Source of the DNA: Octopus sinensis
Lineage: Eukaryota
Direction of reading: 5' to 3'
Assembly (NCBI RefSeq): GCF_006345805.1
Contig: NW_021834613.1
Location: 1 to 47,201, forward strand
Length of the DNA: 47,201 nt
Positions 1 to 47,201 of the stretch are shown here, piece by piece; position 1 is the stretch's first letter, and each line of letters starts with the position of its first letter. A program made the translations under genes and the position numbers. The notes beneath the pieces were generated by a model that did not search any database, had not been told where the DNA came from, and saw nothing but the letters and a program-made list of their open reading frames with translations.

Positions 1-227
1 CGGTTCATAATATAGAAGATATGTATATTTCATAGTTTGTTTCATTGCTTTCCTATCTTATTTTATTTTATTTTATTTTTTGGTGAATGGGGCCACTTTT
101 GATACTTCGTAATGTAAGAGCTTTGGATTGTCTTCCTGGTTTGAGAACACCGAGAGAATATCTTTTGTTCAATAGTTTGATCTCCCAACAAAACTCTTGA
201 TGTATTATTCTTGAACAAACTGTATAG

Positions 228-299
228 GAATCTGTCTATCTATCTATCTATCTATCTATCTATCATCTATCATCTATATCTAATCTATATATCTATCTA

Positions 300-344
<45 letters not shown>

Positions 345-383
345 ATCTATCTATTTATCTACCTACCTACCTACCTACCTACA

Positions 384-458
<75 letters not shown>

Positions 459-483
459 CTACCTACCTACATATCTACCTACA

Positions 484-554
<71 letters not shown>

Positions 555-594
555 ATATATATATATATATATATCTATCTTCCTATCTAGCTAG
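228..594. repeat. Compound microsatellite (TATC)n/(TA)n/(TACC)n
   Basis: Read directly; explains the YLSI-repeat ORF 211..594. Confidence 0.95.
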
Positions 595-855
595 CTTGCC
601 TACTATATATACATACATAGACACAGATACACATACATGTATATATATATATTGGTCTGTGTATCTCTCTGACTCCCTGTCAATCTATCTATCTATCGAC
701 CGATCGATCGATTTATCAACGTTTCTATCAGGTATCTGTCATTTTCTATGAACGTATATATGTGAACGTATATACACACGCACACACATGCACGCACATA
801 CAAATACGCACATATATGCATATATGATTAATATGAATATACATATATGAACATG

Positions 856-912
<57 letters not shown>

Positions 913-1409
913 ATGATTTTTACATACATGTAATACAGTCATGATTCTAATAATCTTTGTCCATCTGAGATTTTTACCATTGAGAGTGCACAATTTTTCA
1001 ACAAGTATTGAGTGCTATGACTCGATGGTTTTGTCTCTAAAACAAACCAGAAACTTTGCCCGCCAATGCACCACATACAGAAAATAAAAATGTTTCACAA
1101 AAGTGTGTTGTTTAAAGTTTAGATGTATCGGTGAGAATATCCTCTATCTGGTGTTGTTTGATTATAGATATTTACTCGATAAAGTATACAAACAATTATT
1201 CACGTCACAAACAGTTGTTTCATAACTGAAGCGGATATATCCTTACAAGACTGATGAAAAGTAACTGTATATACATATATGTGGTTGTATCTGTTTGCTT
1301 CTCTGTATGTTTGAACGTATGCATCATTTTCCAACCAAGACGAAAATAATTCTTGTATGAATTAACATCAAGTGTTTTTAGCGTTTAAATAGATCAGCGC
1401 TGAGATATG

Positions 1410-1587
1410 TTTTGGTCGATGCTTGGCTGAATGGTAAGAAGTTTTCTTGCAAACCACATACTTCCGGCTTCAGTCCCAATCCGTGGTAACTTGGACACTT
1501 AGGCAGCTTAGCACGCGTTTTATACAATAGCCTTGGGTCGATCAAAGATTTGTGAGTGAATTGGCAAAGGGAAACTGGAAGAAGCAC

Positions 1588-1590
<3 letters not shown>
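1410..1590 (+). mobile_element. Degenerate 5' half of SINE family A
   Basis: 'cagtcccaatccgtgg...atagccttgggtcgatcaaagatttgtgagtgaattggcaaagggaaactggaagaagc' aligns by eye to the family A copies at 3049 and 17297. Confidence 0.7.
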
Positions 1591-1627
<37 letters not shown>

Positions 1628-1823
1628 ATTCTCTAAACGAGATATAGACAGTAACTGCTCCATCACATAAGGGACATTAGCCATTTGAATGTGGCTAGGG
1701 ACAGGGCAGGGCGGTGGGGGTGTTACTGATGCATTTAGCCCCAGGCGATCATCAACGTCACCAGATAGGCTGACACCATCACGGTGTCCTCTATCCTGCA
1801 AAGGGAGATCATTCCCCGAAGAA

Positions 1824-1889
1824 GCGGATGCCACATACGGACCCAGGTTTCAAGGTATTTGCCTATCGTCAACGTATGGCAGGCACCGC
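1824..1889 (-). ncRNA. Type I hammerhead ribozyme motif, copy A
   Basis: Minus strand: GCGG-TGCC-TGC-CATACG TTGACGA TAGG-CAAATA-CCTT GAAA CCTGGG TC CGTATG-T-GGCA-T-CCGC; predicted GUC cleavage at the complement of 1840. Core deviates from consensus (C3U, U10.1-U11.1). Confidence 0.75.
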
Positions 1890-1949
1890 TCCTCGACGAA
1901 CAACTTCCCGTGCAGGATATTTATATATAGATTTTCACGTAAATACATA

Positions 1950-2016
1950 GCGGTTGCCTGCCATACGTTGACGATAGGCAAATACCTTGAAACCTGGGTC
2001 CGTATGTGGCATCCGC
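1950..2016 (+). ncRNA. Type I hammerhead ribozyme motif, copy B
   Basis: Stem I CATACG(1962-1967)/CGTATG(2001-2006); core TTGACGA 1968-1974; stem II AGG/CCT with loop CAAATA; GAAA 1989-1992; quasi-palindromic ACCTGGGT; GUC cleavage after C2000. Confidence 0.78.
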
Positions 2017-2305
2017 TTCTTCGGGGAATGATCTCCCTTTGCAGGATAGAGGACACCGTGATGGTGTCAGCCTATCTGGTGCGTTGATGATCGCCTGGGG
2101 CTAAATGCATCAGTACACAACCCACCGCTCTGCCCTGTCCCTAGCCACATTCAAAGGGCTAATGTCCCTATGTGATGGAGCAGTTACTGTCTATATCTCG
2201 TTTAGAGAATTATTATTGCTGTCGAACAGATTTTCGAAATCAGTAAATGTATTTACGTGAAAATCTATATATAAATATCCTGCACGGGAAGTTGTTCGTC
2301 GAGGA

Positions 2306-2371
2306 GCGGTGCCTGCCATACGTTGACGATAGGCAAATACCTTGAAACTTGGGTCCGTATGTGGCATCCGC
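2306..2371 (+). ncRNA. Type I hammerhead ribozyme motif, copy C
   Basis: Same architecture as copy B with stem III ACTTGGGT; predicted cleavage after C2355. Confidence 0.78.
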
Positions 2372-2661
2372 TTCTTCGGGGAATGATCTCCCTTTGCAGG
2401 ATAGAGGACACCGTGATGGTGTCAGCCTATCTGGTGACGTTGATGATCGCCTGGGGCTAAATGCATCAGTAACAACCCCACCGCTCTGCCCTGTCCCTAG
2501 CCACATTCAAAGGGCTAATGTCCCTTATGTGATGGAGCATTTACTGTCTATATCTCGTTTAGAGATTATTATTGCTGTCGAACAGATTTTCGAAATCAGT
2601 AATGTATTTACGTGAAAATCTATATATAAAATATCCTTCACGGGAAGTTGTTCGTCGAGGA

Positions 2662-2727
2662 GCGGTGCCTGCCATACGTTGACGATAGGCAAATAACCTT
2701 GAACTTGGGTCCGTATGTGGCATCCGC
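2662..2727 (+). ncRNA. Type I hammerhead ribozyme motif, copy D (indels: GAAC for GAAAC, extra A in loop II)
   Basis: Same stems; predicted cleavage after C2711. The single-base indels could be decay or sequencing error. Confidence 0.6.
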
Positions 2728-3048
2728 TTCTTCGGGGAATGATCTCCCTTTGCAGGATAGAGGACACCGTGATGGTGTCAGCCTATCTGGTGACGTTGAT
2801 GATCGCCTGGGGCTAATGCATCAGTAACCACCCCCCCGCCCTGCCCTGTCCCTAGCCACATTCAATGGCTAATGTCCCTTATGTGGTATATAATATATAT
2901 ATATATATATATATTATTTAATGTTTGGCCAGAATTGAAACAGTTGTAAGAGAATACGTTGGTTAGATTACTGCAGTTAATAAATAATATTGTTGCTACA
3001 TCTCCATTTTCTGAATTTTATTTTGTATATATATATATATATATATAT

Positions 3049-3419
3049 GCAGGAGTGGCTGTGTGGTAGGTAGCTTGTTTACCAACCACATGGTTTCGGG
3101 TTCAGTCCCACTGCGTGGCACCTTGGGCAAGTGTCTTCTACTATAGCCTCGGGCCGACCAAAGCCTTGTGAGTGGATTTGGTAGACGGAAACTGAAGGAA
3201 GCCCGTCGTATATATGTATATATATGCGTGTGTGTGTTTGTTCCCCTAGCATTGCTTGACAACCGATGCTGGTGTGTTTATGTCCCCGTTACTTAGCGGT
3301 TCGGCAAAAGAGACCGATAGAATATGTACTGGGCTTACAAAAGAATAAGTCCCGGGGTCGAGTTGCTTGATTAAAGGCAGTGCTCCAGCATGGCCGCAGT
3401 CAAATGACTGAAACAAGTA

Positions 3420-3422
<3 letters not shown>
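3049..3422 (+). mobile_element. SINE family A, full length (tRNA-like head; CORE-like segment resembling octopus OR-type SINEs)
   Basis: Head 'gcaggagtggctgtgtggtag...gggttcagtccca' with A/B-box-like motifs, 'ccttgggcaagtgtcttct', internal (TA)/(TG), tail 'ccagcatggccgcagtcaaatgactgaaac'; many copies in the window. Family name from memory. Confidence 0.85.
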
Positions 3423-3464
<42 letters not shown>

Positions 3465-3539
3465 GTATTTATACTTATATACATAAAGAGAGAGAGAAAT
3501 GTGTGTGTGCGTATGTTTGTGTATGCGGGAATGTCTTTG

Positions 3540-3740
3540 TGCCTATGTTTGTCCCCCACTACCGCTTAACAACTACCGTTGGCATGTTTTCGTCCCCGTA
3601 ACATTGCTGCTCGGCAGAAGAACTGACAGAATAAGTACCAGGCTTAGAAACTTATGTACAGGGGTAGTTTCGTTTGAATAAAAATTCTTCAAGACTGTGC
3701 CCCAGAATGGCCGCAGTCTAATGACTGAAAGAAATAAGAG
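3540..3740 (+). mobile_element. Degenerate 3' half of SINE family A
   Basis: 'cgtccccgtaac...agaataagtacc...ccagaatggccgcagtctaatgactgaaa'. Confidence 0.7.
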
Positions 3741-3948
3741 TTAAAAGATACGAACATGTCTGCGTGTGGTGGGGGTATGTGCGTATGTGTATATTCGCAT
3801 GTGAGCGTAAGTTCGCCCAGAATACCTTTGATTGTGAGTATAGACATTCCTATTGAGTTTACTCTGAAGGAGTTATCCTTTCCTCTGTAGTCACAAGGCC
3901 TGAAACTCATTAACAGGGGCAAATCAATTACATAAAAACCAGTCCTCA

Positions 3949-4088
3949 ACTGGTTCTTATTTTATCGACCCCAAGAGAATGAAAGACAAAGTCGACGTTG
4001 GCGGAATTTGAACTCAGAACATAAAGACGGACGAAATTTTGCTAAGAAATATAGCAGACATGCTAACGATTGTGACCGCTCGCTGCCT
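3949..4088 (-). mobile_element. SINE family C, 5' part
   Basis: Reverse complement matches 'ggcggcgagctgg...gttctgagttcaaattccgcc...gtcgactttg...ggggtcgat'. Confidence 0.75.
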
Positions 4089-5809
4089 TCAGCACTGAAG
4101 TAATATTACAGATTATTGTAAGTGGCCTAATATTTTGTGGTGACTTAGACAGGTTTAGTAGTCACTGGCGCAAAATTATTGCAATTTCTAGCCATTTTAT
4201 GTAACCAAGATTGCTTAGTATAAATGAAATTAATGTGAGCAGAACATATTGGATCACGCATGGAAAATAAACGAAATCGATGGTGGAAATTGTTAAACCT
4301 TTCAAGGAAAGCAAGAGAATGAGAGAGAGAGTTTGTACTAGCATGCAATGTGAAGTAATAAATGATTACGTAACAAATAAAGAAGAAATAAATAAAATAA
4401 AGAACACCATTTACTGAAAGAAGAAAGGAATACTGGGAATTAAAAAAACGAATCAGTGAATGATATGAGAGAGAGAAAAAAATGAGGGTTTGTGAAGAAG
4501 TGCAAATAATGAGGAAAGAAAAGAGAGAGAGAGAGAGAGGAAGGAGAAATAGATCATGATCAAAACAGAAATCAAGTATTCTATGGAATGTTAAAAAAAT
4601 AACAGAAAGAAAATGAAACGAAGGGAATGGTAACTAAATGCAAATGGCTGCCAAATGCTACAAATGCAACATTAAGCTATCTCAGATTGTGGTAGCACAT
4701 TTTATAAAGTTATTAATTAGCTAGACGCCATTAATTTTAATTAGCAAAAACGAGGAGGTTTAAAGCGTCTATGACGGTAGTTATAGTTATAAGGGTTGGT
4801 GATATGTGCACTGGTGGGTGGGCCTCGCATTCTATAGAGAGATTTAATCCCAGATTAAGATGTGTCTTCTTTCGATTCGGACACATATGCAATGGGTTCG
4901 CCGGCGTCAAAGAAGGGCTTTCAAGACTTAATTGCTGGTTGCATGGGAACTTCATTCTAGCAAACGGCAGAATTAAAGAGAGGGGAGAAGAAAAACAAAG
5001 AAAAAATAGAAATAGGGATGGAATGTAATTAGGGTTACTATATTAGGTGAGGTGGATGTGTGGACGCGAGGATGAGCTGGGGAAGATACTGAAACTGGGC
5101 GTAAAGGAGAATGGATTACAGAGAATGTTATGGAAGAGAGACAGACACTGAGGGGTAAAGATTGTTATGGCATAAGCAGGGAAAGGGTTAATGTTATATA
5201 AAGGGGAGGATTGAATAGGGAGTTAAAAAATAATGAAGTGAACGAGGAAGAGCTGGGTTGTGGGGAGAGATGGAATGATATAGAGAGAGGGTTGGAGACA
5301 GAGAGTGAATGATAGAGAAAGAGAGAAACTAAAAGTAAACAAGAGGAAGATGAAAACAGATAAAAGGAAACAGAAATGAAAGGACCACAGGGAGAGGTTA
5401 AGGGGTCAGAGAATGAGAAAAAGGAGGGTTAGAGGGACATTTAAAGAACCGTAAACAAAATGAAAATGTGGAATTTGCAGGAGGGAATTTCAAAAAGCGA
5501 AAGCAAAGAAATGTCTGAGAAAGAGAGGGAGAGAAATATTTAAGGACTGAAAGATTGTTAGAGAAAAACAAGAAGAGAAAAACAAGGGAACAGAGAGAGA
5601 ACGGCGAAAAGAGAGGAAGAGCGGGAGAAAAGAAGAGACGTAGAGAACGAGGAATATGAAGAACATTTGCTGAATTTTTGTTTCATTGCGTTTAACGAGG
5701 AGAGGAGATTGTCTGAAGGTCGCGATGGGATGCAGTGAAACGCGAATTGTACGATAAACATTATTTCATAAATATATATATCAAAGATAATCTGGAACTC
5801 AAGTGAGGA

Positions 5810-6080
5810 AAGAAAACTTTCTAATGACCTGTCCGTGTTTTTTCTTGTCCCTCTTTTCTGTTTGGATATTTTGTTGTCCCTTTTTGTATTATCTAGCTGT
5901 CTGGAAGTTTTGTGTTCTTGTCCCATTTTTTAATATTCATTTGTGTGGGATAAATTTGAGTTGCATAATAGGGGTTTTATCTCTAATTTATATTTTATAT
6001 TTTTATATTGTGAAATTTAATTTAATACTAAATTGAATTTTTCCCTGTAAGTTTGGAGTTATACTCCCTAATATTATATA
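5810..6080. repeat. Dispersed AT-rich repeat: 5950-6080 resembles 34082-34200 in opposite orientation, and 5810-5940 resembles 37385-37470 in opposite orientation
   Basis: Shared strings 'ccaaa(c/t)ttacagggaaaaa', 'aattagaga(t/c)aaaacc(c/a)ctattatgcaa' and 'aatgacc(t/c)gtccgtgttt'. Confidence 0.6.
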
Positions 6081-6081
6081 T

Positions 6082-6476
6082 ATATAAATTTTTAGATTAT
6101 CTGTACGATATTACAAATTATACTTTTTATGCCTACGTGTTATTTTGTTATGATGACGTGTTATTATTAAAAGCTTGTCTCTCATTGGATGAAATTTCTG
6201 CACGATGCACTGCTCTTTTGGCAAGGGAGACAAGCCGGTCGGGAGGAAGGTGAAGAAATTCCATAAATTTAGCGGATAGGCAATCGTGAAGAGCCTTTAC
6301 GCTATATCTCTCTAATGAAAACCTTCACCTCCCTCCCGACCGGTTTGTCTCCCTTGCCAAAAGAGCAGTGCATAGTGCAAAAATTTCATCCAATCAGAGA
6401 CAAGCTTTTAATAATAACACGAAGGCATAAAAAAGAATAATTTGTAAAATTGTACACATAATCTAAAAATTTATAT
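6082..6476. mobile_element. Fold-back (MITE-like) element, arms about 6082-6255 and 6323-6476
   Basis: 'tgcactgctcttttggcaagggagacaagccggtcgggag' pairs with 'ctcccgaccggtttgtctcccttgccaaaagagcagtgca'; the left arm has an extra insert of about 25 bp. Confidence 0.85.
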
Positions 6477-6775
6477 TCATATTCTTTATTATATAAATTG
6501 TAATGTCTTTGAGATACTTTATATTTTTGTGAAATAATTAAAATAAAGTTTTAAAAAAAAGAGCAATGCACAAAAAAGAAGGAAATGATCGCTCGGCCTA
6601 TTTGGTCGGTCGGTCATTTCCTTTTTTAAATTTTTTTCATATAATTTGTTTATATATTCAAATATATTTGTATATTAATTGAAATACATACATTTACCCA
6701 ATATTTATATTTATATTACATTTATGAATTTGTTTTGTAAGATTCCTGATGTGAAATTGTGTGTTGAAACAGATA

Positions 6776-7220
6776 TTGTTATATCTAAAAAAAACAAATG
6801 TATGTTTTTCGTTTTGGGATTTGGTTTGCAAGATTCCTTATATGAGTTCGTGTGTTCAAGCATATTCTGTTGCGTCAGGAGAGAGTCATTTTCTCCTCAA
6901 ACCAGTGGCCTTTTTATTTGCTAGAAATCTTTACGTTTGATGAGAGTAATCTCTATTTCAAAATGTATGTTTGTAACTTAGTAAGTTTGTTATATCTAAA
7001 AAAAACAAATGTATGTTTTTCGTTTGGGATTGGTTTGCAAGATTCCTTATATGAGTTCGTGTGTTCAAGCATATTCTGTTGCGTCAGGAGAGAGTCATTT
7101 TCTCCTCAAACCAGTGGCCTTTTTATTTGCTAGAAATCTTTACGTTTGATGAGAGTAAATCTCTATTTCAAAATGTATGTTTGTAACTTAGTAAGTTTGT
7201 TATATCTAAAAAAAACAAAT
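6776..7220. repeat. Direct tandem repeat, unit about 210-211 bp (two full copies plus a stub)
   Basis: 'ttgttatatctaaaaaaaacaaat' at 6776, 6987 and 7197, with near-identical intervening sequence. Confidence 0.92.
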
Positions 7221-7319
7221 CTAAAATGTAACACGAAGTTGTTAGATATGGCCTTATTTCGGAATGGTCTTTTTTTAATATTATTTGGCAAAAAAAAATG
7301 ACCATCCCGAAATATAACA

Positions 7320-7358
7320 ATATATATATATTCATATATATATATACACATATATATG

Positions 7359-7418
<60 letters not shown>

Positions 7419-7505
7419 TGTATGTATGTATGTATGTATGTATGTATGTATGTAGTATGTATGTATGTATGTATGTATGTATGCATGTATGTATGCATGT
7501 ATGTA
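7320..7505. repeat. (TA)n/(TATG)n microsatellite
   Basis: Read directly. Confidence 0.95.
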
Positions 7506-8084
7506 TTTCCATAGGTAACAATCTCATCGAGTTAAACATATATAAACTACTTAACATATTTAGTTTATCATTTATACGTTGTTATCCGTACTTAGTTGTT
7601 TCTTTCCGACTTAGTATCCTCTCATATCTAACTAATACGTGACTACATCGTAACGTTGTGTCTACACCGAGGCAGACATTTTGATCTACTAGTCTTACTA
7701 CGCTAATTTTAAACACAATAATATATATACATGCTAATAGATTATTCCTACAGGACACGCCATTTTAACCCGTTAGTACTTCTTTTACAAGTTCTTTCTA
7801 ACAATTGTATTTACTCAACACAATCCAATTAAGTGTAAGTATATATTTTTTTTTTAGATTTTTATTCGTTCACCAATCTTCACTTTCCAAACTTGACATT
7901 GATCTAATAATTACCTCCCAATGGACACAATTTTCGTTTAAGAGCACAAATTGATAACCCGATTAAACCCATAATCCGTATAGACATACACTCTTCTCTC
8001 CAAACTGCAATCATCGGGAACATCAGAAGCGTTTATTCTGAAACTTTCAATGCAGACAACTGTAACGCTTTGTGTGCCCTTTTG

Positions 8085-8107
8085 TTATCTATCTATCTAT
8101 CTATCTA

Positions 8108-8159
<52 letters not shown>

Positions 8160-8209
8160 GATCTATCTATCTATCTATCTATCTCTATCTATCTATCTAT
8201 CGATCGATA

Positions 8210-8276
<67 letters not shown>

Positions 8277-8350
8277 TCATCTCTCTTTCCCTATCTCACT
8301 CCTGCTCTCTCTCTTTCTCTCTTTCTACCTATATATATATATATATATAC
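8085..8350. repeat. (TATC)n/(TC)n/(TA)n microsatellite
   Basis: Read directly. Confidence 0.95.
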
Positions 8351-8749
8351 ACGTATAAAGTAAGCGAAATATATGTATAGATTTTACAATTGTGGTGTGG
8401 ATGTAATGTGTTTACATGCACAAATATTTGACTTCCTTGCATATATTAATCGTGCATACATGAATATCTAGATACATGTGTATGAATATTTATAAGAATG
8501 CACAAATGTACCTGTGCATGCATGTATATACTGACGTACATACGCACGCCCGCACACACAAGCATACACACATATCCATATCTTTGACGGTATATACATG
8601 TGTGTATGTGTGTGTGTGTATGCGTGCTTGTGTATCTGTGTGTATTTGACAATATGAATTACTGAACGCTTGTGTTTACAAAGAAATAAAATAATTACTG
8701 AATACAGGAAGCAGATTTTGTGTACCTTATTAAGTACTCTTCCCGAATA

Positions 8750-8801
8750 CATAGATAGACAGGCAGACAGACAGACAGACACATAGATAGATAGATAGAT
8801 G

Positions 8802-8838
<37 letters not shown>

Positions 8839-8864
8839 GCAGACAGACAGATAGATAGATAGAG

Positions 8865-8924
<60 letters not shown>

Positions 8925-8925
8925 T
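8750..8925. repeat. (GATA)n/(GACA)n microsatellite
   Basis: Read directly. Confidence 0.95.
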
Positions 8926-9360
8926 ATACAAATGATCGCATATTTAGAATAGAATATATAACGACATCCAGGTATTTATCAATAATCGCAACTGCATTAG
9001 CTGTCGCCCAATAGCCACTGTGTTTGCTGTTCTGCCCTTTACAAATATAATATTGAATGTATGAAAACGCCACGTTTTTTTTCTTTAATTTTGTGAATCA
9101 ATGAATATTGCGCTGTCTCCGGGAGATGAATGGACAATACGTGAAGTTCTTTCAAATGGATTTGGTCTTTTTTTTCCTTTTACAATCAATCAAATATTGA
9201 TGACTAATTGTGCTTTGATACGTTTGCGAATAATTTTGCTTACATGTTGTCACATCTGTTTCCTTTTTGCTCCTCTTCAAGTGTTTGAATAAACGCTAGA
9301 ATAAAACTTACAGATACTCCTCAAAACGATTTGGCCTTTGTTAATAAGGCATGTACGTGG

Positions 9361-9746
9361 ATCATCATCATCCTAGTCAGGTGTCACACTATGCGATGCT
9401 GTGGTCATCACGATGTCTTGTCACTTTCTCCTGTCCTCTACCCCCATGGACAGCTGAGAATAAAGACAAATCCTGTGGCTGCGATGTCTTTCAGCCAAGA
9501 AGTGGGTGCTCTGCCTCTTTTACGTCTGCCGTTCACCTTACCAGTTATGATCGTTCGCTCAAGTCCAAAGACGTGGCCAAAGACGTGGCCAAAGAACCGT
9601 AGCTTTCGCTTCATGATGTTTCGCGAAGCGTCATCTCGCAACCGAGCTTTTCTAGTACCCCTTCTCTCCGTCCACGACAATCTAAGGATTCTGCGGTAAC
9701 ACCACATTTCAAAAGCGCTCACTCTTTTCTTGTCCGCCTTCAACAT
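9361..9746 (-). mobile_element. RTE-clade LINE, 5'-truncated 3' end (ORF2 C-terminus and 3' UTR)
   Basis: Translation 'KADKKRVSAFEMWCYRRILRLSWTERR...KRKLRFFGHV...LERTIITGKVNGRRKRGRAPTSWLKDI' is the typical RTE C-terminus; ends in (GAT)n; a 12-bp duplication gives FGHVFGHV. Confidence 0.92.
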
Positions 9747-9754
9747 TGTCGAAC

Positions 9755-9779
9755 ATTATTATTGTTATTATTATTATTA

Positions 9780-9824
<45 letters not shown>

Positions 9825-9867
9825 TATTATTATATTATTATTATTATTATATTATCATTATTATTAT

Positions 9868-9917
<50 letters not shown>

Positions 9918-9960
9918 CATTATCATCATCATCATCATCATTATTATTATTATTATTATA
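9755..9960. repeat. (ATT)n/(ATC)n microsatellite
   Basis: Read directly. Confidence 0.95.
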
Positions 9961-10299
9961 TCTTCCTTCTTTCTTCAAATTTTCTTCCGTTTCTCGCCGA
10001 GTGTTTTCCGTACACCTAGGACAGAGAAGCTCATTGTATGCATTCCCAGATTACACGCGCAAATTCACAGGTAAAATATGTATTTAAAAAATTAATAAAT
10101 AAATAAATTCATGAATGGATGTTGATCTCACAACGATAATGCTCTTCTCAGTACATGAGCCGTTCCAGTTAATACGATATTTTGCACTTCCAGTAGGGAT
10201 GGTAAACCTGGTATCATTTTCAAATAGGTTTCAGTACCTTTTTTTTATCATTCCTAGAGATCCTACAATCACTGGTACTGTAGTCGCCTTGAGATACCA

Positions 10300-10302
<3 letters not shown>
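9961..10302 (-). mobile_element. R4/Dong-like LINE with restriction-like endonuclease, 3' fragment 1
   Basis: Minus-strand translation, allowing one frameshift in an A8 run: MWYLKATTVPVIVGSLGMIKKGTETYLKMIPGLPSLLEVQNIVLTGTAHVLRRALSL*, then a 3' UTR; (ATT)n on both sides. Confidence 0.85.
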
Positions 10303-10386
<84 letters not shown>

Positions 10387-10389
<3 letters not shown>

Positions 10390-10846
10390 TAATATATTTT
10401 TTATATCGTGCTTTCACTTCACTACCGAACGCAGCTCTGTGTGCCTTGGGTATGTGATGTGATTTGTTGTGATGCTCTGTTGGTTATTGTATGGAAAGTG
10501 TTCTGCTTAGGATGTGTGCAGTGCCTAGTAGTGCAATTTTCTGTATGTTATATGTGTTTGTAAGTCCTGGTGTTTTTGTTATGTATATCTCTGAATATTT
10601 TTTTATCATGCCTAATGCACCTACTATGATAGGAATTGTTTCTGTTTTTAGATTCCACATTCTGGTTACCTCCATTTCCAGGTCTTTGTATTTTGAAAGT
10701 TTCTCCATTTCTTTTAGAGACACGTTGTCATCCGCTGGTATTGATACATCAATTAGAAAACGTTTTTTTTTCTTCATGATCTCTGACAACTATATCTGGT
10801 CTGTTGGCCTTAATTTCTCTATCTGTGTGTATTGGCATATCCCAAT
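10387..10846 (-). mobile_element. R4/Dong-like LINE with restriction-like endonuclease, 3' fragment 2
   Basis: WDMPIHTDREIKANRPDIVVRDHEEKK-(frameshift)-RFLIDVSIPADDNVSLKEMEKLSKYKDLEMEVTRMWNLKTETIPIIVGALG...IQKIALLGTAHILSRTLSIQ*; RPD...D...EK..KY endonuclease motif; flanked by (ATT)n. Confidence 0.92.
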
Positions 10847-11444
10847 ATTATTATTATCATTATTATTATTAATATTATTATTATTATTATTTCTCTTTAT
10901 AACAGGTCTTGTACGTGTAAATTAGTATGTAAATAGAAGGACTAAAACTTTGGGACTTTATTTAATAGAAACCCCAAAATGACGATAGGCAAACTTGACC
11001 ATCAAGTGATTTCAACTCGGATTACAGATAGCCGAAACCACTATTGAAATCAGCGCTATGACTATCCCCAAATCTGGCCTTTTTAGTTGCTAGAAATCTT
11101 TACGTTTAATGAGAGTAAATCTCTATTTCAAACGCATGAAATAAATCAGTTTAAAGATTTATTTCGATTATGGCTCGTATAAATTAGGCACAGCAATTGC
11201 ACAACGAAACAACTCTATTATGTGTGTTTCTGTGTGTCTGTGCTGAGAAATCGGCAATATGGCTGTGGATGCAGATGTTTGCAAATCAGTCTGGTTAAAT
11301 CAATATCGTGTTCACCAGACTAACAACATGTACAGACTGTGAGGCGTGTCAATGAGTTTACTGCCGTATTTTCCCTTCTTTGTTTTTATATTTATTTTTT
11401 TTTAATTTTGATCAGAAACTCATGTTTACAAAAGTACAATATGT

Positions 11445-11455
11445 TTTTATTATTA

Positions 11456-11496
<41 letters not shown>

Positions 11497-11548
11497 TATT
11501 ATTATTATTACTATTATCATTATTATTATTATTATATTATTATTATTA

Positions 11549-11584
<36 letters not shown>

Positions 11585-11708
11585 TCTCTTTACCACAGGT
11601 CTTGTTTGGGCTCCTGGAGTCTTACATGCATTAGCAAACTTGCTACCTGCAGCCTACGGCACCATGCTATCCATTCTTTTCAGCTATCTAATACTTTCCT
11701 GATTATTA

Positions 11709-11747
<39 letters not shown>

Positions 11748-11755
11748 TATTATTA

Positions 11756-11828
<73 letters not shown>

Positions 11829-11850
11829 TACCATTATTATTATTATTATT
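11445..11850. repeat. (ATT)n microsatellite interrupted by a LINE end
   Basis: Read directly. Confidence 0.93.
11583..11704 (-). mobile_element. R4/Dong-like LINE extreme 3' end, fragment 3
   Basis: Minus strand reads IRKVLDS* (typical 'ILRKVL' terminus), then a UTR ending 'aagacctgtggtaaagagaaataataa'; similar ends at 10890-10912 and about 23092-23140. Confidence 0.6.
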
Positions 11851-12117
11851 CGAAAATAATGGCCGTAACATATGATTCATGTTTATATTGCCATTATGGT
11901 CCATATCCGGATTTCTGGGTGAAACATCGATTCTTTTTTATGGTAAATATTATTAGAAAACAATAAACCAGAAAAGGACGAAAATAACGGTAAACATCGT
12001 CGGCAAAAGTCAGTTAAGAATCTAACGTAAATGTATAAATTTCTGGAGTTAATATGATTATTATTTAATTCCTTTTCATTCTTGAATTTTAGGTTGTACC
12101 TATTCAGTTATTACGCA

Positions 12118-12360
12118 CGAAGCAACGTTAGCACGCCGGGCGAAGTGCTTAGCGGTAGCCTCTTGTGGGTAGTAAAGAAATAGGTGTTTCGTCTGCCGCT
12201 ACGTTCAAATTCCGCCGAGGTCGACTTTGCCTTTCATCCTTTCGGGGTCGATAAATTAAGTACCTGTTACGCACTAGGGTCGATGTAATTGACTTAAACC
12301 TCTTGTCTGTCCTTGTTTGTTCCCTATGTGTTTAGCTCCCTGTGGGCAATAAAGAAATAA
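12118..12360 (+). mobile_element. SINE family C, rearranged (head, tail stub, then body)
   Basis: 'aacgttagcacgccgggcgaa...gtagtaaagaaataggtgtttcgtctgcc...gaggtcgactttgcctttcatcctttcggggtcgat...aaagaaata'. Confidence 0.85.
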
Positions 12361-12367
12361 AATTAAA

Positions 12368-13300
12368 ATGAAGTTAACGAAAAAGGAGTTACTTTACCTT
12401 AATAATTCTGAGGTAAAAACTAGCAACTTTTATGGACTAAAAAGAGTTCGTAACCATAAAGGAATCTATAACAGTCGAGAATACCTCTGTGCACCATATG
12501 TAAAGATTTCCAAACCGTCTGATTTTTTAATTAAGTGCAATATTTTCAAGACCAACATCAATCACCCGGCGATTAAGCAATTTATTTGACATATTTGGAA
12601 GCCATTGTTCCTCAATTTAATCAGAGTTGACATGGACTTCCTAAACCCAGTTCCGGAAAGTGTTAATAAGGAGACGATCTGTGTTAGTTTCGATGGAACA
12701 AGGCTTTACACAAATATCCCCCAATGAATTATGATTCAAATTAGCAGAATCCTCGATGGGTATAAATACTCACAAAGGATTCAAAATCGATCGCCAAAAG
12801 AATTTATACTTGAAGGATTAGATGGATACAAGAAAATTTTGGCAATTGTGCATACTGATGATAAAAGAAAATGAAACGGTTACAACCAATCTCTAGTTCA
12901 AACATCGCTGACGAGCACCAATATTTAGATATTTGAACTTGCTGCGCAACCCACAACGGGTATATGCTTGATAGTTACAGACATAAAAAGACTAGAGGAA
13001 CAACATGCAGAACTAAAAATATTCCTTCAGAAGCAAAACTACAAAAGAAATCTGACTAAATTATACGATAACCAAAGCAATGATGGTGAATATGAAAATA
13101 GATATATTCCATTTTTAGAGACCCATAATTCAGGAAATCGCATCTTATATTCAACGAAACAATATCATCCAATTCGAAATTAATCATCGGATGTCAGAAA
13201 AAAATAAAGAGGAAGCACAAATTATCAACAGCCAAAGTCAACCACTCAAAAGTCTCTTCACAAACGCAAAATTCACACCAGAAGAAGAAATAATGCAAAT
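12368..13300 (+). pseudogene. Decayed Penelope-like element reverse transcriptase remnant
   Basis: Fragments in different frames: 'SNFYGLKRVRNHK' (cf. FYGLPKIHK), 12632-12727 'MDFLNPVPESVNKETICVSFDGTRLYTNIP' (cf. SFDVxSLYTNIP), 'KRLEEQHAELKIFLQKQNY...IPFLETHNSGN', 'INSQSQPLKSLFTNAKF'. Stops, frameshifts and large deletions. Confidence 0.8.
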
Positions 13301-13305
13301 TGGAT

Positions 13306-13638
13306 TGGAAGCACTCCGTCGGTTACGATGATGAGGGTTCCGGTTGATCCGAATCAACGGAACAGCCTGCTCGGGAAATTAACGTGCAAGTGGCTGAGCA
13401 CTCTACAGACATGTGTACACTTCACGTAGTTCTCGGGGAGATTAGGCGTGACACAGAGTGTGACAAGGCTGGCCCTTTGAAATACAGGTACAACAGAAAC
13501 AGGAAGAAAGGGTGAGAGAAGTTGCGGTGAAAGAGTACAGCAGGGTTCGCCACCACCCTCTGACGGAGCTCAATAAACAGTCACAACACCCAATCTGGGA
13601 ATCCTATGACCACGAGTCTGCTGCCCTAACCACTGGGC
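13306..13638 (-). mobile_element. SINE family B (long tail), internally deleted
   Basis: Reverse complement of the family B sequence at 33245 and 40553. Confidence 0.85.
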
Positions 13639-13776
13639 TATCATTAATTCCAATGGGTTTAATCTGGAAAGAGAAAATATCATTTGAGTTATCAGCTGCT
13701 AAAGTGTATATACACTTTTTGGGACACCCTGTATATATATATATATATATATATATATCTTTTCATTCTTTCTTCC

Positions 13777-14059
13777 AGGTTCATGGGCCCGGTTTCCCGG
13801 TTTCTGTGGCGTATGTAGTCCCCCCTCCCCTAGCTGGACGGGACGCCAATCCATCGCAGCGTAACTCAAGAAACAGGAAGGGAGAGTGAGAGAAAGTTGT
13901 GGCGAAAGAGTATAACAGGGGTCACCCGCCCACCGGAGCAACATGGAGCTTTAGGTGTTTTCGCTCAATAAACACACACAACACCCGGTCTGGTAATCGA
14001 AACAGCGATCCTCCGACCGCGAGTCCGCTGCCCTAACCACTGGGCCATTGCGCCTCCAC
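13777..14059 (-). mobile_element. SINE family B' (alternative short tail)
   Basis: Head 'gtggaggcgcaatggcccagtggttagggcagcggactcg', tail 'gctgcgatggattggcgtcccgtccagc...cagaaaccgggaaaccgggcccatga'. Confidence 0.88.
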
Positions 14060-14096
14060 ATATACATATGTGTTTGTGCGTGTGTGTGTGTGTGTC

Positions 14097-14133
<37 letters not shown>

Positions 14134-14487
14134 GCGCATATATAGTTAGATAAAAACTAGATACAAACAAAAAAGAAGAGCAGACAACAAAGACGTCCTT
14201 CTTTTTTTATGAAACCATTATTCAGCCATTTCAAAGGTTTCTCAGGATTGAATCCGTCTGTGTAATGATTGTTATGCAAAAGTTAGATTTCATTCTGCTT
14301 TTTGGTTTTGTATAAATGTGAAGCACACTATACTGAGATCGAATCTCACTTGGCAGCCTTTGCTGTTTTGTCACGAACCTTACCTCTTTGTCACAAACAC
14401 ATTGATCTTATAAGAAAAATAATAAAACAATTTGGATTTATACTTAGTAAAAATACTATGTAAATGATTACATGATTATATAATTGA

Positions 14488-14878
14488 CTAGCAGTATCGT
14501 CCAGGTTTGCTCGGGTTTGTTTCGACCCTTTAGAATTGGAATTTTTGAAAAGTAAAACTTTTGCATTATGTAGCTTGTTATTCTCTTTAAGTGAAAATTT
14601 TCTGGTTGAAATACACCGAAAAATAGCGACACAGCAGTCAAAAAATCGTAAAAAATATGGATTTTCATAGAAAAAAAGCACTTTTTGATGTAAATAATTT
14701 TAGGTGTAAACATGGTTAGATTTGAATTTTTTTCTTCTGCGGAAGGAAGAACAAGCCTTCTTCTATCGTACTTTCAATTTTGGTCAACTTGCGCCGCAGG
14801 GTCTCGGAGGAGATAGTGTTAGTTGAAGGCTACCAAACCTGCCATACACAGATAACTACAGCTTTACACATAGAGAGA
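14488..14878 (-). mobile_element. Non-autonomous Helitron-like element
   Basis: Minus strand starts A|TC and ends with a degenerate hairpin then CTAG|T; ends resemble those of 26465-26763. Confidence 0.75.
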
Positions 14879-15725
14879 TTACAGAATGATTACGTAAACT
14901 GATGACGCAAGCTGTTTATTACATGATTGAGTGAATGCTTCATCTGGTGATTATTTAATTATTAGAAAACAGAGCACATATATTCTTCAATCGTTAATCC
15001 TATACTATTTGTTGGTTGTCGGATATCTTTTTTCTAAGCAACAATGTATCTTTCAGAATTCCTAGAAAACAACAATACCAGGAAATTGATGCTTCTAGAT
15101 GTATAAATGTTAAGTCACTTAAAGTTGATGATAAGAAATGTGAGCTCTCAGCTAAATTAGATATAACATATCCAATGTTTAACATAACGGAAAATGTTGA
15201 TGGATCGTGAAAGCACCTCAAAGGAACCACATATTTTGATTCCTTTGAAATACTTTGATTGCTCCATCAACAAGCATTAGGAATGGTTCGTCGAGAACAA
15301 CCTTGAAGTTAAATCTTTCGAGGATAGTATGCATACTGCACACAAGAATTTATTATTAGAGTAAAGATGCCAAGCAAAAGAGACTTATCACGGAATTAAA
15401 TGATCAGTACGGAAGTCTATAACAAACATGAAAGAAATATGATAGGCATAGAAAACAGCTGAGATTTTATCTGAAGTGGTTAGAAACGATAACAAGGCAT
15501 TGTATGGCGGTATGAAATAGGTTCATTAATAACAACCTTGTGGCTAATCTCGTGTCGTGTCTCCAGATACTGAGCGAAAACAAAATGAGATTTAACAAAG
15601 ATGGAAGGAGTAGGTTGAACATACTTTGCATGATTTGTCGAAAAGATACGATGATATTTTTCCATGAGTGCTAGAAAGGATAAAAATAGCACAACCTGCA
15701 TATAAAGTGGCACTGAGTGAAATGT

Positions 15726-16106
15726 GGAAGCACTCCGTCGGTTACAACGACGAGGGTTCCGGTTGATCCGAATCAACGGAACAGCCTGCTCGTGAAATTA
15801 ACGTGTAAGTGGCTGAGCACTCCACAGACACGTGCACCCTTAACGTAGTTCTCGGGGATATTCAGCGTGACACAGAGAGTGACAAGGCTGGCCCTTTGAA
15901 ATACAGGTACAACAGAAACGGAAGAAAGAGTGAGAGAAATTTGTGGTGAAAGAGTACAGCAGGGATCACCACCATCCTGCCGGAGCCTCGTGGAGCTTTA
16001 GGTGTTTTCGCTCAATAAACACTCACAACGCCCGGTCTGGGAATCGAAACCGCGATCCTATGACCGCGAGTCCGCTGCCCTAACCACTGGGCCATTGCGC
16101 CTCCAC
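15726..16106 (-). mobile_element. SINE family B (long tail), full length with 11-bp target-site duplication
   Basis: 'gagtgaaatgt' at 15715-15725 and 16109-16119. Confidence 0.93.
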
Positions 16107-16219
16107 TCGAGTGAAATGTATGATGCAACAAAAAGAAAATTTGATGTCTGAGGAATCTTCTGGATAAAATGTCCACAGATACGCCACAAAAAATTGAAAT
16201 TTTTCTTTGGTTATGTTCC

Positions 16220-16358
16220 CAGTGGCGTAACTAGTGGGGGTTGTCTGCCTTGGTTATCGCTTTTGTAGTGTGACACTAAAATATGGGCTTGGAGGCCCTG
16301 AGATCGGCGGCAAACTCAGGTCTTGCTTCGGGCGGCCCGCACTCTAGCTACGCCATTG
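16220..16358. mobile_element. Short MITE-like element with hAT-like terminal inverted repeats
   Basis: 'cagtggcgtaactag' ... 'ctagctacgccattg'; no 8-bp target-site duplication visible. Confidence 0.6.
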
Positions 16359-16439
16359 CATTTTCTCAGAAGATTGATGATGTCTCCACAAAGAGGCAAA
16401 AGGCAATACATTAATTATGTATCATATCGTCAATTTTGT

Positions 16440-16588
<149 letters not shown>

Positions 16589-17296
16589 ATAAAATATTAG
16601 CTTTGATTTAGAATAGAAATCATTACTTCCGCACCATCGTAGAATGTAAAAAGTAAGAAATGCCACTTGTGCATTAATGAAAAATTTTTCATATTTATAC
16701 CCATTACTTAACTCAAGGGAGGAACGAAACAAACTTGTCTGCACAAAGGTAAGTAAGTTTTCTCTAGGTACAAATAATATTAGGGATTCCATATAGATTT
16801 TCTTCACTAATTGTCCCCAGAGCTCTTCATCTTAGTAATAGCAGAATTAGATTCTAAATGTTGGCATAAATTATCTTGCAGTTACAGCTCGTTTAATAGA
16901 TTAACTTATCTAGACCCCTTTTAGGTAATTCAGCATTAATATTCTTACACTAACACCCCTCCGAGTTTTAAAATTGAATCTCCCACACGTAACAACCTCT
17001 TTGTGTTACTTCATTATTATACTTCTCAATGTAACCTAACCTTTACACCCTCTTATAATTATATAATGACCGTTCTCTTAGCTGTAAACATAAATTTAGA
17101 CTATATTGTATTGTGCAAACGTATCCATTTCCCTACTATACCTCACCCTTAATAGTACCTTTGGTTCTTCACCCTAATAATTAATAAATCTGTCTTTATT
17201 TTGTAACGTATTTTACCATTTATTCATATTTAATGTTTGATTGTTTCACTTTAGTTCATACTGGACCACTTTAAGTTAATTCAGCATTCGTCCACA

Positions 17297-17710
17297 GGCG
17301 TAGGAGTGGCTGTGTGGTAAGTAGCTTGCTTACCAACCACATGATTCCGGGTTCAGTCCCACTGCGTGGCATCTTGGGCAAGTGTCTTCTGCTATAGCCC
17401 CGGGCCGACCAATGCCTTGTGAGTGGATTTGGTAGACGGAAACTGAAAGAAGCCTGTCGTATATATGTATATATATATATATATATGTACGTGTGTGTGT
17501 CTGTGTTTGTCCCCCTAGCATTGCTTGACAACCAATGCTGGTGTGTTTACGTCCCCGTCACTTAGCGGTTCGGCAAAAAGAGACCAATAGAATAAGTACT
17601 GGGCTTAGAAAAGAATAAGTCCCGGGGTCGATTTGCTCGACTAAAGGCGGTGCTCCAGCATGGCCGCAGTCAAATGACTGAAACAAGTAAAAGATAAAGA
17701 AAAGAAAAGA
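17297..17710 (+). mobile_element. SINE family A, full length
   Basis: Near-identical to 3049-3422; (AAAG)-type tail. Confidence 0.9.
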
Positions 17711-18293
17711 TTTTATTTAATACAGATCCCCCAGTCTATTTACACATTTCACTACCTCCCCAACGCAACACAATAATTACCTGACATTTTAATACCAATT
17801 TCACACCATTTTTTCATTATGTATTTGCATGCACTTTGTTTTGCAGAGTGCACTTAATTATGTGCTATTATGTGCATTAATCCATACATGGGTGACCAAT
17901 TGTGGATGCATGCATATGCGTATACCCACATATGGGATTGATATATATATTTAGAGTGAGTGTGTATATGTGCATGATTTATTTGTGTATATGTGAGTGC
18001 ATGTGAGTGTGGATATGTGTGTGTGTGTGTGTGTGTATGTTTGTGCGCGAGTGTGTGTGCATACGTACCTATATGTATGTGTGCATTTATTTGTGTATGT
18101 ATATATGAGCATATTTTAGTAGGTGTTTGCATCTGTAAAAATATTTCACAAGTATATCAATTTGTACTCATTAATTTATTAATTACAGATATATTTATAT
18201 CGCAGCTTAATTAATTGATAAGTTGGCTGATTTATTAATTGATTATTTAGCCAATCAGTTGTTTGATTGATTAGTTAGCTCAATGATTAGATG

Positions 18294-18600
18294 GTGGAGG
18301 CGCAATGGCCCAGTGGTGAGGGCAGCGGATTCGCGGTCGGAGGATCAGGGCTTCGATTCCCAGACCGGGCGTTGTGTGTGTTTATTGAGCGAAAATACCT
18401 AAAGCTCTACGAGGCTCCGGCAGGGTTTGGTGGTGACCCCTGTTGTACACTTTCACCCCAACTTTCTCTCACTCTCTCTTCCTATTTCTTGAGTAACGCT
18501 GCGACGGACTGGCGTCCCATCCAGCTACGGGGAACACATACGCCACAGAAACCGGGAAACCGGGCCCATGAGCCTGGCTAGGCTTGAAAAGGGTGCATAA
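18294..18600 (+). mobile_element. SINE family B'
   Basis: tRNA-like head plus short tail 'cagaaaccgggaaaccgggcccatgagcctggctaggcttgaaaaggg'. Confidence 0.88.
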
Positions 18601-19136
18601 ATTATAATAAAACTGGTTAGATCTACTAGATGTTTAATCCAAGGACTGATCGGTGGCTTTATAAATTTCCAATTTAGCTCATATTATTAACCCATTTATA
18701 ACTTCGCCTTAACCATATCTAATCCTAAATGCCCTAATAAATGAATATTTCATTGTTATATTTATTCAGTTTACACTTCTATTTTATTGACGAAAAAGGC
18801 TTTAGGATATTTTGCCCCTTAACCTTCTAAATTCCTAATTGTACAAATAGGTAATTCTCCAAATTTTAATGTTGTCTTATTAGTCTTATTATATTTCATT
18901 ATATTGAATTTAATTTAATTTTAGTTTATTTTGTATTTTCTTAAGAGACTTCGGGCCCCTTACAGCATATATCATTCATTTATTTATTCATTTATTTTAC
19001 CCCGTATTAACGGTTTTAATAGCCGATCTTTTGTTTTTAAATTCTAACTGACCAACGATATCGGGCGTTTGACCCTGCTCTATCTCACTTTGGACAATAA
19101 GTGGTGTGACCAAAATGCCTACTAGTAAGTAAAAAT

Positions 19137-19441
19137 TGGAAGCGCAATATCCCAGTGGTTAGGGTAGCGGACTCGTGGTCGGAGGTCTCGCGGTTTCGAT
19201 TCCAAGACCGGGCGTTGTGTGTGTTTATTGAGCGAAAACACCTTAAAGCTCTACGAGGCTCTGACAGGGGGTGGGGTAGTGACCCCTGTTGTTCTCTTTC
19301 GCCCCCAACGTTCTCTCACTCTTTCTTCCTGTTTCTTGAGTAACGCTGCGATGGACTGGCGTCCGTCCAGCTGGGGGGAACACATACACCAAAGAAACCG
19401 GGAAACCGGGCCCACGAGCTAGGCTTCAAAAGGGCGCACAA
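19137..19441 (+). mobile_element. SINE family B', more diverged
   Basis: Same organisation as 18294-18600. Confidence 0.85.
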
Positions 19442-19645
19442 ATAAAAATAAATAAGTAAAAATCATATTAATCGATAAACATTTTATTATGATAAATACT
19501 ATTATTCTGTACTACAAACATAATTAATAATAATAATTATCATTATTATTATTTTAACACTTTATCGTATGGTTGCTCCTTCTTTGACCAGCCCTATTTG
19601 CGTAAACAGCTATTGACATCATTTTTTATTCAACGAATACACCCC

Positions 19646-19690
<45 letters not shown>

Positions 19691-19734
19691 TTATTATTAT
19701 TATATTTCCACTCTATGCACAAGGCCTTGAAAAT

Positions 19735-20118
19735 TTGGTGGGGTGTGCAGGGGTTTAGTCGATTACATCGACTCCAGTGAGTAACTGGTACTTATTTCAT
19801 CGATCCTGAGAGGACGAAACGCAAAGTCGACCTTGGTGGAATAATAATAATAATGATGATAATAATAATGATAATAATAATAATAATTTGTTATTTTTTT
19901 ATTTCCCACGGGGGGGGGCTAAACATACAGGGGACAAACAGGGATAGACATAGAGATTAACTCGATTACGTTGGCCCCCATTGCGTAACTGGTACATATT
20001 TAATCGATCCCGAAAGGATGAAGGGCAAAGTCGACCTCGGCAGTATTTGAACTCAGAGCGTAACGGCAGACGAAATACCGCCGCTCAGCATTTCGCCCGG
20101 TGTGCTAACGATTCTGCC
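19735..20118 (-). mobile_element. SINE family C plus a second partial body, separated by (AAT/GAT)n
   Basis: Reverse-complement match to family C at about 19905-20118 and 19735-19843. Confidence 0.8.
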
Positions 20119-20119
20119 A

Positions 20120-20400
<281 letters not shown>

Positions 20401-20943
20401 CGTTGATATTAATTTCTTGCCTTGATATAAACACAATCATTTTGTGAAAGATAAATACAGCCGATTAAACTGTGCGATGCCGATATTAGCAATACTAATA
20501 TTATTAATAATTCTATTTATGATTTAACATTGCTCCTTCGGCAGCTTATGATGTTAACAACGGGCTTGAGTAATTAGAATAATGCACAAGCCATCTCAGT
20601 TACGTCCCTTGCCCTGTAAATCTCACAGCCAATATCTGCATCCACTGCATAATGTCGGAGCTAAAATCATCAGCAATATTTGTTTTCTCGCCTTCTCTCT
20701 CTCTCTATCTCTTCCTTTCGCTTCTTCTCTATCTCTGGCTTCCTCTCTTTCTCTCTCTCTTATTCACACTCACTACCCCTTTCTCCCCTTAGCTCTGATT
20801 CTTCCTTCACCCTCTTTCAGTTACTGTTGCATTTCATTTGCTTCGTGGTGCAGCGTAACTTCTGTGTACGTGTGTTCGGGACTGTGTGCAGAAAATATAC
20901 TTGATATACGTGCGAATGCTGCAATATCCATTGTACGTTACAA

Positions 20944-21495
20944 GGCAGCGTGCTGGCAGAAACGTTAGCACGCCGGGCGAAATGCGTGGCCGTATATCGT
21001 CTGCCTTTACGTTCTGAGTTCAAATTCCGCCGAGGTTGACTTTGCCTTTCATCTTTTCGGGGTCGATTAAATATGTACCAGTTACGCACTGGGGTTGATC
21101 TAATCGACTTAATCCGTTTGTCTGTCCTTGTTTGTCCTCTCTGTGTTTACCCCCTCGTGGGTAGTAAAGAAATAGGTATTTCGTCTATCGCTACGTTCTG
21201 AGTTCAAATTCCGGTGAGGTCGAATTTGCCTTTCATTCTTTTGGGGTCGATTAAATAAGTACCTGTTACGCACTGGGGTCGATGTAATCGACTTAATCCG
21301 TTTGTCTGTCCTTATTTGTCCTCTCTGTGTAGCCCCTTGTTGGTAGAAAAAGAAATAGGTATTTCGTTTGTTTTACGTGACGAGTTCAAATTCCGCCAAG
21401 ATCGATTTTGCCTTTCATCCTTTCGGGGTTGATAAATTAAGTACCTGTTGCGTAATCGACTGGACCCAACTCCCCAAAATTTTCGGGCCTTGTGC
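20944..21495 (+). mobile_element. SINE family C: one head and three tandem bodies (period about 183-184 bp)
   Basis: Body starts at 20992, 21176 and 21359; junction 'aaagaaatag|gtatttcgt'. Confidence 0.9.
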
Positions 21496-21526
21496 CTAGA
21501 ATAATAAAGAATATGTATGGTACGTT

Positions 21527-21573
21527 TTCTCTCTCTCTCTCCCTCTCTCTCCTCTCCCTCTCTCTCTCTCTTC

Positions 21574-21607
<34 letters not shown>

Positions 21608-21738
21608 CTCACTCTCTCATCTATTATTTACCTATTTACACGCATGCACACTCACACACACACACACAAACTCGTACACATACATACAGATATATATGTA
21701 TATATATATATATACATATATATCTATATATATATATC

Positions 21739-21807
<69 letters not shown>

Positions 21808-21860
21808 ATATATATATATATACACACACACACAATATATATATATATATATGTATATGT
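21527..21860. repeat. (TC)n/(CA)n/(TA)n compound microsatellite
   Basis: Read directly. Confidence 0.93.
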
Positions 21861-22283
21861 AAGTATGCACATTCTGTCGAGATCCTTCTTTCATGACATA
21901 CCTCTCGATTTCGTACATATCCCTGTGTATTTCTGAATATCTAATATACACGAATCTTTCCGAAACCTCCTGTATACAACCCTAGTAGAAGGGTCAGGGA
22001 ACTTTTCTAACTAATTACCCCAAAATATATTTATTTACACCGATTCGAACAGAAGAAAATCATAGATAACAGGGACCACGCTTTTAATATAATTTTGCTT
22101 ATGTCTAATTATTTCCACATTGCTCCCCAATTTGGGGTAATTTACCTCAGTTCGCCGACCCATGCCCTAGTGGTAGTGGGTATGTGTCAATAGATAAGAC
22201 AGATGCATAGATGCATATTTTCTTCCGACTCTTTATGTTCTAAGTCTCAATGCCACGGTTCATAAAAAAATATATATATAAAA

Positions 22284-22697
22284 GGCGGCGAGCTGGTAGA
22301 AACGTTAGCACGCCGGGAGAGATTCGTAGCCGTATTTCGTCTGTCGTTACGTTCCGAGTTCAAATTCCGCCGAGGTCGACTTTGCCTTTCAAACTTTCGG
22401 AATCGATAAATTAAGTACCAGTTACGCACTGGGGTCGATGTAGTCGACTTAATCCCTTTGTCTGTCCTTGTTTGTCCCCTCTGTGTTTAGCTCCTGGTGG
22501 GTAGTAAAGAAATAGGTATTTCGTCTGTCGTTACGTTCCGAGTTCAAATTCCGCCGGGGTCGACTTTGCCCTTCGTCCTTTCGGGGTCGATAAATTAAGT
22601 ACCAGTTACGCACTGGGGTCGATGTAGTCGACTTAATCCCTTTCTCTGTCCTTGTTTGTCCCCTCTGTGTTTAGCCCCTTGTGGGTAGTAAAGAAAT
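22284..22697 (+). mobile_element. SINE family C: head and two tandem bodies
   Basis: Second body starts at 22516 after the same 'aaagaaatag|gtatttcgtc' junction. Confidence 0.9.
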
Positions 22698-23204
22698 ATA
22701 TATATATATATATTGAGCATTGGCATCGAGGTAATCCTCCGTTTTCTCAAAACTTATAGACTCGTGCCAAAATGTGAAAGAATCACTTTCAGTAGAATTA
22801 GTTTTTCTATTGTTATTGTACGAGAGCTTGAGCCCTTCGTGGTTCGGATAAACCTGAATATATTGGTTTTTTTCTTAACTGGTTCTATTTGGAATCTCTT
22901 GTGTATCAGGACTGCATCATCTCAGTATCCACAAATTTTGTATATTACATATATATTTTTTTCTCATCTCAATATTCTCTTCGTCTCTTTCCACATCTGT
23001 TTATGCAAAGCACAAAAAAGATTGCAGGCTGTCCTTGTAATGTCTCCCTGATTGATATCCCTCGGTCAGATAAAGAAATTATTATTACTATCTTCTCTTT
23101 ATCGCAGGTTTTATTGGAGTTCCTGGAGTTATTCAATTTCATTGATTGAATATCTTCAATTATGCGTTCGAGAATATGTTTGACTACTAGGATTTACGTT
23201 TTCA

Positions 23205-23243
<39 letters not shown>

Positions 23244-23251
<8 letters not shown>

Positions 23252-23635
23252 GTTGTATACTGTCAATCTAACAAGAACGTGACAGTAGGGGGTACACCAC
23301 CGCTGTATAGCCCTAGGAAGCATCGAACACCTCCTGATGGCTTTGACACATTTTCCCTGTGTCCTTATATACATATACGAAGGGGAGACAAACACCCCCG
23401 GCTGCCGAAACTGCATCTAGGGACACGTGTTTCAGGATCGTTGTCCTTCATCGGCCTAGAGTAGCAGTTTCGGCAGCCGGTGGTGTTTGTCTCCCCTTCG
23501 TATATGTATATAAGGACACAGGGAAAAATGTGTCAAAGCCATCAGGAGGCGTTCGATGCTTCCTAGGGCTATACAGCGGTGGTGTACCCCCTACTGTCAC
23601 GTTCTTGTTAGATTGACAGTATACAACCATTCTAT
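23244..23635. mobile_element. Fold-back element with arms of about 170 bp and a hammerhead motif in the loop
   Basis: 'atagaatggttgtatactgtcaatc...' (23244) is the reverse complement of '...gattgacagtatacaaccattctat' (23635); only a few mismatches along the arms. Confidence 0.92.
23411..23467 (-). ncRNA. Type I hammerhead ribozyme motif (U4C variant)
   Basis: Minus strand: CTGC-TAC-TCTAGG CCGATGA AGGA-CAACGA-TCCT GAAA CACGTG TC CCTAGA-T-GCAG; palindromic ACACGTGT stem III; GUC cleavage at the complement of 23422. Confidence 0.8.
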
Positions 23636-23704
23636 CGCCCCACCACCGTACATGTCTCTACGAGAGATTTAGAAATTCAATATTTCTTATATATATATAT
23701 GGGA

Positions 23705-24081
23705 GGCGTAGGAGGAGTGGCTGTGTGGTAAGTAGCTTGCTTACGAACCACATGGTTCAGTACCACTGCGTAGCACCTTGGGCAAGTGTCTTCTACTATA
23801 GCCTCGGGCCGATCAAAGCCTTGTGAGTGTATTTGGTAGACGGAAACTGAAAGAAGCCCGTCGCATATGTGTATATATGTATGAATGTTTGTGTATATAT
23901 TTGTGTCTGTGTTTGGTCCCCCACCACCACCACAGCCAACATCGCTTGACAACCGATGCTGGTGTGTTTACGTCCCCGTAGCCTAGTAGTTCGACAAAAG
24001 ACACCGATAGAATAAATCCTGGTGTCGATTTGCTCGACTAAAGGCGGTGCTCCAGCATGGTCACAGTCAAATGACTGAAAC
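23705..24081 (+). mobile_element. SINE family A, near full length with small deletions
   Basis: Matches 3049-3422. Confidence 0.88.
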
Positions 24082-24087
24082 AGATGG

Positions 24088-24237
24088 GGTTCTTTTCAGT
24101 TTCCGTCTACCACATCTATTCATACGGTTTTGGTCAGTCCGAGGCTATAGTAGATGACACTCCCCCAACGTGTCACACAGTAGGACTGAACCTGGAACCA
24201 TGTAGCTAGTAAGCAAGCTTCTTGCCACACAGCCACA
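24088..24237 (-). mobile_element. SINE family A 5' half, inverted next to the previous copy
   Basis: 'ttcagtttccgtctacc...gactgaacctggaaccatg...ccacacagccac'. Confidence 0.8.
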
Positions 24238-24374
24238 TTCAAAGATCAGCAACGTCTACCTCGGAGTAATGTTTCGACAAGAACAAGAAATTCAGGCATT
24301 CAGGCTCCAGCAGTAATTCTATGAGCGTTCATCAATGCATATGCATGTTAGCGTGTGTTCATCTACGCATATAT

Positions 24375-24846
24375 GGGAAATGGAAGCACTCCGTCGGTTA
24401 CGACGACGAGGTTTCCGGTTGATCACAATCAACGGAACAGCCTGCTCGTGAAATTAACGTGTAAGTGGCTGAGCACTCCACAGACACGTGTACCCTTAAC
24501 GCAGTTCTCGGGGATATTCAGCGTGACACAGAGAGTGACAAGGCCGGCCCTTTGAAATACAGGTACAACAGAAAGAGGAAGTAAGAGTGAGAGAAAGTTG
24601 TGGTGAAAGAGTACAGCAAGGATCACCACCATCCCCTGCCGGAGCATCGTGGAGCTTTTATGTGTTTTCGCTCAATAAACACTCACAACGCCCGGTCTGG
24701 GAATCGAAACCATCCCTGCCGGAGCATCGTGGAGCTTTAAGGTGTTTTCGCTCAATAAACACTCACAACGCCCGGTCTGGGAATCGAAACCGCGATCCTA
24801 CGACCGCGAGTCCGCTGCCCTAACCACTGGGCCATTGCGCCTCCAC
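24375..24846 (-). mobile_element. SINE family B with an internal tandem duplication of about 80 bp and an 11-bp target-site duplication
   Basis: 'tacgcatatat' at 24364-24374 and 24847-24857; 24631-24710 is repeated at 24711-24789. Confidence 0.92.
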
Positions 24847-25559
24847 TACGCATATATATGTATGTATACATACACAAATACATGCATGCACGCACACACC
24901 TACACACACATAGAATCTTCACGGATTAATTGTTAAATATGGCCGTTGGTCAAGACATCTATAACCCATCTATAATCTAGTATCCTGCAGCATTATTACA
25001 ATATCCTATTATGCCGCTGGTCAATGCTGGTCACTTAAGCGCTTCGCTCCACTAAACATGTAGGCTGTTTTTCAGTAACGCTTTCCCCTCTATCACTCCT
25101 TTCAACATCCTACAGCCTACATTACCAAATATGAACTGCTAATCAATTTAAACTTCCTTTGAAGAACCGAAATCTTTCTTCCTCTCTCTGTGTATATCTC
25201 TCTCTCACCCTATCTCTCTCTCTCTCTCTCTCTCTTCGTCCCTCTCATAATCTTTCTTTTTCATGCTTCTGTCTCTGTCTATCTCTCTTCATTTGTATCG
25301 TCCCTCCCACTTCTTTCTGAATTCCTTGATCTATCTTTTATACATGGTCTTGCTCTAGTGGCTATTATTAATAAATTCGTCGAAGTGTGTAGCACCAATA
25401 GAAACGGCCAATAGAATTATTAAAGTTATTATTGTCTAGATATGGATTTTCCTTTCGTATTGTGTTTCGACAATCGTTTCAATGCTTCAACAGCATGCTT
25501 TAGAAGGGCTTAAACCATATATATATATACATTTAGGTGTGTGTATATGCGTGCGTCTA

Positions 25560-25785
25560 TAGCTGGCAGAAACGTTAGCACGCTGGGCGAAATGCGTAGC
25601 CGTATTTCGTCTGTCGTTACGTTCTGAGTTCAAATTCCGCCGAGGTCGACTTTGCCTTTCATCCTTTCGGGGTCGATAAATAAAGTACCAGTTACGCACT
25701 GGGGTCGATGTAATCAACTTAATCCGTTTGTCTGTCCTTGTTTGTCCCCTCTATGTTTAACCCCTTGTGGGCAATAAAGAAATAT
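25560..25785 (+). mobile_element. SINE family C, single body
   Basis: 'agctggcagaaacgttagcacgctgggcgaaatg...aaagaaata'. Confidence 0.9.
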
Positions 25786-26091
25786 ATATATGTATGTAGG
25801 CATGTGCACATACACATTTTGCTATTTAGACACAAATGTATTCGACAAGGCAAGGCATACCATGCTTGGTGAGAGAGTGGAAAAAATTTCATGACAAAAG
25901 TTCAACAAAGTTCATCAATCTATAAATTGTACGAAGTGGTGATACAACAAGTCTAAGGAGTACAAGAATTGAAAGAGAGAAATCGTTTGTGATAATGCGG
26001 ATATGCTGATGAATTCTTGTAGAAAATGTTCCGCTAACATCAAATTTGTTTCGAGAACTATAACTCTCAAAACTCTACGTAAAATGACAAA

Positions 26092-26190
26092 AGACTAATA
26101 CTTATTCTATCGGTCACTTTGGTTGAACAGCTTAAACACACCAACGACGGTTGTCAAGTGGTGATGGGAAACAAACACAGACAAAAGACA
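26092..26190 (-). mobile_element. SINE family A, middle fragment
   Basis: 'tacttattctatcgg...aaacacaccaacgacggttgtcaag...acaaacacagaca'. Confidence 0.65.
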
Positions 26191-26244
26191 CACACGCATA
26201 TATATATATACATACACACACACATACACACACACATACACAGG

Positions 26245-26313
<69 letters not shown>

Positions 26314-26464
26314 CAATAATAACTAAATGATAATATATATCAGAATAATAACACATATTTTTATTATTAAATAGTTATTATTGTATGTTTCATTCAATTG
26401 ATTAGATAACGTCGCTTTAATCGGAGTATATATATCATTATTATGACATATCATTATATAGTTA

Positions 26465-26763
26465 TCTTTATATATAAAAGTGAAGTTGTGTGTCTGTCTC
26501 CTACGATTTAGATTCCTAACTACTCCCACATTTTGCGGTGCATTTTTACCAAAAGCGGGTATCTTATAGTCGTGATTCATATCGAGCCCTTCTGGGTATT
26601 AGCGCGCGTCTACGATGAGTCTACGATTAAAAAAAAGCTTACCATCATTTTTTCCTATTTTTAATGCATTTTTTTTTGCTATTATATAAGGAAGTAACTC
26701 TCTAAAAATGCTTATATAGTTATTTCCCTTACAAACCCGAGCAACGCCGGGCGATACTGCTAG
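26465..26763 (+). mobile_element. Non-autonomous Helitron
   Basis: A|TC at 26464-26466, subterminal hairpin 'cccgagcaacgccggg' at 26736-26751, CTAG|T at 26760-26764, no target-site duplication. Confidence 0.88.
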
Positions 26764-27011
26764 TCTATACATAAAATTTTACTGAAATTTATAGGTGGGC
26801 GTCTAGCTCAATCGGATGCGCAACGAGTCATGTTAACGTTGATATGTGGATTCGATTCTAGCGTGAGTTGGCTCGTCAATTTTCAGTCAGCTCTTTACAT
26901 AATATCGCTTTAATAGGAGTATATTATTATGCTATATTCTTATATAATCATTATTGTATAAAAAAGACTTTCATCATCTCTTTTTCTACGTAACTTAACC
27001 AACTCTCCTGG

Positions 27012-27042
<31 letters not shown>

Positions 27043-27054
27043 GTAAATCGGAAA

Positions 27055-27322
27055 TATGGTAATAGGAAACTGAAAGAACCCCATCGTATATACATATATA
27101 TATATGTATGTGTGTGTGTGTCTGTTTTTGTCCCCCACCCCATCATCGCTTAACAACCGATGCTGGTGTGTTTACGCCCCAGTAACTTACTGGTTCGGCT
27201 AAAAGAGAACGATAGAATAAGTACTAGGCTTATAAAGAATAAGTCGATTTGTAGTCGATTTGCTCAACTAAAGGCCGTGCTCCAGTATGACCATAGTCAA
27301 ATGACTGAAACAAGTAAAAGAG
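27055..27322 (+). mobile_element. SINE family A, 5'-truncated
   Basis: Matches the 3' two thirds of family A. Confidence 0.82.
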
Positions 27323-29467
27323 AATATATATATATACATATATGTATATATAAAAGTCAAAATAAGGGTGAAAAAATTGAATATTAATTAATAACATCAA
27401 TTTAAACACCAAGTGGCCTAGCGTATAAAAGACTGGGATACAGTAAATATTATTAATACAAAACAATAAGAGAAAATCCACATAGTGGATAGAGCGTCCA
27501 CATAGAGCGTCAACGTAGAGCATCCACATAGTGGATTCTCTCTTATTGTTTTGTATATGTATATATATATATGTGTGTGTGTGTGTTTCTATAAACTCTC
27601 TCCTTCTCTCTCTCTCTCTGTATATATGTGTATGTATGTGTGTGCGTGTGTACTTATATGCATAGATACGTTGAATATTATTTATTATTGTATCTGACTG
27701 TAGGATTTCTTTACGTTGGAATGTATCTATTATGTTTTTTATGGATTGTTCTGCACCTTGACATTCAGAATATTTTAATCAATTTCTCAACAACATGCTG
27801 TATGTTGTGAATGGTCTGATATACCATGATACTCAATTTCTAAATAGCTTTCATTAATATGTATTCTTCAATAATGCATAGCAATTGATTCTTGTATCAG
27901 ATGCATAGTTATTTAAGTGAAACAACTATGCAGTAGTAGTTTGACCTATATAACAACTGTTGCAGTGAAGTCTAAAATGTTAAAAAGTTAGATATACTAA
28001 TGATTTGCAGGAATGCGGTATTTCGTTATGCAACCATGATATACAATAAAATATACTAAACGGTTTTATAAGTAAACTACTTTAAGGTGACCCGCTCTAA
28101 GCGCGGGTGCATGTGTGGTTGTTACTTTCTGTTGCTTCCTTTCTGTTTCTTATCGCCACATTCTCCCTCTTTGTTTCTCTCTCTTTTCTCTCTCACTTTC
28201 CCTCTCTCTTACTCTTCCCTTCTCTCGGACTCTCCCTTGCTTTCTCTTTTTCTCTATCTTTCTCTATCTATCTCTCTTCCATTTATAAAAAAACCAAAGA
28301 TCTTGAGTAAGTTGAAAATGGAAATATTTTGAAAGATCAATCATAAATATCAAGCAGTGACAACGGAAAGCACTTTTGCCTTTTGTACATGCAACTATTT
28401 GAGCGATTAAAAATAAGGGAAAAAAAAGGACTTCTTTGTTAAATTTAGTACTTATTTGGGGATTTTTTTCGACGATTGACCATGCAAATGAAAGCTCTAA
28501 ACACGGGTTATATGCAGCTGTAAATTTCTTTCAGAAAAAAATGAAAACTGTAAACAATAAAAAATAATGGCAAAATACGTAAAAATGAGAAATTTTTTTG
28601 AACTTCAAAAATCATGCCTTAATTTTCAAAATTTCGAACCCATTAAATTACGAATCCACTTCCACTTTACCATGTTGAAAATTTGATTGAAATCGGGCAA
28701 AAGGTGTCCAATCTAGACCCCCAAGTGTCCCCCAAAATCAATAAAATCCCCGTTTTCACACCAAAGCAACAACTGTAGCGCCCCAAAGCATCTCCCAATC
28801 AATTCCTTACCTCAAGTTACCCCCTCCTGTAAATTTTAATCCCCGTCTAGCCCCATTTGGACCACGTTTTTACATAAAAAACCCATATTTGTATCAATGT
28901 TCGCCTTCTTCCTTTTATAGATTAGAATACCATGTTGTATTCTTTTAGCAGTGCGCTATACATCGCTTGTTAAGTTTTTCTTTATAGAAATTGAACAGAA
29001 ATCATAGCTAGTACTGATTTTTGTTACGACGTTTCGTATCCGAGACGCGAGATGTAATGGAGATATCAAATATAAACAAACAAACGAACAACAAATATAC
29101 AAATAAGTTAGAATATATTATTCATTCGTTGTTTTATTTTTATTGATATTTATTGAGTTTATTGTTGCGATGTGTTCGCTGTTCAGTGCACAGTCAAATG
29201 TCACTAACAAGTGAGATTGCTTCTGTAACGTGTTCCATATTTTCGTTAGTTGTTTTATGTAGGTCTCTCTCTCGTCCCGAGCGGACATACAGACATGTCA
29301 TGGTCCCTCTGTGCTTTGAACCATCGCACATCCGGAATGTGACAGCTGGAAGGATAAAAAGCTGCACCATCCCAAGGGTGGTAGCTTTTTTTCAACTGAG
29401 GGTCTGGAGAAATGGAATCCTGGCATAGTTTGAATGGACGCATTTGAAAATCACAAGACGCAACGAA

Positions 29468-29810
29468 GGTTCCGGGTTCAGTCCCACTGCATGGCATCTT
29501 GGGCAAGTGTCTTCTGCTATAGCCCCGGGCCGACCAATTCCTTGTGAGTGGATTTAGTAGATGGAAACTGAAAGAAGCCTGTCGTATATATGTATATATA
29601 TATGTGTGTTTGTGTGTCTGTGTTTGTCCCCCTAGCATTGCTTGAAAACCGATGCTGGTGTGTTAGAATAATACTGGGCTTACAAAGTATATAAGTACTG
29701 GGCTTACAAAGAATAAGTCTCGGGGTCGATTTGCTCGACTAAAAGGCAGTGCTCCAGCATGGCCGCAGTCAAATGACTGAAACAAGTAAAAGAGAGTAAA
29801 AGAGAGTAAG
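29468..29810 (+). mobile_element. SINE family A, head-truncated with an internal deletion
   Basis: 'ggttccgggttcagtcccactgc...ccagcatggccgcagtcaaatgactgaaacaagtaaaagag'. Confidence 0.87.
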
Positions 29811-30862
29811 AAAAAAGTGGAAATTTTACCGGTGAGTGTGTTACATTATAAGGCACAAAAAGAAAATGACTCTCCGCAGACACAACAGAATATGCTTCAA
29901 CACACGAACTCATATAAAGAATCTTGCAAACCAAATCCCAAAACCGAAATATTTTCTCATCAGTTTCATTAAAATAGATTCAATCGATGTCTTTGGTTAA
30001 TTCTATAACAAAATCGTTAATTTTTTGGATCATATGATTGTACGCCACTTCCCTATTTCAATCAGTCTTTCTATTTCCTTTCTCTCCTTTTCTTTCCCTT
30101 TTCTTTATCTATTTCTTTCGTTATTATCATTCTCTTCGTTTCACGAACCCTTTGTTTCACTTTCACTTTTCAGTCTTCCTTTTTCTTATCGTTTTCTTTC
30201 CTTTTTTCTTTTATTTTCTTTCTCTTTCTTTTTATTCCCTATCTTACCTCTTTAAATTATCTTTCTCAGTATTTTCTTTCATCGACTCACACGATCTTTC
30301 ATTCCTACTCTTTCCCTTGCTTTCATGCCCACTATCTTCATCTTTGTCTCTCTTTCATTTCTTCCTCTTTCTACTTCTTCCGTATTTTTTCATTGCCTAT
30401 CTCAGTGTTGTTTATTTTTCTCTATCCCTCTTTTTCTTTCTCATATATCTCGCCACCTTTTTATTTTTCGTTACCAATTCTGCTATAAAAACGTCAAGAA
30501 CAAGAAGACCGACCGACTTATGTTAAAATTAAACTTACATAATTGCATCATTCTTACGCATATTCATTTCTTGCAAACAGTGACACTTCCAGGTGTACTT
30601 AAACAAAAATTTCTTGTGAATTATTTATTGAAAGAAATTTGGCGATTCTACAACGAAAGAAAACATTTTCAGATTTTTTATTTCTTTCAAAACGCTAAAT
30701 TCCGTCAAAAAGATTATAAGGAAATGTGATATATGTGCGAACATTTAAAATTTTTGCTAAGATTAAACATCTGCAGGTGGTTTGTAATCTCTCTTTTTCT
30801 GTATTTTCTGTTATTTCTTCTATAATTTATTGACTGAAATAGTGTTTGAAGTGCTTACGGCA

Positions 30863-31070
30863 TCGAGCTGGTAGACTCGTTAGCACGTCGCGCAATAATG
30901 CTCAGCGGCATTTCGTTGGTCTTTATGTTCTGAGTTCAAATTCTGTCAATGTCGACTTTGCCTTTCATCATTTTGAGATCGATAAAATAAAGGCAATTTA
31001 CGTACTGGAGTCGCTACAAGCGACATTTTACACTCCTAAAAAACTGCTGGTATAGTGTCAAAATTTCAAA
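30863..31070 (+). mobile_element. Degenerate SINE family C
   Basis: 'cgagctggtagactcgttagcacg...gttctgagttcaaattc...gtcgactttgcctttcatc'. Confidence 0.7.
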
Positions 31071-32478
31071 CCAACATTGATTGAAGCGTTTTGGTCTTTA
31101 TATACCGGATGTCGCTAAGATAAAGTAGTTTCGTGAAAGTCCAAACATTTGGTTGAAATCAAGACAAAGGGATCGAACCTACAAACTGCTACCCGACTAC
31201 CTCAAATGGTATAAGCTACTGAATATTCCATCATTTCCTTTGATGGTTTTAGCAAGAACTTGGGCCAGAGTTCCAAAATAAGAATATGTTCCTTCTTTTC
31301 ACCAATTTTGTTATTCAGCCTGCAACAAAAGGAGATAATGTGCAAGTACCCTTTCTTTTCTGAATAATGGCCATGGAAAATGTGGAAACACACGACTGAT
31401 GACAAGCGTTATGTCTCAGAGAAATAGGCTGATGTAATCTGAAATAGTTTAGAATATATATGTACCGAATTAGGTAAGACTTGAGGTTAAGCATCAACGA
31501 CAGCAAGAATAGCACAAATAACAACATATGGTTAAAATCAATAATACAATGATCGGTTTCCGCTCACAATGAGACAGTGTTGAAACAAGTTTCAATATTT
31601 TGCTGAGCGAGAGTAGATTCCAATTATTAAAAGATACAACTTACATTACCTCATCACATTAAACATGCCTTTTGAAAATAGAATAAGCGTTTATTTGAGC
31701 GAATGCAATGCTAATTTCTGGGAACAGGACTGGGGAAGACGTCGAAAGTTTGATGCAGTTCATATTAGATATGTATTTTAAACAATTTGCCATACAAAGC
31801 AAGCTGATAGTTAATGAATGATACACCTCACTTTCTGCATAACGTCTGCTCAAACAGTAATATTCTACCAGTGAGATAATGTCTTACAAAGAGACGATGC
31901 TCTGCATATTTCATTTGTTACACATAAACCGTTTTCTAATAACTACATCGATCGCGTTCAAATCAATATTTATAATTCGGTACTATTGATCGATCTGACA
32001 GATATTTCATTGATAATATCTTATAGTCTTTAATGCCTTTTATTTCTATACTTAATTATTCAAGCATTTCCCATTACAATTCAGAAATAAAATTATAGCA
32101 ATTGAGTAAATGCATTCCCAAATCGATTTAGTGTTAACAAATTTATATAATTCTTTACCTACAAGATCAACGAATTTATATTCCTTGATGTTTGTACTTC
32201 AATGTATAAGCATCAGGAGAGGGAGAGGGAGTTGGGGAAAAGACGATAAAACTAAACACAAGTAAAAACGGACGAGACGAATGTATGTGTCTATGTACAT
32301 ATATGTGTGTTTATATATACATATATATATAGCGCAGGAGAGGCTCTATGGCGCAGGAGTGGCTCTATAGCTGTGACCCCGACACTCTAACCACTGAGCT
32401 ATGTGCCTTCACGCACACATATATGATATACATATATATATATACATATGTATATATTTATATATATGTATTATATAT

Positions 32479-32576
<98 letters not shown>

Positions 32577-32936
32577 TCTCTCTCTCTCACACACGCAACA
32601 CACATATATATATTTTATCAGGATGGCTACAGTCAAATGGCTGCAACAAGTAAAATATATAAATAATATATAAATATACATACGTATACACTTACATACG
32701 CACGCACGCACACACACATGTGTTGATTTACAAGCACAAGTGTATGTGTGTGTGTGTGTGTGTATGTGTGTGTGAGTGCGTGCGTATTAAGCTATAGTTA
32801 TCTATGCACAGCACGGCTTGACTCGGAAGAACTTAACTATAAGATACAAAGCAATAACTGTAATGTCAGGAAGAAGAAAATGAGAAAAGAAAATGGAAGT
32901 GTCAACTGTTTTATTTAATCCATAGCGACATTTTAT

Positions 32937-33181
32937 TTGCAGCGTGGAAGGTGTTTCTAAGCCATTTAAGAAACACACAAAAGCCATTCGATTCACTTCA
33001 ACATTTAAGTTGTCGCTTTAAGACCGCGACCTGTTCACTGACAAAAGTCCGTGCTGTCAGTGAACTGGTCGCGGTCTTAAAGCGACGAGAATATTTTGAC
33101 AAATTAAACTTAAATGTTGAAGTGAATCGAACGATTTTTGTGTGTTTCTTAAATCGCTTACAAACACCTTCCACGCTGCAA
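32937..33181. mobile_element. Fold-back element with a nested inner inverted repeat
   Basis: Outer arms 'ttgcagcgtggaaggtgttt...catttaagtt' and 'aacttaaatg...aaacaccttccacgctgcaa'; inner arms 33012-33043 and 33055-33086. Confidence 0.9.
33055..33101 (+). ncRNA. Possible variant hammerhead-like motif (G3-C8 swap)
   Basis: TGTCA GTGAACT G GTCGC-GGTCTTAAA-GCGAC GAG AATATT T TGACA; the inverted arm has A at position 9. Several deviations from consensus. Confidence 0.3.
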
Positions 33182-33244
33182 TTGTTTTCGTTTCAGCACA
33201 CGATCTCAGATCAAATCACTTGCTATGCAAGTACATCTTCGACA

Positions 33245-33628
33245 GTGGAGGCGCAATGGCCCAGTGGTTAGGGCAGCGGACTCCCTGTCATAGGATCGCG
33301 GTTTCGATTCCCAGACCGGGCGTTGTGAGTGTTTATTGAGCGAAAACACCCAAAGCTCCACGCGGCTCCGGCAGGGGATGGTGGTGATCCCTGCTGTACT
33401 CTTTTACCACAACTTTCTCTCACTCTTACTTCCTGTTTCTGTTGTACCTGTATTTCAAAGGGCCGGCCTTGTCACTCTCTGTGTCACGCTGAATATCCCC
33501 GAGAACTACGTTAAGGGTACACGTGTCTGTGGAGTGCTCAGCCACTTACACGTTAATTTAACGAGCAGGCTGTTCTGTTGATTCGGATCAACCGGAACAC
33601 TCGTCGTCGTAACCGACGGAGTGCTTCC
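33245..33628 (+). mobile_element. SINE family B, full length with a perfect 12-bp target-site duplication
   Basis: 'acatcttcgaca' at 33233-33244 and 33629-33640. Confidence 0.95.
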
Positions 33629-33997
33629 ACATCTTCGACATTTTATTTCTGTTAAATTTATGGCTGATCTAGTAATTCAAGGTGTGCACAAATAGGATTG
33701 CTTCATTATTATCATACCGTCGAAAGCACAGATGGGGTACCCATCATAGTCCTTGCTAAATTCAAAAATGCTTTTTAATCAGTTGATCTTTGCTATTGAT
33801 TGGCAAGGGATCAAATTGCAGCTTTACTGAAGTGTGATCGACAAATGGTGAAACGGACTATCAGATAACTCTGTTCCGTTTTTCCGACCGTCACTTTCAT
33901 AAAAAAAAAATGCAACAGTGGGTAAGGGATTTTTATATTCAAATTGATATGTGTGTATACATATACATCTATACGCATACACATATGTGTATACGCG

Positions 33998-34028
<31 letters not shown>

Positions 34029-34160
34029 ACACACACACACACACACCACACACACACACACACATATATATATATAATAATAAATATTAGGAAATAAATC
34101 CAAATTTACAGGGAAAAATCAGATTTATGATTGAATCCAATTTTATAGTAAAATATATAA

Positions 34161-34433
34161 TATTAATTAGAGACAAAACCACTATTATGCAAATCAAACA
34201 AAGAAAGACTTAATCCAATACATAAAAAAATTTATATAAATTAAATAAAATTAAATTCGCCACTACATAACTTAAAATTGAATAGAAGATTTGAAAACCA
34301 CCTGATGAATGTCCTTAGAAGAGACACGAAACAATTGTAGGCGTTATTTAACTTTATTTAATTTATATAAAATTTTTTGTATTGGATTAAGTCTTTCTTT
34401 GTTTGATTTGCATAATAGTGGTTTTGTTTCTAA

Positions 34434-34440
<7 letters not shown>
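34161..34440. mobile_element. Fold-back element (arms about 34161-34267 and 34337-34440) with a hammerhead motif in the loop
   Basis: 'aaaaccactattatgcaaatcaaacaaagaaagacttaatccaatac' pairs with 'gtattggattaagtctttctttgtttgatttgcataatagtggtttt'. Confidence 0.88.
34298..34343 (+). ncRNA. Degenerate type I hammerhead motif
   Basis: CTGATGA(34302-34308) A TGTC-CTTAGAAGA-GACA C GAAA CAATTG TA GG; palindromic ACAATTGT; A10.1-C11.1 mismatch and a poorly paired stem I. Confidence 0.6.
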
Positions 34441-34513
<73 letters not shown>

Positions 34514-34587
34514 GTACCGGTATATGGTCCAGCAGATAACCGCTGCTTTAAAGCTGAAACAATTTAAAGAGTTAAAGAGTCATATAT

Positions 34588-34652
<65 letters not shown>

Positions 34653-35318
34653 AAGAGAGAGACATACATACGCGCATACATACGCACCCACATACATACA
34701 TGCATACATACATACATACATACATACATACATAAATACATACTTACATACATACATACAAGGCATTTGACACTATTCCCTACTTACGGGTACTGGTGTG
34801 TCTCTATTTGTCGAAAGAGCCAACTGCCTTAAATGCTACCATTGAGAGATTCACGAAGACGTGAGCCACAATCTTCACACTTAGAACAGAAAGTGGAACG
34901 ATCCATTCCAATGCTATAAACATTTCATAGCGATTATTCCAGGGACATAGTCTCAATATACTTTTGTACATTTTGGTGTTAAGCCTGCTACAAAAAAAAA
35001 AACGATTTCATTCTAGGGTCCACAATTGGAAGAGTTATCAATGTAAGCCATAATTCCTTTGTGGATTTATGCCACAAGATGACCAAAATAAGGTGATCTG
35101 GTGGTCCCCGAGCTGGAATAGTGTCGAGTTCTCGCCCTGCTTGCAATATATATCAAGGGCGAAGCGCACTGAAAAACTAGCTAGAGGAAGTGTACTCCTG
35201 GTGTTACATTAGCAGTATCGCCTGATCTTACAGAACACCCACGTTTAGGTGGCGATAAACATTATGTGTGTGTGTGTGTGCTTGTGTGTATATATGTGTG
35301 TATATATGTATGTATTTA

Positions 35319-35356
<38 letters not shown>

Positions 35357-35374
35357 GCTATATATACATATATA

Positions 35375-35422
<48 letters not shown>

Positions 35423-35494
35423 CTAGAGAGATAAAGAGATAAATTGATTGGTAGATAGAAAAATGATTCATTCATAGATAATTTACATATATTT

Positions 35495-35531
<37 letters not shown>

Positions 35532-36487
35532 ACAGGTGTGAATGCAGGTGTGTATACAAATATGTATATCCACATAATCAGGTGTCTTTGTGTACATATG
35601 TGTGTACGTGTGAGTGCGTGCGTGCCTGTGCGTGTGCGCGTATGTATGTGTGTGCCTATACTGGATGTAAATATTTATTATATATATATATATATGCATG
35701 CCAATCTATATGTGTGCGACAGTGTATAGGAAGGTGAGTGTTGAAATAAGGGCGTGTTAACGTGTAGACAAGGTACAATAAGCTGGGCTGCCTTCCAAAA
35801 CTTTTCGACATTTATCACCAGAATCTCCAATTGGCATTTTACGTCAAATGCTAAGGTAGTTTATCTCACTTATTCTTACAGCCTAAATACTCCTAACCTT
35901 CTTCTTCTTCCTTTACCTCACCAAACACCACTTCGTCGATCCGTAGGGGATTCAGGTGTTTCACAGATACACAGTTCACCGTTACATTAATGATCTGTCA
36001 ACTTGTATTAATGCTAGGTAGAAATTATTTCTCTCCTTCACTAATAATTTTACAACAGCAATTAACAGCTACTGCTCTCGTGACACTAAATTCCCTGCAG
36101 TCAATTAGCCATTCTTTAAAAAAATTTGACACAACTTTTAGGCATCAAGACCTTAGAGTAGCGGGGAAATCCATATGCATGGCCATTTGGTTTGCTAGAA
36201 ACAACAGTCAAACTTACTCAAATTAAAAGGTTTTAAAAGGTACAACACAGAGTAAGCTGATCCTTGACGTACTATACTGAAAAAGTAAATGACAGTCACA
36301 AGTGATGGTCTCGGATGGTATGCATTTACATTTTAGTTGTAACTGATCTGCGTGGCCTACCGGTTAACGGTGTTGGCCTCCCGACTATACAGTGACGGTT
36401 TCGATTCTCGAACAACACAATACGTTCTATCATTGAGCAAAATGTATCGCTTTGTGTAGCTTTGAAATGAGTACCAATAGGATCTGA

Positions 36488-36790
36488 AAGGTGCATGGCT
36501 AAGTGGTTAGAACATCGAGCTCACTGTCATGAGGTAGTGAGTTCAGTTCCCGGACCGGGTTGTATGTTTTGTTCTTGGGCAAGGTACTTTATTTCACGTT
36601 GCTCTAGTTAACTCAGCTGTAGAAATGAGTTGCGACATCACTGGTGCCAAAGCTGTATCGGCCCCTTTGCCTTTCCATTGGATGACATCGGTGGCGTGGA
36701 GAGGATAGAGTAGTATAAGCGACTGCTGGTCTTCCATAAACAACCTTGCCTGCATTTGTATCTCGAAAGGGCAACTTTCTAGGTGCGTTC
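36488..36790 (+). mobile_element. SINE family D (tRNA-like head, 'ttgggcaaggtactt' CORE-like segment)
   Basis: A-box-like 'tggctaagtggttaga', B-box-like 'gagttcagttccc'. Confidence 0.75.
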
Positions 36791-38560
36791 TTATTGTCAC
36801 TCATGATTGAAGGGTTTCTTTACCATTTTTTTATGTTCAGTGGACTGGTGACCCGTCCGGAGGAGAGGCTTGTAATCTCAGCTCTTTAGGTGCCTTGGAA
36901 TATTGTATAAGCTTCAGTATAATAAACTTGTTATCATGGGACACGTTTTAACATTTATTAAACTGCTTGACCAGAGCTGTGGCTGAATACGTCAGTTACG
37001 AATCGTATCACCAAGCTTTTGGCAAAATTTGATGCAGATTCTCGGCTCAACATTTTGTGTCATGATCAATAAGACTATCACATGATACACACGTTCCTTC
37101 CAAGCACTGCTGTAAACAGCAGAATTGAGTTATAACGTTAGAACTTAGTGCGCATGCACAGTAGAGTTCAAGGTGAATCTTCGCCATGCGGCTTTACTCT
37201 GTGTGCCTTAACTTCGTTACTATGGCAACAGTCCGGATTTTTATTGATCAGACAACGTCTATGTGTCTGTGAGCATGTAAGTTTGGATGCGTGTTGTGTA
37301 TATACATTTATATAAGTAGCGAGTGAGAGAGAGACAGACAGAAAGGGAAGAAAGGGATGAAAAGACGATTGTATATATACATATATATATATAAGATACA
37401 AAATGGGACAAGAACGCAAAACATCCAAATAGACGATACAAAACACGGACGGGTCATTCGAAGCCTTTAATCTTCAGTCAAGAATCTGATCATCCTCGCA
37501 ACTTCGGCTGATTAATCTTGAGATTGCTCCAGTCTGGCCAACCCCAAGGAAAAACTAAGCTAAGAGCATTAGATTCGTTGGAAGAAAGCATCGAATGTAT
37601 ACGAAACAAGGACGGAAAAACGGACGATGTTACACGAATATAAATACAAATATAATACAAAAAAAAAAAATAATACGAAGACATAACAACAGGCGTATTT
37701 CGACTGGGGACGAACTGAATTCAGCTGACGTTGAGAATTAAGCCTTACGGCAGCGGAAAAGAACAATGTGACAGTGACCGTGGTCCGACGCAAAAGGGCT
37801 AGTAGTCGGCCAGCGGTCACGTGAGAAGAGAAGAGAGAGAAAAAGAGGAGCAAAGGTATTAAGGAGGGGGTGAAGAGAGAAAAAGAGGAACAAAGGAATT
37901 AAGGAGGAGAGAAGAAAGAGAGAGCGTGTAGACCGAAGATCAAGGATACATATATAGGGAGGGTTTACGGAAAAAAACAAAAGACGAAGACGGGAGGTGT
38001 ACAAAATAAACAGATGTATTAGTATAACGCTCAGGAATAGAAAAAGTCTTTTACATTTCGAGCCTACGCTCTTCTACAGAAAGGGACACACACATATATA
38101 TATATATATGTATGTATGTGTTTGTGTGAAAGTATGTGTGTATGTGTTTTTATTTATGTGCATGTGTACGTGTGTCTGTTTGTTTCTCATCTTGTACATG
38201 TACGAATCTGTAATATTGATTATCCATTGAAAGTGTATATAAGATGCAAGCCACCGCTCAGATTAGAGAGGAATTTTCGATTTGCTGTTTGGAGAAGACA
38301 AATCTGGTAGATGAACTCTGACCTTTTTCACCTTCCAATTGTATCGTTACTTGTCGTTTCTGGAATGTAGATATTTGTAACTTTTCAGATTCCACTGACT
38401 TAGTTTTCGTTCCTTCTCACAAAGACATGTTCGGATAATAATGATAACAATGTTTAAAAATATACAACTAATATATCTATCTATCTATCTATCTACCTAT
38501 CTATCTATCTATCTATCTATCTATCTGTCTGTCAGCCTGTCTGTCTATCTATCTATTTAT

Positions 38561-38797
38561 CTACTCTATCCTCTCCACGCCACCGATGTCATCCGATACA
38601 GCTTTGGCACCAGTGATGTCGCAACTCATTTCTACAGCTGAGTTAACTAGAGCAACGTGAAATAAAGTACCTTGCCCAAGAACAAAACATACAACCCGGT
38701 CCGGGAACTGAACTCACTACCTCATGACAGTGAGCTCGATGTTCTAACCACTTAGCCATGCACCTTTCAGATCCTATTGGTACTCATTTCAAAGCTA
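38561..38797 (-). repeat. Near-perfect inverted duplicate of 36457-36713 lacking 36661-36680
   Basis: Base-by-base reverse-complement match that includes about 30 bp upstream of the SINE head. Confidence 0.92.
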
Positions 38798-39226
38798 TCT
38801 CCCTATCAAACTTTCTCTCTTTCTCTCTCTCTCACTTTATCTATCTCTCTCACTTTCTCTCTCTCCCACTCTCTCTCTCTCTCCTCTCCTCTCTCTCTCT
38901 ATATATATATATATAGATATATATATATATATATAATATATATAATATATATATATATATATAGATATGTATGTGTCTCTATATGTTATATATTTACATA
39001 TATATGTATATATATAGTTATTTTATTTGTAAAGTTTTTTTTCTTTGCTTCACATTTTTTTAGCTTTTCTTTAAATACTGTTTTCCTACCACTCATGCGT
39101 CGAAATCGACGTTAGTAACCATCAGAGTAAGTGAATGTATATTTGTATATATCTATACATACACACGTGTGTATGTGTGTATATTATATGTGTGTGTGTG
39201 TGTATAAGTACATACATACGCATATA

Positions 39227-39285
<59 letters not shown>

Positions 39286-39661
39286 GTATGTGTTTGTATG
39301 TGTGAGTAAAACGAATATCTTTATAGGAATTCTGTGGGGAGATGAGTCTATCCATCCATGTTCCTACTTGCATAAATAGTTGTAGTTCAAAGAATGTTTG
39401 TATACCATTGTATTATAAGGGACCAGATGTGTGGTCCGGTGTCAGGAACAATTACCGTTTCCAAAATTCTAATGGTCGAAGACCAAACCGTTGACAGAAT
39501 CTGTCAGTCAGCGTTCCGCCCTTCCAGTCAAGTCGATGTTTTGAGATTCTTCGTTAGCCGTTGCGTGCTACGTACGTATGGCCTGTTTCCATATCCCAGT
39601 TGCTAGCTAGCTGGCTCCCACATACATATCTATCTATTGTTTGATTGAATGTTACACACTA

Positions 39662-39671
39662 ATAACTCCCT

Positions 39672-39705
<34 letters not shown>

Positions 39706-39766
39706 AACCACCACCACCACCAACAACAACAACACCAACACCACCAAAACCACCACCACCACCACA

Positions 39767-39810
<44 letters not shown>

Positions 39811-40131
39811 ATACACCACCACTACTACTACTACTACTACTGCTACTACTACTACTACTACTACTACTATTACTACTACTACTACTATTACTACTACTAC
39901 CACCACCACCACCACCAACACCACTACTACTACCACCACCACCACCACCAACACCACTACTACTACCACCACCACCCACCCACCACCACAAACCCACTAC
40001 TACTACTACTAACACCACCACCACCACAACCAACACCAAACACCACTACTAATCTACTACTACCACCACCACCACCACCACCACCATACACTACTACTAC
40101 TAACTATTACCACCACCAACACACCACCACC

Positions 40132-40167
<36 letters not shown>

Positions 40168-40170
40168 GCT
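39662..40170. repeat. (TAC)n/(CAC)n/(AAC)n compound trinucleotide repeat
   Basis: Read directly; source of the poly-T/Y/H/V/G ORFs. Confidence 0.95.
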
Positions 40171-40552
40171 GCTGTTTCTTTTTCTTCTTTTGTAAATTCC
40201 AACTAAACAAAGCGGTTAGTGGGATTTGAAAACCATCCCTCTAGTAAAGGTCATGACAGCCAACATACGCTAGTTATTTGGAGGGCAGTAAGGCAATGAG
40301 GAAATGGTTTGGCTGGCGTCAGGCCAACTTCAGCCACCGGAAACTCCGTAAATAACATGCTTTCAGTATGCATGACTTTTTAATGGATGCTTTTAAAGGT
40401 TTATCCTTTACGAATTTTAACTATAATATAGCATTCTAAACGCTGACCTTAGAAAAGTGATTATGGAGGTTGGTCCGTGAAACACTAATATATAACATTA
40501 GATGTGTTCGTTTTTTTTTTCTCTGTTCTTTAATGATCTATATGATAACTGA

Positions 40553-40937
40553 GTGGAGGCGCAATGGCCCAGTGGTTAGGGCAGCGTACTCGCAGTCGTA
40601 GGATCGCGGTTTCGATTCCCAGACCGGGCGTTGTGAGTGTTTATTGAGCGAAAACACATAAAAGCTCCACGAGGCTCCGGCAGGGGATGGTGGCGATCCC
40701 TGCTGTACTCTTTCACCACAACTTTCTCTCACTCTTACTTCCTGTTTCTGTTGTACCTGTATTGCAAAGGGCCGGCCTTGTCACTCTCTGTGTCACGCTG
40801 AATATCCCCGAGAACTACGTTAAGGGTACACGTGTCTGTGGAGTGCTCAGCCACTTACACGTTAATTTCACGAGCAGGCTGTTACGTTGATCGGATCAAC
40901 CGGAACCCTCGTCGTCGTAACCGACGGAGTGCTTCCC
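40553..40937 (+). mobile_element. SINE family B, full length with a 13-bp target-site duplication (one mismatch)
   Basis: 'atatgataac(t/c)ga' at 40540-40552 and 40938-40950. Confidence 0.95.
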
Positions 40938-43252
40938 ATATGATAACCGAATCTCAGCCATTGGAGCAGAAGACGTAACGGATAATAAATTCGAAGGAAT
41001 ATGACAGAGATTCAACACAGCTGTGCTTATGGAATATTGGACAAGCTAGACAACAGGTTCGCATCTCACCCTTGCCAGTGCTCTCTGTCTTAATCATGTA
41101 GAAAATTTTCAATGTATATTCAGAAGAAAAAAGACAGCACCTGTAGCCATTTTCAAAGCCTCAAATACTAAGGAGCTGAAGTTCGGTTAAGCCCTTCACT
41201 TCTTATGGAGCATAGGCTATCGACGGCTTTTTACAAATGTATTGGTTTTGAATTGTCACCAGTGCTTCTGGAATTTGCCGTTTTCTAAGGTGAGGTTGTG
41301 GAACTACTCAAAACCGTTTTTACCTCTGAGAACTGATTCATATTAGTCTATCCGTTGACCTGTTTATCATGGTAGGCTCTTTCAGGAGCTTGCACTCCTC
41401 TGGCACTGAACACAGGGTCATTGAGACTCAAAAACCATGGCACTACAACAAGTATTGTAACTTGTGGTGTTGTCGGCTGAAATGGGGGGAAGTTATTCAT
41501 AGAAATGCTTGGGGACCCGAAAGCAAGTGTCAAATAGAGTTGTGGATCCGGGCGACAGATCACATCAACCAACAAGAAGGGGAAATAACTCCACGAAGAG
41601 CTTCAACAGTTTCCACTTATGAAGTTTCACTTAAAATTATTCAGTTTAACTGGGGGAAAACTAAAATCACCTGATCAAGGTGCTACAAACTGGAATCGAA
41701 CGTAAGATACCTTAATTTTGCAAGAAAATCAGGAACTCTACCGCTACCATCAACCACGTTTAACCGATGTAAAGTTTCTTTACCTAGCTATATTTGGTCT
41801 TTATAAACAGCAGCAAAGGTGATAAATAGATAAATTTACGATTCAGGTAAGGGATCCATGTGATTTGCTCGAAATCTCCAGTAGAGGAATCAGAAAGAGT
41901 TTAAATCCCATAGAGGTCAACTTTGCCTTTCATACCATCGGAAGCAACTATCATACCAGTACACCTCAGGGCAGTGAATTGACAGAACTCTTAACGTGTT
42001 GTATGCATTACAGTATCGGCCCCAGCCTTTCGTAGGTTGACACCAGTATCTGCAAAGATATAGATACCAAAGTGTATCGACCACGTAGGAGGCAACCTAG
42101 CCTTGAGCAATTTAGTGAGGCAAGCAGGAAAATCTTAATTGCTTGAACGGGCAACTGAAGACCTTCTACAAATCCTTTTCCCGGTCTGCGCATGCAGGTG
42201 TAGAGTGATGGCTAGTCTTGACCGATAAAGTTCAGGTCATTTAATTGTAGTCATGTTGACCGTAATTTTTATAGGTATTGCAGTGAGGTTATAATTAATT
42301 GCTTCAAAGAAAGCCAATCCTTTGTCATTAACGGTTTGTAGTGCCCACGTTCAAATCCCTTGCAAGTGATACACCTATACTTAATATACTCAATGCCCCA
42401 TCCAGAAAGAAGATAAATGGCCAGTAAGCACAGCCCCATTGATCCAATAATGCACTTAATTCATGAAAACATAAATAAAAGCAAAACAAGGAAGACCTCT
42501 CTTTTTGTAGGCGCCATGTGGCTATTATTTACATTAAAAACGAAGTGGGAATGTGAGAGATATTTATGTCTTTCTCTATATCAGTAATGGCACAAATGAA
42601 ATGATATGGCTTTTAATTTGAAATAGATATCGATATCCTATCGTCGATCAGAATATAGTTTGCGGTGTATCTCTCGACACAATAGCAGTTCAATTCTTAA
42701 TAGATATTATTTATTCCTTTATGTTTTACTTCTTTCAAAAACGTATCCTTGAATGATAACTATGATAGGAGGACATTTTGATCTGAAAGTAGAGGTTATA
42801 CGGGACAATTCTTGGTTCAATGGATCCTTCCGTGTTTGCTTCAGACTTACGCGTTACGTGTCTTGCATTTTTGAGTACAAAAACATTGCAATTAAGCATG
42901 AAATATTTCCTAGAAAACAAAGAAGAAAATAGACGAGAAGATAGGAAAAACAATGATAACATCGTATAAATGTATGTTTGTCAATACTGTGAAGATGCCT
43001 AATACTTTGGTCTTGTCCGGTCTTACTGCAGTTGGAGTTAACCTTTAAACTAATGTGAGATAATTTGCTGTCAATCACCCGTGGTCCCGTCTATAGGCTT
43101 GATCGGGACTGTTTAGTCGCTGGAGGTTGTAATTGGAGCCGCGTAATTACCATCGATAAATTAGCCCTGAGGGTTATGGCCGACGGTATGCTAGATTGTC
43201 GCTGTCGATGGCGTATAATACGCACGTGTGTGTATGTGTGTGTGTGTGTGTG

Positions 43253-43301
<49 letters not shown>

Positions 43302-44739
43302 GTGTAATGGTAGGAGTGAGAACGGGTGGAAACGCGATGAAAGTGGCGAGAGAAGAGGAACGGTAAGAGAAGTCTCAGAGGTGGTGGTGGCGGTGACAGA
43401 GGCGGAAACCTCGGTGGTGGTGGTGGTGGTGGCAACAGAAGTATTTGCGGACATGGCGGTGAGTGCAGGGGTAATGGTGGTGACGGCGGCTGCAGTGTTA
43501 GGGATGATGGTCGCCGCAATATCCTGGAGTGCGAACAATTTGTGTGTCACTGTCTATCCGTATGAGCGTATATATATATATATATATATATATGAGTTTA
43601 TGCATGTGTACATATGTGTGTATATATATATGTGCGTGTGTACATAATGTGTTTATGTGTGTGTACATATGTCTACATGTGTATACAAATACATATATAT
43701 ATATATTTATACATGTATGTATGTGTGAGTGCACGTGTGTTTGTGGGCGCATACGTGTTTATATGTGTGTTTGTGTGTAACGCTTATTATATTATGATTT
43801 CATTAAATATTTGTACTCTGGAATATAAACCTATTACATTTGGCATGTTCCAAATGCACTCATGCATTCGCATTCATTGGTTTCTTAATTAAAGAATAGT
43901 CTCGTTTGCACGGCGGATAAGGCATAGGTTACTCTGCCTGCTTGCTAAGATGACATATTAACTAAACGTTCCGAGTATGTATGGAAGGAATTAAATTATA
44001 AAAGATTTTAGCGTCTGTTTGAAAGACGGTAGTAATGGGATGAAGAACATTCTTCTGACTATTCAAAAGAACCAAAGCCAGAATCCATCCTTTCCCTCAA
44101 CCCACCGAAAAAAAGACAAAAAAAAAGTCACCACTACTACAACGACGACGAATAATAATAATAATGATAATAATGATTTCTTTTAATGGCCACAGCGATA
44201 AAATGGAGGCATTCATAATGGACGAGATCCTGGTGCAATAATTGCCTAATACAACACAATACAAATGGCGTATAATGTAATGTAATACAATACATTTTAA
44301 TGCAATTGAATGTTATAATAAAAACGGTTTTATGCAGCGAAAAACGAGAGCTAATAATCCAAGCCTACTACAATTAAAACTGTTTATAAATCCATAACGG
44401 AATAAAATAGAAAAGCACGAGAATTTGAAAAAGATGTCCAACGGAAATAGTTTTCACTTTTAGGATAAATGCATGTGAGGAATAACTCTGTCATACTTAG
44501 ACGCCTTTCTTCACTCTCCCTTTCGATGTGGATGTTCTCATGTATATATATATATATATATATTTATAGCAATTTGTATGTCTTAATTTAATGAGTGCGT
44601 ACAGTAAGAACACCATAATACTGTGGTGTTCGTCTTGGGAGACCATATTGTTTAGATGTATATGCGAAAAAGAACAGAAGCATTAATACACACACATACA
44701 TTATATTATATGTACATACGCATATATATCATATATATT

Positions 44740-44749
<10 letters not shown>

Positions 44750-44770
<21 letters not shown>

Positions 44771-44775
44771 CATAT

Positions 44776-44828
<53 letters not shown>

Positions 44829-44915
44829 TATATATATATAATATATATACACATAATATACATATATATACATATATATATATGCATATATGTTTGGGCA
44901 TATATATATATATAT

Positions 44916-44993
<78 letters not shown>

Positions 44994-45000
44994 TATATAT
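44750..45000. repeat. (TA)n microsatellite
   Basis: Read directly. Confidence 0.93.
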
Positions 45001-45375
45001 ATTATTGGTGAATTGAAGAAATGGAGCTGAACGAAGATTGAACAGAAATCGTTTTATTTCATTCTACACGTGTTTCGAAAGGCACAATTTACCAAAATCC
45101 GATTGAATAATGAGACCATATTGTGTCTTTCTCTTCAGGAAGAAATAGGAAATCCGTTGGAAAAAAAAACAAAAACAGAACAGAGGCGGAGCAAAAACAA
45201 TCGAATTAGGCTCCTAAGAGCCCATGGCAAAACTCTTAGGAGCCTAGTCGACACAATATGGTTCTCATTATTCAATCGGATTTTGGTAAATTGTGCCTTT
45301 CGAACAGTGTAGAATGAAATAAAACGATTTCTGTTCAATCTTCGTTCAGCTCCATTTCTTCATTCACCAATAATA
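44999..45375. mobile_element. Fold-back element (arms 44999-45127 and 45250-45375) carrying a hammerhead motif and an internal 14-bp hairpin
   Basis: Arms are reverse complements with a few indels; 'taggctcctaagag' (45207-45220) pairs perfectly with 'ctcttaggagccta' (45233-45246). Confidence 0.92.
45056..45146 (-). ncRNA. Type I hammerhead ribozyme with canonical core and long stem II
   Basis: Minus strand: ATTTC-TTC CTGAAGA GAAAG-A-CACAAT-(loop of about 31 nt)-ATTGTG-C-CTTTC GAAA CACGTG TA GAA-T-GAAAT; G10.1-C11.1 intact; GUA cleavage at the complement of 45065. Confidence 0.82.
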
Positions 45376-45525
45376 TTTTATTTCATTATCCGCACCAACG
45401 CACGGTTGCAACACCATATGGTGTACCTCCAACCGTGCTGTCTTCTGCTGTGATTTTTGCTACCACGGATCGGTTATTAAACTTTTGATTAATCTGCTAC
45501 AAGATTATTCATCTTTCTATTTCAT

Positions 45526-45581
<56 letters not shown>

Positions 45582-45934
45582 ATATCTATTTATATACTAT
45601 ACTATACCTCAAGGCCGTATACATATGGATATATGTGTGTAAATGTGTGTCTCCAATTTAATACAAAATGCATTTATAATTTTACTGATATCTTCCTCTG
45701 GTACCTGAGTTGGATAGATTTCACTGATGAGCCCGAACATGACCGGAACATGTCTCTTGCTTTCACGAAATTTAATTATATCTTTGGTGACATATTTGCT
45801 GCCTGTTGCTTGGAGGTTAGAGGGCTCATTTGTTTCTAATTGCGGGGACAGCTACAGGGAATATTAAAAATTCAACACACAGTGTTTACGCATTTAAATC
45901 TCTATAGCATACAAAGAGTAAACACACGCCAACC

Positions 45935-45971
<37 letters not shown>

Positions 45972-46002
45972 AGTATATATATATATATATATATTTTTTA
46001 TT

Positions 46003-46198
46003 GGTTTCAGTCATTTGACTGCGGCCATGCTGGAGTGCCGCCTTAGTCGAACAAATCACCCCATGACTTATTTTTTGTAAACCTAGTACATATTCTGTCG
46101 GGAAGGTAAACACATCAACATCGGTTGACAAAGCGTTGGTGGGGAGACGAAAACAGACACGCAAACACACACACACACACACACACACACCACACACG

Positions 46199-46237
<39 letters not shown>

Positions 46238-46395
46238 GCGAAAGGCTTCTTTCGGTTTCCATCTACCAAATCCACTCACAAGGCTTTGGTTGGCCAGGAC
46301 TATGGTAAAAAACTTGCCCAAGATGTCACGCTGTGTAGGACTGAATCGGGAAAACCATGTGGTTGGAAAGCAAGCTTCATATCACACAGCCACTC
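46003..46395 (-). mobile_element. SINE family A, diverged full length
   Basis: Reverse complement of family A from 'gtttcagtcatttgactgcggccatgctggag' to 'cacacagccactc'. Confidence 0.85.
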
Positions 46396-46413
46396 ACACG
46401 TTATATATATATA

Positions 46414-46443
<30 letters not shown>

Positions 46444-46444
<1 letters not shown>

Positions 46445-46835
46445 TAGCAGTATCGCCCGGCGTTGCTCGGGTTTGTAAGGGAATAACTATATAAGCATTT
46501 TTAGAGAGTTATAGCCCAAAAATAGCAAAAAAAATGCATTAAAAATGGAAAAAAATTATGGTAATTTTTTTTAAATCGTTGACTCATCGTAGACATTTTT
46601 AGAGAGTTACTTCCCTTATATAATAGCGAAAAAAATGGATTAAAATGGAAAAAAATTTTGGTAAATTATTTTTAAAATCGTAGACTCATCGTAGACGCGG
46701 GCTAATACCCAGAAGGGCTCGATATCAATCACGACTATAAGATACCCGGTTCTGGTTAAACTGCACCGCAAAATGTGGGAGTAGTTACGAATCTAAATCG
46801 TAGGAGACAGACACACAACTTCACTTTTATATATA
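46444..46835 (-). mobile_element. Non-autonomous Helitron, same family as 26465-26763, with an internal duplication of about 105 bp
   Basis: CTAG at 46444-46447 with the hairpin 'cccggcgttgctcggg'; the 5' end merges into (TA)n. Confidence 0.87.
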
Positions 46836-47013
46836 TATATACATGTGCGAGCTCGCGCAATGTTTGTGTGTGTGTGTGCGTACTTCGGTAAAATAAATGA
46901 TTGGAAATAGTTTTAGTGTCACGGAGGGATTAATTAGTGGTTTTGTAAGACAAATGAATTGCATCTAATATTAGATGGAGCACGAAACGGAACGAAAGAG
47001 ATGAATAACGATT

Positions 47014-47201
47014 GAAAGAAAGATTTAAGAATGAAAACGCAGAAGAAAAAAAAATTAACGAAATTGATTAAAAAAATATCAACCACAGTAGAAACGAATG
47101 AAAGAAATATTTAAGAATGAAAATACAGAAGAAAAAAAAATGAACGAAATTGATTAAAAAAATATCAACCACAGTAGAAACGAATGAAAGAAATATTTAA
47201 G
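47014..47201. repeat. 86-bp direct tandem repeat running off the window end
   Basis: 'gaaagaaa(g/t)atttaag' at 47014, 47100 and 47186. Confidence 0.85.

What the first reader, a model, noticed from the sequence alone, without database searches (positions are those of the whole stretch)
1622..2885. Candidate cephalopod retrozyme: tandem 355-356 nt units, each with a Sm-alpha-like type I hammerhead
Seen: a GC-rich non-coding unit repeats head-to-tail, and every unit has the HHR layout. Stem I is CATACG/CGTATG (6 bp), then a UGC/U internal loop, then TGCC/GGCA and GCGG/CCGC. The rest is core UUGACGA, stem II with loop CAAAUA, GAAA, a short quasi-palindromic stem III and a GUC site. Predicted cuts after 2000, 2355 and 2711 would release monomers of 355 and 356 nt. 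The unit has other local hairpins (gacacc/ggtgtc, ggga/tccc, tagcc/ggcta) and an 8-bp long-range complement (caccgctc 2479-2486 with gagcggtg 2660-2667). Established: the Schistosoma mansoni Sm-alpha HHR has a 6-bp stem I, a 3/1-nt internal loop and loop II CAAAUA (from memory). Non-LTR retrozymes in corals, mussels and amphibians are tandem HHR units of a few hundred nt that yield circular RNAs. Inference: this is a non-autonomous ribozyme retroelement making a circRNA of about 356 nt, probably mobilised by a Penelope-like RT. I do not know of one described in octopus but cannot check the literature.
Basis: partly seen in the sequence, partly recalled or inferred. Interest (0 to 1): 0.92.

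Follow-up and report, generated by a model that had tools for sequence, protein, structure and literature searches.

The report
Octopus-type retrozyme with variant hammerhead
This is one insertion of a small non-coding mobile repeat carrying a hammerhead self-cleaving RNA motif with an unusual core base, apparently copied into a (TA)n microsatellite by Penelope-like retrotransposon machinery; it is a good new example of a known kind of element, and neither its ribozyme activity nor any circular RNA has been shown.

Summary
The repeat is real, but it is not simply head-to-tail. Window 1622-1948 is an inverted 0.92-unit arm. Window 1949-2885 holds 2.63 direct units of 355/356 nt. The whole insertion sits in a (TA)n tract.

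The hammerhead layout is far beyond chance, and compensatory changes preserve it across diverged sister families. Its core is not canonical, however. Position 3 is U in the whole family, giving a U3·G8 wobble here and U3-A8 in twice as many relatives. The pair closing stem II is U·U here. No Rfam model matches. The third direct copy has a broken GAAA box.

The family is dispersed. In 37 loci examined:
- 24 are head-to-head double arms with their 3' ends facing outward.
- Arm 3' ends fall at two fixed unit positions, about 178 and about 221.
- In 20 of 20 scorable double-armed insertions there is one end of each kind.
- Most flanks are (TA)n.

This is the tandem/inverted, "tail" and microsatellite signature published for Penelope-like elements. 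Intact PLEs with their own U3-A8 hammerhead exist in the genome.

Transcription, self-cleavage and circular RNA remain unshown. The scan has already reported sister retrozyme families on other DNA of this genome. Verdict: new member of a known kind, moderate interest.

The parts
1589..1621 (.). (TA)n target tract, left flank. It is the TA tail of a SINE-like repeat lying at about 1400-1588.
   Evidence: TRF gives (TA)18 at 1589-1624. The flank was read.
1622..1948 (-). Inverted arm of 0.92 unit. Read on the minus strand it runs from unit position 247 through 356/1 to about 217. Its 3' end (the long, 'tail'-bearing end) faces outward at 1622.
   Evidence: Inverted repeat I1 is 319 nt and 98% complementary.
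1622..1661 (-). The 'tail': unit positions about 179-217, present only on this arm's outer end.
   Evidence: Arm 3' ends cluster at unit 171-178 or 217-221. In 20 of 20 two-armed insertions there is one of each. The tail concept is from PMC8557442 and PMC11167929.
1834..1878 (-). Hammerhead-like motif of the inverted arm (U3·G8 core). The predicted cut lies between 1840 and 1839 on the minus strand.
   Evidence: Descriptor hit.
1949..2885 (+). Direct arm of 2.63 units: unit 306-356, two full units (2001-2355 and 2356-2711), then unit 1-176. Its 3' end (the short end) faces outward at 2885.
   Evidence: TRF. BLAST segmentation.
1962..2006 (+). Hammerhead-like motif, copy 1. The stem III octamer is ACCUGGGU. 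The predicted cut is after 2000.
   Evidence: Descriptor hit.
2300..2378 (+). Extended hammerhead domain of copy 2. Stem I has three segments (6 + 4 + 6-7 bp). The core is UUGACGA, stem II is UAGG/CCUU with loop CAAAUA, then GAAA, stem III and GUC. The predicted cut is after 2355.
   Evidence: Structure counted on alignment A1: 96.6% of cells paired against 29-55% when the partner is slid, and 5 pairs changed on both sides. RNAalifold recovers stems I and II.
2673..2716 (+). Degenerate third motif: loop II is CAAAUAA and GAAA has become GAAC. It is predicted to be inactive.
   Evidence: Sequence. It is not accepted by the descriptor.
2886..2916 (.). (TA)n target tract, right flank.
   Evidence: Sequence and flank listing.

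Best explanation
Window 1622-2885 is one insertion of a young, non-coding, non-autonomous retroelement of the animal 'non-LTR retrozyme' kind.

Shown:
- The 356-nt unit is dispersed through the 2.7-Gb genome.
- Each insertion lies in a (TA)n tract and usually consists of two head-to-head arms of 0.1-5 tandem units whose 3' ends face outward.
- One arm ends at unit position about 178 and the other at about 221.
- The unit carries a type I hammerhead domain of Sm1-like architecture whose helices are kept by compensatory changes across diverged sister families. Its core has U at position 3, paired with G8 (this subfamily) or A8 (most relatives).

Inferred:
- Source copies are transcribed as multimers.
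- The hammerheads of neighbouring units pair through their self-complementary stem III and cut after GUC, probably slowly in this subfamily.
- Unit-length RNA may be ligated into a circle.
- The RT/GIY-YIG protein of a Penelope-like element nicks both strands of a (TA)n tract. It starts reverse transcription at two internal sites of the RNA, one per DNA end, and runs round or along the repeated template. The two cDNAs are then joined head to head.

The copies at this locus are passive products. One motif is broken and the other three have a weakened core.
For: Dispersal and ends:
- At least 1749 first-look candidates and 160 scored matches across many contigs.
- In 37 loci, 24 are two-armed, and all 24 have their 3' ends outward.
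- Arm 3' ends fall 30 times at unit 171-178 and 27 times at 217-221.
- There is one of each in 20 of 20 scorable pairs.
- Flanks are (TA)n-rich in 27 of 37 loci on each side.
- Both arms of an insertion are as alike as units within an arm (98.3% and 98.5%), against 96% between loci.

Published PLE hallmarks that match:
- Tandem/inverted copies, a 30-40-bp tail at one end and (TA)n targets (PMC8557442).
- Two adjacent internal RT start sites whose interval is the tail (PMC11167929).

PLEs in this genome:
- At least 5029 GIY-YIG candidates, with open frames up to 883 aa.
- One family is confirmed as RVT_1 plus a C-terminal GIY-YIG domain.
- That family carries its own U3-A8 minimal hammerhead about 60 nt before a 3' end that abuts (TA)n.

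The hammerhead is real:
- 0 descriptor hits in 20 Mb of random sequence.
- 96.6% of cells paired, with 5 pairs changed on both sides.
- The 26-nt core is identical between families that are otherwise 72-75% alike.
- Position 8 toggles between G (155 exact matches) and A (314), while U3 stays fixed (C3 occurs only twice).
- The stem III octamers of the sister families are ACUGCAGU, ACCUAGGU and ACUAUAGU, all perfect palindromes. The window's family has ACCUGGGU.
- The loops match Sm1/N79.
- The same variants appear in contigs of runs labelled as other organisms.

Whole-unit fold: circular minimum free energy is -111 kcal/mol with z = -3.4, and stem I extends to about 35 bp.
Against: - No Rfam hammerhead model matches, even at E <= 10 on 101 nt.
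- C3 is replaced by U and the G10.1-C11.1 pair by U·U in this subfamily. Together these are expected to lower the cleavage rate. That expectation rests on my own knowledge of hammerhead biochemistry and was not tested here.
- No RNA-labelled run holds the element. The contigs that span the cleavage site come from runs whose RNA status is a guess.
- Insertion ends are not at the ribozyme cut site.
- For a Poseidon PLE, hammerhead catalysis was dispensable for insertion in vitro (PMC11167929).
- No sequence similarity was found between the unit and 30 sampled PLE loci, so the partner is not identified.
- The covariation rests on few independent lineages.
Confidence: 0.78

Rival explanations
1. 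It is the same PLE-mobilised element, but the hammerhead-like domain no longer acts as a ribozyme in this family. The conserved structure serves another purpose, such as RNP recognition or RNA stability. The template is then an uncut linear multimeric transcript, and no circular RNA is involved.
For: - U3·G8 and a U·U or G·U closing pair in the youngest subfamilies, and no Rfam match.
- Insertion ends lie at unit positions about 178 and 221, not at the cut site.
- In vitro, catalytic hammerhead mutants of a Poseidon PLE still insert, and no RNA-seq reads ended at its cut site (PMC11167929).
- Naiad PLEs thrive without canonical hammerheads (PMC8557442).
Against: - Every catalytic-core position other than 3, 7 and 8 is invariant across the diverged families.
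- Position 8 varies only between the two purines that pair with U3.
- Stem III stays self-complementary through three different sequences. That is a requirement specific to the dimeric active fold.
- The U3-A8 core is a documented natural covariation (PMC3088659, PMC4209133).
Confidence: 0.3
2. The block is not an independent element. It is an array of pseudo-LTRs left by an autonomous Penelope-like element whose coding part was lost or truncated.
For: PLE insertions are often 5'-truncated partial tandems with inverted copies (PMC8557442). In Xenopus, retrozymes resemble PLE pLTRs (preprint 10.64898/2026.07.22.740005).
Against: None of the 37 loci has RT/EN sequence between or beside the arms, and arms contain only the 356-nt unit. 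The unit has no similarity to 30 sampled PLE loci or to 10 canonical-hammerhead loci. Only 30 of at least 5029 PLE candidates were sampled.
Confidence: 0.07
3. It is ordinary satellite or segmentally duplicated DNA, and the hammerhead-like motif is a chance match.
For: It is tandem, non-coding and flanked by simple repeats. No Rfam model matches.
Against: - It is dispersed at many unlinked loci with fixed ends and variable inner junctions.
- The relaxed descriptor gave 0 hits in 20 Mb of random sequence.
- Compensatory changes are seen in three helices.
Confidence: 0.02

Closest known systems
Metazoan non-LTR retrozymes (Cervera & de la Pena 2020, PMC7229834: coral, mussel, axolotl)
   Same: Both are short tandem repeats of a few hundred nt, non-coding, dispersed, and carry one type I hammerhead per unit with a short palindromic stem III suited to dimeric cleavage. 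A PLE has been proposed as the mobiliser.
   Different: - This one comes from a cephalopod-type genome. No paper in the held library describes one there.
- The core has U3 with G8 or A8 in place of C3-G8.
- The insertion anatomy is resolved here: (TA)n target, head-to-head arms, one short and one long end.
- Circular RNA, the feature shown experimentally for the published cases, is not shown here.
Schistosoma mansoni Sm-alpha / Sm1 hammerhead (sequence of its N79 derivative in PMC12550524)
   Same: Both have a 6-bp helix I followed by a 3-nt/1-nt internal loop. That loop is UAC/U in Sm1 and in most relatives here, and UGC/U in the window. Both also have a 4-bp helix II capped by CAAAUA.
   Different: - Sm1 has the canonical CUGAUGA core and a G-C closing pair. 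The window has UUGACGA and U·U.
- Stem I here continues into a helix of about 35 bp.
- The unit sequences are unrelated.
U3-A8 hammerheads of Penelope-like elements (Cercyon of Schistosoma, PMC4209133) and other natural U3-A8 variants (PMC3088659)
   Same: The 3-8 base pair is kept by covariation. U3-A8 is the commonest state of this superfamily (314 exact matches), and it is also the state of the hammerhead in an intact PLE family of this genome.
   Different: The window's subfamily has the U3·G8 wobble intermediate as a family-wide state (155 matches). The architecture is the long 'canonical metazoan' one, not the minimal PLE one.
Penelope-like element insertion signature (Craig et al. 2021, PMC8557442; Frangieh et al. 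2024, PMC11167929)
   Same: Partial tandems, an adjacent inverted 5'-truncated copy, an extension ('tail') at one end only, (TA)n or AT-rich targets, and two internal RT start sites.
   Different: - There is no ORF.
- The tail is 43-45 nt rather than 30-40 bp.
- The pairing of one short with one long end is strict in the sample (20 of 20).
- No sequence is shared with the sampled autonomous PLEs.
Plant LTR retrozymes (PMC4918200)
   Same: Both are non-autonomous retroelements with hammerheads, proposed to move through circular RNA.
   Different: The plant elements have type III hammerheads inside LTRs, carry a PBS and PPT, and are mobilised by Ty3/gypsy machinery. None of these features is present here.

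Membership tests
Hammerhead ribozyme, type I (Rfam RF00163) | Three helices around a junction, with helix I open and helices II and III closed | tested here: met
   Descriptor hits at 1834-1878(-), 1962-2006(+) and 2317-2361(+). On 24 sequences, 96.6% of cells are paired.
Hammerhead ribozyme, type I (Rfam RF00163) | Invariant core U4 G5 A6 / A9 / G12 A13 A14 / A15.1-U16.1 / H17 | tested here: met
   Present in three of the four window copies and invariant in alignment A1. The fourth copy (2673-2716) has GAAC in place of GAAA.
Hammerhead ribozyme, type I (Rfam RF00163) | C3-G8 Watson-Crick pair in the core | tested here: not met
   All window copies have U3 with G8, a wobble pair. Genome-wide counts are C3-G8 2, U3·G8 155 and U3-A8 314. 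Pairing is kept, and U3-A8 is a published natural covariant.
Hammerhead ribozyme, type I (Rfam RF00163) | Score at or above the Rfam gathering threshold | tested here: not met
   No hammerhead hit at the gathering threshold, nor at E <= 10 on 1401 nt or on 101 nt. Canonical hammerheads elsewhere in the genome score up to 48 bits.
Hammerhead ribozyme, type I (Rfam RF00163) | Helices supported by covariation | tested here: met
   Five pairs are changed on both sides, in helix I (4 pairs) and helix III (1 pair). Three different perfectly palindromic stem III octamers occur in the sister families. The number of independent lineages is small.
Hammerhead ribozyme, type I (Rfam RF00163) | Site-specific self-cleavage | not testable with these tools
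   This needs in vitro transcription of dimeric constructs.
Non-LTR retrozyme | Dispersed short tandem repeats, non-coding, each unit with a type I hammerhead | tested here: met
Non-LTR retrozyme | Expressed as unit-length linear and circular RNA | tested here: inconclusive
   No holder is on record as RNA. Contigs of 285-290 nt from runs guessed to be RNA span the motif, but they could be DNA.
Non-autonomous element mobilised by Penelope-like elements | Tandem plus inverted 5'-truncated arrangement | tested here: met
   24 of 37 loci are two-armed, always with 3' ends outward and with variable inner junctions.
Non-autonomous element mobilised by Penelope-like elements | 'Tail' extension at one end, i.e. 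two RT start sites | tested here: met
   Arm 3' ends fall at unit 171-178 (30 times) or 217-221 (27 times). There is one of each in 20 of 20 scorable pairs.
Non-autonomous element mobilised by Penelope-like elements | Microsatellite, (TA)n, target bias | tested here: met
   Flanks are (TA)n-rich in 27 of 37 loci on each side. The window is flanked by (TA)n at 1589-1621 and from 2886.
Non-autonomous element mobilised by Penelope-like elements | Autonomous PLE present in the same genome | tested here: met
   At least 5029 GIY-YIG candidates, with frames up to 883 aa. RVT_1 plus GIY-YIG was confirmed on L048.
Non-autonomous element mobilised by Penelope-like elements | Sequence similarity to the 3' end or pLTR of an autonomous PLE | tested here: inconclusive
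   No similarity to 30 sampled PLE loci beyond TA repeats.

The most novel reading that the evidence does not exclude
Two linked readings remain open.

1. The U3·G8 wobble core, fixed in a subfamily that kept spreading, may be a naturally attenuated or protein-dependent hammerhead that is selected for, rather than a decaying one.

2. The strict rule of one short end plus one long end per insertion (20 of 20) may be the genomic footprint of a PLE dimer. In that model each DNA strand is primed from a different one of the two RT start sites, in a coupled manner. This detail is not stated in the PLE papers read here. The in vitro study saw no strand difference in start site (PMC11167929).
Probability: 0.25. 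Interest if true: 0.6.

Novelty: new member of a known kind. Interest (0 to 1): 0.4.

Why it matters
Retrozymes and their dependence on Penelope-like elements are recent and still thinly documented. The PLE link rests mostly on co-occurrence and pLTR similarity in vertebrates. This family adds three things.

- It extends the class to a cephalopod-type genome, where no paper in the held library reports one.
- It gives unusually clean insertion footprints that tie a hammerhead repeat to PLE-type integration: (TA)n targets, head-to-head arms, and two fixed ends always used as a pair.
- It offers a natural series at core positions 3 and 8, U3-A8 and U3·G8, inside one architecture. That series allows a direct test of how far the core pair can be weakened before an element stops spreading.

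It does not reveal a new kind of ribozyme or element.

Tried and rejected
- **Rfam.** I searched at the gathering threshold on the whole window, then at E <= 10 on 1401 nt and on 101 nt. There was no hammerhead hit. The sub-threshold mir-455 and mir-3688 hits at 1842-1997 are artefacts of the inverted-repeat junction.
- **Autonomous partner by similarity.** BLAST of the unit against 30 GIY-YIG loci and 10 canonical-hammerhead loci gave only TA-repeat matches.
- **More copies.** I did not try to read flanks through patterns.
- **RNA evidence.** No run on record as RNA was listed, neither in the first search nor with the library word RNA-Seq. The single read-laying run used Logan contigs only, which cannot show RNA ends or circles.
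- **Activity of a U3·G8 core.** The paper on C3-G8 exchanges (PMC1986816) is not held.
- **Coding potential and tRNAs.** The only ORF of at least 120 aa in the block (1689-2087) runs across the inverted junction. No ORF is kept from unit to unit, and no tRNA was found.
- **Snap-back origin of the inverted arm.** Rejected, because the two arms meet at different unit positions (247 against 306).
Full report
**1. What is in the window**

Tandem Repeats Finder reports a 356-nt period over 1949-2885, with 2.6 copies and 96% matches. Arms 1630-1948 and 2247-2565 are 98% complementary over 319 nt.

BLAST segmentation gives two arms, counting unit position 1 as the base after the predicted cut (window 2356):
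- A minus-strand arm that runs from unit position 247 through 356/1 to about 217.
- A plus-strand arm directly beside it that runs from unit 306 through two full units to unit 176.

The two arms therefore meet at their 5' ends and their 3' ends face outward. Both outer ends abut (TA)n, at 1589-1621 and from 2886. The unit is non-coding and has G+C of 0.46.

**2. The hammerhead-like motif**

- CAUACG / UUGACGA / UAGG-CAAAUA-CCUU / GAAA / C(C/U)UGG / GUC / CGUAUG.
- The stem I continuation is UGC/U, then UGCC/GGCA, then GCGG/CCGC.

I wrote a descriptor relaxed just enough to accept this motif: Y at position 3, one non-pair allowed in stem II, and stem I of at least 5 bp. It finds the motif at 1834-1878(-), 1962-2006(+) and 2317-2361(+), nowhere else in the window, and 0 times in 20 Mb of composition-matched random sequence.

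The third direct copy (2673-2716) has CAAAUAA and GAAC and fails the descriptor.

The motif deviates from the hammerhead consensus at C3, which is U here, and at the G10.1-C11.1 closing pair, which is U·U here. No Rfam family matches at the gathering threshold, or at E <= 10 on 1401 nt or 101 nt. The same genome holds canonical type I hammerheads scoring up to 48 bits.

**3. It is a dispersed family with fixed ends**

The unit has at least 1749 first-look candidates and 160 scored matches on many contigs of the 2.72-Gb assembly. I examined 37 independent loci of this family:
- 24 are two-armed, and all 24 have the 3' ends outward.
- The inner junctions are at variable unit positions, as expected for 5' truncation.
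- Of 61 arm 3' ends, 30 lie at unit 171-178 and 27 at 217-221.
- In all 20 two-armed insertions with both ends scorable, one end is short and the other long, never two of a kind.
- Flanks are (TA)n-rich in 27 of 37 loci on each side.
- Units of one insertion are 98.5% (same arm) and 98.3% (opposite arms) alike, against 96% between loci. This fits one event and one template pool per insertion.

**4. Comparison with published PLE biology**

Craig et al. (PMC8557442) describe PLE insertions as 5'-truncated partial tandems. These often have an adjacent inverted truncated copy and a 30-40-bp 'tail' at one end only. Naiad and Neptune elements show a bias for (TA)n.

Frangieh et al. (PMC11167929) showed in vitro that a Poseidon RT starts at two adjacent internal sites of its RNA. 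The sequence between the two sites is the tail. They also found that hammerhead catalysis is not needed for insertion.

The 43-45-nt interval between the two end classes here fits that tail. The strict pairing of one short with one long end is sharper than what those papers state.

The genome holds at least 5029 GIY-YIG candidates with open frames up to 883 aa. One family is confirmed as RVT_1 plus a C-terminal GIY-YIG domain. It has its own minimal hammerhead with a UUGAUAA (U3-A8) core about 60 nt before a 3' end that abuts (TA)n. It is a plausible partner, but it shares no sequence with the unit.

**5. Is the hammerhead domain under selection?**

Pattern counts in the genome show that U3 is the family state:

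| Core state | Pattern | Exact matches |
|---|---|---|
| C3-G8 | CTGAYGA... | 2 |
| U3·G8 | TTGAYGA... | 155 |
| U3-A8 | TTGAYAA... | 314 |

Both arms of an insertion share the same state, so the state was already in the template.

A sister family only 72-75% identical elsewhere keeps the 26-nt core stretch unchanged and changes stem I in a compensated way:
- The middle stem I segment is GUGCC/GGCAU, against GUGAU/AUCAC and GUGCU/AGUAC.
- The distal stem I segment is CGAGGAG/UUCUUCG, against CGAAAAU/GUUUUCG and CGAAGAC/GUCUUCG.

I counted the named structure on a 24-sequence alignment. It has 96.6% of cells paired, against 29-55% when the partner is slid by 1-3 columns, and five pairs are changed on both sides. 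RNAalifold independently recovers stems I and II.

The stem III octamer is ACCUGGGU here. In relatives it is ACCUAGGU, ACUAUAGU or ACUGCAGU, all perfect palindromes. This is the requirement for the dimeric active fold described for metazoan type I hammerheads (PMC4209133).

The internal loop (UAC/U in most relatives) and loop II (CAAAUA) equal those of the Sm1-derived N79 ribozyme (PMC12550524).

U3-A8 is a documented natural covariation (PMC3088659, PMC4209133). The window's U3·G8 is its wobble neighbour.

Contigs of runs labelled as two other organisms show the same alternatives: 2327 C>T together with 2328 G>A, 2330 T>G, and 2351 G>A.

The number of independent lineages behind the covariation is small, and this limits its weight.

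**6. What is not shown**

No run on record as RNA holds the element. Contigs of 285-290 nt from runs only guessed to be RNA span the motif and the cut site. Contigs cannot show ends or circles, and the runs may be DNA.

Self-cleavage cannot be tested here. From general hammerhead biochemistry (my own knowledge), U3·G8 together with a U·U closing pair should weaken catalysis. The youngest subfamilies are the most deviant at stem II: G-C in older copies, then G·U, then U·U. Part of this trend follows from decay of the C11.1-G12 CpG.

The circular fold of the unit is stable (-111 kcal/mol, z = -3.4), with stem I extended to about 35 bp. This resembles other retrozyme RNAs but proves nothing about circles.

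**7. Verdict**

The block is one insertion of a non-autonomous, PLE-type-inserted retrozyme family with a genuine but variant hammerhead domain. Activity and circular RNA are open.

The class and its PLE link are published (PMC7229834; preprint 10.64898/2026.07.22.740005). Cephalopod examples are not in the held literature. The scan has already reported sister families in this genome, including 349-, 363- and about 490-nt units and U3-A8 cores. This is a new member of a known kind.

Noticed in passing
window 1400-1588 and 3050-3215; also L007 and L019 left flanks: Copies of a SINE-like repeat (...GGAAACTGRARGAAGCMCGT...) end in a (TA)n tail. In the window, and at two other loci, the retrozyme insertion sits in exactly that tail. 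This abundant SINE may therefore supply landing sites for (TA)n-targeting elements.
   Followed up: partly
L048:2358-2402, L057:2361-2405, L063:2359-2403, L061:2206-2253, L062 (minus strand): A PLE family with long open RT + GIY-YIG frames carries a minimal hammerhead with a UUGAUAA (U3-A8) core, a CAUG palindrome in place of stem III and a UA cut site. The motif lies about 60 nt before a 3' end that abuts (TA)n.
   Followed up: partly
G000 C16:25146363-25146408 and C16:25146794-25146839 (L036/L037); C13:29988995 (L031) and others: Canonical C3 type I hammerheads (GUAC CUGAAGA G ACCC...GGGU C GAAAC AUGU GUC GUAC) score 34-48 bits with RF00163. Two of them lie 431 nt apart on one strand, which suggests another tandem hammerhead repeat family.
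   Followed up: no
window 2409-2555 and 2169-2264 (unit positions about 55-200): In contigs of two large runs whose type is not on record, this part of the unit is 10-40 times deeper than the hammerhead part. This suggests that the 3' module is shared with far more abundant repeats, either other non-autonomous families or the partner element.
   Followed up: no
L023:1399-1545: One copy has the 27-nt hammerhead core stretch (GTTGACGAGAGGCAAACACCTTGAAAC) duplicated in tandem. This may be a template slip during reverse transcription.
   Followed up: no
G000 C11:36258488 (L071, plus arm) against C11:36258185 (minus arm): This is one of only two exact C3 (canonical CUGACGA) copies in the genome. 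Its partner arm in the same insertion has U3, so the C is a change private to that arm and not a family state.
   Followed up: partly
window 6776-7220, 21008-21449, 22332-22698, 24628-24791, 46496-46696, 47007-47201: Other tandem repeats are present, with periods of 209, 184, 184, 80, 102 and 86 nt. The 184-nt units resemble the SINE-like repeat. None was examined.
   Followed up: no
window 1842-1997: Sub-threshold Rfam microRNA hits (mir-455 at 36 bits, mir-3688) arise only because the junction of the two inverted arms forms a long hairpin. They are artefacts.
   Followed up: yes
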